DNA of 46,205 bases from a bacterium (lineage in GTDB: Bacteria; Bdellovibrionota_C; UBA2361; CALJRW01), in the NCBI GenBank assembly GCA_031385045.1, contig JANNBC010000049.1, positions 1 to 46,205 of the forward strand, in the 5' to 3' direction. The notes below the pieces were generated by a model. That model worked only from the letters and a program-made list of their open reading frames with translations. It was not told the origin of the DNA and made no database searches. The translations under genes were made by a program, and so were the position numbers. How positions within the stretch are numbered: the stretch's first letter is position 1; the number at the start of each line of letters is the position of its first letter. Of the stretch, positions 1 to 46,205 are shown in pieces.

Positions 1-793
1 CAATTTTTGCAAAATCTAGCACATCATTTACTAAATCAAGTAAATGCTCTCCATTCTTTTTGACCATCGATAGTGTTTGCTCTTGTCGATCGTTAACATC
101 CCCGCAAATACCCGAGAGTACAATCTCCACAGCATTTAACATAATCCCTAAAGGACCTCTTAATTCATGACTAAGATTTGCTAAAAATCCAACTTTAGCT
201 CTTACTGAATCTTCCGAGCTCTGCTTTAATTTAAATAATTGTGTAGAAAACTTAGCATTAAGAATAGCAATGGCTGCTTGTAATGTTAATAAATCAAGCA
301 ACTCCTGCTCTTCCGGATCTAAAGTACGCGAAGCATCAAAAACTAATCGAATTAATCCAAAGCGTTCCCCGGAAAAGTTAATCGGTTTAATTTCTTGAAA
401 TTGAGCGCGCTGACCGATCACTTTTTTAATTGGCTCACCAACAAAGCAAGACGTATGGTAAAATTCCGTATTGGCATCAATCAAAGAGATCTCTACAAAC
501 TGACAACGAAATAAGCGGTAAGCTAAATTGGCAACATTAGTTAATACTTTCGTTAATTCAGAACTATTATCAATCTCAATACTGGCAGTATTGAGATTAA
601 GAATTTCTTTCTGAGAAGAAATTTGCTGAAGATAAAACCCTAAGGAAAATTTATTGGATTCACTATTCAAGCTAAAGACAGATCGAAGTCTCTTTTGGAT
701 CCGAAGCAAAACTACACAGAGATAACTAGCAAATAGTGTAGCAACAACGGCAATTAACGCCAAAATAATGATCAGACTTTCAGTATTAAGCAA
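1..793 (-). CDS. Membrane sensor histidine kinase (TM, GAF-like, HisKA), partial; runs off the left edge
   Basis: Not in the ORF track. Hand translation from TTG at 793 gives MLNTESLIIILALIAVVATLF (TM), then AKVGFLANLSHELRGPL (H-box), then HLLDLVNDVLDFAKI at the edge. Starts 2 bp after the guaA stop. Confidence 0.85.
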   Translation of the reverse strand, partial: MLNTESLIIILALIAVVATLFASYLCVVLLRIQKRLRSVFSLNSESNKFSLGFYLQQISSQKEILNLNTASIEIDNSSELTKVLTNVANLAYRLFRCQFVEISLIDANTEFYHTSCFVGEPIKKVIGQRAQFQEIKPINFSGERFGLIRLVFDASRTLDPEEQELLDLLTLQAAIAILNAKFSTQLFKLKQSSEDSVRAKVGFLANLSHELRGPLGIMLNAVEIVLSGICGDVNDRQEQTLSMVKKNGEHLLDLVNDVLDFAKI

Positions 794-795
794 TC

Positions 796-2358
796 TTACT
801 CCCATTCAATTGTTGCTGGTGGTTTATTGGAGATATCTAATACTACTCGGTTCACACCACTAACTTCATTAATAATTCGAGAACTAATTGTACCTAGAAC
901 CTTCTCTGGTAAGTAGGACCAATTAGCCGTCATACCATCTTGAGACTCAACAGCACGAATTGCAATACATTTTTCATAAGTCCGCCCATCGCCCATCACC
1001 CCCACAGAATCAACCGGCAAAAGAACTGCAAAAGACTGCCAAAGCTTCTGATACCAACCAGCCTTTTTTACTTCTTCCACAAGGATCGCATCTGCTTCCT
1101 GCAAGATCTTAATCTTATCATCTGTAATCTCACCTAAAATCCTAACGGCTAGACCGGGACCAGGAAATGGTTGTCGCTTGATTATCTCCTCTGGTACATT
1201 TAGTACTTCACCAACCCGACGCACTTCATCTTTAAACAATTCTCGAAATGGTTCAATTAACTCGAACTTCATTTTTTCAGGAAGTCCACCAACGTTATGA
1301 TGCGATTTAATCGTAGCTGATGGCCCCTTAACAGAGATTGATTCAATAACATCTGGATATAAAGTTCCTTGAACTAAATACTTAACATTCTCTAAAGACT
1401 TGCTCTCTTCTTCGAAAACATCAATGAAGACACTACCAATAATCTTGCGCTTTTTCTCGGGATCCGTCACTCCCTTCAAGGCTGTCAAGAAACGCTCTCT
1501 GGCATCGACTAGTTTCACATCTAGTCCCAACCCTTCTGCACCTAATCTTTTATAAACCTGCTGAGCTTCATCCTTGCGAAGCAAGCCATTATCCACAAAA
1601 ATTGATTTTAATTGTCCTGGCAAGGCACGATCGATTAAGACCGCTGCTACCGTAGAGTCCACTCCACCACTTAGTGCGCAAAGTACATTTTGCTCTGGCC
1701 CCACCATTGATTGTATTTTCTTATTAAAGGTCTGAATAAACCCATCAGCACTCCAACTAGTATCACACTTAGCAATCTTGATTAGAAAATTGCTAATTAT
1801 TTCTCCACCTCTTTCTGTATGAAAAACCTCTGGGTGAAACTGCAAAGCATAAATCTGCTCAGCCTTATTGCCCATCGCTGCCATTGGAATACTATCACTC
1901 TTAGCTAGAACCTTGAATCCTTCAGGCACAGCGACAACATGATCCCCGTGGCTCATCCAGACCTGTAAACTTTGTTCTGTAGAAAAACCTTCAAATAGAT
2001 CAGAATTATCAGTAATCTCTAGAGCCGTAGCTCCGTACTCTCGCTTCTTAGAACTTGCCACCTTCCCACCTAGCTGCTGACTAATAAGTTGCATTCCATA
2101 ACAAATACCTAGAGTTGGTATTTTAGTTTTAAGCCATGAGGAGTCAAACGCGGGGCTATTATCGTCCAAAACTGAGGCTGGGCCACCTGAAAGAATCACA
2201 GCTTCAACGTTTTTTAAATCTTGAACTGAACAACTTCGAGTACAAGGAATAATTTCACTAAAAATATTTAGTTCTCTCACTCGACGCGCAATTACCTGAG
2301 TATATTGAGAGCCGAAATCAAGGATCAGAACTTTTTTTACACTATTTTCTATAGTCAT
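796..2358 (-). CDS. guaA: GMP synthase (glutamine-hydrolysing)
   Basis: [39 protein letters not shown] and C-terminal KPPATIEWE. Confidence 0.99.
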
Positions 2359-2469
2359 TTAAGGTAGTTAGAATATTAAGCAATTTTTCACGATACTATC
2401 CTAGAGATTAAACCTTGTCTAGTTTGGATTATCTGAAAAACCTGCCAATCATCAGATTATTGGTTTTGA

Positions 2470-2499
2470 TTGCCCTTGGAAAGATTAATGTCTTATAAT
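2470..2499 (+). promoter_or_regulatory. Possible sigma70 promoter for the CpaE-like gene
   Basis: TTGCCC-N18-TATAAT about 60 bp upstream of ATG 2562; the AT-rich context makes a chance match possible. Confidence 0.3.
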
Positions 2500-2561
2500 G
2501 GAGCACACCTTTCTTTTTCTCAGCATAACAAACGTAGTATATTTGATTAATTCTAACCCAT

Positions 2562-3866
2562 ATGAAAATACTAATTATCGATTCCTCAATTGCTAACCAA
2601 GCGCAGTATGCTGAAAAGCTTCACTCCTTACACAATAAGGATGTAGAAACTCTCGACCTACATATTATGCTAGTTGATGCCACTAAATACCAAGACCATT
2701 TAAAAATTATGGACTTAGTAATTCTTGGTTCTGGACTTGGAGATCAAGCTACCGTTATTGCTCGCTCCATTAAAGAGAGCTACCCAGAGAAAAATTTAAT
2801 TGTCTTTGTTAATAAAGCGCAATACAACGGACAAATGATTCGACAATCACATAACATTGGTGTTCGTCGGGTAATGTTTGATCTGATTGATAACCTAGAG
2901 TTTTTACAAGAGCTCTACGCAATCGATGCGGAATTCAGAAGAAATGGACAGATTAATTTAGGAAAAGTAATTACTGTAACTTCACCCAAAGGTGGCGCTG
3001 GCGCTACGACATTAGTAGCTGCACTTGGTGAAATTACTAGCAAAATGCAAGAACGAACTTTAATTATTGATTTGGATTTTACTACTCAAGACTTAAGTCG
3101 CTCACTGGCTCTCTATTCGAACAAACCAAAAAGCTATGTTCGTTGGATGGATACAATTGACGATTTGACTCTGAAATCTTTTATGGAACAAACAACTAAA
3201 GTCGATGAATATGTTGATTTAATTAGCCCCCCAGTTGATTTAAAAACTACACATGACTTAGGTTATCACCATGAAGGAACTCAGGTTCTCTTAAAAATTA
3301 TTGATTTGGCTAAGTATAATTACCAAAACATCATTATTGATTTAGCAGAACCAAACAGCCCTACTGGTGAAAAAATTATGGGAATCTCTGATCAGATTGC
3401 TGTCTTAACTGGGGAATGTGCTCTTAGCTTAACTGCTTGTGAACTTTTCATTGAAAAGTCTAAAGAATACTTAAACAACAATGATAATATTCGAATCATT
3501 AACGCTGGTGACCGTCACTCCCTCCTTGACTTACAACAAAGCTTTAGCGGATTAAACTTAACTAGCAAAAACTGGATTGAGAACTTACCAAATGATGCTG
3601 ATGCTTGGACTTGGCCAGGAAGTGGGAAGACATTATTCTCGATTGGTGATTATCGAACTAAACTTGCTCTTAATAATATTGCTCGTAAACTTGAAGTAAT
3701 TAAGGAAGATGCGGTGGAACAAGAGTTCCGCACTGTTAGCAGAGTTAAATTGATTAGTGCCCCACTGATCAATCGCTTTAAACAAATTCCGCTTAGAGCA
3801 AAAATTGAAACGGACAGCAAAAAGTTATTGCCAAATAATTCTGGCTATAGCAAAATTTCTGCATAG
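2562..3866 (+). CDS. CpaE/TadZ-like protein (degenerate receiver domain plus MinD/ParA-type ATPase)
   Basis: N-terminal REC-like MKILIID; GKVITVTSPKGGAGATTL deviant Walker A lacking the second Lys; LIIDLD; IIIDL. Confidence 0.75.
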   Translation: MKILIIDSSIANQAQYAEKLHSLHNKDVETLDLHIMLVDATKYQDHLKIMDLVILGSGLGDQATVIARSIKESYPEKNLIVFVNKAQYNGQMIRQSHNIGVRRVMFDLIDNLEFLQELYAIDAEFRRNGQINLGKVITVTSPKGGAGATTLVAALGEITSKMQERTLIIDLDFTTQDLSRSLALYSNKPKSYVRWMDTIDDLTLKSFMEQTTKVDEYVDLISPPVDLKTTHDLGYHHEGTQVLLKIIDLAKYNYQNIIIDLAEPNSPTGEKIMGISDQIAVLTGECALSLTACELFIEKSKEYLNNNDNIRIINAGDRHSLLDLQQSFSGLNLTSKNWIENLPNDADAWTWPGSGKTLFSIGDYRTKLALNNIARKLEVIKEDAVEQEFRTVSRVKLISAPLINRFKQIPLRAKIETDSKKLLPNNSGYSKISA

Positions 3867-3869
3867 TTG

Positions 3870-3943
3870 ATTCTCCCTTTTTGCAAAGCCCTAGATTAAG
3901 GACTAATCACCGCAAAGTTAAGGTGACGGCAAAAGGGGAGAAT
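3870..3943. terminator. Long inverted repeat between convergent genes; probable bidirectional terminator or structured element
   Basis: ATTCTCCCTTTTTGC (3870-3884) pairs with GCAAAAGGGGAGAAT (3929-3943), one G-T pair; internal TCACC/GGTGA stem. Confidence 0.55.
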
Positions 3944-3944
3944 A

Positions 3945-4745
3945 TTATTTTGATTTAATTTGTACTTGGCTTTGATGGTACACTTTAGAATTAGGCGGAA
4001 CGGACTCCGTTAACCAAACGTTCCCCCCAATAACTGTTCCATGCCCGACAACAGTTGCTCCCCCTAGAATCGTAGCATTAGCATAAATAACAACGTCATT
4101 ACCAATTGTTGGATGTCTTTGCTTATTCTGCATTTGCTTATCAACTACTAAACCACCAAGAGTTACTCCCTGATAAATTCGGACTCGATTCCCAATAACA
4201 GAAGTCTCTCCAATTACAATTCCTGTTCCATGATCGATAGCAAAGTCTTTTCCGACTTGCGCACCTGGGTGAATATCAATCCCTGTTTGCTGGTGAGCAT
4301 ATTCAGCTAGAATTCTTGGAAAAAGTGGAACTTCAGCCAAATAAAACCAATGGGCAATGCGGTAAATAATAATGGCAAAAAATCCTGGGTAAGTAACAAT
4401 TACTTCTTCTTTAGAAACAGCAGCTGGATCCATCTCAAAGATTGCTTGGGCATCAGACTCTAAAGACTGATAAATCTCTGGTAAGGTCTTAAAAAAGCGA
4501 CTAGCGACGTCAACGCAATCAGTTTTTAAGTCGCAACAAAAAGGCTGCAGAATTGAAACTAGATCTTTTTCCAAGGAATTTAATGTTTGTTCAACAGAAT
4601 CGGGAGTTAATAATTTTGAAGAGCTACGATGGGGAAATAATAATTGAATTAAATTCTTAAGAAAGTTTACTGACTTATCTTTAGAAATAAGTAAGCTTGC
4701 TACTTCTTGATGACTTTCGGCAATTAATTCAAAAAAGTTTTTCAT
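3945..4745 (-). CDS. cysE: Serine O-acetyltransferase (EpsC-like)
   Basis: DPAA..EEV..TYPG, TGIDIHPGA, IDHGTGIVIGET, YQGVTLG, RHPTIG hexapeptide repeats. Confidence 0.93.
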   Translation of the reverse strand: MKNFFELIAESHQEVASLLISKDKSVNFLKNLIQLLFPHRSSSKLLTPDSVEQTLNSLEKDLVSILQPFCCDLKTDCVDVASRFFKTLPEIYQSLESDAQAIFEMDPAAVSKEEVIVTYPGFFAIIIYRIAHWFYLAEVPLFPRILAEYAHQQTGIDIHPGAQVGKDFAIDHGTGIVIGETSVIGNRVRIYQGVTLGGLVVDKQMQNKQRHPTIGNDVVIYANATILGGATVVGHGTVIGGNVWLTESVPPNSKVYHQSQVQIKSK

Positions 4746-5839
4746 AATCTAATCCTTCCACCACCTAAGACTTCCTCATTGGCCAAATCATAAAAGACCG
4801 CTGCTTGACCTGGAGAAACCGGTGACCATTCATCTAAAAATAGAACTTCGGCCAAATCATCAGCAGTAATTCGCACATTTACGAGAACACCATCGTGTCG
4901 ATAACGCATCTGACAAATTGCTTTAAATTCAATCGGAAATTGCTTGTTTTTATACTGCTCGGCCAGTTTATAATTTACAAAATTTAGTTCGGCAACCTTA
5001 AATCCAGGACGCTCCAACTCATGCTTGGAACCAACAACAATCTGATTTTCCAAAGCTCGAATCTCTAAAACATAAAGTGGATCTTCTGAGCTAATCCCTA
5101 ACCCTTTACGTTGACCAACCGTATATGAAGTGATTCCTTGATGACGTCCTAAAATCTTTCCCTGAGCATCAACAATATTTCCATCAGGAGATTTACCACC
5201 AATGCGCACAATAAAATCTTTGACGGCTCCAGAAACAAAACAAATATCCTGGCTCTCCGGCTTACTAGCAATGGTTAGCCCTGCTTCTCTGGCTAACTCC
5301 CGAACTTCCGGCTTGGTCAAATGACCCACAGGAAAAATTGTTGAAGTTAATTCTGCGGGGGATAAACCATAAAGAAAATAACTTTGATCTTTTTGATCAT
5401 CGACTCCACGAATTAATTGTAAGCCCTCAGCCGACTCACGAATTTGGGCGTAATGTCCAGTAGCTACAGCTTTACATCCAAAGGTAGTTGCACGTTCGCG
5501 TAACTCACGAAACTTAACTTTATTATTACAATCGATACAGGGGTTCGGTGTTAATCCTTGTTTGTATTTCTCGATAAAATTATCGATTACTTTTTCTTTA
5601 AATGTTTGTTCAAAATCAAAAACGTAATATGGAACTCCAATCTTAGCTGCAACCATCCGGGCATCCGTAAAATCATCAGGAGCACAACAAGTCGCACGAG
5701 TGCTACAACCACCATTTTGGCGATAATCCCAAACCTGCATGGAGATCCCCACTAGGTCTTCACCTGTTTGCTGTAAAAGCAATGCAGCGACACAAGAATC
5801 AACCCCACCAGACATTGCTACGACGATCTTTTCACTCAT
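4742..5839 (-). CDS. mnmA: tRNA-specific 2-thiouridylase
   Basis: AMSGGVDS, TPNPCIDCN, ATGHYA, KDQSYFL, ESQDICF, GQRKGL, PGQAAVFY. Confidence 0.98.
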   Translation of the reverse strand: MSEKIVVAMSGGVDSCVAALLLQQTGEDLVGISMQVWDYRQNGGCSTRATCCAPDDFTDARMVAAKIGVPYYVFDFEQTFKEKVIDNFIEKYKQGLTPNPCIDCNNKVKFRELRERATTFGCKAVATGHYAQIRESAEGLQLIRGVDDQKDQSYFLYGLSPAELTSTIFPVGHLTKPEVRELAREAGLTIASKPESQDICFVSGAVKDFIVRIGGKSPDGNIVDAQGKILGRHQGITSYTVGQRKGLGISSEDPLYVLEIRALENQIVVGSKHELERPGFKVAELNFVNYKLAEQYKNKQFPIEFKAICQMRYRHDGVLVNVRITADDLAEVLFLDEWSPVSPGQAAVFYDLANEEVLGGGRIRL

Positions 5840-5898
5840 CTAATTAACTTATTATAATTTTGGAAATAATGCACCAAGTTGCCGTAAAATTCAGTAAA

Positions 5899-7041
5899 CT
5901 AGGAAACTGGAACATTCTTGACCAAGTGATTAACTAATTGGCTCTGTTCTTCAGCACTTAAATCAGCACGAAAGCTAATTCGAATTGTAGACCGAGCTTG
6001 TTCTTCACTTTTACCTATCGCTAATAAAACATGTGAAGGACTTGGCTTGCCCGAGGCACAAGCGGATCCTGAAGAGATGGCAATTCCAGCTAGATCCATT
6101 GCAACTACTAAATCATCAGCTTTAATCCTAGGAATTTCTAGGCTGATGGTATTAGGCAGAGTTTCTATTTGTTCAAAATTTATTTTTGCATTTGGAAGCT
6201 GAGCTTGAATTTCGGCAATTAACTTTTGTTTTATTTTTTTATAACTTTTTAAGTTATTACTAAGTTGTGACTTCATTACCTTAGCCGCGATGCCTAAAGA
6301 ATATGCTCCTAATAAATTTTCAGTTCCAGCACGCCAAGATAACTCCTGTGGGCCTCCAGAAATTAATGCCCTAGCTGGCAAATGATCATTAACTACTAAA
6401 GCACCAATTCCTGTTAAAGCTCCGATCTTATGCCCTGAAATTGCAATGAAATCAGCATTTAACTCCGAATAATTAATTGGTAATTTACCTAAGGCCTGCA
6501 CAGCATCACAGACAGTGTAGACACTAGAAAAATCCTTCTTGATCTGTGTAAAGATTTCTTTTACTGGATAAATATATCCAGTTTCATTATTAGCAAACAT
6601 TAAGCTACAGCAAATAGTCTCCGGAGTTACTTCTTTCAGAAATGATTTCATACTGAAAATCTCTTGTTTTTGATTGTCAAAAATATTAGTAGTAATTCCT
6701 AAAGAAGCTAATTTATGAAAAGTTGTGAGGGTCGCTGGATGTTCTGTAGTTGTTGTTAAATAATTAACATCTTTAGTTTGATTCCGACTCAAATTCCAAA
6801 ACGGATAAAACAAAGCTTGGTTCAAAGCTTCTGTTGCTCCTGAGGTGAAGACAATTCTTTGCCTAGAGTCTAATTGCATTAAACCGGACAACTCATTGCG
6901 TGCTTCTTCTAAAATTGCTCTAGCTCGCTGTCCTAATTGATGAATGGCTGAAGGATTAGCAAAATCAACAGACCAAGCAGAAACAGCTTCCCGCACTTCT
7001 GGCAATAATCCATAACTGGCATTGGCATCACAATTAATCAT
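5899..7041 (-). CDS. iscS: Cysteine desulfurase (IscS/NifS family)
   Basis: NPS..H..G, FTSGATEA, ANNETG, DAVQA, SGHK (PLP Lys), SSGSAC (catalytic Cys); adjacent to mnmA. Confidence 0.9.
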   Translation of the reverse strand: MINCDANASYGLLPEVREAVSAWSVDFANPSAIHQLGQRARAILEEARNELSGLMQLDSRQRIVFTSGATEALNQALFYPFWNLSRNQTKDVNYLTTTTEHPATLTTFHKLASLGITTNIFDNQKQEIFSMKSFLKEVTPETICCSLMFANNETGYIYPVKEIFTQIKKDFSSVYTVCDAVQALGKLPINYSELNADFIAISGHKIGALTGIGALVVNDHLPARALISGGPQELSWRAGTENLLGAYSLGIAAKVMKSQLSNNLKSYKKIKQKLIAEIQAQLPNAKINFEQIETLPNTISLEIPRIKADDLVVAMDLAGIAISSGSACASGKPSPSHVLLAIGKSEEQARSTIRISFRADLSAEEQSQLVNHLVKNVPVS

Positions 7042-7081
7042 TTTAATTCAACTTTACAAATACAACCTCGATTCACTCTTT

Positions 7082-7438
7082 ATGAATTATAAGAAATTTC
7101 CACATGAAATCAAACTAGCGCTGTTAATGTTAACTTTATTGGCTTTAAAGCAAATGGCGGATCGACCGGTTGTACCTAATCCGATTAGAATTGAGCCTCA
7201 AGTCTACCAAAAGGTTATCACTAGATTTGCGCTAGGAGAGAAAATATATGCTAAGAATTTAAGTCAAAATGACCTAGAAAAGGTACCTTTGGTTTCTGCC
7301 GCAATTGCCTCTGAAATTCTTAAAGCCGGGCAAAAATCAGAAAACTTAGGGAAAAATAACCTAGAAAAATTACAAACTATTAAAGGAATTGGTAAAGTTA
7401 AAGCTCTAACAATTAATAAATATTTAATACTCAACTAA
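7082..7438 (+). CDS. Membrane-anchored helix-hairpin-helix DNA-binding protein (ComEA-like)
   Basis: N-terminal hydrophobic segment; two HhH-like motifs (LEKVPLVSAAIASEI, LQTIKGIGKVKA). ATG 7082 chosen over 7022 to avoid overlap with iscS. Confidence 0.65.
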   Translation: MNYKKFPHEIKLALLMLTLLALKQMADRPVVPNPIRIEPQVYQKVITRFALGEKIYAKNLSQNDLEKVPLVSAAIASEILKAGQKSENLGKNNLEKLQTIKGIGKVKALTINKYLILN

Positions 7439-7822
7439 GGTAAATTGACGCTTGGTCTCACTTAAGATTTCTATCCGAATTTCTAAATCAATTAAATCTT
7501 GATAATTAGGGACTAAATTAATCCATTCCACAATTCTTAGCGTGTTTAATAATACTGGTTCAGCTAGTTCTTCTGGGAGATGTTTTAGGCGATATAGATC
7601 CCAATGCTCTACTTGATACTGATCATTTTGATAAATATTTTGAATATTGTAAGTGGGTGAAGTTGCAACTTGAGAAATCCCTAAATCAGCTAAGATGTAT
7701 TTCACTAAGGTTGTCTTACCAGCTCCAAGATCACCAATTAACCCAATCACTAATGGCAATCTTTGTTTGAGTTTTAAACCACTAATAAATCCAGCTAACT
7801 CATTAGGTTGAGCGATAATCAT
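7424..7822 (-). CDS. tsaE: tRNA t6A biosynthesis ATPase
   Basis: GDLGAGKTTL, SPTYNI, HWDLYRL, IVEW. Confidence 0.93.
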   Translation of the reverse strand: MIIAQPNELAGFISGLKLKQRLPLVIGLIGDLGAGKTTLVKYILADLGISQVATSPTYNIQNIYQNDQYQVEHWDLYRLKHLPEELAEPVLLNTLRIVEWINLVPNYQDLIDLEIRIEILSETKRQFTLVEY

Positions 7823-9171
7823 TACCCTAACTTATCAATAAAGAAATCTTCAAACTCCTTAGAAATTGCGTCACATTCTTTTTTCGTTTTAGCTTCTACT
7901 AAGATTCGCAACTTATTCTCTGTACCAGAATAACGGATAAAGGCTCGTCCATTTGAACCTAATTGCTCCGTCTTTTTTTGATAAAGTTCTTCATATCCAG
8001 CAATAGAATTTAGTGCTGGTTTATTACGAACATTCATATTAACAAGCTTTTTAGGGAATAATTCAAAATCATTTAAAATTTTAGACAGTGGTTTGCCAGC
8101 TCTTAAGACAACCTCTAAAACTTTAATTGCCGATAAAATTCCATCTCCACAAGTACAATCATCTAACATAATAATGTGTCCAGACTCTTCGCCTCCCAGA
8201 TTTAAGTTCTTATCCCGCATCGCATCCAAGACATAACGATCACCGACGTTAGTCCGCAAAACCTCAATATTATTTTTTGCTAAATATGGTTCTAACGCAG
8301 AGTTAGACATAATCGTCGAGACTAAGGTGTTATCTTTTAATAAGCCTTTTTCAGAATAGTACTTTGCTAATAATGCTAATAAATGATCTCCTGAGAGAAT
8401 CGAGCCTTTTTCATCAATCACAACTAAACGATCAGAGTCTCCATCAAAAGCAAAACCAATATCTAAATTATACTCTTGAACAAGTTTACTAACGACTTCG
8501 GGATAAAGGCTACCAAATCCAGAGTTAATATTCTTACCAGTAGGACTAACTCCTCTAGTTACAACTTCCGCTCCCAACTCATCAAAAACAGCAGGAGCCA
8601 CTTGATAGGCTGCGCCATTGGCGCAATCAAGACCAATTTTCAAACCTTTTAAGCTGAGATCTCGTGGAAGTGAATTTTTAAGAGACACGATATAACGTCC
8701 CTTAGCATCATCAATCCGCTTAATCTTACCGAGGCTATTTGGATTCACCGTTTCACTAATTTTTAGATCAGAGTAAAAAAGCTTAGCGATCTCCTCCTCT
8801 ACTTGATCTGGCAACTTAAACCCATCACCAGCAAAAATTTTAATGCCGTTATCTTCATAAGGATTATGTGAAGCAGAAACCATAATACCAGCGTCCGCTC
8901 GCATGCTTTTAGTCAAATATGCCACACCAGCAGTAGGAATTGGTCCAGTTAAATAAACATTTGCACCAGCCGATGTTAAACCTGCAGCCAAAGAATACTC
9001 AATCATATACCCGGACAGACGAGTATCTTTACCAATTAAGATTGTATGTCGTTCTGAATCTTTTAAAAAATAACGGGCAATTGCCTGACCAAGTTTAACA
9101 ATGCTTGCTGGATCTAGTGGTGCTAGATTAGCTTTTGTGCGAATACCATCTGTACCAAATAATTTTTCCAT
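7822..9171 (-). CDS. glmM: Phosphoglucosamine mutase
   Basis: LFGTDGIR, GKDTRLSG, SASHNP, FDGDSDR, GGEESGH, RYSGTE. Confidence 0.97.
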   Translation of the reverse strand: MEKLFGTDGIRTKANLAPLDPASIVKLGQAIARYFLKDSERHTILIGKDTRLSGYMIEYSLAAGLTSAGANVYLTGPIPTAGVAYLTKSMRADAGIMVSASHNPYEDNGIKIFAGDGFKLPDQVEEEIAKLFYSDLKISETVNPNSLGKIKRIDDAKGRYIVSLKNSLPRDLSLKGLKIGLDCANGAAYQVAPAVFDELGAEVVTRGVSPTGKNINSGFGSLYPEVVSKLVQEYNLDIGFAFDGDSDRLVVIDEKGSILSGDHLLALLAKYYSEKGLLKDNTLVSTIMSNSALEPYLAKNNIEVLRTNVGDRYVLDAMRDKNLNLGGEESGHIIMLDDCTCGDGILSAIKVLEVVLRAGKPLSKILNDFELFPKKLVNMNVRNKPALNSIAGYEELYQKKTEQLGSNGRAFIRYSGTENKLRILVEAKTKKECDAISKEFEDFFIDKLG

Positions 9172-9180
9172 AATACTTTT

Positions 9181-10077
9181 TTATTTTTTAACTGGGACTA
9201 ACTTAACCTGATCTGGTTCAATTTTAATTAACGAAACCTCTGGTGGCAAGTCAACTTGAACTTTGGCGCTCAGATCTTTACTAACCTTTTTAGTAATCTT
9301 AACATAGGGAATTAGCTCGCCCTCTTTCATTTGCGATATTGTCTCACTTGAACCAGAAACTTCTACATTAACTAAAGTGACTTCCGGTTGATAGTCTATC
9401 TCTCCATCTGCCCGAAGCTCTAATGGTAACTCTAGAAATTGCCGCTCGATTGCCAAGTTTGCTAAGCTATAACTAACTTTTACTTTTTCACTTTCAAGCG
9501 TAACAGAAGAACTTGGCGCCCTTAAGTCAAGTAAGACTTCCCCACTTTCTTTGAATTCTCTTAAATCCATCGGCAAAGTCTCAATCGACGCAATCTGATT
9601 TATCTCCGAAGATGGACCTTTCACTTTTACTTTACTAGGCTCAGTATTAATTCCTAACAATTTAATATCATTATTAACTTGTCCAATGGTCAAAACTTCA
9701 ACCTTAACTTCCTTGGTAATAATCTCATCTAGAATCAAATCAATTTTAGATGGATTAATATTATAAGCCTCTAAACCAACAGGCAAATTAAGATTTTGGC
9801 TTGTTAAAGAAATTTGTAATTTATTCTCCATCTCCGACGGCAAGTTAACTTCAAAGAATAAACCTGAAGCAACTGGAGATATTTTATGGGCTGGACCTCG
9901 TAACGTCACCTGTACTTGGCGATTAACTGGCAAAAGGATAAATTTAGACTCGGGAAGATTCTTAAATTTAACAGGCAAAGAGACTGTTAATTCTGTCTGA
10001 TTACTCTGGCTATTAACAAAAGCATAAAGCACTAAAGTAATTACGACAGCTAAAATTTTAAGACCTAAGTTTTTCAT
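9181..10077 (-). CDS. cdaR: YbbR-domain regulator of diadenylate cyclase
   Basis: N-terminal NLGLKILAVV..L.LY TM segment; repeated beta-rich YbbR-like units (VQVTLRGP, VKVKGP, VEVSG); located between cdaA and glmM. Confidence 0.85.
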   Translation of the reverse strand: MKNLGLKILAVVITLVLYAFVNSQSNQTELTVSLPVKFKNLPESKFILLPVNRQVQVTLRGPAHKISPVASGLFFEVNLPSEMENKLQISLTSQNLNLPVGLEAYNINPSKIDLILDEIITKEVKVEVLTIGQVNNDIKLLGINTEPSKVKVKGPSSEINQIASIETLPMDLREFKESGEVLLDLRAPSSSVTLESEKVKVSYSLANLAIERQFLELPLELRADGEIDYQPEVTLVNVEVSGSSETISQMKEGELIPYVKITKKVSKDLSAKVQVDLPPEVSLIKIEPDQVKLVPVKK

Positions 10078-10862
10078 TATACTTCTACTAATTCTTTATC
10101 TTTTTCAGATTTCTTATAGTTTAAGATAAAATCGATTTGATCCTGCAAGCCAAGTAAATCTAAATTACGATAAATTGTTGCTTCATGTACAAGTGAGATA
10201 CTCCCCGTCTCTTCAGAAACAACTAAGATAATCGCATCGGATCGCTCAGATAGTCCCAGTGCTGCTCGGTGGCGAGTACCCAAATTGGGATCAAGATCTG
10301 GATCAAAACTAAGTGGCAAAACGCAGCCGGCGGCTTTAATTCTTTCATTTTCAATCACCACAGCACCATCATGTAGTGGCGAATACTTATTAAAAATACT
10401 AAGTAATAATTTTTTATTAAAAGAAGCATCAAGGCTAACTGCATCTTCTAAAAATTCTTCCAGTCCGACCTCCCGCTGGATGACAATTAAAGCTCCAATC
10501 TTATCAGTCGCTAAAATATCAACTGTCTTGGCAATATCTTCAATTGTTTTCTCAGAATAAGTTTTAGAGGTTCCAAAGAAGATAGAATTAATACCAACTT
10601 TTGTTAAACCACGTCGAATTTCTTCTTGAAAAATTACAATCACAACAAGAATGATTGAGCTCAGAAAGTTACCCAGTAACCATTCTAATGTTGTTAATCC
10701 AAAAGTCTTTGCTAGAAAATAGAGGATAATAATCAAAGCCAAGCCGGTCAGCATCTGAACAGCTCGAGTACCCTTGATCATTTGGAGTACCCGATAAATC
10801 AGGAAGCTAACAATTAGTAAATCGCATAATAGAATTAGATTTTTAACGGTCAAATAAACCAT
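10077..10862 (-). CDS. cdaA: Membrane diadenylate cyclase
   Basis: Three TM segments, GTRA, FQEEIRR, SPLHDGA and GTRHRAA DAC motifs, VSEETG. Confidence 0.96.
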   Translation of the reverse strand: MVYLTVKNLILLCDLLIVSFLIYRVLQMIKGTRAVQMLTGLALIIILYFLAKTFGLTTLEWLLGNFLSSIILVVIVIFQEEIRRGLTKVGINSIFFGTSKTYSEKTIEDIAKTVDILATDKIGALIVIQREVGLEEFLEDAVSLDASFNKKLLLSIFNKYSPLHDGAVVIENERIKAAGCVLPLSFDPDLDPNLGTRHRAALGLSERSDAIILVVSEETGSISLVHEATIYRNLDLLGLQDQIDFILNYKKSEKDKELVEV

Positions 10863-10867
10863 GTTTC

Positions 10868-12757
10868 CTAATTTGTCTCATTAATTGTACTGGCAGAAAC
10901 TACGCTATTTGTATTTCCATTCTGTGTTCCGGGAATTTCTTTTCTAACTGGTGGAGTTAAATCAATTTCTTCACCAAGGACAATTTTCTTAATCTCTTCA
11001 GCATTTAAAGTTTCCTTAACAATCACAGCCTGAGCCATGGCATGAAGAGCTGCAACGTTATTTTTAATAACATTCTCGGCACGAGCTTTTGCATCCATTA
11101 GAATTCTTTCGACTTCTTGATCAATCTCAATCTGAATTTGCTCGGAGTGTTCTCGCCCCTTCCCAATATCTCGTCCTAAAAATACTTGATCATCACCAGC
11201 AGAATAATGAATTGGTCCAACTTTATCACTCATTCCCCACTCAGTTACCATCCGACGAGCAATCTTTGTAGCTCTTTGAATATCATTACTAGCACCAGTA
11301 TTTAGTTCATGAAAAATTATTTCCTCGGCTACTCGACCACCATAGAAGACTGCTAATTGATCTAACCAGTAAGCCCGAGAATATGTGTGTTTGTCATCTT
11401 CTGGTAACTGTTGCATTAAACCAAGTGCCATCCCACGTGGGATAATTGTTAACTTATGGACAGGATCGGCATGTTCTAACTTAGAAGCAACTAAAGCATG
11501 ACCAGCCTCATGATAAGCAGTAGTTTCTTTCTCCTTATCACTTAGAATCATCGATCGGCGCTCGGCACCCATCATTACTTTATCTTTAGCAAATTCAAAA
11601 TCTTCTTTTTCAATTTTATCTTTACCATAACGAGCTGCGTTTAGTGCCGCCTCATTAACTAAGATTTCTAATTCAGCACCAGAAAATCCTGGAGTTCCTC
11701 TAGCAACCGTTTTTAAATCAACATCACTTGATACTGGCTTGTTCTTAGTATGAACCTCCAAAATCCCCTTACGTCCATTAAGATCTGGCGCTGGAACAAT
11801 GACTCGTCGGTCGAAACGACCAGGTCTTAGCAAAGCGGGATCTAGCACATCGGGACGGTTAGTGGCTGCGATTAAAATCACACCCTCATTTGATTCAAAT
11901 CCGTCCATCTCAACTAGCAACTGATTTAATGTTTGCTCTCGCTCATCATGACCACCACCCATACCAGCTCCACGATGTCTACCGACTGCATCAATCTCAT
12001 CAATAAAAATTATACAAGGAGCATTTTTTTTACCCTGAACGAATAAATCACGAACACGAGAAGCACCAACTCCGACAAACATCTCAACGAAATCAGAACC
12101 AGAGATACTAAAGAATGGAACTCCCGCTTCACCAGCAATCGCCTTAGCTAATAAGGTTTTCCCAGTACCTGGAGCACCAGCTAATAATACTCCCTTTGGA
12201 ATACGTCCACCAAGTCTAGTAAACTTTTTAGGATCCTTTAAAAAATCAACGATCTCCACTAGCTCTCCACGAGCCTCATCAACACCAGCGACGTCTTTAA
12301 AGGTTACTTTATGTTGAGACTCAGTTAGTAATTTAGCTTTAGATTTCCCAAAGCTCATCCCCTTACCAGTACCCGAGGACATCTGGCGCATGAAGAAAAC
12401 CCAAAGACCGACAAGGATTAGTACAGGTAAAATATTTACCAACAACAAAAGAAACCAAGACTGCCCCTCATCTTTCTTAACATTAATCTCCACCTTGGCA
12501 GCAGTCAATTCTTTAACTAAATCTGGATACTCTGGAGCAATAACTAAAAAACTTTCTTCGGTTTTGTCATATTTACCTTTAATTTCCCTGCCCTGAATTG
12601 TAACTGCAGTTACTGTACCAGCGGCGACATCAGACATGAACTTAGAATATGGAATTTCGACGGATTGTCTTTTAGCATCATTAACAACACTCCAGAGGGT
12701 CATGAAAAGGACCCCTAAAATCAACCAGAACATTAAACTACGAGAAAATTGATTCAT
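10868..12757 (-). CDS. ftsH: ATP-dependent zinc metalloprotease
   Basis: Two TM segments, [43 protein letters not shown]. Confidence 0.99.
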
Positions 12758-12956
12758 AACAATATATAATTAAATATTTAAGGATAAAACTTTATAAAAA
12801 TTCATTGGATGGGATCTTTAATTGGACGAGACTAAAACCTGAAAACAGCTTAAGTTTGAGAGACGACCATTGCTTTAAAAAGCGCTAGTTTTACCTAACT
12901 AAGTTAGCATTATTTTCCTATTCAGCAAAGCCTCTGGAAACAAGATCTATTAGGTA

Positions 12957-13913
12957 TTAGGATTTAATCTTATCAAGTGAAAACTTACCCTTACTTCGCG
13001 AAAATCGATAACCACCAGGGATTTCACAGGCCAAAGTCTGGTGACTTAAGACCTCTGCAATCCGCCGGCAAGCTCGGTATCCAACTCGAAAACCTACCTC
13101 CAAGAGAATTAACTCCTCTATGACTCGCCAAGCCAGAGAATATTCATCTTCTAATTTACCACGAAGCTGTTGAAGTAAATCCAACCTTGCCTCCCTAGAA
13201 CTTAGATTGGCATTATTCTTATTTAAAAAATCTGTAATCAGATAGTTAAAGTAAGCACTATCTTGATTAATTTTTTGGGATTGCTCTTCGATAACTATTC
13301 GGACTCCAGTTCCAAAAGTTTCCTCTAAATGTGGCAAAAGGTGGTTGCGGACCTTGTTCCGTAGAAATGCATCTGACGAATTACTTGCATCTTCCACATA
13401 GGAAAGCTTCATTTCGGCACAGTAATCTCGTAAGTCATCTTTTTTAAAGTTAACCAATGGACGAATCAGCTTTCGCTTCCAATCTTTTGCTGATATTAAA
13501 TTTAACTCTCGATTAGAAAAAAACTTCATTAGTAATGTTTCTGCTTGATCGTCCGCAGTATGCGCGGTTAAAATCCAATCAGCACTCACTTCCTTCATTA
13601 ACTCGGCGAAGAACTCATACCGCACGGCTCTGCCCCAGGACTCAATATTATTTGTCGGTGGATTACTTAATTGCTTTAGAAAAAAAGGTAACTGATATTT
13701 TTCCGCTAAGGATTTCACAAAATTAGCATCACTTGAAGAGTCTATCCTAAGAGCATGATCAACATGTGCCACTAGTAGCTGATATTCTTGTTTCACATTT
13801 AAGCGGACTAAGAGATCAAGCAGAACAGTACTATCTAACCCACCTGAGACGGCAACAATTAATTTGCAACCCTTGGGAACAATTTCTGCAACTTGTTCTA
13901 GCAATTGGCGCAA
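12957..13913 (-). CDS. tilS: tRNA(Ile)-lysidine synthase (short form)
   Basis: AVSGGLDS, HVDHALR, R..RYEFF, AHTADDQAET, IRPL, EDASN, RNKVR; upstream of ftsH. Confidence 0.93.
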   Translation of the reverse strand: MRQLLEQVAEIVPKGCKLIVAVSGGLDSTVLLDLLVRLNVKQEYQLLVAHVDHALRIDSSSDANFVKSLAEKYQLPFFLKQLSNPPTNNIESWGRAVRYEFFAELMKEVSADWILTAHTADDQAETLLMKFFSNRELNLISAKDWKRKLIRPLVNFKKDDLRDYCAEMKLSYVEDASNSSDAFLRNKVRNHLLPHLEETFGTGVRIVIEEQSQKINQDSAYFNYLITDFLNKNNANLSSREARLDLLQQLRGKLEDEYSLAWRVIEELILLEVGFRVGYRACRRIAEVLSHQTLACEIPGGYRFSRSKGKFSLDKIKS

Positions 13914-13916
13914 AGT

Positions 13917-14330
13917 TTAAGATCCTTTATTACGAAAACTATCAATACTAAAAGCTCCCGGACCTGAACAGAGTAGTGCTAAACAAGACGCTAACCAAAC
14001 AATATCTTTGTTAAAGGGTAAAATTTGATCTGGATAAATTCCAAAAGCATAAATGAAAGAACCTAGTAACAAGATTCCACCAATTGCTGCTAATGAAGTT
14101 AAAAATCCTAGCGCTAACATAATGCCAACAATAATCTCTAGGTATGGCAAACTTAACCCATAGAGCTGTGCTAAATGATCATTCACAATATCGAAATAGC
14201 GAATCGCCTCTACCAAACCAGCAGGATCTTGCAATAAGAGACGACCTGATAAAAAGAAATAAATTCCAATAGGAATTCGAATGATAGTTCCTGTTAAGGA
14301 GGGAGAGAAAAAAGGTTTATCAAGATTCAT
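13917..14330 (-). CDS. DoxX/MauE-family membrane protein
   Basis: Four TM segments, LPYLEIIVG.ML.LG, KD, GPGAFSID; start set at ATG 14330. Confidence 0.8.
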   Translation of the reverse strand: MNLDKPFFSPSLTGTIIRIPIGIYFFLSGRLLLQDPAGLVEAIRYFDIVNDHLAQLYGLSLPYLEIIVGIMLALGFLTSLAAIGGILLLGSFIYAFGIYPDQILPFNKDIVWLASCLALLCSGPGAFSIDSFRNKGS

Positions 14331-14409
14331 TTTATACACTACAAAATTTAAATGATGGTCTTTGATGCACGCCAAAAGTTTGAATGAAGAGTTACTATAA
14401 AGTTAAAAT

Positions 14410-15366
14410 TTACTGATAACAAGCAAATTTCTCAATTAAATCAATAAAATCTTGTGGTAAATCTGTCTTTAAAGACTGCAAAAGTCCAGTTCGCGGATGA
14501 ATGAACTCTAATTCTTTAGCATGCAATGCTTGTCTTCCAAAAAGCTTGCTCCTTACTGCTAAATCTTTAGGCAATAAACTAAAATCTCCATATGTCTGAT
14601 CTCCAATAATTGGAGATCCCAGATGATTTAGGTGAACTCGAATTTGGTGCGTCCGTCCAGTTTCTAATCTCATTTCCATTAAGTAAGCATAAGAAAATTT
14701 CCGCAAAACTTTCCAATTAGTAATAGCTGTTCGGCCTTGATTGGCAACTACTGCCATTGTTAACTTATTTTGTGGACTACGAGCAATCATTGTTTCGATG
14801 CGCCCCTCGTCAACTTTTTGAATTTCTCTATTAGATCTTGGAGTGACCAAAACCAAAGCCTGGTAGACCCTCTTTACTTGTCGACTAGCAAATTGTTGCA
14901 CAAGCTTGGCACGAGACTCTTCATTTTTAGCAACCAAAATTAATCCAGTAGTATCTTTATCTAAACGATGCGCTAAAAAAATTGGGGACTCTGAACCCAG
15001 ATAACTAGCCAAGGCATTTAATAATGTGCGATTTGGGTTACCAGCACCTGGATGGACTGTCAGATCTGATGATTTATTAATCACAATTAAATCTTCATCC
15101 TCAAAAACGATATCTAATGGATAATCATAAGGAACAATCTCCTTGATCTGACCAAAGCTACTGAGATCCAGTTCAATCAAGTCATTAACCTTAAGTAAGG
15201 CTCCAGCCTTATTAATTATTTGTTTATTAATTAAGACACCTTGATCTTTAATAATGTTCTTAAGTTGCGATCTACTTAAAAACTTATACTCCTCTAAATG
15301 TTCTAATTTTTGAATTAAAAAAGTATCTAATCTTTGACGATCGGTATAGTTAACGAACTGAAGCAT
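14410..15366 (-). CDS. rluD: RluA/RluD-family pseudouridine synthase with S4 domain
   Basis: RLDTFL S4 domain, VHPGAG, HRLDKDTTG, LETGRTHQIRVH, GDQTYG, RQALHA. Confidence 0.9.
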   Translation of the reverse strand: MLQFVNYTDRQRLDTFLIQKLEHLEEYKFLSRSQLKNIIKDQGVLINKQIINKAGALLKVNDLIELDLSSFGQIKEIVPYDYPLDIVFEDEDLIVINKSSDLTVHPGAGNPNRTLLNALASYLGSESPIFLAHRLDKDTTGLILVAKNEESRAKLVQQFASRQVKRVYQALVLVTPRSNREIQKVDEGRIETMIARSPQNKLTMAVVANQGRTAITNWKVLRKFSYAYLMEMRLETGRTHQIRVHLNHLGSPIIGDQTYGDFSLLPKDLAVRSKLFGRQALHAKELEFIHPRTGLLQSLKTDLPQDFIDLIEKFACYQ

Positions 15367-15471
15367 TATATATCTTTAAAGATTAGAATTTGGAATTAAG
15401 CTAGCTCAGTATTATTAGATTTTAAATTACTGTTGTCAAAACTATGATTTATCAGAGCTCTGAATAGATAC

Positions 15472-15732
15472 CTATGGTTCGGTACTCACTGTTTCTATCC
15501 GACTAATAATCAATTCTAAGGCGGGAAGAAGTTCTTTCGGAACAGTTTGATCCACTGGAAGCATTTCTAGAATTTCTACTAACTGGGGATTTGTTATAAT
15601 TGGAATATTATATTTCTTAGCTAACTGAATTACTAACTCAACATTCTCTTGGTAAGCTTTGAGGCTTAGTGCATAACCAGTGGCTAGATCAACTTCAACA
15701 AGGCCAATTGCAAAACGTTTTTGGTTTGACAT
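15472..15732 (-). CDS. Stand-alone FlhB/SctU C-terminal (CC) domain protein
   Basis: FAIGL..., LAKKYNIPIITNPQLVEIL...VDQTVPKELLPAL..II matches the FlhB_C pattern AVAL...A....IP..EN..L...L......IP.EL..AV. Confidence 0.75.
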   Translation of the reverse strand: MSNQKRFAIGLVEVDLATGYALSLKAYQENVELVIQLAKKYNIPIITNPQLVEILEMLPVDQTVPKELLPALELIISRIETVSTEP

Positions 15733-15762
15733 TCACTAGTTTTTTAATTCTGAAAGCCTAGT

Positions 15763-18700
15763 TCAAGTTTCGTCATCTTCTTCGGAGCGAGAGATAACAA
15801 CTTGATCAATTAAACTACTATTCGAAGTATTTTCTGAAAAGTTGACTATTGTTTTATGAAAATCAATTAAACTGAAGGGCTTATCGAGGTAGGATAAATT
15901 ATCAAAGAAACGTAATGAAGCATCCCATTGCTGTCGATTGCTAGTGGTTAAGATAAATTTAATATTATTAAAGCGATCTCGAATAATATTTAAGAAGTCG
16001 ATAATGTCAGTCCCCTGCTGATCCAGATCCATCATTAAATATTGTGGATTAAAATTTGCTTTGGCCAAGTAAGTAATCATTTGACCACGATTATTTAGTT
16101 GAAAAACTTTAAAATTTTGCTGTTCAATTGCCTGCAAGATACGTTCTTCTAGCTTTTCTGTGCCAGAGATAATTACAAACGACTGCTTAAATTCCTCAGC
16201 AGGCCCTTCAATTGTTTTAAAACTTATTTTATCTTTATTGTAGTGTGGCAAATAAATACTGAAGATACTGCCTTGATTTAAATGGCTACTAGTAACGATC
16301 ACACCACCATGACCACGAACTATACTATAAGAGTTGGAAAGACCTAGACCACTAGCTGAGTAACTAACACCACTACCCTGATCACGATTCTTAGTTGTAT
16401 AAAAAGGTTCAAAGCAATGCTTTAGTTGTTCCTGATCCATCCCTAGACCATCATCAATCACATCTACTTGATAATATTTACCAGGCGGAAGTTCCGCGGA
16501 AACTTCATGACTAAATACTCTACGACTTGAGATTCGAATTAATATTTCTCCACCAATAGATTTCTCCATTGATTCCGCAGAGTTTTTAATTAAATTACTA
16601 AGCACACCTAATAATTTTTGCTGGTCAGCAAAAATTAAGGCCTGCGAAACTTCTTTAACTAAACGAATCTGAACTTGTTCCTGATAATATTCCTTCTGTT
16701 TTAAAATTTCATTTTCAAAAACAGAAACTAAATCTACAACGTCCGAATTTAAATTTTCAATTTCACGTAAATAAGACATTTGCTTAATTAGATCTGCTCC
16801 TTTACTAGCATAGCTACAAATATCTTGAAGTGGCTTCTTATAAGGAGAATCATCGGTAAACTTAGTCTCCAAAATTGAAGCCTGTCCCATAATTGCTTGA
16901 AGTAAATTATTAAAATTATGAGCGACGCCAGCCGCAAGCAAACTAACCGTTTTCATCTTATCAGAATTGGCAATCTGTAATTCAAAACGACGAGTTAAGA
17001 GAGCTGAGGCAACTTCATTAGAAATACTTGTTAAGAGTGACATGTTGGCTAACATGCGCTCGCGACTATTCAAATTTGGTTCAATAGCTATCAAACCTAC
17101 TACCTGGCCAATACTTACCAAAGGCAGAATGAGTACACAGGCAGGTTTTAGAATATCCATAATTCTGTTAATCCCAGAACACTCTGCTCGATCATGACGA
17201 TCCAGTAGCATCGGGCGCTTTTCTGCCAATGCTTGATCCATGAAATCATGTCTTAATGCCAACTCAATTTGAATCTCATTAATGTTTTGACGCATTCCTG
17301 GACCTTTGCCATAAATCCCTTGAATATGACTACCACTATTATTCATCACACCAAACCAGATTCTTTTAACAGCAAATAATTGTTCGACTACAGCGCATGA
17401 GTTTTGACCAATCTCTAAGTGAGTCAAAGATTTGGTTAATGATTTACTAAGTAAGAAAAGTGTATTTACAGAATCAGCTTGTTTTTTTTCAGCTAATAAA
17501 TACTCTGCATTATAAGTTAGCTTGGCAATTTGACTAGCAACGGTATCTAGCAACTCCAAATCTTCATTACTATAATGATAGGATTTTTTAGAAGCTAAAA
17601 AGAAAGCACCAACAATTGAGGGATTATTACCGAGATCATTAACAATCAAGGGCATCGCAATCATTGAGCCATAAATTGGAGCTAAACATTGCAGGGCGTA
17701 ACCTTCAGCCTCTTTCGCAAAATCTTGTAATACTAATCCATATTTATTGTGACAAACAATATCCACAAGATTGCCTTCTTGTCCTAAGTAACCCCACATC
17801 CCTGCAAAGTTAGGCTCAGGGACACCACGTATCGCTAGAAGATCAAATTTATCTTCAACACCGACTCCAAACCAAATCCCGCCCGCATCTGAGTTAGTTG
17901 CTGAGATTAAAGAATCTAAGGCCAGATTGGCAATTTGCTTTGGTTCTGTGGAGTTCTGAACACAACTAAGGATCTGATACAGTGTGTTATATCTTTTTGT
18001 TTGCGCTTCTAGTTTTAATTCGTAGTTTTTTTTATCAGTAATATCTAATCCAAAACCTTCCCAGCCAACAAGCTCTTGATTTTCAAAAATTGGCACTGCT
18101 GAAAACAGAATATAACATGTCTTTTTTGTTGAATAGTTCTGAAAAGAAATTTCTTTTGTAAAACTTCGGGGCTTTTTTATTAATCGATAAAAAGCCTTAC
18201 GTAAGGATCCATCCTGATTCTCAGAAAGGATATCTAGCCAAAGATTAGGGTTCTCTTCCAGCTGATGATTCTTTAATCCAAGAATTTTTTCAGTATCACC
18301 CAAAATTTCTGTAACATTCAAATTTAGATCACTGCGCAAGAAAAAAAGATTTCCTTTCTCTAGAATCCTCATGGAACGCAGTTGAGAGTTATTTAAATTG
18401 CCTCCACCAATCGTAATCGCAGATTGATCCTGAATGAATAGAATCGCCCGATTAAAGTTTTGGCTACTAGCTTCCAGTTGTAATAAATAAATTTTCTCAT
18501 CTTCCGTAACGGCGTGATGCCCTTTAGCTTGAGACTCTAAAAACTGCCTTGTTCCACGCAAGACTTCACTAATTAAAGGCCAAAGTTGTTTAGCAGAAGT
18601 TGACCCAAGCAGTTGTTCAATAAAGTTATGAATATCTGTTCCGATGATATGACTTGTTTTGAAACCAGTGACTTGTTCTAAGCCTGAGCTAATATAGGCA

Positions 18701-18831
18701 ATCTGTCCATTTCGAAGGATCTCGACAATCACCCCCCGGGAATTAGTATCATCTATCTCCTCAGCTAACAGGTCACTCGCTAAATTTTCAGCAGCTGTAA
18801 TGATATGAGTTTTTTTATCTTCTTCAGTCAA
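15763..18831 (-). CDS. Cytoplasmic hybrid sensor kinase (PAS-PAS-GAF-GAF-HisKA-HATPase-REC)
   Basis: PAS-like YISSGLEQVTGF; GAF-like segments; H-box AAGVAHNFNNLL; NLIKNS, DDGLGM, FEPFYTTK, GLGLS; C-terminal REC (MMDL, KPF). Confidence 0.9.
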   Translation of the reverse strand: MTEEDKKTHIITAAENLASDLLAEEIDDTNSRGVIVEILRNGQIAYISSGLEQVTGFKTSHIIGTDIHNFIEQLLGSTSAKQLWPLISEVLRGTRQFLESQAKGHHAVTEDEKIYLLQLEASSQNFNRAILFIQDQSAITIGGGNLNNSQLRSMRILEKGNLFFLRSDLNLNVTEILGDTEKILGLKNHQLEENPNLWLDILSENQDGSLRKAFYRLIKKPRSFTKEISFQNYSTKKTCYILFSAVPIFENQELVGWEGFGLDITDKKNYELKLEAQTKRYNTLYQILSCVQNSTEPKQIANLALDSLISATNSDAGGIWFGVGVEDKFDLLAIRGVPEPNFAGMWGYLGQEGNLVDIVCHNKYGLVLQDFAKEAEGYALQCLAPIYGSMIAMPLIVNDLGNNPSIVGAFFLASKKSYHYSNEDLELLDTVASQIAKLTYNAEYLLAEKKQADSVNTLFLLSKSLTKSLTHLEIGQNSCAVVEQLFAVKRIWFGVMNNSGSHIQGIYGKGPGMRQNINEIQIELALRHDFMDQALAEKRPMLLDRHDRAECSGINRIMDILKPACVLILPLVSIGQVVGLIAIEPNLNSRERMLANMSLLTSISNEVASALLTRRFELQIANSDKMKTVSLLAAGVAHNFNNLLQAIMGQASILETKFTDDSPYKKPLQDICSYASKGADLIKQMSYLREIENLNSDVVDLVSVFENEILKQKEYYQEQVQIRLVKEVSQALIFADQQKLLGVLSNLIKNSAESMEKSIGGEILIRISSRRVFSHEVSAELPPGKYYQVDVIDDGLGMDQEQLKHCFEPFYTTKNRDQGSGVSYSASGLGLSNSYSIVRGHGGVIVTSSHLNQGSIFSIYLPHYNKDKISFKTIEGPAEEFKQSFVIISGTEKLEERILQAIEQQNFKVFQLNNRGQMITYLAKANFNPQYLMMDLDQQGTDIIDFLNIIRDRFNNIKFILTTSNRQQWDASLRFFDNLSYLDKPFSLIDFHKTIVNFSENTSNSSLIDQVVISRSEEDDET

Positions 18832-18833
18832 GA

Positions 18834-19571
18834 TTAATATTTATTGATAAAAATTACCTTAGAACGCCGAACTTTTACTTCCATACTATCTAAAAGTAAA
18901 AGTCGATATTCTGCCTGAAGCCGACTAGCAATAAGTGGATCGCTTTGTTCTTCTCTAGATTCATTTTTAACTTCCTCTGAATCCATAGACAGGGCAGTTA
19001 ATAAAGCTTTTTTTCGAAGCAGGAGTTCCAAGCCAAAAGCTAAAAAAATTAATAAAGATACCTGACCCATCAAATCATCAAAATCAATAAAAGTTTGCGC
19101 CACAGACTGATTCCAGTTAATCGGGATTACAATGGCAAATAAAATTAGCAAAGAAATAACTAAAATTAATTTCAATATTTCTTGTTTACCAGCAGTGACC
19201 CTAGCTCTCAAGTTATCTAAAGGATTAATTTTTCGCAGATCAAATAGTTTTTCTCTGATGGAGAATTGAAACCGACGTAAAAATAAATCAATTAAAACCA
19301 AAAAAATACTAGCAACTAGCATGGAACTAAATAATATTTGAAAAGATACCAAAATAATTCTTAAGAGCTCCTGAACATGCGGTGCTCCCAAGTTCCCTAG
19401 AATGGATTTTAACAAGATTTCAATCGTTACCCAATAGTGATTAAATTGGAGAAAAAGTAGATAGCCACTTAAAAGCAACAATAAGAGTCCTCGAGTTGTA
19501 AAATAATGTAAAAATTGACCATTTATACTGGCTTTCCTGAGCTTCTTACTACTTGCTGGGTGTTGTTTCAA
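18834..19571 (-). CDS. sctU: SctU/FlhB export-switch protein, N-terminal part only (TM plus CN)
   Basis: Start KQHPASSKKLRKAS..GQ; KINPL..L; MDSEEVKNE.REEQSDPLI; ends VRRSKVIFINKY* at the NPTH position. Confidence 0.8.
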   Translation of the reverse strand: MKQHPASSKKLRKASINGQFLHYFTTRGLLLLLLSGYLLFLQFNHYWVTIEILLKSILGNLGAPHVQELLRIILVSFQILFSSMLVASIFLVLIDLFLRRFQFSIREKLFDLRKINPLDNLRARVTAGKQEILKLILVISLLILFAIVIPINWNQSVAQTFIDFDDLMGQVSLLIFLAFGLELLLRKKALLTALSMDSEEVKNESREEQSDPLIASRLQAEYRLLLLDSMEVKVRRSKVIFINKY

Positions 19572-20230
19572 TGGAATACTCCCGATGTGATAAGTAGTAA
19601 AACAATCATTTTAATAAAAAAGATCTCACTAAAAAATGAGCACTGCGGGTATAATTTATTAACAAACATAAAAAATAGCTGGATCATCAAAAAGCAAAGA
19701 GCAATCGGAAAAATTAATTTAAAACCTAACTCTAAACTTTGAAGACACAAAGTTATACCCTCTTGCGCCAGTGCTTCCCAATTAGCAATCCTAGTCAGAC
19801 TAAGGACTATTTCTTGAATTAATTTTAATAAAAAATCTTGCTCTAGAAACATAACAAATAAAATAATTCGAACACCTTGCGCCAGTTGCTGACTAGAAAC
19901 AAAGTCATCTGAGCCAAAAAAGACGGCATAGTTCATACCTCGCAGGTTTTCTGTAACTTCAAAGAGAATGAGCAAGCTCCAAAACGAGAATAACAGAGTA
20001 AAACTGATTATTATTCCAATAATAAAATTGAGTCCTAAATTTAATTCTAACTGTGACAAATCAAAATTATTACCTAATAGATATCCACAAATGATCAGTG
20101 CAATCACACCTCTTCCCAAGAGACCTGAGACATTTAAGTTGTAAGGTAAGAGGATTAATGCACCCAAGACCCGAAAGTATACTGCTCCAAATTCTGGCAA
20201 CAAGCTTGCTAACAAATTAATTTCCCCCAA
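19568..20230 (-). CDS. sctT: SctT/FliR export-gate protein (divergent, short)
   Basis: Hydrophobic; FRV.G...LLP, IIG, K.YPQ...F; position between sctS and sctU. Confidence 0.7.
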   Translation of the reverse strand: MGEINLLASLLPEFGAVYFRVLGALILLPYNLNVSGLLGRGVIALIICGYLLGNNFDLSQLELNLGLNFIIGIIISFTLLFSFWSLLILFEVTENLRGMNYAVFFGSDDFVSSQQLAQGVRIILFVMFLEQDFLLKLIQEIVLSLTRIANWEALAQEGITLCLQSLELGFKLIFPIALCFLMIQLFFMFVNKLYPQCSFFSEIFFIKMIVLLLITSGVFH

Positions 20231-20477
20231 TTATAATTATCTGTTCCAAGCAAGATTGAATAAAATTAATAAAGTTTAAATTCCAACTTGGGAAAAAAAC
20301 TAGAATTGCAATTGCAGCAACTGTTATCTTAATCAAATAAAGTAAAGTCTGTTCCTGAACTTGAAATAACGAGAAGATAAAATTAAATGCAAAACTGATA
20401 ATGGCCACGAATCCTAATGGCCAAATCAATCCCCAAAGTAAAAGGTTAATTGTTTGACCAAGCAGATTAGTAAACAT
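20217..20477 (-). CDS. sctS: SctS/FliQ export-gate protein
   Basis: 86 aa, two TM segments, QVQEQTL..LIK motif. Confidence 0.85.
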   Translation of the reverse strand: MFTNLLGQTINLLLWGLIWPLGFVAIISFAFNFIFSLFQVQEQTLLYLIKITVAAIAILVFFPSWNLNFINFIQSCLEQIIIIGGN

Positions 20478-20478
20478 T

Positions 20479-21126
20479 TTAGTCGTAGGATAAAATAAGT
20501 GACTTAATAATTAGTTGCCAAAAATCAAGTCCGACAATTAAAATTATTTTTAAGGGCAAGGAAAGTAAGACTGGACTAAACATCATCATCCCTAGCCCCG
20601 CAAGTAAATTAGCGATTAAGAAATCAATAATTAAAAATGGTAACAGTACCATTAGTCCCATTTGGAAGGCCTCCTTTAATTCACTTAATAAGAAAGCTGT
20701 TAATGTTGTTGCAAAATTATTTTTGGTTTCATCCGTCTCCCTTTGGCTCTTAGCTAATAAACTTGCTAGAAAATGAAGTTCTTCTTCTCCCGCATGCTGG
20801 CTAATAAACTCTTTCCAGGGCTGAGTGATTAGTGCTGATTTATTGATTAATTCCGACAAGGATAGTTTTTCTAATTTAGTATTTAGTAGATCGCTAGACT
20901 GTAAATAGCTACTTGTCTGATCCCAAACTGGCTCCATCACCATTAGGCTAATAGCCAAAGAGAGGATTCCAATAATAATTCCAGATGGCACCTGTTGAGC
21001 ACCAATCGCATTTTTAAAAAGATTTAATACAATATTAATTTTTAAATAGGCAGTTCCAATAACAACTAAAAAAGGAAGGAGCGCTAGTGCTAGAGAAATC
21101 AGCAATAGATTAAAATTATTGTTCAT
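20479..21126 (-). CDS. sctR: SctR/FliP export-gate protein
   Basis: LALLPF...T...KI.IVL...NAIG.QQVP; AFLLSELKEAFQMG; LPFLIID; LGMMM.SP..SLPLK; no FliP-type signal peptide. Confidence 0.92.
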   Translation of the reverse strand: MNNNFNLLLISLALALLPFLVVIGTAYLKINIVLNLFKNAIGAQQVPSGIIIGILSLAISLMVMEPVWDQTSSYLQSSDLLNTKLEKLSLSELINKSALITQPWKEFISQHAGEEELHFLASLLAKSQRETDETKNNFATTLTAFLLSELKEAFQMGLMVLLPFLIIDFLIANLLAGLGMMMFSPVLLSLPLKIILIVGLDFWQLIIKSLILSYD

Positions 21127-21920
21127 AATTTTATTTCAGCAGATTCAATTTGAAAACTAAGATAGCCAAGATCTTTAAGTGCCGACTGTAAATAAACGCG
21201 TTGTGAGAGCCACCAACTTAGATTTTCTAAATTATCAATTTTAATTGATAAATTTCCCAAATTATCGAGTGCTAAACCAAATGCTTGTTGGCCCTGAACT
21301 TTAGATTGATATTTTAAATCTAAGCCCTTCTGCTCTAAATTATCCCAGACTGTTAAATGCTTTTCATGGCAGTCCCTTTGCTCTTCCCATTTCTCTGCTT
21401 TCGTTAAATTACAATGGGGGAAATTGCTCGAAAACTCTTGAAAGCTGCTGGATTCAATTAAACTGCGGGAAGCTCCTTGCGTTACCTCAACCTCTTCTAA
21501 TTGTTTTAAAGATAAACTAACTCTCTTTTCGGAAGTTAAATCTAAGTATTTCCTGCTATCAGCCGGCAAAATCGTAATTTTTTCACTTAGCAGATTCTTT
21601 TCAAATAACCTGTTTACTGGCAATGGTTGATAAATATTGGAATCCACAACAGACTCTCTGTATAAGGGTGATTGTGGATAAAAATTATTAGAAGTTCTTA
21701 CTCGAGGATCAATGCTTGGGGCTGACATTCTAGCAAAGCTTACATGCTCTAGCTTACAAGCTGGAGTTGCAGAAGTTAAGTTGCTTATTAATCGAGTTAC
21801 TAAATTTGAGAAATCTTTAATCCTTACTCTGCTATTACCCTCTGTAGTCTTTAAAGTATTAGCAGAGACAGAACTTAGCCCAGAAAGATTTACGTTTGAA
21901 TTTAGTTGATTTGCCTTCAC
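21123..21920 (-). CDS. Hypothetical protein, possibly SctP/FliK-like
   Basis: In the T3SS operon; Ser-rich low-complexity body; C-terminus L.I.I....L.WW......LQSALKDLGY..FQI resembles a T3S4 domain. Confidence 0.35.
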   Translation of the reverse strand: MKANQLNSNVNLSGLSSVSANTLKTTEGNSRVRIKDFSNLVTRLISNLTSATPACKLEHVSFARMSAPSIDPRVRTSNNFYPQSPLYRESVVDSNIYQPLPVNRLFEKNLLSEKITILPADSRKYLDLTSEKRVSLSLKQLEEVEVTQGASRSLIESSSFQEFSSNFPHCNLTKAEKWEEQRDCHEKHLTVWDNLEQKGLDLKYQSKVQGQQAFGLALDNLGNLSIKIDNLENLSWWLSQRVYLQSALKDLGYLSFQIESAEIKL

Positions 21921-22213
21921 TGGTTCGCCTGAATTTTTCGAAAGGTTTGCATGAAACTTTCAGCTACCTTACTAATCATCTCAATTCTTAAATGATAGTT
22001 ACTAGCTTGAATTTGATAGAGAATTAAATCTTCTGCTGAAATTTTTTGATGAGCGATTTGCTCGATTGAAAAAGGACGATCCAATCCCAATTTCTCGGTA
22101 AAATCCCTAATTAAATCAGCTAATTTACTTTGCTCAATTGGTAGCTTTTGCGCAGTTGGAGTAATTTCTAGATTACTTTGGAGAATTACTTGAGAAACAT
22201 TCATAATAATCAA
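21917..22213 (-). CDS. SctI-like (inner rod, YscI/HrpB2-type C-terminus) protein
   Basis: C-terminal SAEDLILYQIQASNYHLRIEMISKVAESFMQTFRKIQANQ fits the S.E.LL..Q......EL.SKV...... rod motif. Confidence 0.6.
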   Translation of the reverse strand: MIIMNVSQVILQSNLEITPTAQKLPIEQSKLADLIRDFTEKLGLDRPFSIEQIAHQKISAEDLILYQIQASNYHLRIEMISKVAESFMQTFRKIQANQ

Positions 22214-22273
22214 TTACAGATAATAATTGATTACTAATCGAAATCCTAAAATGAATGTTGTCTTACCTAAGGA

Positions 22274-22651
22274 TTATTTTTTGATATTCTTGCTTTCGAT
22301 CATCAAGGCCAAAATAGCGGCATTAAAATCTTTCTGCTGGCGAATAAAATCTTTTAAGAAAAACTTAATAACAGGGGCAATCACTTTCTTCATGGAAACA
22401 ATCACTGGCCCAATTAACTTGCGATGGGAAGTAATTTGTTGATTTCTTAAATCAACATCCCAAAGCTGACAAGCTGTTCGGAGTTTATCAAGGAACTGCT
22501 CACTAATTTCCGATGAATTTAATGTTAATTCAAATGTTAGTGCTTCTAAATATTTTTTCTGATCCCAAGTATAATCAATTTGGGAGATACGAGTTTGTAA
22601 TTTATCTTCTAGGTTGTAGTTGGAATATTGGGTGTTTAGGAAGGTGGTCAT
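22274..22651 (-). CDS. Hypothetical protein
   Basis: 125-aa ORF; SHRKLIGPVIV..KK.I......I.QQ..FN helix recalls segments of surface-polysaccharide methyl/glycosyltransferases. Confidence 0.6.
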   Translation of the reverse strand: MTTFLNTQYSNYNLEDKLQTRISQIDYTWDQKKYLEALTFELTLNSSEISEQFLDKLRTACQLWDVDLRNQQITSHRKLIGPVIVSMKKVIAPVIKFFLKDFIRQQKDFNAAILALMIESKNIKK

Positions 22652-22711
22652 AAATAATTAATTATTTGTATTTACTTCGATGAAAATAAAATACCCCTAT
22701 CTTATAAAGTG

Positions 22712-22974
22712 TGCCTATCATTCTCTACGAGAATGATATCCGAGATACGACTTCCAGGAAGTCGTATTTACGATCATATTCCCTTCGGAAATATATGCAC
22801 TCAACAAAATCAATGCCTATCATTCTCTACGAGAATGATATCCGAAATGCGACTTCTAGGAAGTCGCATTTACGATCATATTCCCTCCGGGAATTATATG
22901 CACTCAACAAAATTAATGCCCATAATTCCCTACAGGAATTATATACACTCACTACTCCAAGGGAGTAGTGAGTG
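22712..22974. repeat. Tandem ~102-bp repeat (2 copies plus a partial) made of serial palindromic hairpins
   Basis: Units start at 22712, 22814 and 22917. Hairpins: TATCATTCTC-tac-GAGAATGATA, ATACGACTTC-cag-GAAGTCGTAT / ATGCGACTTC-tag-GAAGTCGCAT, CACTCACTACTCC-aag-GGAGTAGTGAGTG. Confidence 0.92.
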
Positions 22975-23056
22975 CCCGAAAGAGGACTTGAACCTCCACG
23001 ACCTTGCGATCACCAGACCCTTAATCTGGCGTGTCTACCAATTCCACCATTCGGGC
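22973..23056 (-). tRNA. tRNA-Leu(AAG)
   Basis: GCCCGAATGGTGGAATTGGTAGACACG-CCAGA-TTAAGGG-TCTGG-long variable arm-GGAGGTTCAAGTCCTC-TTTCGGGC-A; CCA not encoded; follows secG. Confidence 0.95.
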
Positions 23057-23066
23057 AAAAATCTTA

Positions 23067-23543
23067 CTATTTAGTTTTTTCAGGCTGCGGAACTTCGACA
23101 GGGGCTACTGGAACCTCTACCTGCTTGGTAACTTCTGGAGCAACGACTTCCGCAACTACAGGAGCTTTAGCTTCTTCAGTTATTGCTTCCTTTTTCATTT
23201 CAGCAGTTCCCGCAGGAGCTTTAGCTTCAGCCGTTGTATCTTCACCTTCAGGAGCTTGAACGTTAAGGACAGAGCCTTCTAAAACATCTTGGGCGGAACT
23301 CTTCTGAGTAACAGCTTTTTTCATGTAAACATTTACTAAGAGTATTGAGGTAACCATAAAAGCAATGGCTAAGCCTGTAGTCACACGACTCATGAAACTT
23401 GGAGCGGACCCCGCACCAATTACAGAATCACTAGTACTTCCAAACACAGCTCCAGCCTCTGCTCCTTTACCTTGCTGTAAAAGAACTAAGCCAATGATGC
23501 CGACACAAATTATAAGATGAATAACAAAGATTACTGAAAACAC
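23067..23543 (-). CDS. secG: Preprotein translocase subunit with Ala/Pro/Glu-rich tail
   Basis: VLLQQGKGAEAGAVFG, F.SRVT..LAI.F..TS. Confidence 0.95.
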   Translation of the reverse strand: MFSVIFVIHLIICVGIIGLVLLQQGKGAEAGAVFGSTSDSVIGAGSAPSFMSRVTTGLAIAFMVTSILLVNVYMKKAVTQKSSAQDVLEGSVLNVQAPEGEDTTAEAKAPAGTAEMKKEAITEEAKAPVVAEVVAPEVTKQVEVPVAPVEVPQPEKTK

Positions 23544-23552
23544 GATTTTCCT

Positions 23553-24332
23553 TTAATTAAAGATATTAACGCCCTGGTTAGATTTTAGTTTATTATCAAC
23601 AATTTCGATAACTTTCAATGCCAAGTCCTTAAATTGCTGAGCAATGGGATTTTCGGGATTATTAGCAATTGGTTCACCATTATCCCCTCCTTCTCGAATT
23701 CCAATATTAATCGGAAAACTAGCTAAAACAGGTATATTAAATTTCTGAGAAAGCTCCTCGCCTCCTCCAGTTCCAAAGATATTGTAAACTTGGCCATCTG
23801 GAGCAGTAAAACCAGCCATATTTTCTACTAGGCCTAAAACTGGAACGTTTACTTTAGCAAACATGTTAATGGCCTTACGAACATCAGCCATCGCGACTTC
23901 CTGAGGAGTCGTAACCATTAAGGCCCCGGTCAATTGAACCATTTGACATAGCGAAATCTGAGCATCCCCAGTCCCAGGTGGCAAATCAAGAATACAATAA
24001 TCTACTGTTCCCCAATTCACATCTTGAAATAACTGTTGCAATGCCTTGGTAAACATTGGGCCACGCCAAATAATTGGATCATCTGGATTACTCAAGAAAA
24101 ATGCGAGAGAAACATACTTAACACCATATTTTTCTGCAGGTATTAGACGACCTTCATGATCCGTTTGAATCTTACCACCACCCATTAGTGTTGGAACGCT
24201 TGGGCCATAAAGATCCGCATCAATTAGAGCAACTTTAGCTCCAGTTTTTGCAAGAGCTACCGCTAGATTCACAGCAACAGTAGATTTACCAACGCCTCCT
24301 TTACCAGACGCTACAGGAATGATTGACTTCAT
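23553..24332 (-). CDS. mrp: Mrp/ApbC/NBP35-family ATPase
   Basis: SGKGGVGKST, DADLYGPS, WRGPM, DLPPGTGD, VTTPQ, ENM. Confidence 0.93.
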   Translation of the reverse strand: MKSIIPVASGKGGVGKSTVAVNLAVALAKTGAKVALIDADLYGPSVPTLMGGGKIQTDHEGRLIPAEKYGVKYVSLAFFLSNPDDPIIWRGPMFTKALQQLFQDVNWGTVDYCILDLPPGTGDAQISLCQMVQLTGALMVTTPQEVAMADVRKAINMFAKVNVPVLGLVENMAGFTAPDGQVYNIFGTGGGEELSQKFNIPVLASFPINIGIREGGDNGEPIANNPENPIAQQFKDLALKVIEIVDNKLKSNQGVNIFN

Positions 24333-24336
24333 ATAA

Positions 24337-24885
24337 CTACTGAACCTCTGTTGTTGGTGTTGTTGGTAATGTATCTGTAGTAGTAAGCGTTGCTTCTAGT
24401 GCCCGAATTTCTTCTTTCTTCTTTTCAATCTCAGCCAGAATCTCTTCATTTGAAACAACACGAGATCTTTTCTTCCAATTTCTCATCTCGATACTAACGT
24501 TAGCAGTATTACTTGGAACTCGCATTGTACGAGTTACTGACTTACCAGCAGAAAGACTAGCTGAGGAGGCGCCACGACGCACAGTCCGTCCATCAGCATC
24601 CTTAGCAATTAAATCTAAACTAACTGTGTACTGGTCTTCAGAATTATTAAAAACTTTATACTCATATTCTCCATCAGCAACTCGGCTTACACTGGCAGTT
24701 AATGGATTCACTGTTGCCTCATCTAAGCTATTACCACCGGCAGGGCCATCCTGAGTTGCTTGACCAACTGGCACGTTTGTTGTGGCAGCTAAAGTACCAG
24801 TTTTCGGCATCACAGCTTCCTCAGACTCAGCAAAGCTTAATATTGGTAAAAGCAAAAGTACTACTAAAAATGTAATTTTCATCAT
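24337..24885 (-). CDS. Exported hypothetical protein
   Basis: Signal peptide MMKITFLVVLLLLPILSFA; beta-rich core; C-terminal coiled coil. Confidence 0.7.
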   Translation of the reverse strand: MMKITFLVVLLLLPILSFAESEEAVMPKTGTLAATTNVPVGQATQDGPAGGNSLDEATVNPLTASVSRVADGEYEYKVFNNSEDQYTVSLDLIAKDADGRTVRRGASSASLSAGKSVTRTMRVPSNTANVSIEMRNWKKRSRVVSNEEILAEIEKKKEEIRALEATLTTTDTLPTTPTTEVQ

Positions 24886-25068
24886 TTTAATATTTCTTAA
24901 ATTAGGACCTTGAATTTTAGGTCTCAAAGTTAATGAGCAAACATATTACTTGATCTGCTATTTTTACTCTTATATAAGCTTAGTTAGCTGAATCAAGGAA
25001 CTAGAGAAAGATCTCCGATCACTCCTGTAAACTATACAAGAAAACCATAAAAGGCAAAAGAATAACTT

Positions 25069-25392
25069 ATGACTAATGACTTTCGGATTGCATTAACAAC
25101 AATTAGCACTTTAGACGAAGCCAAGGTTCTTTCCAACGCTATAATTGAACAAAAACTTGCTACCTGCGTGAATACTTTAAATATTGCTAACTCCTGCTAC
25201 TCTTGGGAAGGTGAAATCAATAATTCTCCGGAAATGTTACTAAGTATTAAAACGACTAAACATTTAATTCCGGCAATAATTAAATTTTTAGATGCAAACC
25301 ACCCCTATCAAACCTACTTTTTCTCAGTACTTTGCCCAGAAAGTATTAATCAAACTTATTTTGATTGGCTACTTACAAATATTAAAAAATGA
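25069..25392 (+). CDS. cutA: Divalent-cation tolerance protein
   Basis: LATCVN, S.Y.WEG.I, E.LL.IKT, HPY. Confidence 0.88.
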   Translation: MTNDFRIALTTISTLDEAKVLSNAIIEQKLATCVNTLNIANSCYSWEGEINNSPEMLLSIKTTKHLIPAIIKFLDANHPYQTYFFSVLCPESINQTYFDWLLTNIKK

Positions 25393-25940
25393 AAACTGTT
25401 GCTGTTTTAATCTCAGGAAGAGGCTCTAATCTTTTAAATCTTTTGGAGTGCGCTAGAAATTATAAAATCATTGCTGTTTATTCTAATAAAGCAGAGGCAC
25501 TGGGGCTTCAGTATGCCGAGAGATTTCAGATACCCTACTTTATTTTTGCAAAAAATACCGAATACTCGGCTCTAGAACAAAAGACTAAATTATTTGAACA
25601 TCTAGCAAATTTAAATCCAGACTTAATTGCCTTGGCTGGCTTTATGAGTATTGTCCCAACTGATTTTATCCAAAAGTTTCCCAGCCGAATTATCAATATT
25701 CACCCAGCACTTCTACCTAAATTTCCAGGTCTGAATACCCATCAGCGGGCAATAGATGCTAAGGAAAAAGAACATGGCTGTACAGTGCACTATGTTGATG
25801 AGGGAATTGATACTGGTGAAATAATTGCTCAGGCTAGTTGCCCACTTTTGCCTGAAGACACTGAAGATGCGCTTGCCAGTAGAGTTCTAAAACTAGAGCA
25901 TCAACTATATCCTGAAGTTTTAAATAATCTTTCTGCTTAA
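25389..25940 (+). CDS. purN: Phosphoribosylglycinamide formyltransferase
   Basis: VLISGRGSNL, LAGFM, INIHPALLP, GCTVHYVDEGIDTG, EHQLYP. Confidence 0.97.
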   Translation: MKTVAVLISGRGSNLLNLLECARNYKIIAVYSNKAEALGLQYAERFQIPYFIFAKNTEYSALEQKTKLFEHLANLNPDLIALAGFMSIVPTDFIQKFPSRIINIHPALLPKFPGLNTHQRAIDAKEKEHGCTVHYVDEGIDTGEIIAQASCPLLPEDTEDALASRVLKLEHQLYPEVLNNLSA

Positions 25941-25959
25941 TGGCAAAACGTGTTTTTAT

Positions 25960-26727
25960 TCAAAGCATTTTAATTTGCCGTACTAACATCCTCTCAGCTT
26001 CACCCATCGGCTGAATTCCGCTAATTAACTCTAAGGGTATCCCCTCTTTTGGCACCTTCAGTCTTGGAGCTCGTCCGTCACTGGCAACCTCTGAATATTT
26101 AGCATGTAAAAAAACCTCCGGCTTAAGTCCAATACAGAAGCCTTTTAAATTAAGGGCAAAATCTTTAGCCACATCAATTTGCTCTTCCGTAAATCCACGT
26201 TTTACTAAGAATTCAGCAGTACTAGTTATTTCCTGATCCATTGCTGTGGAATCAACTAAATGGATCGCTAACTGATAGTCTTGATATGAAGTAGGATTTA
26301 ATCCAAAAATTTTTATTAAAGCATTTGACTCTGCCTGTAACAAAGCATGATTCTCAGCATAGCCATGATATTCATTGGGAGCTTCAGAAAAATGCGCATA
26401 ACCTTTCCGCAAAGCATTTCTGGCATCCGTGTGATTTCCAATAACATCAATGATTGGCTCTACATCTAAATAGCCTCGATGATATTCTTCTTTAATGATA
26501 CTAGCAGGAAGATGTCCTGTTTTTAAGATTTCTTGTAAAACACCAAAGCTACAACCATGAATTGCCGCATTTGTTAAGACATTTAATTCTGAGACAAGTA
26601 GTCCTTGCACCTTAGTTAAGGTATCAACCGAAGCGATGTCTCTAGCCAAAGCAATTGGTGAAGTTAGACCAACAGCTACTAATCTTGCTAGATGCTTTTC
26701 AATTGAGGTTTGTTGTAAATCAGCCAT
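25960..26727 (-). CDS. Hypothetical protein
   Basis: 255-aa ORF with ATG start; no confident family. Confidence 0.7.
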   Translation of the reverse strand: MADLQQTSIEKHLARLVAVGLTSPIALARDIASVDTLTKVQGLLVSELNVLTNAAIHGCSFGVLQEILKTGHLPASIIKEEYHRGYLDVEPIIDVIGNHTDARNALRKGYAHFSEAPNEYHGYAENHALLQAESNALIKIFGLNPTSYQDYQLAIHLVDSTAMDQEITSTAEFLVKRGFTEEQIDVAKDFALNLKGFCIGLKPEVFLHAKYSEVASDGRAPRLKVPKEGIPLELISGIQPMGEAERMLVRQIKML

Positions 26728-26823
26728 TTCAGTAAGTACATCGGCTTCTAGGCTATCAAATTTTAGCTAAATTTGCTGTTTATAATCATTAAATTAATGA
26801 TTTGGCAGATTAACTAAAGGATA

Positions 26824-27567
26824 TTATTTAAGTAACATACTTAAGGCTGTACCAATAGCAACTATTAAGAAGATGTTTTTTAGAACTTTATTGCCCTGCT
26901 TCAAAGAAAATTTTGCACCCAAGTAACTCCCAATCAACGCTCCTAAGATTAATGCTGGGGCTAGATCCCAAAGTATATGACCAAGAAATAAATGACAGAC
27001 AGCTCCAACTCCATTCCATAAAAGCCCACAAGCAGAAATTGTCATTGCGGTTGCATGTTTTTGGTCATATTTTAAAACACTGATGTACATCAGTGTTAAA
27101 AATATTCCAGTTCCAGCTGACAACCATCCACTATAAAAGGCAATCGGAGTCATAATTAGAATACAGCGAAGTACGTTTGTAGTATTGAGAGCTTGAGGAT
27201 TATGTGGGTTTAGTCCTAATTTACTTGTGAAACTAATGATCACAGCTAGCAGTATAAATACTCCTAAGATCACTTTCATTGTCTCTCCTGGCAAACGATC
27301 GGAAAAACAAGTTCCTAAAATTACAAAGGGCAAGCCATAGGTAGCTGAAAACCAAAAGACGCGCCGATCGATAATCCCGGAACGAAAATAAACAAGACTA
27401 CTAGAAATACCAATAAATCCTACAGCCAACTTGGCAGAAGCCAAGGCATTGATATAGGGAAGTCCGGATAAGATGAAAACTGGCTGGAGAATTAAGCCCG
27501 CGCCACCACCTGCCAGGGTTGCAAAAAAGCAAGCAATTAAGGCAGCAAAAAAAGAAATTAGGAACAT
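26824..27567 (-). CDS. TauE/SafE sulfite-exporter family membrane protein
   Basis: GGGAGLI..P repeat, FYSG....GTG, GALIGSYLGAK. Confidence 0.85.
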   Translation of the reverse strand: MFLISFFAALIACFFATLAGGGAGLILQPVFILSGLPYINALASAKLAVGFIGISSSLVYFRSGIIDRRVFWFSATYGLPFVILGTCFSDRLPGETMKVILGVFILLAVIISFTSKLGLNPHNPQALNTTNVLRCILIMTPIAFYSGWLSAGTGIFLTLMYISVLKYDQKHATAMTISACGLLWNGVGAVCHLFLGHILWDLAPALILGALIGSYLGAKFSLKQGNKVLKNIFLIVAIGTALSMLLK

Positions 27568-27732
27568 TAATGATCTTCAAAAGTAATTTTCGGAGCAAGA
27601 CAGTTTTAGCTAGGTCAAATTCTATTAGCAATACTAAGATTAAGGCATTTGCTCTCCTATAAAAACACCTAGTGGAATAAATTATCTATTCTTAGTAAAG
27701 TACTGGCACATTTGTTTTTATATTAAATTTAC

Positions 27733-29406
27733 ATGAGTAATCAGGATATTATTTTCTCAATGCACGGTGTCACTAAGACATTTCCTCCTCAAAAAACAGT
27801 TCTTAAAAACATTCACCTATCCTTTTTTTATGGCGCCAAGATTGGTGTACTGGGCTTAAACGGTTCAGGAAAATCTTCACTTTTAAAAGTTATTGCAGGA
27901 ATTGATAAAGAAATCCAAGGGGAAGTCTCTTTCATGTCAGAAAATTATTCGATTGGAATGTTAGAACAAGAACCAGTACTAGATCCAACTAAAACGGCGC
28001 GAGAAATTGTCGAAGAAGGTGCTCAGGAAGTTGTCAATCTTTTAAAAGAATTTGAAGCTATTAATCTGCGCTTTGGAGAATCAATGAGCGATGATGAAAT
28101 GGATCGACTAATTGCCAAACAAGCAGAAGTTCAAGAGAAGCTAGACCATCATGATGCTTGGGAATTAGATACTAAACTAGAAAGAGCCATGGATGCGCTT
28201 CGTTGCCCTCCTTCTGATGCCCTAGTTAAGAATCTATCAGGTGGAGAAAAACGCCGTTTAGCACTTTGTCGTCTATTACTAAAAGAACCAGATGTTTTAT
28301 TACTAGATGAACCCACTAACCACCTTGATGCCGAATCAGTAGATTGGCTGGAACAACACTTACAAAAATATCCTGGGACTGTAATTGCGGTAACACACGA
28401 TCGTTACTTCCTAGATAATGTAGCTGGTTGGATTCTAGAATTAGATCGCGGTGCCGGAATTCCTTGGAAAGGAAATTACTCTTCATGGTTAGAGCAGAAA
28501 CAAGACCGTTTAGCACAAGAAGAAAAAACGGAATCCAAAAGACAAAAAACGCTACAAAGAGAATTGGAATGGATTCGGATGTCACCAAAAGCCAGACAAG
28601 CGAAATCAAAAGCAAGAATTTCTTCCTATGAATCGATGGCTAATGAAGAATCCAAACAAAAAGAGGATCGTTTGGAACTCTTTATCCCAACTGGTCCAAG
28701 ACTTGGTGCTCAAGTCGTGGAAGCCAAAAATGTTTCTATGGGATTTGGTGATCGCCTGCTTTATGAAAACTTAAATTTTTCATTACCTCAGGGTGGAATT
28801 GTTGGAATCATTGGGCCAAATGGAGCTGGAAAAACAACATTATTTAAATTAATTACAGGAGAGCTAAAACCACTATCAGGAGAGTTTCTAACCGGCACTT
28901 CTGTTAAGATTGGTTATGTAGATCAAAGTCATGACAACCTAGATCCGAATAAATCAATCTATGAAGCGATCTCTGGTGGTAATGATCCAATGATGGTTGG
29001 TGACCGACCTGTAAATGCTCGTGCCTATGTCAGCAAATTTAATTTTAGTGGTCCCGATCAAGAGAAAAAAGTTGGAGCCCTATCCGGAGGGGAAAGAAAT
29101 CGAGTTCACCTATCCATGGCCTTAAAGGAAGGAGCAAACTTGCTTTTACTAGATGAACCAACCAATGATTTAGACGTTAATACATTAAGAGCCCTAGAAG
29201 ATGCCTTAGATAATTTTGCAGGTTGTGCTGTAATTATTTCCCATGATCGTTGGTTTTTAGATCGCGTGGCAACTCACATTTTAGCTTTTGAAGGTGACTC
29301 ACAAGTAGTTTGGTTTGAAGGCAACTACTCTGACTACGAAGTAGATCGTCTAAAAAGAGTTGGTCGTGAAACTCCAAAAAGAATCAAATATAAACCTCTT
29401 AAGTAA
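27733..29406 (+). CDS. ettA: Energy-dependent translational throttle protein (ABC-F)
   Basis: LSFFYGAKIGVLGLNGSGKS, two ABC cassettes, RELEWIR.SPKARQAKSKAR. Confidence 0.96.
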   Translation: MSNQDIIFSMHGVTKTFPPQKTVLKNIHLSFFYGAKIGVLGLNGSGKSSLLKVIAGIDKEIQGEVSFMSENYSIGMLEQEPVLDPTKTAREIVEEGAQEVVNLLKEFEAINLRFGESMSDDEMDRLIAKQAEVQEKLDHHDAWELDTKLERAMDALRCPPSDALVKNLSGGEKRRLALCRLLLKEPDVLLLDEPTNHLDAESVDWLEQHLQKYPGTVIAVTHDRYFLDNVAGWILELDRGAGIPWKGNYSSWLEQKQDRLAQEEKTESKRQKTLQRELEWIRMSPKARQAKSKARISSYESMANEESKQKEDRLELFIPTGPRLGAQVVEAKNVSMGFGDRLLYENLNFSLPQGGIVGIIGPNGAGKTTLFKLITGELKPLSGEFLTGTSVKIGYVDQSHDNLDPNKSIYEAISGGNDPMMVGDRPVNARAYVSKFNFSGPDQEKKVGALSGGERNRVHLSMALKEGANLLLLDEPTNDLDVNTLRALEDALDNFAGCAVIISHDRWFLDRVATHILAFEGDSQVVWFEGNYSDYEVDRLKRVGRETPKRIKYKPLK

Positions 29407-29709
29407 TTAAAGCAGGTGTCTCTTTGTTCGAACCTTAATTCGTTGAGCAAAAAACTTGCCTCCTAAACGATTTAAGACTGAAGGATAGATATCATTTCTA
29501 TGATGTTTAGACTTTGAATAATCTGTTGCATTTGATTCTGAACTCCTCATCGCTCCTGAAGCATAAGCTGGTTTTAGCGAGTTCCGCTCGGACTGCTTGC
29601 GAATTGCCTCAAAGTCGACCTGGCGAATAGAGGTAGTCATCCGCTCCCAAGTCTCTTCTTCCGAATTTGTCCCTAATAATCTACCTAAGCTATTAATTAA
29701 CCAATTCAT
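29407..29709 (-). CDS. Hypothetical protein
   Basis: 100-aa ORF with AAGGA-like RBS before the ATG; stop abuts the ettA stop. Confidence 0.55.
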   Translation of the reverse strand: MNWLINSLGRLLGTNSEEETWERMTTSIRQVDFEAIRKQSERNSLKPAYASGAMRSSESNATDYSKSKHHRNDIYPSVLNRLGGKFFAQRIKVRTKRHLL

Positions 29710-29806
29710 ATAATCATCCTTGATTTATAAATTTATAGTAAGGACTAAATTGAAGTCCCAAATCACTATCGACGGAGCTATGAAAGGACTTGAAACCTTA
29801 GCTATA

Positions 29807-30421
29807 TTATTTAGCTACAAAATGATTGGAATAATCTAATTGGCTAGCTTGAATTACCTTCCAGGCAGATTCTTTACCATAAACCTCAGCAATTTCGCAT
29901 TTTGGAGCCGTGCCTGGCATTTGCTTATAGGTTAAAAAGTAATGGCATAAACGATTAAGAATACTTTCGGGAAGATCTGTAATATCCTTCCAACCACCAT
30001 AAAGATAATCATCTTTTAGTACAGCGATAATTTTATCATCAGCTTCATTACTATCAATTAAACGTAATCCGCCAATTGGATAGGCCTTAACAATAATATC
30101 TCCATGTGTCATTTGATGTTCTGTCAAAACCAGAATATCTAAGGGATCGTTATCGCCGACAAGCAAGTCCCGACCACTTACCTTAGCCGATAATTTAGCA
30201 ACTTCCTCTTTGCAATATGTTTGTGGAATAAAGCCATACAGTGCTGGTACAATATTACTAAATTTTTGAGGGCGATCGACCTTCAGATATCCAGAATGCT
30301 TATCAATCTCATACTTAACAGTATCACTAGGAATAATTTCAATAAATGCTGTGACCAATTCCGGTGCTTCTGAGCCGATTTCAATACCATGCCAAGGATG
30401 TAATTTATATTGATTAACCAT
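29807..30421 (-). CDS. ppa: Family I inorganic pyrophosphatase
   Basis: HPWHG, KYEIDK.SG.L.VDR, YGFIPQT, DNDPLD, D..EADDKIIAV, YK; start set at ATG 30421. Confidence 0.95.
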   Translation of the reverse strand: MVNQYKLHPWHGIEIGSEAPELVTAFIEIIPSDTVKYEIDKHSGYLKVDRPQKFSNIVPALYGFIPQTYCKEEVAKLSAKVSGRDLLVGDNDPLDILVLTEHQMTHGDIIVKAYPIGGLRLIDSNEADDKIIAVLKDDYLYGGWKDITDLPESILNRLCHYFLTYKQMPGTAPKCEIAEVYGKESAWKVIQASQLDYSNHFVAK

Positions 30422-30474
30422 ATTGAGCAAAATGAATATCTAAATAAATTTAATTAATACTCTAGATAGTTAAC

Positions 30475-30566
30475 ATATACTAGGCGACATTAGAAATTAC
30501 TGTTCTAAAATTAGTCGCCTAGTATATCAAGCACGAAGCGCTTGAAGCGACCCAAGGGGGTCGCTC
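30475..30566. repeat. Cluster of inverted repeats (REP-like or terminator)
   Basis: ATATACTAGGCGAC (30475-30488) / GTCGCCTAGTATAT (30514-30527); TCAAGC-acgaagc-GCTTGA; AGCGACCC-aagg-GGGTCGCT. Confidence 0.8.
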
Positions 30567-30676
30567 AGGTAAAAATGCTAATTTTTTAAGCATATTAGCT
30601 GGGGAAAACAAATATACTATGTGAAATTGAAAATTACCGAAAATTCATAGGTATTATTATAGCAAAGATCAAACCT

Positions 30677-31591
30677 TTACTTGGCCAGAGATTTAAAAAT
30701 ATCAATCATTGTGACACCATTTGTTCCACTAGAATTAGGCTTAGCATAATCTAAGATTCTTAAAAGTGCCTGCGGATCGATTATTCCATCATTAGCTCGT
30801 GCTGGACGAGCAATACTATTAGAGTGCTTTTGAATTGCTAGTACTAGCTTTTTTAAATCATCAGTATACTCAGTCGTTACCGGCTCAATTCCTAAAATAG
30901 ATTTAAGATATCCAACTAACTCGGCCTTCTCTCCAGGGTTTATCGCTTTGCCAGTATCTCTTAATTCAACTAACTCTGCTCTTAAGGCATCGGATCCACC
31001 AACCTGACCAGTTAGCCGTTCTACTTTGGCCGTATCAATAATAATTTGATCTATTGCTCGGATTGTTCCCTTAGCTAAAGAGTCAGTTGCTACGTAAGCA
31101 ACTGGCTCTTGAACTTGACTTAAAGCAAAATCAGCTCGAGCAACAGTCTGTAGTAATCTTTCTTGCCGGACTAAATGGGCAAGAGATCTAAGATCTATCT
31201 TAACAGGCAGTTCTAATGCTAAATCTTTCTCAATATTTTTGTTGATTAGGCTAAGTGTCGCTTGAATTATTTTTTCAGTCTGAGAATCAAAACTACCGGT
31301 GAGAGGTAAATACTGAGACCGAACCTGAAGTAGTGAAATAACCGGACTCTTCTCCCCTACTGAGATTGTTCCAGCTTGATGCCGTATCTTATATAAATCG
31401 GGAATAGCATCTGGTTCGTAAAAATCTTTACTATTAGGATTATCAACTAGCACTTGACCCAATAATCCTGTTACTGCCTGCTGATCAATTCGAGAGTTGG
31501 CAGAGGGAAGATTTTGCTCTTGTGCTGGTAAAATTCCTGCGGTTGCTAATGAAACACCTAAAGAAGCAACTGCACTAGTAAAACGATTCAT
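30677..31591 (-). CDS. Exported protein with two degenerate peptidoglycan-binding-like domains
   Basis: Signal peptide; GEKSPVISLLQ....TGSFDSQTE..I and GEKAELV..LK..LG......Y...L...V.AIQ.....DGIIDP resemble PG_binding_1. Confidence 0.55.
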   Translation of the reverse strand: MNRFTSAVASLGVSLATAGILPAQEQNLPSANSRIDQQAVTGLLGQVLVDNPNSKDFYEPDAIPDLYKIRHQAGTISVGEKSPVISLLQVRSQYLPLTGSFDSQTEKIIQATLSLINKNIEKDLALELPVKIDLRSLAHLVRQERLLQTVARADFALSQVQEPVAYVATDSLAKGTIRAIDQIIIDTAKVERLTGQVGGSDALRAELVELRDTGKAINPGEKAELVGYLKSILGIEPVTTEYTDDLKKLVLAIQKHSNSIARPARANDGIIDPQALLRILDYAKPNSSGTNGVTMIDIFKSLAK

Positions 31592-31830
31592 AAAATTTTC
31601 CTTGAAGCTTGGGAGGAGAAATACACTATGATTAGATATCAGGACTAAGTCAGATTATGTTTCTAAAAAATTCAGACTTAAATTATGAATGACAACTAAA
31701 CTAGAAATACCTTGAAATATATTGTTATTATTGGCGTTTAAGTCAAAATTTAGTTTTAATTATAAACTTTCTAGGCAAATAGCTCAGAAAACAATCATTC
31801 TAAAAGTACTAGAACAATCATCCACACTTT

Positions 31831-32949
31831 CTATGGAATTAAGCCAGGAACGATACTATTAACAAAGTTTTTATTACTGGTACTTGTTAAATTAGCATAG
31901 TAGGCATTATCTATAGGAGTACAGGTTTCATTCCCATTAGATGTAACTCCAGCTAGTAACCACTCCTCACCTCGCTTAACAAGCAAAGGCCCCCCAGAAT
32001 CTCCATTACAAGTATCACCATTGGAATCCTCCCCTGTATAGACGGTACCAATTGAATCACCCGCAAATGTGTCAAGTAGAACTGTTGTTGCACGAAGAAC
32101 TCCAGCACCAGTCTGATTAACACCATTATTAACACCATACCCACCGATATATGCTAATTCACCTGAAACAAAATCATTTGTGGATAAAATATTCACTGTT
32201 CTAGTTGGTATATCTTCATTGGTCACAACTACTGTAATGTCATGATCTTGAAAATTTCCAGTGGTATTATAATCTGGATGGACGAATATTTGATTACTGT
32301 CCACATTCCCCGCTCCTGTTTTAATACGAACAGAAGTAATACCCTCCCCACAATGCGCTGCAGTAATAACTGTTCTAGGGTTTACAACTGTTCCGGTACA
32401 GGCACTATCTGCATTACCATCTATATACAATTCTAATTCAACTGTTGGACTATTTCCAACAGAACAAGCTGAACCATTGATAATCCGAGAAACTTTTTGA
32501 ACCGAACTAGCCGCTAAAGAATTATTATTACCAATAATAGAGCAGGCCGTTTCAACCCCTGGCTCTTCTACGATTGGCTCAGGATTAAAAATACCTACTT
32601 GAGCCTGACAAGCCACTAACAAGTTTTTTAAATCTTTCTTTTTCTTTCGTTTGTTTTTTAATTTAAGTAAAAGACCTTGATCTCCATCATTTCTAGCAGA
32701 AGCTATCTCTGAAGCAAAACTTTTAATCTGTCTCGTTAATGCAATTATCTTATTGTTAAGACTAATTTCATTATTACTACTTGTAGTAATAATCGCCAGC
32801 CCATTACCAAACTCCGCATTTAGTAAACAATAAAACTTACTACCCTCTTCCAAGATTTGCGGGACATCACCATCCGCAGCCCAAATCATTTGGACTGGCA
32901 GAAGTTGGGTTAAACAGAGAACTAAAAATAATTGGCGAAGTGAGATCAT
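31831..32949 (-). CDS. Secreted trypsin-like serine protease (S1)
   Basis: Signal peptide; RIING activation site; TAAHC, DI, CNGDSGGP catalytic triad. Confidence 0.93.
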   Translation of the reverse strand: MISLRQLFLVLCLTQLLPVQMIWAADGDVPQILEEGSKFYCLLNAEFGNGLAIITTSSNNEISLNNKIIALTRQIKSFASEIASARNDGDQGLLLKLKNKRKKKKDLKNLLVACQAQVGIFNPEPIVEEPGVETACSIIGNNNSLAASSVQKVSRIINGSACSVGNSPTVELELYIDGNADSACTGTVVNPRTVITAAHCGEGITSVRIKTGAGNVDSNQIFVHPDYNTTGNFQDHDITVVVTNEDIPTRTVNILSTNDFVSGELAYIGGYGVNNGVNQTGAGVLRATTVLLDTFAGDSIGTVYTGEDSNGDTCNGDSGGPLLVKRGEEWLLAGVTSNGNETCTPIDNAYYANLTSTSNKNFVNSIVPGLIP

Positions 32950-32983
32950 AAAAATTATTTATTGAGATGCTAATGCTAGAAAA

Positions 32984-33175
32984 TCAAATACCTAAAAGGG
33001 CATTTGTAATTGCTGTAAATTTATTCAGAACAGTTTGACCAAGATTGGTCAAAGCAAGAATACAAGCCACGGCAATTAATGCCACAAGCAAGCCATATTC
33101 AACAAGTGAGGCTCCCTTCTGACTTTTACCATTAGCAGGAAGATTGACGTAAGCTAAAATATCTTGAATCAACAT
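32984..33175 (-). CDS. flp: Flp family type IVc (Tad) pilin
   Basis: QKG|ASLVEYGLLVALIAV prepilin site with E+5/Y+6; 63 aa. Confidence 0.9.
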   Translation of the reverse strand: MLIQDILAYVNLPANGKSQKGASLVEYGLLVALIAVACILALTNLGQTVLNKFTAITNALLGI

Positions 33176-33452
33176 TGGTCTAAGTAAAATTAGAATATAC
33201 CTATAATTTTACGGCAGTAATCCCTCGGGTACAAGGACAATAATGAATTTGCATAATAAATATCAATTCTTGGAATGAGAATTCTAAAATTAAGCAAATT
33301 ATACCCCAAGGTCTAATGTATTATTAAACTTGGAAATAATTATAAAAAGCAAATCTATAGAATCAGATTAACTAAAAATCACACTATTTAATGATTTTCC
33401 ATAACATAATTATAGGCATCAATACGCTTCAAAAAGTATTTGCGCCTAGGTT

Positions 33453-33827
33453 TTGTTTTCAAAGGTTTTAATGAAGGCCATAGTTAAGGCGATCCTATCG
33501 TTTATGATTACTAGCTGGACGTACTCAGAGATCATGCTAGTTTTCCCTGAAATTCAACCATTATCCGAAAAAGTAATCCAAACACTAACTATCCCAACGC
33601 ATGATGAGTGGCGTGTTTATTATGACCAAGAGTATCAAGCTAATGTAAAAGAGGAAATCAATCGCTTCTTAGTTAGTAATGGTTTGGAGGTTCAAGCATA
33701 TAACTCTAATGATTTTCATGAACTATTAGAAATGCCAAACAAGCTAAAGATTAATACTAATCAAACAAATTACGTCTCGATGTTTGATAATACAATACTC
33801 CCCGAATCGCTATATGAAAGCTTCTAG
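33453..33827 (+). CDS. Hypothetical protein
   Basis: 124-aa ORF with hydrophobic N-terminus; start uncertain (TTG 33453 or ATG 33471). Confidence 0.55.
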   Translation: MFSKVLMKAIVKAILSFMITSWTYSEIMLVFPEIQPLSEKVIQTLTIPTHDEWRVYYDQEYQANVKEEINRFLVSNGLEVQAYNSNDFHELLEMPNKLKINTNQTNYVSMFDNTILPESLYESF

Positions 33828-33905
33828 CAAGCCCTAGTTCCGGCCTAAGTATTGTAAAAAAAACCTGCCAGTTGTATTAGACATTCCATTTTTATCCAAA
33901 GTGTA

Positions 33906-34484
33906 ATGATTCCCTTAAGAAACACTATTGTCTCTGACCTCTTATTAGATCGAAAGTTTGTTTGTGATCTAGCATCTTGCAAAGGAGCTTGCTGTATTTC
34001 TGGAGCGACAGGCGCTCCATTAGAAGCGGCTGAAAATGAAGTTATCAAAGAAAACATTGAGAAAATAAAACCCTTTATGTCTTTAGCGGGGCTAGCCTCC
34101 ATTAAAACTCAAGGTATATCTAACACTAACGAATTGGGTGAAATCTTCACCTCACTTCAAGAAGAAGGTGGCGCTTGTTCATTTGTATATTTTGACGCAC
34201 AAAAAACCGCGAAATGTGCCATCGAAGCTGCCTGGAATGCTAAGAAAATTGATTTTAAAAAACCGATATCTTGCCACCTCTATCCTGTAAGAGTTACAAA
34301 ATATGTTGATTTTGAAGCCGTTAATTACGATCAAAGACCAGAATGCAAACCAGCATGTAAATGTGGAGAAGCCCTGAATGTCAAAGTTTATCAATTTCTA
34401 AAAGAGCCATTAATCAGAAAGTATGGGAAGGAGTGGTTTGATGAACTTGAACAGATCGATATGCTAAGCTCCAGTGAGGTTTAA
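33906..34484 (+). CDS. DUF3109-family Cys-rich protein
   Basis: FVCDL..CKGACC..G..GAPL, C.F, CAIE.A, KPISCHLYP.R, C.PAC..G. Confidence 0.85.
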   Translation: MIPLRNTIVSDLLLDRKFVCDLASCKGACCISGATGAPLEAAENEVIKENIEKIKPFMSLAGLASIKTQGISNTNELGEIFTSLQEEGGACSFVYFDAQKTAKCAIEAAWNAKKIDFKKPISCHLYPVRVTKYVDFEAVNYDQRPECKPACKCGEALNVKVYQFLKEPLIRKYGKEWFDELEQIDMLSSSEV

Positions 34485-34681
34485 TAATACTTTGGATAAA
34501 ATAGCAGGAATGTAAGTCCCGATCCGATTACCCCAGTCCAGATTGGATTGGAAGTAAAATATGGGTAGAGCATCAGTGAAATCGCCAAGACAAACGCTCT
34601 TGGTTCTTCTGATTTCTTCGCCCAGCAAAAGGCTGCCATGCCGACTAAAGAAAAAAACATTCCAATAACTAAATTCCACAT
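34481..34681 (-). CDS. Small membrane protein
   Basis: 66 aa; FS.VGMA.F..AKK....., LMLYPYF; GGAG RBS upstream. Confidence 0.65.
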   Translation of the reverse strand: MWNLVIGMFFSLVGMAAFCWAKKSEEPRAFVLAISLMLYPYFTSNPIWTGVIGSGLTFLLFYPKYY

Positions 34682-34742
34682 AAATTTCTTAGATCTTACT
34701 CACTCCTATAGTTTAAAACTAATCTTGACTTAAATATAGACT

Positions 34743-35879
34743 TTAATTTCGATTAGCTTTTATAGCATCCGGAAGCTGTTGCTCCATCAACTTCTGATCA
34801 TAAGTCTTCAAGACAAAATGAATGCCTTGAATCGCGCCATTATCATCTAATTTGTAAGGACCAATCAAACTATTTTTGATAAACTCTGGATCCTTTACAA
34901 GTTCAGGGATAGTCCTATCAGTTAGTATATGTTGATTTAAAATTCGAACGGCCTCAAACGTTGGCGTCAGCGGTAAGGCTGAAACTGATTTTCCAAAACG
35001 CTCTGCGAACCTTTTCATTAACTTGCTGGCGACAGGATTAGCGTCTAGGTCTGGTAAGTCCGCCCCAACAACACCAATCAAATCTTTACCTAAAATTTGT
35101 TGAGCAGATTCCCCAAAAGGCATATATACTCCAAGTATTTTAGCTTCTAAGCGAATTTGTTTTGTCTGCTGAACAGCTCGAATAAAACTTGGCTCGGTTG
35201 CTGTATTGATAAAAACTGCTTCTACGTTTTGTTGCTTTAAGCGCAACAAGATTGGCCGAAAGTCTTCTTCTTGAAACTTAGCAGTTTGAAAATTAATTTG
35301 TAGGGGATTTTTTGACTCTTTATTTTGATAGTTAACTGCTCTTGTCAGTAATTCAGAGTACGCATCTTCTTCGGTGATCACTCCAATCTTTTGAAAGTTA
35401 CTTTGAATGTATGGAAATAGTATATCTATGGCAATTTGATCTGCAGGAAAGATTCTAAAAATATTTTTACTAGTAATAGTCTGATCCCCACTATTAGCTG
35501 AGGTAGTTAAAACTGTAACTCCAGCTTTACCATAAACTTCAGCACTTGCTAAAAGTTCGGAGTTACAGGCCATCCCAATCGCATACTTGACTCGATCGAC
35601 ATTAATTAACTTATTGGCAGCACTTACAGCAGGAGCTCCTTGACATTTAGAATCTTCAAAAATAAATTCAAATTTATTATTGGCAATTAGTTCGTTAGCA
35701 ATAATGGCCGCATTTATGATTGGTATGCCGAGTGTTTCAGCATCGCCTGAAAGTGGAGCTGGAAAACCAACTTTGATTTTCTCTTCGGCAACAAGATTAA
35801 GTGCTAGTAATAAAATTACCGTAAATATTAAAATTTTAGTTAAAAAATTCATTTGATAAATTGCCGTTAGTAAGTCCAT
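34743..35879 (-). CDS. Branched-chain amino-acid-type ABC substrate-binding protein (LivJ/K-like), orphan
   Basis: IKVG..APLSG..A..G, EDSKC....AVSAANKLI..D.V...IG, FR, DFR..L; real start may be 35852. Confidence 0.85.
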   Translation of the reverse strand: MDLLTAIYQMNFLTKILIFTVILLLALNLVAEEKIKVGFPAPLSGDAETLGIPIINAAIIANELIANNKFEFIFEDSKCQGAPAVSAANKLINVDRVKYAIGMACNSELLASAEVYGKAGVTVLTTSANSGDQTITSKNIFRIFPADQIAIDILFPYIQSNFQKIGVITEEDAYSELLTRAVNYQNKESKNPLQINFQTAKFQEEDFRPILLRLKQQNVEAVFINTATEPSFIRAVQQTKQIRLEAKILGVYMPFGESAQQILGKDLIGVVGADLPDLDANPVASKLMKRFAERFGKSVSALPLTPTFEAVRILNQHILTDRTIPELVKDPEFIKNSLIGPYKLDDNGAIQGIHFVLKTYDQKLMEQQLPDAIKANRN

Positions 35880-36132
35880 AAAAATAATCAGGAAGCTAAA
35901 TTTTTAGTTTTATTATAAGTGGCTGATTACTGCACATCAATAACAGGTAAATTGTTATTATACGCCAGATATATTAGAATAAATACAGCTTAATGTATCA
36001 GTATACTTACTAAATATTAGAAGTTTATTCTCTGGAAAACTAAGTTAATCGAATTAGTTCACAAAAGCTATGAATTTTATCTTCATTTATTTGTGAATCT
36101 TAAACTAAGTTAGTTTTTACTAACGTTGGAGA

Positions 36133-37713
36133 ATGCTCTCATGCTTAATACAATTTAACAAAAATATGACAACAATTCATTCTAGCTTTGAGATTTATGG
36201 GAAAAAAATATCGATACTGCTAATCGCATTATTGCTTGCTATTATTATAAGAGGACTGACTCTTGAATACGGAGACCTTTTAGACCCAACAGAAACTAGA
36301 TATGCAACGATAGCCCAAAATATGCTGTTTTCAGGGGACTGGGTTACACCACGCTTACCCAACAATGATGGGCTAGAACTCTATTTTAGTAAACCACCCC
36401 TGCATTATTGGCTAACCGCAATTTCTTATCAATTATTTGGTATTGATGAATGGACATCTCGCCTCCCTAGTTTTCTAGCATTACTGTTAATGCTTGGATC
36501 AATCTTGTTATTTGCCAAGAAATTTTTCACTCTAGAAATTGGCTATCTAGCTGGTTTAATCTGTGTCACCTCGCCACTAATGTTCTTTCTCTCGGGTAGT
36601 AGTACCATTGATGTTACCTTTGGTGCTTTAACATTTGCCGCCTTAGTAGTTTTTGCTGTGGCTGCTAGTGAAGCAGGTAAACCTGGCAACAACCAACTAA
36701 TGGGTCACCTATTTTTTATTTTCTCAGCACTGGCACTAATGACCAAGGGGCCAATTGGACTAATCTTGATTGGCATACCAGTGTTTTTTTATTGCTGTTA
36801 TCATAAAAGTTTAAAATGCCTAGCCTTTTTACCGTGGGTAGGAGGAATCAGTCTGTTCCTTTTAATAACTGTGCCTTGGTTTTATTTAGTAGAAAAAGCA
36901 AATCCAGGTTCTGTTCGCTACTTTTTTGTTAATGAAAATTTTCTTAGGTTTGTTGCCAAAGATTACGGCGGAAAATATGGAGACGCACATATTCAACCAT
37001 ATGGTGCTATCTGGTGGATGTTAATTCTATCAATTCTACCGTGGTCACTTTATTTAGTAAAATATTTTATTCATAACGTAACTAATTTCAATAAGAGTAA
37101 TTTATTAAAAGAAAACAAATGGCTACTTTTTATTCTGATAGTTGGGATTAGCCCAATCCTATTTTTTACAGTTGCTAGATCGATCTTGCCCGCTTATGTT
37201 GTTCCAGCGGTTCCTGGCTTGGCACTCTTTATTGGCTATATTACCCAAAACTCCAAAAGAGCTTTGGCAGAGATCGATCAAAATAATTGTTCGTTACTCA
37301 AGAAAAGCTTTTTTCATAAATTTAAGGGAGATTATCCTTGTATTTTGAAAACTAGCGTTGTTACATATGCAATTATTAATTTGCTTTTCCTAATTGCAGC
37401 TCCAATTATTGAAGTAAATAAATCAGCCTCAGAGATCTTAGAGTTAATAACAAGTCAATCAAAGAGCAAAACTGTCACTGTTGCCATTGTGGCAACGAAT
37501 AATTACTCACCTTATTGGACAAGCGGAGCATATCAAGAAGAACTTTCTAAACCACTAAAAGTGATTTACGTAAAACCAACCGAACTTGATACTGTTAAAT
37601 ACAAAAATCTAATCTTAAGAGGAGACGATCCAAATCTACTGGCACAAATCAATCTTCATTATAAGCGATTTGATTCTAGGGGAAAGTGGCATTGGTATCG
37701 AAGAATTATTTAA
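36133..37713 (+). CDS. ArnT/PMT-type integral membrane glycosyltransferase
   Basis: DPTETRYA.IA..M..SGDW.TP, YFSKPPL.YW, FG..EW..RLPS, KGPIG, PW. Confidence 0.88.
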   Translation: MLSCLIQFNKNMTTIHSSFEIYGKKISILLIALLLAIIIRGLTLEYGDLLDPTETRYATIAQNMLFSGDWVTPRLPNNDGLELYFSKPPLHYWLTAISYQLFGIDEWTSRLPSFLALLLMLGSILLFAKKFFTLEIGYLAGLICVTSPLMFFLSGSSTIDVTFGALTFAALVVFAVAASEAGKPGNNQLMGHLFFIFSALALMTKGPIGLILIGIPVFFYCCYHKSLKCLAFLPWVGGISLFLLITVPWFYLVEKANPGSVRYFFVNENFLRFVAKDYGGKYGDAHIQPYGAIWWMLILSILPWSLYLVKYFIHNVTNFNKSNLLKENKWLLFILIVGISPILFFTVARSILPAYVVPAVPGLALFIGYITQNSKRALAEIDQNNCSLLKKSFFHKFKGDYPCILKTSVVTYAIINLLFLIAAPIIEVNKSASEILELITSQSKSKTVTVAIVATNNYSPYWTSGAYQEELSKPLKVIYVKPTELDTVKYKNLILRGDDPNLLAQINLHYKRFDSRGKWHWYRRII

Positions 37714-37736
37714 TTGAATACGCCGATGATAAATAG

Positions 37737-40034
37737 TTACATTCTATCTGGAACCGTTATCCCAAGTAGGCTTAATCCTTGATTAAGAGTTTTACTAACT
37801 GCTTGACTAAACATAATCCGGTGCCCACTAAGTTCTAGATCCTCGGAGACAACTCGGTTATTGGCATAATAGGAATTAAACATTTTTGATAACTCATGAA
37901 GGTATGTACAGATATGATTAGTCTTAAAAGTCTGACATACTTCGAGTGTCATGGCATTAAACTCATTTAGTTTAAACAAAATTAATTTTTCCTCATCAGT
38001 CATTCTTTCCTGATTAAAGTATGGCTTGATACCAATTGATTCTGCTTTTTTTAACAGAGAACTAATCCTTACAGAACAGTATTGAATATATGGCCCTGAC
38101 TCACCATCAAGCTTTAACCATTCCTCCAAATCAAAAACTACCTTGGAGCTAGGTTCATATCGATTCATTGCATATTTAATTGCTCCAGCAGCTATTAAAT
38201 CAGCAGTCTTAAGGATCTCATCCTTTGGCCATTCTTCCGAGTATTTATTTAAAAAACTCGTAGTAATATAATCTCGCATTCCATTAATTAAAGAACTAAT
38301 TGGAACAATATTACCCTTCCTAGAACTCATTGCTCCATCCGGAAGCTCTACAAAATTATAAGGCAGATGAAAACAATCACCAGCATGTTCATACCCTAGC
38401 TTATCAAGAACTTTAAAAATTTGCTTAAAGTGATGTGCTTGGCGCAAATCAACTAGATAAATACTTTTATCTAGTTGATGATCATCAAACTTTTTCTTTG
38501 CTAAATACAAATCCTTACTACTATACATACCATTTCCATCAGACTTTAGGAGCATACAAAAACCTAAGTTATCCTCTGTTAAATCCATTCCAACGGCACC
38601 TTCTGATGAAACTAATTTCCCTTGGGCATATAAATCTTTAACTAAATTAACAGAAGCACTATCAACATCCGATTCCCAATACCAGGTATCAAACTTTATT
38701 CCTGACCAATTATAAGCTTCTTCCATTTGATCTATGGACCATTCCCTAGTCTCCTTCCAAAGCTCATAATACTCACCTTTTTGTTGTTCCAACTCTCTTA
38801 GGATTTGCGTTAAGATTTTAGCAGTCTTTTCACTTTCGGGAGTTTCTGCTTCGGCTTCGATTTGAGTATTAGCTTTCGTATAGAGTGCCCCTAACCACAC
38901 ACCTTTTTTGGATTCCGGTACAGGTTCTTGATTATGATTTTTTAAATACCATAGACACTTTGCGACATGTGTTCCAACATCACCTGGGAAGGTTGATGTT
39001 ACAGTAGGAACTCCCACATATTTAAATGTTAAGGCTAAAGACCCGCCTAAACAAATATTACGCATGTGCCCAACATGTAATTCTTTATGAGTATTTGGTT
39101 GAGAAAACTCCAACATGATCTGAGGAGGCATAAATAATAGTTGGCGACTAAAATAATCTTCCGAAATTATCGGAGTCAGAATTTGATCATTTACAAACTT
39201 CTTATTCAAACGAAAATTGATAAAAGGCCCAATATTTTCGATACTTTGAGCGAAAGTTAAAGGTACTTCTTCAGCGACCCTCTTGGCAAATTCGACTGGA
39301 TTAATCCCAAGTTTTTTTGATATAGCAAAAGCTGGCAAGGCTAAGTCACCATGACTCTTCTCTTTAGGAATTGACAACAGATGATAAATTTCACTTTGAT
39401 ATTCTAAGAGGTTAGCACTTTGGACTAATCCAATATTAATCAAACCAGTCACAATTCCGTAAGCAACATTTGACCTTAATTGATCAAATTGCAATTCTTG
39501 CGCGACAGACCCATTAAGTGGATAGCCTAATTTACGAGCTGGAAATGTTCCAGAGTTTAGATTTAAATCCATCTGGATATGAGGTAACCCAGCATCGTCG
39601 AAGACATCTCCTTTTTCTTTAAATCCAAGCTTTTCATAAAAATCTTTAGAAGCATATTGCGCTGCTAAAGTTGCCTTTGAAAAACCATTGTTTTTTCCAA
39701 AGTCGATTGCAGACTTGATCAGCTTACTAGCGTAGCCTTTATTTCTAAAATCTTTATCAACACAAAGTCGACCAATATTGATACAGCCTGGCTCTTTAGA
39801 GTAGATTCTTAAGCATGCTACAAGCTTTTCACCTTCAGACAAATAAAGATGTACTGCTTTAGGATCTAAGGAGTCTACTTCAAGTTCTAGCGGTACTTTT
39901 TGTTCTTGAACAAAAACTTGCTTGCGGAGATCTAAGATTGCTTGATAATGTTGAGGATCGCGCGTTGGTACACAGATTTTAATAGGCAAATCTGTTTTCA
40001 CAGTTTTTGGAGTATAAACTTCTTGCTGCATCAT
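37737..40034 (-). CDS. argS: GNAT acetyltransferase (ElaA/YjcF-like) fused to arginyl-tRNA synthetase
   Basis: About aa 1-160: LR..VFV.EQ.VP, IGRLCV, R.KG.A, AQ....FYEKLGF, DAGLPH. Then HGD, GPFINF, EFSQPNTHKELHVGH (HIGH), MSSRKG, GPYIQY, terminal RM. Confidence 0.95.
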   Translation of the reverse strand: MMQQEVYTPKTVKTDLPIKICVPTRDPQHYQAILDLRKQVFVQEQKVPLELEVDSLDPKAVHLYLSEGEKLVACLRIYSKEPGCINIGRLCVDKDFRNKGYASKLIKSAIDFGKNNGFSKATLAAQYASKDFYEKLGFKEKGDVFDDAGLPHIQMDLNLNSGTFPARKLGYPLNGSVAQELQFDQLRSNVAYGIVTGLINIGLVQSANLLEYQSEIYHLLSIPKEKSHGDLALPAFAISKKLGINPVEFAKRVAEEVPLTFAQSIENIGPFINFRLNKKFVNDQILTPIISEDYFSRQLLFMPPQIMLEFSQPNTHKELHVGHMRNICLGGSLALTFKYVGVPTVTSTFPGDVGTHVAKCLWYLKNHNQEPVPESKKGVWLGALYTKANTQIEAEAETPESEKTAKILTQILRELEQQKGEYYELWKETREWSIDQMEEAYNWSGIKFDTWYWESDVDSASVNLVKDLYAQGKLVSSEGAVGMDLTEDNLGFCMLLKSDGNGMYSSKDLYLAKKKFDDHQLDKSIYLVDLRQAHHFKQIFKVLDKLGYEHAGDCFHLPYNFVELPDGAMSSRKGNIVPISSLINGMRDYITTSFLNKYSEEWPKDEILKTADLIAAGAIKYAMNRYEPSSKVVFDLEEWLKLDGESGPYIQYCSVRISSLLKKAESIGIKPYFNQERMTDEEKLILFKLNEFNAMTLEVCQTFKTNHICTYLHELSKMFNSYYANNRVVSEDLELSGHRIMFSQAVSKTLNQGLSLLGITVPDRM

Positions 40035-40063
40035 ATTTTTTAATCGATAAATAGTACTATCAT

Positions 40064-41068
40064 CTAGGAAATATTTGATAATGAATCATAATATTCAAAA
40101 GCTAATTGAAGTTTATTAGCACAATCAAATATTTCACTTAAACGAACATGCTCATTCTCAGTATGAGCATCATTAATTGTCCCTGGCCCAATCATAATCA
40201 CAGTATATAACTTTGAAAAAGCAAAACAATCAGAACAAAAATCTACATCAGTCCCAATATACCCTTTGGGCACAGAAAAGTTTAAAGGTGGAATTGATTG
40301 CGAAACGACAACCAAGCCAGATTGATTTAAGATATCTTCTATTTGCTGAATGACTTGCTCCGGTGCAATCTTTGTTCGAATACATAACCAAGCCTTACAA
40401 TTAGGAGATTGAACATTAGGAGCTAATCCCCCCTCAATCTTCCCTACATTGATATAGAAATCTGAATTTTTTTCAACGGCAACTAGTAAATGATTTAACT
40501 GACCAATCATTTGATGAATGGCACTATGATTAATCCGAGTGCAGGAATGTCTGGACTCCGCTTGAATCTCAAAAAGCACCTCAATTACACCCTTACTGGA
40601 ACTTACAAATTGGCATTCAGTAGGCTCTCCGTTGATCAGATATTTTGCATTGATCGGATTATTATCCATATAATGCTGCGAGCCAATACCATCAACTTCT
40701 TCCCCAATTACATAAACAAAGCCTAAATCCTTAGCACCCGCTCGAGATAAATCATAGATTGCTGACAGTTGTGTTATTATCTGCCCCTTGGCATCGCATG
40801 ATCCCCGACCATAAATTAAATCTGATTCAACACGAACTTCAGGACCACCGGGAACAGTATCAAAATGAGAACTAAAAATAACTTTTGGGTTACCTAATTT
40901 TCCAATTACATTAAAACGATTTTTATCGATCTCTTGAAGTGAAAGCGAGAAGTCCGGGAAAAATCTCTTAATCATGTCAACTAAATAGATACCAGCGCGG
41001 TACTCATTCCCAGTGAATGATTCAACCTTTAAAAAATTTAATAAATTATTTTGAAGATCTGGTAACAT
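40064..41068 (-). CDS. M20-family metallo-amidohydrolase (ArgE/DapE-like)
   Basis: SHFDTV, GRGSCDAKG, GEE, GEPT, N.G.IEGG.APN, AHTENE. Confidence 0.9.
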   Translation of the reverse strand: MLPDLQNNLLNFLKVESFTGNEYRAGIYLVDMIKRFFPDFSLSLQEIDKNRFNVIGKLGNPKVIFSSHFDTVPGGPEVRVESDLIYGRGSCDAKGQIITQLSAIYDLSRAGAKDLGFVYVIGEEVDGIGSQHYMDNNPINAKYLINGEPTECQFVSSSKGVIEVLFEIQAESRHSCTRINHSAIHQMIGQLNHLLVAVEKNSDFYINVGKIEGGLAPNVQSPNCKAWLCIRTKIAPEQVIQQIEDILNQSGLVVVSQSIPPLNFSVPKGYIGTDVDFCSDCFAFSKLYTVIMIGPGTINDAHTENEHVRLSEIFDCANKLQLAFEYYDSLSNIS

Positions 41069-42713
41069 TTGATTTAATTAAAAAATTATTGATTACCAAG
41101 TAATTTAAAGGTGATTTTAAAAAACATTGGATCGCCTCCATTGGAGTTTCGACAATCGGCTCGCCTTGACCATTCATTGATGTATTTAAAATTATAGGTA
41201 CATTTGTTAACTCATTAATTGTAAATATCAGCTTATAAATTTTAGGATTATCAATTCTATTAATAGTTTGCAATCTAGCTGTTTGATCACAATGTACAAT
41301 AGCAGGTGCTTGCTCTAGAGTTCTAGATTTAACTTTGGGTGATAATAACATGAAGGGAGATGTTTGATTTAATTCAAAAAAATCCTGGGCAAACTCTTCT
41401 AGAACCATCGGTGCCAGCGGCCTAAAAGATTCTCGAAACTTAACAGAGGAATTAATAAAATCCTTGGTTGAGACTTGGACTGGGCTTGCAAGGATACTTC
41501 GATGCCCCAGTGCTCGTGGTCCAATCTCAGCCCCACCATTAAACCACATCACAATTTCTCCCGCAGCTATTAATTCCGCTACATCCTTAATTAATTTATC
41601 CTCACTTAAACTTTGGAAAGTAAGATTTTGTTCTGATTGTCTTAGGGAATTAGTAATTTCTAAATCGCTATAAGATCTTCCCCAAAAGGCATGTTTAATT
41701 TCCTGCCGAGGAAAATCATAGATCTGATGTGACAAATAATATCCTGCCCCAAAAGCAATACCATTATCTCCTGCTGCCGGAAAAACAAAAACTTTCTTAA
41801 AATTCGTTGCCTCCAAAATCTTGGCATTAGCAACACAATTTAAAGCAACACCTCCAGCTAAACATATTGTTTCCGTCGGGTATAACTTATATAAACATTG
41901 GCAATAATAAAAAATAATCTCCTCTAAAACTTTTTGGAAAGAAGAAGCAATATTTGCCGACTCCTCAAACTCTCCGCCACAAGACTTTAAATGCTTTAAT
42001 GATTCCCAGAGTAATCCATTCTTGATTAAGACCGCATTCTCTCTAAATTGTACATGTTTTAAAATTTGCTCCCGATAGATTGGCTGACCATAGCCAGCAA
42101 GCCCCATCGTCTTACCTTCTTCTAATACTCCAAAACCAGATAATAGGGTTCCAATCCGATAGAAAACTCCTAAAGAATTCTGCATATCAAAATATGAACT
42201 TACTTTACCTGTAATCACTTTTGTATCTACAATTTTATTCTTTAATCCGTAGCCTAATAAAACAGTTTCATAGATATTTTGATCTACTGAATCTCCGTAG
42301 CCATCTGTAACTAGGATCGCGGCATCTTCTGCTCCAGAGGGGAAAAATGCCGAGGCAGCGTGAGCGAGATGATGATTAATAAAAAGTGATTTTTGAGGAT
42401 AAGGTAAAAAGTTATGAAGAGAGTTACCAATTAATATTCGGTCTTGATTAATATTAACAGATGCCGCCTCCAGACAATATTTAATTAAAGGATCCAGTCT
42501 AGACTCAGATAAAGAAGCTGAGTCAGATTCCAAATTCATTTTCGCAAAAATCTCCGGATCAAATTTAGAATAATTACCAATGTCTAAACCATGCTTAACC
42601 CTTGTTAATCGCTCTTCTTCGATAGCAACTATTGGTTGACCATCTTTAAATAGACAGACCGTCCGATCATGTAAAGAATCACTAAATCCAATAAAAATAT
42701 TCTTGGTATTCAT
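41046..42713 (-). CDS. NodU/CmcH/TobZ-family carbamoyltransferase
   Basis: HD, EEERL.R.K, HHLAHAASAF, DGYG, EGKTMGLA.YG, AGGVALNC, D.G, E.GPRALG.RS, K.RE.FRP.AP, H.D.TAR.QT, LNTS.N..GEP. Confidence 0.95.
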   Translation of the reverse strand: MNTKNIFIGFSDSLHDRTVCLFKDGQPIVAIEEERLTRVKHGLDIGNYSKFDPEIFAKMNLESDSASLSESRLDPLIKYCLEAASVNINQDRILIGNSLHNFLPYPQKSLFINHHLAHAASAFFPSGAEDAAILVTDGYGDSVDQNIYETVLLGYGLKNKIVDTKVITGKVSSYFDMQNSLGVFYRIGTLLSGFGVLEEGKTMGLAGYGQPIYREQILKHVQFRENAVLIKNGLLWESLKHLKSCGGEFEESANIASSFQKVLEEIIFYYCQCLYKLYPTETICLAGGVALNCVANAKILEATNFKKVFVFPAAGDNGIAFGAGYYLSHQIYDFPRQEIKHAFWGRSYSDLEITNSLRQSEQNLTFQSLSEDKLIKDVAELIAAGEIVMWFNGGAEIGPRALGHRSILASPVQVSTKDFINSSVKFRESFRPLAPMVLEEFAQDFFELNQTSPFMLLSPKVKSRTLEQAPAIVHCDQTARLQTINRIDNPKIYKLIFTINELTNVPIILNTSMNGQGEPIVETPMEAIQCFLKSPLNYLVINNFLIKSNVTRSSK

Positions 42714-43741
42714 TAATAGTAAGATATTAGATAGGGGTTATCAGGGAGTAAAAATTGACTTGGTGGCTCCTTGGTAAGAACAGCTGTCCGACTAAGTAAT
42801 CTATCAGTGCCATCATACCTTGGAGTAAAGCTAGTTCTAGCATGGACTGAATTACTATTATTAATTAGTAGTAGATCGCCAACCTGCAAGGTTAATTCGA
42901 AGGCATTATCATTGAGATGTTGGTGTAATATTTTTAATGCATTAAAGGCTTCTAGATTATGAACTTTAGTAAATAGCGGATCAAATCTCATTTTAATTCT
43001 ATCAGGATTTGATAAGTCTAAGACAGGAAATGTTATGCCAGAACTAATGTTATCGACTGAGGAGTCCGGTAACATTGTATAATGGTTTCCTTCCAGTATA
43101 CTAATTATTTCTCGATCAATTTTAGAAAGATCTATTGTGCTTAACAGTGTCTTAGCCCGATCGTCCCCTCTAACACAAAATAATTCAATCCAATCACAAT
43201 TCACAGGAGAATGGGCATCCTCTGAATGCCAAAGTAAATCTACCGAGTTAGTTCCAACCTGTTCTGTGGATGTCTCAATTTTAGGAGTTAAGGTTTGAAT
43301 GACTGCACCATTGCGTTGACCAATATAACCATAAGGCCGACCAATTGTTAGTGCCATTGAAAAGACAATTAAATTACTTAATTGCATCAATTCTTTTTCC
43401 GTCCCTATTCCCTGACCAAAACCCCTAATTAAAAAGAAACCACTTTCCTTTTGTGATGTAGCTTTTTTGCCCAGAGTATCAATAACATTTAGGAAGTCTG
43501 ACATTTTTGAAAAAAGAAGATTTTCTAATAATTTTAGATCTTTAGAATTATTATAATCAATATCTAATGAAACCAGAGATAAGGCATTATTGATAATGGC
43601 AATCTCTGCTGAGCTAAGAATATATAATGAGCTACTGAATTTTTTTAAGATATCGTTTTGAGCAGTGAATGTATCAGGCAAATATGGGATGAAAGAATAA
43701 GTACTTCCCTGAATTTCACCAAACTTAGAAGTGGAAATCAT
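42713..43741 (-). CDS. Clavaminate synthase-like Fe(II)/2-oxoglutarate dioxygenase (VioC/AsnO/KDO type)
   Basis: LLWHSEDAH (HxE), L.GD.L.I.N...VHAR..F.PRYDG.DR.L.R. Confidence 0.9.
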   Translation of the reverse strand: MISTSKFGEIQGSTYSFIPYLPDTFTAQNDILKKFSSSLYILSSAEIAIINNALSLVSLDIDYNNSKDLKLLENLLFSKMSDFLNVIDTLGKKATSQKESGFFLIRGFGQGIGTEKELMQLSNLIVFSMALTIGRPYGYIGQRNGAVIQTLTPKIETSTEQVGTNSVDLLWHSEDAHSPVNCDWIELFCVRGDDRAKTLLSTIDLSKIDREIISILEGNHYTMLPDSSVDNISSGITFPVLDLSNPDRIKMRFDPLFTKVHNLEAFNALKILHQHLNDNAFELTLQVGDLLLINNSNSVHARTSFTPRYDGTDRLLSRTAVLTKEPPSQFLLPDNPYLISYY

Positions 43742-43874
43742 TGTCCTGTGAATATATTAATTATTAGGATCTAAAGTCAATAAAAATCTTTATGTTCCTT
43801 TTTTGCAACAAATACCTAACTTATTTGGTTATTAGTGAAAAAATGACATCTGAAAGGAGCAAACAAGTTGGAAT

Positions 43875-44112
43875 TTAAAAACTATCGAATTATTTGCGGG
43901 TCATCTTTGCTTGGGCATATCACTTCGCTAGTTTTCATCTGTTGTAAAAAAACGTCATTTCTTGACTCTCAGTGAGCTGAAAAATTAGATGTTTTATGAG
44001 TAGAAAATAAAAAATTTAAGGCCATCAAGTATTTTTTATTGCGGATCACCATTTATTACTGTGACCTAGATCTGCTTTTTCATTGGAGTTGGCAACTCTG
44101 GGTCTGCCATGC
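43875..44112 (+). pseudogene. Possible eroded remnant of a C5 DNA-cytosine methyltransferase
   Basis: LKTIELFAG.LCLGI (motif I-like) at 43875-43919, interrupted by stops; GLPC (motif IV-like) at 44101-44112 in another frame. Confidence 0.3.
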
Positions 44113-44276
44113 ATATGATTGAAAAAATAAAAGCTACGAGAATCTACCATTTTTACTGATTCTAAACTCTGCGGCTACTTTAATCGTTAAAAGCAATCAA
44201 CAAAGAGTCAAGTAATTCCTATTTAAAACAAAGACTGATAATTATATTTTCATTTTTAAATTATGTGATCTGATTT

Positions 44277-44816
44277 TTATTTTGTTAGTGCATAACACAT
44301 AGAATCTCTTGGAATCTTAGGATCTATATTTGGTCGAACCTTCCATCGTTTTAAAATACCTTCGAATTTTAATCCAATTTTTTCAAGAACTTTTGCTGAG
44401 GATTGATGCTCAGAATCACAGACTGTCCAAACACGATAAATTTCTGGATTAGAAATAGCTAAATCCACTATTGCAGAAGCAGCTTCTGTGGCAAAGCCAT
44501 TACCCCAATATTTTTTTGCAACGGCAAAACCAATTGTAGCAGAACAATTATTGGGAATTAACGAAACAACTCCAACAGGTAGATTCTCAGTTTTTGAGAT
44601 AATTAAATATTCAAACCACTCACCCAATTCCCATGACTTTTCGGCTTCAGATAAATATTGGATTGTGTCTTCCAGTGTTTTTGGCGGAAGCCAAGCCACA
44701 TAACGATTAATTTCTGGATCAGTTGAATAACTAAAAACAAAATCTGCGTCTTCTTTTTTAATACGGCGCAATACTAACCTAGTGGTAGAAATTTCAGAAG
44801 GAAATATTTTACTCAT
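44277..44816 (-). CDS. RimJ/RimL-family GNAT acetyltransferase
   Basis: T.RL.LR....D, IG......WGNGFATEA, S.KVLEKIG..FEG..R. Confidence 0.9.
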   Translation of the reverse strand: MSKIFPSEISTTRLVLRRIKKEDADFVFSYSTDPEINRYVAWLPPKTLEDTIQYLSEAEKSWELGEWFEYLIISKTENLPVGVVSLIPNNCSATIGFAVAKKYWGNGFATEAASAIVDLAISNPEIYRVWTVCDSEHQSSAKVLEKIGLKFEGILKRWKVRPNIDPKIPRDSMCYALTK

Positions 44817-45270
44817 TAGATTTACTGATATTTCAAATTAATCCTAAACATACATAAGTGTTAAACGGAAATGAATTCCTATTATAAAACCACTGTTCAC
44901 ATAAACATACTAGCACTATTTAAACCTTAAAAAATAGAAACCTTTAAGTAGTAGTGCATTTTATGTGATTTGTTGTTTGTTATTCAAGTAACATCACAGA
45001 ATCTAAATAAGTATCCATTAGGGTCTTAAACAAAAAATTGCAAAAGCCAGCAATTTAGCTAAGCTTTTTTAATAGCTTAGATACGCTAGGCAAGGATTTT
45101 TTTCAGAAAAACATACCATTATTTGTTAAATAATATCATCTTTGGACTAACCCCACCCTTTTTCGCCAGAATAAGTACTTCAGTCTACAATCTTATTGCA
45201 AAAATTCGGAAACACGAAGACAACCCCGATAGCAAAACAATCGATATATTATAAAAACCCCTTCAGGAAA

Positions 45271-45306
45271 TATGTACTTTACAACATATGCACCATGAGT
45301 CATAAT
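45271..45306 (+). promoter_or_regulatory. TA promoter with two tandem TATG-N10-CATA operators
   Basis: TATG-tactttacaa-CATA (45271-45288) and TATG-caccatgagt-CATA (45287-45304) overlap TTTACA-N17-CATAAT. Confidence 0.65.
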
Positions 45307-45654
45307 GTAAATAAGCAGATAAATTGGGATATTATATTTCACCCTGATTTTAAGAGTGAATTTGATAACTTTGAATCTGACTTACAAGATGAACTAATTT
45401 CCCATTTATTAGTTCTCAAAGTTTTTGGTCCTAATTTGGGGCGTCCCCTTGTAGATACTCTAAAAGGTTCTAAATTTAAGTTGATCAAAGAACTAAGGTT
45501 TAATTATTTAAACACAGTCTGGAGATTTTTGTTTGCCTTTGATCCGAAAAGACAAGCAATCATTTTGGTAGGTGGAAATAAAAAAGGTAAAAATCAAAAG
45601 GATTTTTATAAATCTTTGATTAAATTAGCAGATCTGAGATTTAACGAACATTAA
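45295..45654 (+). CDS. RelE/ParE/HigB-like (Gp49/DUF891-type) toxin
   Basis: W...FH..F..EF, L...GP.LGRP.VDTLKGS, KELR, WR..FAFDP.RQAI.LVGG.K; start uncertain (ATG 45295 or ATA 45319). Confidence 0.88.
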   Translation: MSHNVNKQINWDIIFHPDFKSEFDNFESDLQDELISHLLVLKVFGPNLGRPLVDTLKGSKFKLIKELRFNYLNTVWRFLFAFDPKRQAIILVGGNKKGKNQKDFYKSLIKLADLRFNEH

Positions 45655-45670
45655 AAAGCGCTGAATTAAA

Positions 45671-45982
45671 ATGAATACAACTAAGTTAGATAAAATCATC
45701 AAAACGCTTCCTAAAAACCGCCAGAGAAAAATTAAAGCTCGAGCTGTTCAGCTCATTCAAACAGAAATGTCGATGCAAGAAATTCGAAAAACAACTAATA
45801 TTACGCAAGAAGAACTAGCCCTAAAGCTCGGAATTGGACAAGATAATATTTCTAGGATTGAAAATCGACTGGATATCAAACTGTCCACCTTAAATAATTA
45901 TATTAAAGCACTTGGTGGAAAGTTAAGAATTGTGATTGAAATGCCAGGAGATCAAAAAATTAATCTTTTATTGTCTAAATAA
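45671..45982 (+). CDS. XRE-family HTH antitoxin (HigA-like)
   Basis: EIRK...ITQEELA..LGI.Q..ISRIE.R.D.KLSTL..Y..ALGG.L; follows the toxin. Confidence 0.9.
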   Translation: MNTTKLDKIIKTLPKNRQRKIKARAVQLIQTEMSMQEIRKTTNITQEELALKLGIGQDNISRIENRLDIKLSTLNNYIKALGGKLRIVIEMPGDQKINLLLSK

Positions 45983-46057
45983 TTAATTACTATCTTAGTG
46001 GCTGCTAGGTATACTTTACAAAGTTACGGGGGAATGAAATCTGATTGAATCCATACA

Positions 46058-46085
46058 ATCCACCTACGCTAAAGCTTCGGCGGAT
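46058..46085. repeat. REP-like branched palindrome
   Basis: ATCCACC-tac-GCT-aa-AGC-ttc-GGCGGAT. Confidence 0.5.
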
Positions 46086-46124
46086 ACTTTTTACTATGTA
46101 TTTTTTACTTTTAAGAAAAAAGTA

Positions 46125-46178
46125 TGCGAGAGGCGGGAATCGAACCCGCACGAGGTTGCCCTCACAGGATTTTAAGTC
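46125..46178 (-). tRNA. 3' half of tRNA-Leu(TAA); truncated, probable att-site duplication
   Basis: GACTTAAAATCCTG-TGAGGGCAACCTCGT-GCGGGTTCGATTCCCGC-CTCTCGC-A; the 27 nt upstream are AT-rich and form no D-arm or 5' anticodon stem. Confidence 0.8.
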
Positions 46179-46205
46179 TGAACTAAGCAATTTTTGACAA
46201 AAATT

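Follow-up and report, generated by a model that had tools for sequence, protein, structure and literature searches.

The window, that is, the whole stretch of 46,205 nucleotides analysed, contains four consecutive minus-strand genes, whose products were assigned with Pfam as a TauD/CAS-like dioxygenase (positions 42713-43741; 342 aa), a carbamoyltransferase (CT; Carbam_trans_N+C; 41046-42713; 555 aa), an M20 protein (Peptidase_M20; 40064-41068; 334 aa) and a GNAT acetyltransferase fused to an arginyl-tRNA synthetase (ArgRS) (GNAT, tRNA-synt_1d and DALR_1; 37737-40034; 765 aa). The layout described in an earlier note on this DNA holds for all four ORFs: the dioxygenase and CT genes are coupled by TAATG with a 1-bp overlap at 42713, the CT and M20 genes overlap by 23 bp (41046-41068), and a 29-bp gap (40035-40063) precedes the fusion gene. 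The catalytic motifs that the note took to be intact were found again in the dioxygenase, CT, M20 and ArgRS, and, as it had stated, no NRPS/PKS or exporter gene is adjacent among the Pfam-annotated window neighbours. A putative sigma-70 promoter (TTGACT-18-TATATT; 43751..43780, minus strand) lies 10 bp upstream of the dioxygenase gene, on weak evidence; the region holds 26 sigma-70-like sites, compared with 32.7 expected by chance, and neither promoter nor terminator counts exceed the chance level. In codon usage and GC3, the four genes fall inside the range of the genome and thus give no sign of recent arrival. A RimJ-type GNAT gene upstream (44277-44816) was considered as part of the cluster and rejected, since the other type-A loci have no counterpart.

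The enzymes and the fused synthetase

The product of the first gene (42713..43741, minus strand) resembles the clavaminate-synthase-like (CAS-like) Fe(II)/2OG amino-acid dioxygenases of the OrfP/NapI/VioC/KDO1 family by Pfam (TauD), PDB matches (OrfP, 1e-22) and an AF2 model (pLDDT 88). The HxE...H triad, the 2OG arginine and the CAS fold are all present (H172-x-E174...H300, R314 and R318). In common with VioC, OrfP, NapI, KDO1 and AsnO, the enzyme has this triad and fold (TM about 0.74 to KDO1, OrfP and AsnO, which Foldseek does not separate as relatives), and it retains the basic-amino-acid pocket of VioC, OrfP and NapI, R318 corresponding to VioC R334 and D254 to VioC D268. On the other hand, structural identity is 21-27%, the VioC equivalog TIGR03946 (114 bits against a cut-off of 419) and the cut-off of the GntD model are not reached, and Leu256 occupies the position of VioC D270, leaving the D268/D270 pair incomplete. 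Judged from its sequence, the window enzyme is a member of the CAS-like amino-acid hydroxylase family, with a regiochemistry and substrate not assignable by likeness.

The CT (41046..42713, minus strand) is of the CmcH/NodU/TobZ type and belongs to a distinct clade (44-54% identity). It comprises a Kae1-like and a YrdC-like domain and has the metal and ATP motifs (HHxxH at 114-118, KxMGL and PRALGxRS); both Pfam domains score above the cut-off and a PDB match reaches 1e-66, although the NodU equivalog cut-off is not attained. The M20 protein (40064..41068, minus strand), a paralogue (29% identity) of an M20 encoded on contig C24, is predicted to be an ArgE-like N-acyl-amino-acid deacylase with intact metal ligands (H68-x-D70, D92, E123-E124, E148 and H302), and scores 99 bits against the cut-off of 298 of the ArgE equivalog TIGR01892.

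The fusion protein begins with an ElaA/YjcF/SACOL1063-type GNAT domain (about residues 18-160; 39555..39983, minus strand), followed by a complete class I ArgRS domain (residues 213-765; 37737..39398, minus strand) that carries HVGH at 320-323 (HIGH), MSSRK at 569-573 (KMSKS) and a DALR domain; the protein scores 355 bits with the argS model TIGR00456 (cut-off 262). An assembly artefact was rejected because two further 90% clusters, 61% and 56% identical, show the same GNAT::ArgRS architecture. One contig spans the whole region and may come from the source sample itself, and a 1,457-bp contig of a second study covers 38093-39549, on the linker side, with one difference. When metagenomes were scanned using the fusion alignment, 24 loci were retrieved, none of them a GNAT::ArgRS fusion. 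Modelling the fusion protein with AF2 gave an uninformative result (pLDDT 51, pTM 0.33).

Recurrence of the gene set and lineages of its ArgRS

Loci with a CT at least 50% identical were taken as in-clade. At least five exist (the window and loci in Verrucomicrobiae, Saccharimonadales and two Peribacteria); among the matches listed in a GTDB scan with the CT, clade members number at least those found. All five loci found have dioxygenase, CT and M20 genes in that order and an ArgRS gene within 4 kb, so that the refuting condition of the earlier note, that the three upstream genes never co-occur with argS elsewhere, is contradicted by four other genomes, which belong to three further lineages; the probability that an argS falls by chance no more than 10 kb from any one gene is 0.7-4.6% per genome. 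The same ElaA-type GNAT is present in four of the five loci, as a stand-alone gene after M20 in L148, L151 and L323 and fused to ArgRS in the window. No ArgRS gene was found beside out-of-clade CTs (0/73 loci, 47 of which span 20 kb or more), sister-subclade CTs (0/2), viral dioxygenases (0/80), viral CTs (0/79) or distant Saccharimonadales dioxygenases (0/10). Two other cluster types (L041, L124 and L328) have a related dioxygenase next to an additional ArgRS.

Dioxygenase and CT occur together in the same two of 205 Peribacterales genomes. Samples of 123 other genomes from the class of the window organism, 400 other Saccharimonadales and 250 other genomes from the phylum of G125 gave no clade CT. 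The best match in a plasmid search was 36% identical and no clade member, and scanning GTDB contigs with a single dioxygenase protein gave no confirmed match. Ten of the 15 dioxygenase homologues with known contig size lie on a contig equal in size to that of a CT-clade protein, and five are without such a match; the contigs of P0004, P0005 and P0272 are equal in size to no CT-clade entry seen.

A second argS, sought at the suggestion of the earlier note, was found on contig C54 and is 27% identical to the window copy; the C54 type also occurs in a genome of the same genus. The possibility that the window argS is the sole, vertically inherited copy is therefore discarded: by sequence comparison and a tree, it is an extra copy of a foreign lineage. 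Every in-clade host (5/5) has a further ArgRS, which in G000, G125 and G130 is 25-27% identical to the cluster copy, whereas in G124 and G126 the cluster ArgRS shares its lineage with a further copy (53% and 58%). The cluster ArgRSs represent three lineages with 24-27% (about 26%) mutual identity, and the dioxygenases of the in-clade loci fall into two subfamilies, so that the pairing has outlasted the swapping of its parts. The cluster could well be a horizontally mobile module, a proposal to which we give about even odds.

A candidate pathway and its rivals

We consider it about 50% probable that the cluster makes a hydroxylated, carbamoylated derivative of Arg, Orn or Lys, that is, an arginine/citrulline analogue, with N-acetylation and a spare ArgRS as guards. 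Such a non-templated biosynthetic module with two protections for translation might work as follows. Going by its pocket, the dioxygenase would hydroxylate C3 or C4 of L-Arg, or of Orn or Lys; going by its family, the TobZ-type CT would carbamoylate the result at the expense of carbamoyl phosphate and ATP, the simplest site being the new hydroxyl. The GNAT may N-alpha-acetylate the analogue or its precursor, which no synthetase could then activate, and the ArgE-like M20 would strip the acetyl group and release the product. The spare ArgRS, tolerating or excluding the analogue, would keep tRNA-Arg charged with arginine, and in the window genome the two guards would be one fused protein. Two traits of self-resistance by aaRS duplication are present: an aaRS inside the conserved cluster (5/5 loci) and a second aaRS of the same specificity elsewhere. 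No transporter gene was found among the neighbours scanned in the five operons, which weakens this reading as far as a secreted weapon is concerned. Further points against it are the lack of a substitution common to the cluster ArgRSs in the motif regions compared, the same-lineage ArgRS copies of G124 and G126, the Peribacterales genomes that have this ArgRS and no cluster, the gene content of G014 and G126 (both below), and the five dioxygenase homologues without a CT contig match. A more speculative and rather doubtful version is that GNAT::ArgRS is a synthetase with acquired proofreading by acetylation and that the cluster product is a hitherto undescribed antimetabolite, a free amino acid directed against arginyl-tRNA synthesis. 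The fused GNAT would then N-acetylate the analogue, either unbound or attached to tRNA-Arg, on the very enzyme that would otherwise cause the mischarging; for ArgRS, an editing domain has not been described (PMC10018355).

The same genes could form a shadow arginine pathway, in which the GNAT acetylates (hydroxy)ornithine, the TobZ-type CT replaces ArgF' by carbamoylating the nitrogen of the side-chain amine, M20 frees (hydroxy)citrulline, and ArgG and ArgH complete (hydroxy)arginine, which the cell itself would use, with the extra ArgRS handling the product. Arguments for it come from G130, a single contig in which argG and argH are the immediate upstream neighbours of the dioxygenase gene, with one OTCace-family match (next to carA) and no argC above the cut-off, from the acetylornithine and acetylcitrulline deacetylases among the top M20 matches, and from the Peribacteria dioxygenase, which matches the lysine 3-hydroxylase KDO1 as well as OrfP. 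Nevertheless, we regard it as unlikely, since argG and two OTCace-family genes occur in each of G000, G124 and G125, G000 has canonical argB/C/D/F/G/H and thus needs no cluster for arginine, and CmcH/NodU enzymes are described, in the text available, as O-carbamoyltransferases (PMC6022934). Furthermore, no argG match was found in G126, an incomplete MAG in which carbamoyl-phosphate synthase small chain and OTC were also not found, and plain arginine would require no hydroxylase, yet the dioxygenase gene directly precedes that of the CT in 5/5 loci. Another possibility is that the dioxygenase-CT-M20-GNAT pathway is real and that its ArgRS, as a passenger from arginine islands or a source of Arg-tRNA capacity, protects nothing. 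In favour of this, the cluster-type ArgRS clade occurs in seven Peribacterales genomes, two of them with the cluster, often beside arginine-metabolism genes; in five of the seven it lies in arginine islands that lack the cluster. G014 gives no ArgRS match other than the window-type one, and of its dioxygenase gene a remnant truncated at the 5' end is left on another contig; moreover, no substitution is common to the cluster ArgRSs in the motif regions compared. This explanation nonetheless seems improbable, given that the ArgRS accompanies the module in four unrelated lineages, drawn from three ArgRS lineages, is fused to the module's GNAT in the window, and recurs with related dioxygenases in the two other cluster types while all controls are negative.

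The tRNA-linked chemistry raised as an alternative in the earlier note, with ArgRS making a (hydroxy)Arg-tRNA donor or GNAT acetylating charged tRNA during biosynthesis, would suit the physical fusion seen in three 90% clusters, and aaRS genes of biosynthetic gene clusters (BGCs) can serve tRNA-dependent steps (10.64898/2025.12.02.691738, available text). It has lost ground, because the GNAT consists of one ElaA/YjcF domain of the acetyl-CoA type and is a separate gene in three of the four other loci; in addition, the GNAT gene is not adjacent in L152, ArgRS is on the opposite strand in L151, and no aminoacyl-transferase or ligase is conserved in the loci, which leaves it a slim chance. Slimmer still is that of a defence against an outside arginine antimetabolite, canavanine for example, whereby the enzymes modify and mask the imported analogue, ArgRS resists it and nothing is exported. 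The lack of an exporter, the crystallisation of OrfP with canavanine, the statement in available text that most ArgRSs do not exclude canavanine (PMC10018355) and a B3/4 editing-domain (CtdA-like) gene 6 kb from the G124 cluster all accord with it. However, that gene is found in only one of the five hosts, an Rfam gathering scan of the window and five loci gave tRNAs and one Acido-Lenti-1 RNA and no riboswitch or T-box, and carbamoylation that consumes ATP and carbamoyl phosphate, followed by deacetylation, follows a biosynthetic logic.

Comparison with known systems and implications

To judge from the available text of a preprint (10.64898/2025.12.02.691738), trifolitoxin is called the first natural antibiotic known as a selective ArgRS inhibitor, and the ArgRS and the GNAT encoded in its BGC each protect. 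Tiarin (trifolitoxin-like) BGCs resemble the window cluster in having an extra ArgRS, a housekeeping copy elsewhere and a GNAT. Immunity to an ArgRS inhibitor has been shown for the tiarin ArgRS and GNAT. Tiarins are ribosomal peptides with a precursor and modifying enzymes, and the words "carbamoyl" and "dioxygenase" do not appear in the main text of that preprint. Among ORFs above 70-80 aa in the five loci, no tiarin-type precursor or peptide-modifying core gene is conserved, the conserved genes being those for dioxygenase, CT, M20, GNAT and ArgRS only.

In the Alf/Fuz BGCs for non-canonical amino acids, which are marked by a tRNA deacylase, an Fe/2OG enzyme likewise hydroxylates a free amino acid, and the cluster includes a gene for a guard of translation; FuzA forms (3R)-hydroxyarginine, a product that undergoes mischarging and is mistranslated at Arg codons (PMC13149037, available text). 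That guard is an AlaX deacylase, whereas a spare ArgRS and a GNAT are proposed here, and "carbamoyl" is absent from the main text of that paper. The carbamoylpolyoxamic-acid branch of polyoxin (PolL-P), as described in the available text (PMC4029187), likewise follows an arginine-pathway logic, in which a C5 amino acid is N-acetylated, deacylated, hydroxylated and O-carbamoylated by a NodU-type enzyme, but starts from glutamate, employs a kinase and a reductase, ends in a nucleoside antibiotic and includes no aaRS; neither acetylglutamate kinase nor the reductase is a conserved neighbour in the five loci. The acetylornithine-transcarbamylase/acetylcitrulline-deacetylase pathway also protects by acetylation, carbamoylates and deacetylates, and its acetylcitrulline deacetylase (2F7V) resembles the window M20, but its transcarbamylase has the OTCase fold and it contains no hydroxylase. 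Neither the cluster nor a GNAT::ArgRS fusion was found described in the literature searched, the supplements of the tiarin preprint and of PMC13149037 aside.

If the proposed analogue pathway is correct, it would constitute a second, small-molecule route to ArgRS inhibition and hence new chemistry, by a template-free pathway of four to five genes that would be cheap to reconstitute, and it would place secondary metabolism in reduced-genome Patescibacteria. The pairing of a CAS-like dioxygenase with an extra argS may serve as a marker for genome mining; should the more doubtful proofreading view apply, this marker would denote at least three unexplored cluster types, several of them in reduced-genome Patescibacteria. 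The pathway would also make testable the question of whether a fused acetyltransferase can act as proofreader on behalf of a synthetase lacking an editing domain.

The dioxygenase–carbamoyltransferase–ArgRS cluster and its host genome

The four minus-strand genes lie where the earlier note placed them, at 42713–43741, 41046–42713, 40064–41068 and 37737–40034, with overlaps of 1 bp (at 42713) and 23 bp (41046–41068) and a 29-bp gap (before 40034), and their catalytic motifs are intact, as it had claimed. The first encodes a clavaminate-synthase-like (CAS-like) Fe/2OG dioxygenase and the second a carbamoyltransferase (CT) of the CmcH/NodU/TobZ type; the third encodes an M20 deacylase resembling ArgE, and the fourth joins a GNAT to a complete ArgRS in one protein. 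This fusion also occurs in two other protein clusters (61% and 56% identity), and its linker side is covered, with one difference, by a contig from a second study. None of the cluster enzymes reaches the VioC, GntD, NodU or ArgE equivalog cut-offs. The minus strand also carries, 535 bp upstream of the cluster, a gene for a RimJ/RimL-type GNAT (44277–44816) that is not conserved alongside it. The window also holds a Gp49/RelE-like gene and an HTH gene at the contig end (45196–45982, plus), probably a toxin-antitoxin pair, and export genes for FliP, a FliR-like and a short FlhB-like protein (18834–21126, minus), and the ORFs scanned included no further flagellar or type III genes.

The cluster is accessory in its genome (G000), because a second argS is present there on another contig (C54; 27% identical to the cluster copy), the cluster was not found in a genome of the same genus (G001), and G000 encodes its own argB, C, D, F, G and H and another M20. 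The earlier note had held that an argS that is the sole, vertically inherited copy with its own promoter would speak against its proposal; the cluster argS is not the sole copy. G001 has ArgRS of the C54 type only and no match to the dioxygenase or to CTs of the window clade, and its orthologue of the ArnT gene that flanks the cluster has different neighbors. Codon usage of the cluster genes is inside the range of G000 and therefore gives no sign of recent arrival.

Alignment to VioC supports a free basic amino acid (Arg, Orn or Lys) as the probable substrate of the dioxygenase. VioC H168/E170/H316 are kept as H172/E174/H300, and Arg334 and Asp268, which bind the substrate carboxylate and guanidinium, respectively, according to PMC10884159, correspond to R318 and D254; the position of Asp270 is Leu here, Ala in NapI and Tyr in OrfP. 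The enzyme has HxED and D-x-S as in Arg enzymes, whereas AsnO has HNEN and PPPS. A structure search ranked KDO1, OrfP and AsnO alike, and the Peribacteria dioxygenase matches KDO1 and OrfP equally.

Conservation and specificity of the ArgRS link

A GTDB scan with the CT gave at least 78 loci, and a search of 205 Peribacterales genomes one more. The window CT groups with 48 other proteins (44–54% identity) in a clade set off by a score gap. Among the matches listed, the arrangement with ArgRS, whose recurrence elsewhere the earlier note had left to be checked, is repeated at all four further loci with CT identity of at least 50%, and the five loci including the window represent four independent lineages, since the two from Peribacteria are kin. 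The orders are dioxygenase-CT-M20-ArgRS in Saccharimonadales (L152), ArgRS-dioxygenase-CT-methyltransferase-M20-GNAT in Peribacteria (L148), argG-argH-dioxygenase-CT-M20-GNAT-unknown-ArgRS in a second Peribacteria genome (L323, G130), and, in Verrucomicrobiae (L151), dioxygenase-CT-M20-GNAT with a divergent HTH-radical SAM-ArgRS unit, surrounded by recombinase and coupling-protein genes. The dioxygenase and the CT occur in the same 2 of the 205 Peribacterales genomes, and 10 of the 15 dioxygenase homologues of known contig size are on contigs sized like one holding a clade CT, which is indirect and silent on ArgRS. Directly upstream of the ArgRS of both Peribacteria clusters is a conserved protein of 203–210 aa of no known family (L148:113–721 and L323:13190–13819; 52% identical).

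The link to ArgRS is specific. By chance, argS is expected within 10 kb of 0.7–4.6% of genes. Among the matches listed, ArgRS adjoins none of 73 out-of-clade CTs, and it adjoins none of 80 viral dioxygenases or 79 viral CTs (many of the out-of-clade and viral loci being shorter than 20 kb), none of 10 distant Saccharimonadales dioxygenases and neither of two sister-subclade CTs. The latter, in Trebonia and Frankia umida (L149:6907–12651 and L150:6736–15300), form a separate conserved cluster of PhyH dioxygenase, heme-oxygenase-like diiron protein, methyltransferase, CT and aldo-keto reductase, with no aaRS. Every host of the five loci has another ArgRS, and the cluster copies fall into three lineages, mutually 24–27% identical. 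The window-lineage copies of known cluster context (window, L151 and L124) form one subclade (support 85; L151 branch long), and the cluster dioxygenases belong to two subfamilies (FastTree, modest support).

Related dioxygenases are paired with ArgRS in two further cluster types. One, at L041:8792–17001 (G079:C23) and L124:1092–10292, comprises a CAS-like dioxygenase (HTDE), methyltransferase-like, SDR, AMP-binding and AsnB-like amidotransferase genes, and its ArgRS lineage differs between the two loci; L041 is set among integrase/Rep/ParA-like genes, and the L124 dioxygenase is broken by an insertion sequence. The other, at L328:1644–10273 (G126:C20), combines HAD, an endonuclease/phosphatase-family protein, a CAS-like dioxygenase, a nucleotidyltransferase::PLP-decarboxylase fusion and ArgRS in the Saccharimonadales genome that also holds L152 and has three ArgRS genes. 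At least 80 IMG/VR viral contigs (L044–L123) carry a compact CAS-like dioxygenase (about 257–294 aa, 10 measured) akin to the Peribacteria subfamily. At L040:1012–4932 (G050:C303), a dioxygenase of the same family is followed, up to the contig end, by two unknown ORFs, then a kinase of the APH family and a gene of the Orn/Arg/DAP decarboxylase family.

Candidate product and competing readings

We infer, with a probability of about 0.5, that hydroxylation and carbamoylation would yield an arginine/citrulline analogue, which the GNAT would mask by acetylation and the M20 enzyme release by deacetylation, the spare ArgRS being a tolerant or discriminating copy. The ideas have precedents, each taken separately: an ArgRS and a GNAT confer immunity in tiarin clusters (bioRxiv 10.64898/2025.12.02.691738), 3R-hydroxyarginine is mistranslated and guards are cluster-encoded (PMC13149037), a C5 amino acid is acetylated, carbamoylated and hydroxylated in the polyoxin pathway (PMC4029187), and the reaction described for CmcH/NodU enzymes is O-carbamoylation (PMC6022934). 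The cluster is neither a tiarin cluster nor the polyoxin branch; it resembles aaRS-guarded non-canonical-amino-acid clusters, whose two genomic marks it bears: an aaRS gene within a conserved biosynthetic cluster and a further aaRS of that specificity elsewhere in the genome. That the product is an ArgRS-directed antimetabolite with proofreading by the fused acetyltransferase is doubtful.

Several observations count against the analogue reading: no exporter was seen among the scanned neighbors of the cluster, the cluster ArgRSs have no pocket substitution in common in the motif regions compared, two of them share their lineage with another ArgRS of the genome they come from, and the incomplete G126 assembly shows no carbamoyl phosphate source. 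A shadow arginine pathway, suggested by argG-argH in the operon of G130, in which no argF or argC was found, is unlikely; G000, for one, has the canonical arg genes. Also counted against the analogue is that the ArgRS clade of the Peribacterales clusters occurs in seven genomes, five without the cluster, often adjoining arginine-metabolism genes; that the ArgRS is a passenger is less likely again, its specific link to the cluster speaking against this. In G014, the sole ArgRS match is of the window type (cluster subclade) and a 5′-truncated dioxygenase remnant lies elsewhere (L038:9297–9887, G014:C96; noted with L005), which likewise counts against the analogue; this may be a decayed cluster whose ArgRS replaced the native copy. 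tRNA-linked chemistry is improbable, and detoxification of an outside analogue by these enzymes slightly more so. In the arginine islands of Peribacteria (L323, L348, L349, L350, L370, L372 and L373), ArgRSs of a distinct clade are accompanied by AdoMetDC-like, amidinotransferase/DDAH-like and YbaK editing-domain genes. The islands also hold arg biosynthesis genes, among which, between argF and argC, is one for a conserved 347-aa protein outside any Pfam family.

The four genes represent a real cluster family that crosses lineages and of which no description was found in the literature searched, chiefly the main text of open-access papers.

Follow-up and report, generated by a model that had tools for sequence, protein, structure and literature searches.

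The fusion gene

The window analysed here is the whole stretch of 46,205 nucleotides of contig JANNBC010000049.1, from a bacterium of the Bdellovibrionota_C lineage. On its minus strand, positions 37737..40034 hold one open reading frame of 765 amino acids without internal stop, in which a GNAT acetyltransferase domain precedes a full arginyl-tRNA synthetase (ArgRS), the second ArgRS of this genome; the longest stop-free run in 500 nucleotide shuffles had a mean of 59 codons and a maximum of 124. Translation, Pfam, TIGR00456 and a structure model bore out the initial annotation, which had read a single ORF of this length joining a GNAT to a complete ArgRS with HVGH and MSSRKG motifs. The YjcF/ElaA-type GNAT domain (approximately residues 18-158, 39561..39983, minus strand) is matched by Acetyltransf_10/_1/_7/_9 at residues 28-158, and its loop at residues 97-103 is presumably the acetyl-CoA motif. 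Its closest solved structures are SACOL1063 (E 2e-19), 1q2y (YjcF), ElaA and PA0115, and a complete GNAT fold was predicted, the GNAT part of the model reaching a TMt of 0.91 against SACOL1063. The earlier label "ElaA/YjcF-like" holds as far as these nearest structures are concerned, but the domain is not ElaA itself, scoring 48.1 against the ElaA equivalog PRK10314, whose cut-off is 171. GNATs of the YjcF/SACOL1063/ElaA kind resemble the fused domain in sequence and fold but normally stand alone at about 145 aa, and a literature search found no substrate for them.

The ArgRS part (37740..39482, minus strand) is of a Bdellovibrionota-related type and has the N-terminal, catalytic and DALR domains, matched by Arg_tRNA_synt_N at residues 213-276, tRNA-synt_1d at 305-623 and DALR_1 at 650-765. 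HVGH lies at 320-323 and MSSRKG at 569-574, and the score of 354.9 bits against TIGR00456 (argS) is above the equivalog cut-off of 261.65. The protein has E309, N314, Y504, D508 and Q532 at what we take to be the positions of the arginine pocket. Residues 159-184 (39483..39560, minus strand) form the joint between the two parts. Residues 169-184 or so are matched in the alignment by the N-terminal extension found in unfused sister ArgRSs, which leaves a true joint of only about 10 residues in place of the linker of about 20 residues first proposed. The AlphaFold2 model of the fusion, built from an alignment of 40 rows of which 5 were fused, had a pLDDT of 91.2 and a pTM of 0.91.

The fusion is genuine. 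An assembly artefact was ruled out by the coverage of the junction in contigs from a second study and by the same architecture in two other protein clusters. Contigs of run X2, which belongs to that different study, cover the junction with no listed indels. None of the pieces listed extends over the entire ORF; the one at 38093-39549 differs by 1 letter, and a low-depth contig has three differences at 39571-39607, all missense and none a stop. The stop or frameshift in the linker that the initial annotation had allowed for was thus found in none of the X2 contigs covering the junction, and the fusion is not, as it had also allowed, unique to this assembly, being present in P0002 and P0003.

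The fusion is also very rare. GNAT and ArgRS families occurred together in 3 of the best 120 of 1885 matches, namely the query, P0002 (61% identity) and P0003 (56%), the latter two being clusters of two members each (P0002/P0121 and P0003/P0122). Among the matches listed from a search of 1.84 billion representatives, P0003 was the only one to extend across the GNAT and the N-domain at E < 1e-30, and the other 149 matched the GNAT only. No match spanning both domains was among those listed for 123 other genomes of the host class, and no further fusion was among the matches listed in a scan of genome contigs. The metagenome scan gave 24 loci without a fusion, the motif of the fusion clade had 0 matches in genome and viral contigs, the region search returned the query itself only, and the Atlas held plain ArgRS clusters, at 0.80.

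Such rarity would suit an incidental read-through product, in which a general YjcF-type acetyltransferase came to be joined to a horizontally acquired ArgRS and the two domains are functionally unlinked. YjcF-type GNATs are indeed fused to many partners, including a cysteine desulfurase (P0170), an M20 hydrolase 42% identical to that of the window (P0190) and other GNATs in tandem, and among the fusions the GNAT part diverges faster (38-47% identity) than the ArgRS part (61-68%). However, the fusion has been kept in three clusters, and the fused GNATs form one clade (support 0.87) as do the fused ArgRSs (support 1.0), which suggests a single origin on both trees. Unfused GNAT and ArgRS genes also co-occur in two homologous operons described below (L203 and L207), and the pTM suggests, as a prediction, a defined packing of the chain. 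We consider an accidental joining quite improbable. The 145-aa Bacteriovoracaceae GNAT that lies at argS or one gene before it in 12 of 80 loci was rejected as the source of the fused domain, as its identity of 19-27% places it with the most distant of the GNATs compared.

The operon ending in the fusion

Three genes, a context that the initial annotation had overlooked, precede the fusion on the same strand, in the order oxygenase, carbamoyltransferase, M20 hydrolase and GNAT-ArgRS, with gaps of -1, -23 and 29 bp. The first (42713..43741, minus strand, 342 aa) encodes an OrfP/VioC/KDO1-like Fe(II)/2OG amino-acid oxygenase with H172-x-E174 and H300 and overlaps the next gene by 1 bp. The second (41046..42713, minus strand, 555 aa) encodes a TobZ/NodU/CmcH-type carbamoyltransferase and overlaps by 23 bp the third (40064..41068, minus strand, 334 aa), which encodes an ArgE/LysK-like N-acyl-amino-acid deacylase of the M20 family and ends 29 bp before the fusion. 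A sigma-70-like site with 10/12 matches lies directly before the oxygenase gene (43751..43780, minus strand), and the scan for such sites gave no excess, 24 sites against 30.8 in shuffles. A RimJ/RimL-type GNAT of 179 aa is encoded 535 bp upstream (44277..44816, minus strand); its membership of the module is uncertain, and it was not found in three homologous operons. GC and GC3 of the operon are no different from those of host genes. No empty site was found, the best PMT_2 locus of a genus-mate not being syntenic. Arginine synthesis does not call for the operon, since argG, two OTCase-family genes and carB are also present in the host.

The model of the oxygenase, with a pLDDT of 67.8 and residues 1-99 unreliable, matches the folds of OrfP, AsnO, KDO1 and VioC. 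At the positions of its Gln161, Gly163 and Leu256, OrfP shows Gln, Gly and Tyr, and VioC and CmnC show Leu, Ser and Asp; the window protein is without the second acidic residue, as are OrfP-type enzymes by comparison with PMC9513391. The same source states that OrfP acts on L-Arg, D-Arg, homoarginine and canavanine. These residues point to a free basic amino acid as the probable substrate of the window enzyme without fixing which one. It shares its fold, iron triad and OrfP-type pocket residues with the OrfP/VioC/CmnC/KDO1 hydroxylases, but it falls below the NCBIfam cut-offs (GntD, 130 against 345; VioC, 114 against 419) and its operon has no PLP cyclase or NRPS. In the carbamoyltransferase both Pfam domains and the metal-site residues are present; its score is below the NodU equivalog cut-off, and its closest structures are NovN, GdmN and TobZ.

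The initial annotation had also suggested that the GNAT may act on Arg-tRNA, citing TacT/AtaT. In such a role it would acetylate the charged arginine and thereby stall translation or remove mischarged tRNA, and its N-terminal attachment beside the domain that binds tRNA would place it well for this. But TacT/AtaT toxins have an adjacent ribbon-helix-helix antitoxin, whereas the neighbours of the fusion are the M20 hydrolase gene upstream and a convergent PMT_2 gene on the other side, with no antitoxin gene adjacent. The closest structures are of YjcF/SACOL1063/ElaA type, and for a synthetase to acetylate its own product would presumably be futile unless the reaction were selective for an analogue. 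This role is highly improbable.

The spare synthetase and the recurrence of its gene set

The host genome (94.9% complete) encodes another ArgRS of 579 aa on contig C54, 26-27% identical to the fused ArgRS. It is 80% identical to the single ArgRS of the genus-mate G001 and groups with it, and judging from this grouping C54 carries the housekeeping copy and the fused ArgRS is the spare one. In G001 neither the oxygenase nor, at 1e-35, the M20 enzyme had a match. In the ArgRS tree of 46 rows, the clade of the fused ArgRS and its unfused sisters adjoins the Bdellovibrio- and Bacteriovorax-type enzymes.

The four-enzyme operon is apparently undescribed, and its core also occurs in very distant bacteria. 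The oxygenase, carbamoyltransferase and M20 genes recur in three Patescibacteria-type genomes of 1.1-1.4 Mb (loci L203, L207 and L293), each time beside an extra ArgRS, and these genomes have 2, 2 and 3 ArgRS loci, respectively. Identity to the window genes is 50-54% for the carbamoyltransferase, 35-37% for the M20 protein and 27-42% for the oxygenase. L203 has the oxygenase, carbamoyltransferase, M20 and ArgRS genes followed by a convergent GNAT gene and carAB; L207 has ArgRS, oxygenase, carbamoyltransferase, methyltransferase, M20 and GNAT genes. The GNAT is thus a separate gene in both. L207 is labelled Peribacteria, L293 Saccharimonadales and L203 Nevskiaceae; despite this label the L203 genome probably groups with L293, partly on the evidence of its ArgRS. 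As in the host, the cluster synthetase of all three genomes is duplicated elsewhere in the genome, and the cluster ArgRSs of the recurring loci are 52-58% identical to the other copies in their own genomes. The cluster ArgRSs fall on three separate branches, with 24-28% identity from one branch to another, which means that on more than one occasion the enzyme trio has joined an ArgRS available locally. The L207 locus is weakened as evidence because G934 has a 76%-identical orthologue of its ArgRS without the module in 16 kb.

All five functions were found in 2 of 80 M20 loci. The module was carried by 3 of 34 carbamoyltransferase loci, those of L203, L207 and L293 with 50-53% identity, and by 0 of the 31 weaker ones, some of them on short contigs and two without an ORF match. 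Within a 401-genome sample of the phylum of G125, the carbamoyltransferase subfamily was present only in G125 (1104 bits against at most 391), and argS, carbamoyltransferase or M20 genes stood near 0 of 12 distant oxygenases in that sample, several of them on short contigs. Five viral loci matched the carbamoyltransferase alignment, all without the module, and the best plasmid match adjoins a 2OG oxygenase gene of another kind, in a stretch without an annotated argS. The oxygenase was found neither in the single-protein scan nor in viral contigs. When relatives of it were sought to accompany other fusions, 2454 candidates gave 2 word-based matches, one of them the query, and no close one. At least two DALR matches were found in 6 of the 115 host-class genomes with a match (124 searched), in 3 of 57 around G124 (61 searched, two of them unpublished single-copy genomes) and in 4 of 39 around G125 (41 searched), these background counts including the cluster genomes themselves. 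In G124, carAB adjoins the cluster, and neither OTCase/ATCase nor ArgG was found in this incomplete genome; this fits a supply of carbamoyl phosphate to the predicted pathway. No small ORF is common to the loci.

Proposed self-protection and competing explanations

Most probably the fusion guards translation against an arginine mimic that the operon either produces or processes. The explanation that we favour, at about an even chance, is that a mobile operon makes an antimetabolite of the O-carbamoyl-hydroxy-arginine type and that the fusion at its end serves self-protection. It starts from the observed domain content, the operon coupling, the separate housekeeping ArgRS and the repeated occurrence of these genes together with extra ArgRSs that differ in ancestry; every chemical step is inferred from family membership. 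The oxygenase would hydroxylate a free basic amino acid, most likely arginine, and the carbamoyltransferase would O-carbamoylate the new hydroxyl, using carbamoyl phosphate and ATP. The GNAT would acetylate the alpha-amine of the analogue or of an intermediate with acetyl-CoA, so that it is neither activated by ArgRS nor able to block it, and the M20 enzyme would strip the acetyl group so that the analogue is released or recycled. The spare ArgRS, of a structural type unlike the host enzyme, would keep tRNA-Arg charged. Fusion of two neighbouring genes of the module would fix their co-expression and may place the GNAT near the target. The module seems to matter more than the tether, because the GNAT is separate in two operons and is fused to the M20 enzyme in P0190.

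Several observations count against a self-protective function. The arginine-pocket motifs of the fused ArgRS differ from those of the host enzyme but are the same as in single-copy Bdellovibrio-type ArgRSs within its clade, which leaves no resistance substitution to be seen. G014 and G078, 2 of the 4 genomes of the class with the oxygenase, have a single ArgRS each; in G014 this sole ArgRS belongs to the fused type, and the oxygenase ORF is missing its N-terminal part. The module of L293 is without a YjcF-type GNAT, and the cluster GNATs did not group in a tree of 142 columns; when 166 GNATs were ranked by identity to the fused one, they came 20th, 30th and 144th. Tiny Patescibacteria are not known to make antibiotics.

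A serious if lesser possibility is that the module serves defence or salvage, that is, it neutralises or recovers arginine analogues from outside, such as D-Arg, canavanine or N-acyl-Arg, or answers poor charging of tRNA-Arg. The GNAT and M20 enzymes would then mask and unmask amines, the oxygenase and carbamoyltransferase would disarm the analogue, and the spare ArgRS would be a back-up. The OrfP-type residues of the window oxygenase suit this, as OrfP takes D-Arg, homoarginine and canavanine (PMC9513391). So do locus L344, in which GNAT-M20-GNAT-M20 stands before a second ArgRS without oxygenase or carbamoyltransferase, and the window operon, in which no exporter gene was seen. Short ORFs with Arg codons also lie upstream of the cluster argS in L293 (5 Arg codons) and L203 (3) and were absent at the 2 housekeeping copies checked. 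But the leader folds of L293 and L203 were no better than shuffles (z -0.01 and -0.40), the two leaders align poorly with each other, and the window operon is preceded by no Rfam switch or Arg-rich leader that the searches could find; inducible expression of argS would be compatible with self-protection and defence alike. The module also has no racemase. Besides consuming ATP and carbamoyl phosphate, O-carbamoylation is a typical biosynthetic reaction, as the closest structures of the carbamoyltransferase (NovN, GdmN, TobZ) would suggest here.

The spare ArgRS might instead be a biosynthetic enzyme, charging arginine or hydroxy-arginine to tRNA as the donor of an amide step, much like SerRS in the valanimycin pathway. 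A preprint (10.64898/2025.12.02.691738) gives this as one role open to additional synthetases of gene clusters, the arginine pocket of the fused ArgRS is unaltered, and the GNATs of P0190 and L207 gave weak FeeM matches, below the cut-off or marginal. However, no aminoacyl-tRNA transferase family was found among the scanned genes of the window, L203 and L207 operons, the fused GNAT is single-domain with a CoA-bound nearest structure, and no tRNA gene lies within the clusters. A donor role of this kind seems rather remote.

A variant nearer to the initial annotation is that the GNAT, docked on the ArgRS as the pTM of 0.91 would suggest, acts in cis as an acetyl-CoA-dependent proofreader, capping a mis-activated or tRNA-bound arginine analogue within an uncharted pathway common to the host lineage and Patescibacteria. 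ArgRS is not known to have an editing domain, so this would be a new proofreading chemistry; we regard it as unlikely. The initial annotation had proposed that the GNAT may edit or detoxify an arginine analogue at the synthetase. The analogue part gains indirect support, as the acetyl-CoA motif is kept and a spare ArgRS closes an operon of enzymes that modify arginine-type compounds, but the GNAT need not act at the synthetase, since it is encoded separately in two homologous operons and is part of an M20 fusion in P0190.

As for the self-protection that we prefer, this kind of immunity is already known. In tiarin (trifolitoxin-like) clusters, the GNAT TfxH and a cluster-encoded ArgRS each confer immunity, TfxH by acetylating the Arg-led warhead and the ArgRS by resisting it (main text of 10.64898/2025.12.02.691738). 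There, as in the window, a GNAT and a second ArgRS stand beside a biosynthetic operon and the housekeeping ArgRS lies elsewhere, but here the two proteins are one chain and the enzymes are modifiers of free amino acids; the words 'fused' and 'carbamoyl' are absent from the main text of that preprint. No RiPP machinery or precursor was called in the window operon, whose gene families are TauD, carbamoyltransferase and M20, and by its gene content it is not a tiarin cluster. The carbamoylpolyoxamic-acid pathway of polyoxin, whose PolL is treated in PMC11611013, likewise arrives at a carbamoylated amino acid by way of a carbamoyltransferase, a 2OG hydroxylase and a cycle of acetylation. The window operon differs in having no kinase, reductase or nucleoside part. 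No ArgRS is known from the polyoxin pathway. A GNAT joined to a class I synthetase has a precedent in NCBIfam NF040702 (ileS_w_GNAT), but the synthetase is IleRS; in the window this family matched the RimJ-type protein and did not match the fusion, and no operon link is known for it.

The fusion is therefore real and rare and marks an apparently undescribed module, since no description of either was found in the searched literature, which covered few subscription papers. If the preferred reading is true, these four enzymes would point to a new natural product that mimics arginine and is directed at ArgRS, a target that antibiotics rarely use; the two proteins conferring immunity would form a single chain. 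The YjcF/ElaA GNATs, about which little is known, would also gain a substrate that can be tested, and ultra-small Patescibacteria would seem to make or neutralise antimetabolites. Such an oxygenase is paired with an ArgRS in two further cluster types, one with oxygenase-methyltransferase-SDR-AMP-binding-AsnB (L128 and L178), in which the L128 ArgRS belongs to the sister clade of the fusion, and one with oxygenase and nucleotidyltransferase-PLP decarboxylase (L345). The pairing of a clavaminate-synthase-like oxygenase with an extra ArgRS, seen here in three cluster types, is a usable rule for genome mining.

Other gene clusters with an extra ArgRS

A second type of cluster, in which the clavaminate-synthase-like oxygenase is accompanied by methyltransferase-like, SDR, AMP-binding and AsnB-like genes and an ArgRS, was found at two comparison loci (L128:1092-10292 and L178:8792-17004), and the oxygenase gene of L128 is interrupted by a transposase element. 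In genome G126, the third ArgRS is preceded by a TauD-family oxygenase and by a protein that joins a Pol-beta nucleotidyltransferase to a PLP decarboxylase (L345:5305-10276). The second ArgRS of genome G177 is the last gene of a GNAT-M20-GNAT-M20 operon (L344:8984-14726), and that of genome G117 lies between genes for a methyltransferase-like protein, a PLP aminotransferase and a PALP-family protein (L341:3-5747). Upstream of the cluster argS in two of the small Patescibacteria-type genomes, a short Arg-rich ORF, a hairpin and a pyrimidine run were present (L293:5500-5552 and L203:11077-11154), and these are possible leader-peptide attenuators.

ArgRSs with N-terminal additions and GNATs near argS

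At L397-L405 (relatives of genome G125), L340 and L207, the ArgRS carries a long addition at its N-terminus and measures 836-978 aa. The domain scan of the L397-L405 set called a B3/4 domain in six of the eight long ArgRSs scanned, and the same domain was called at L340:3146-5797 and in the cut ORF at L207:13964-14922. Because B3/4 proteins include a canavanyl-tRNA deacylase, these long B3/4-bearing enzymes may be editing-domain ArgRSs.

In Bacteriovorax-type genomes, a conserved GNAT of 145 aa is located at argS or one gene upstream at 12 loci (L034, L038, L043, L046, L053, L057, L059, L060, L062, L063, L073 and L075). In one protein, P0170, a YjcF-type GNAT is joined to a cysteine desulfurase.

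Other features of the window

A tRNA-Leu with a called AAG anticodon is encoded on the minus strand at 22972-23056; A34 is uncommon in bacterial leucine tRNAs, and none of the 34 tRNAs identified in the host genome is a Leu-GAG tRNA. At the contig end (45196-45982), the domain calls gave a Gp49/DUF891 gene and an HTH gene, which form a toxin-antitoxin-like pair. By eye, a few short divergent genes at 18834-21920 resemble parts of a flagellar or type III export apparatus.
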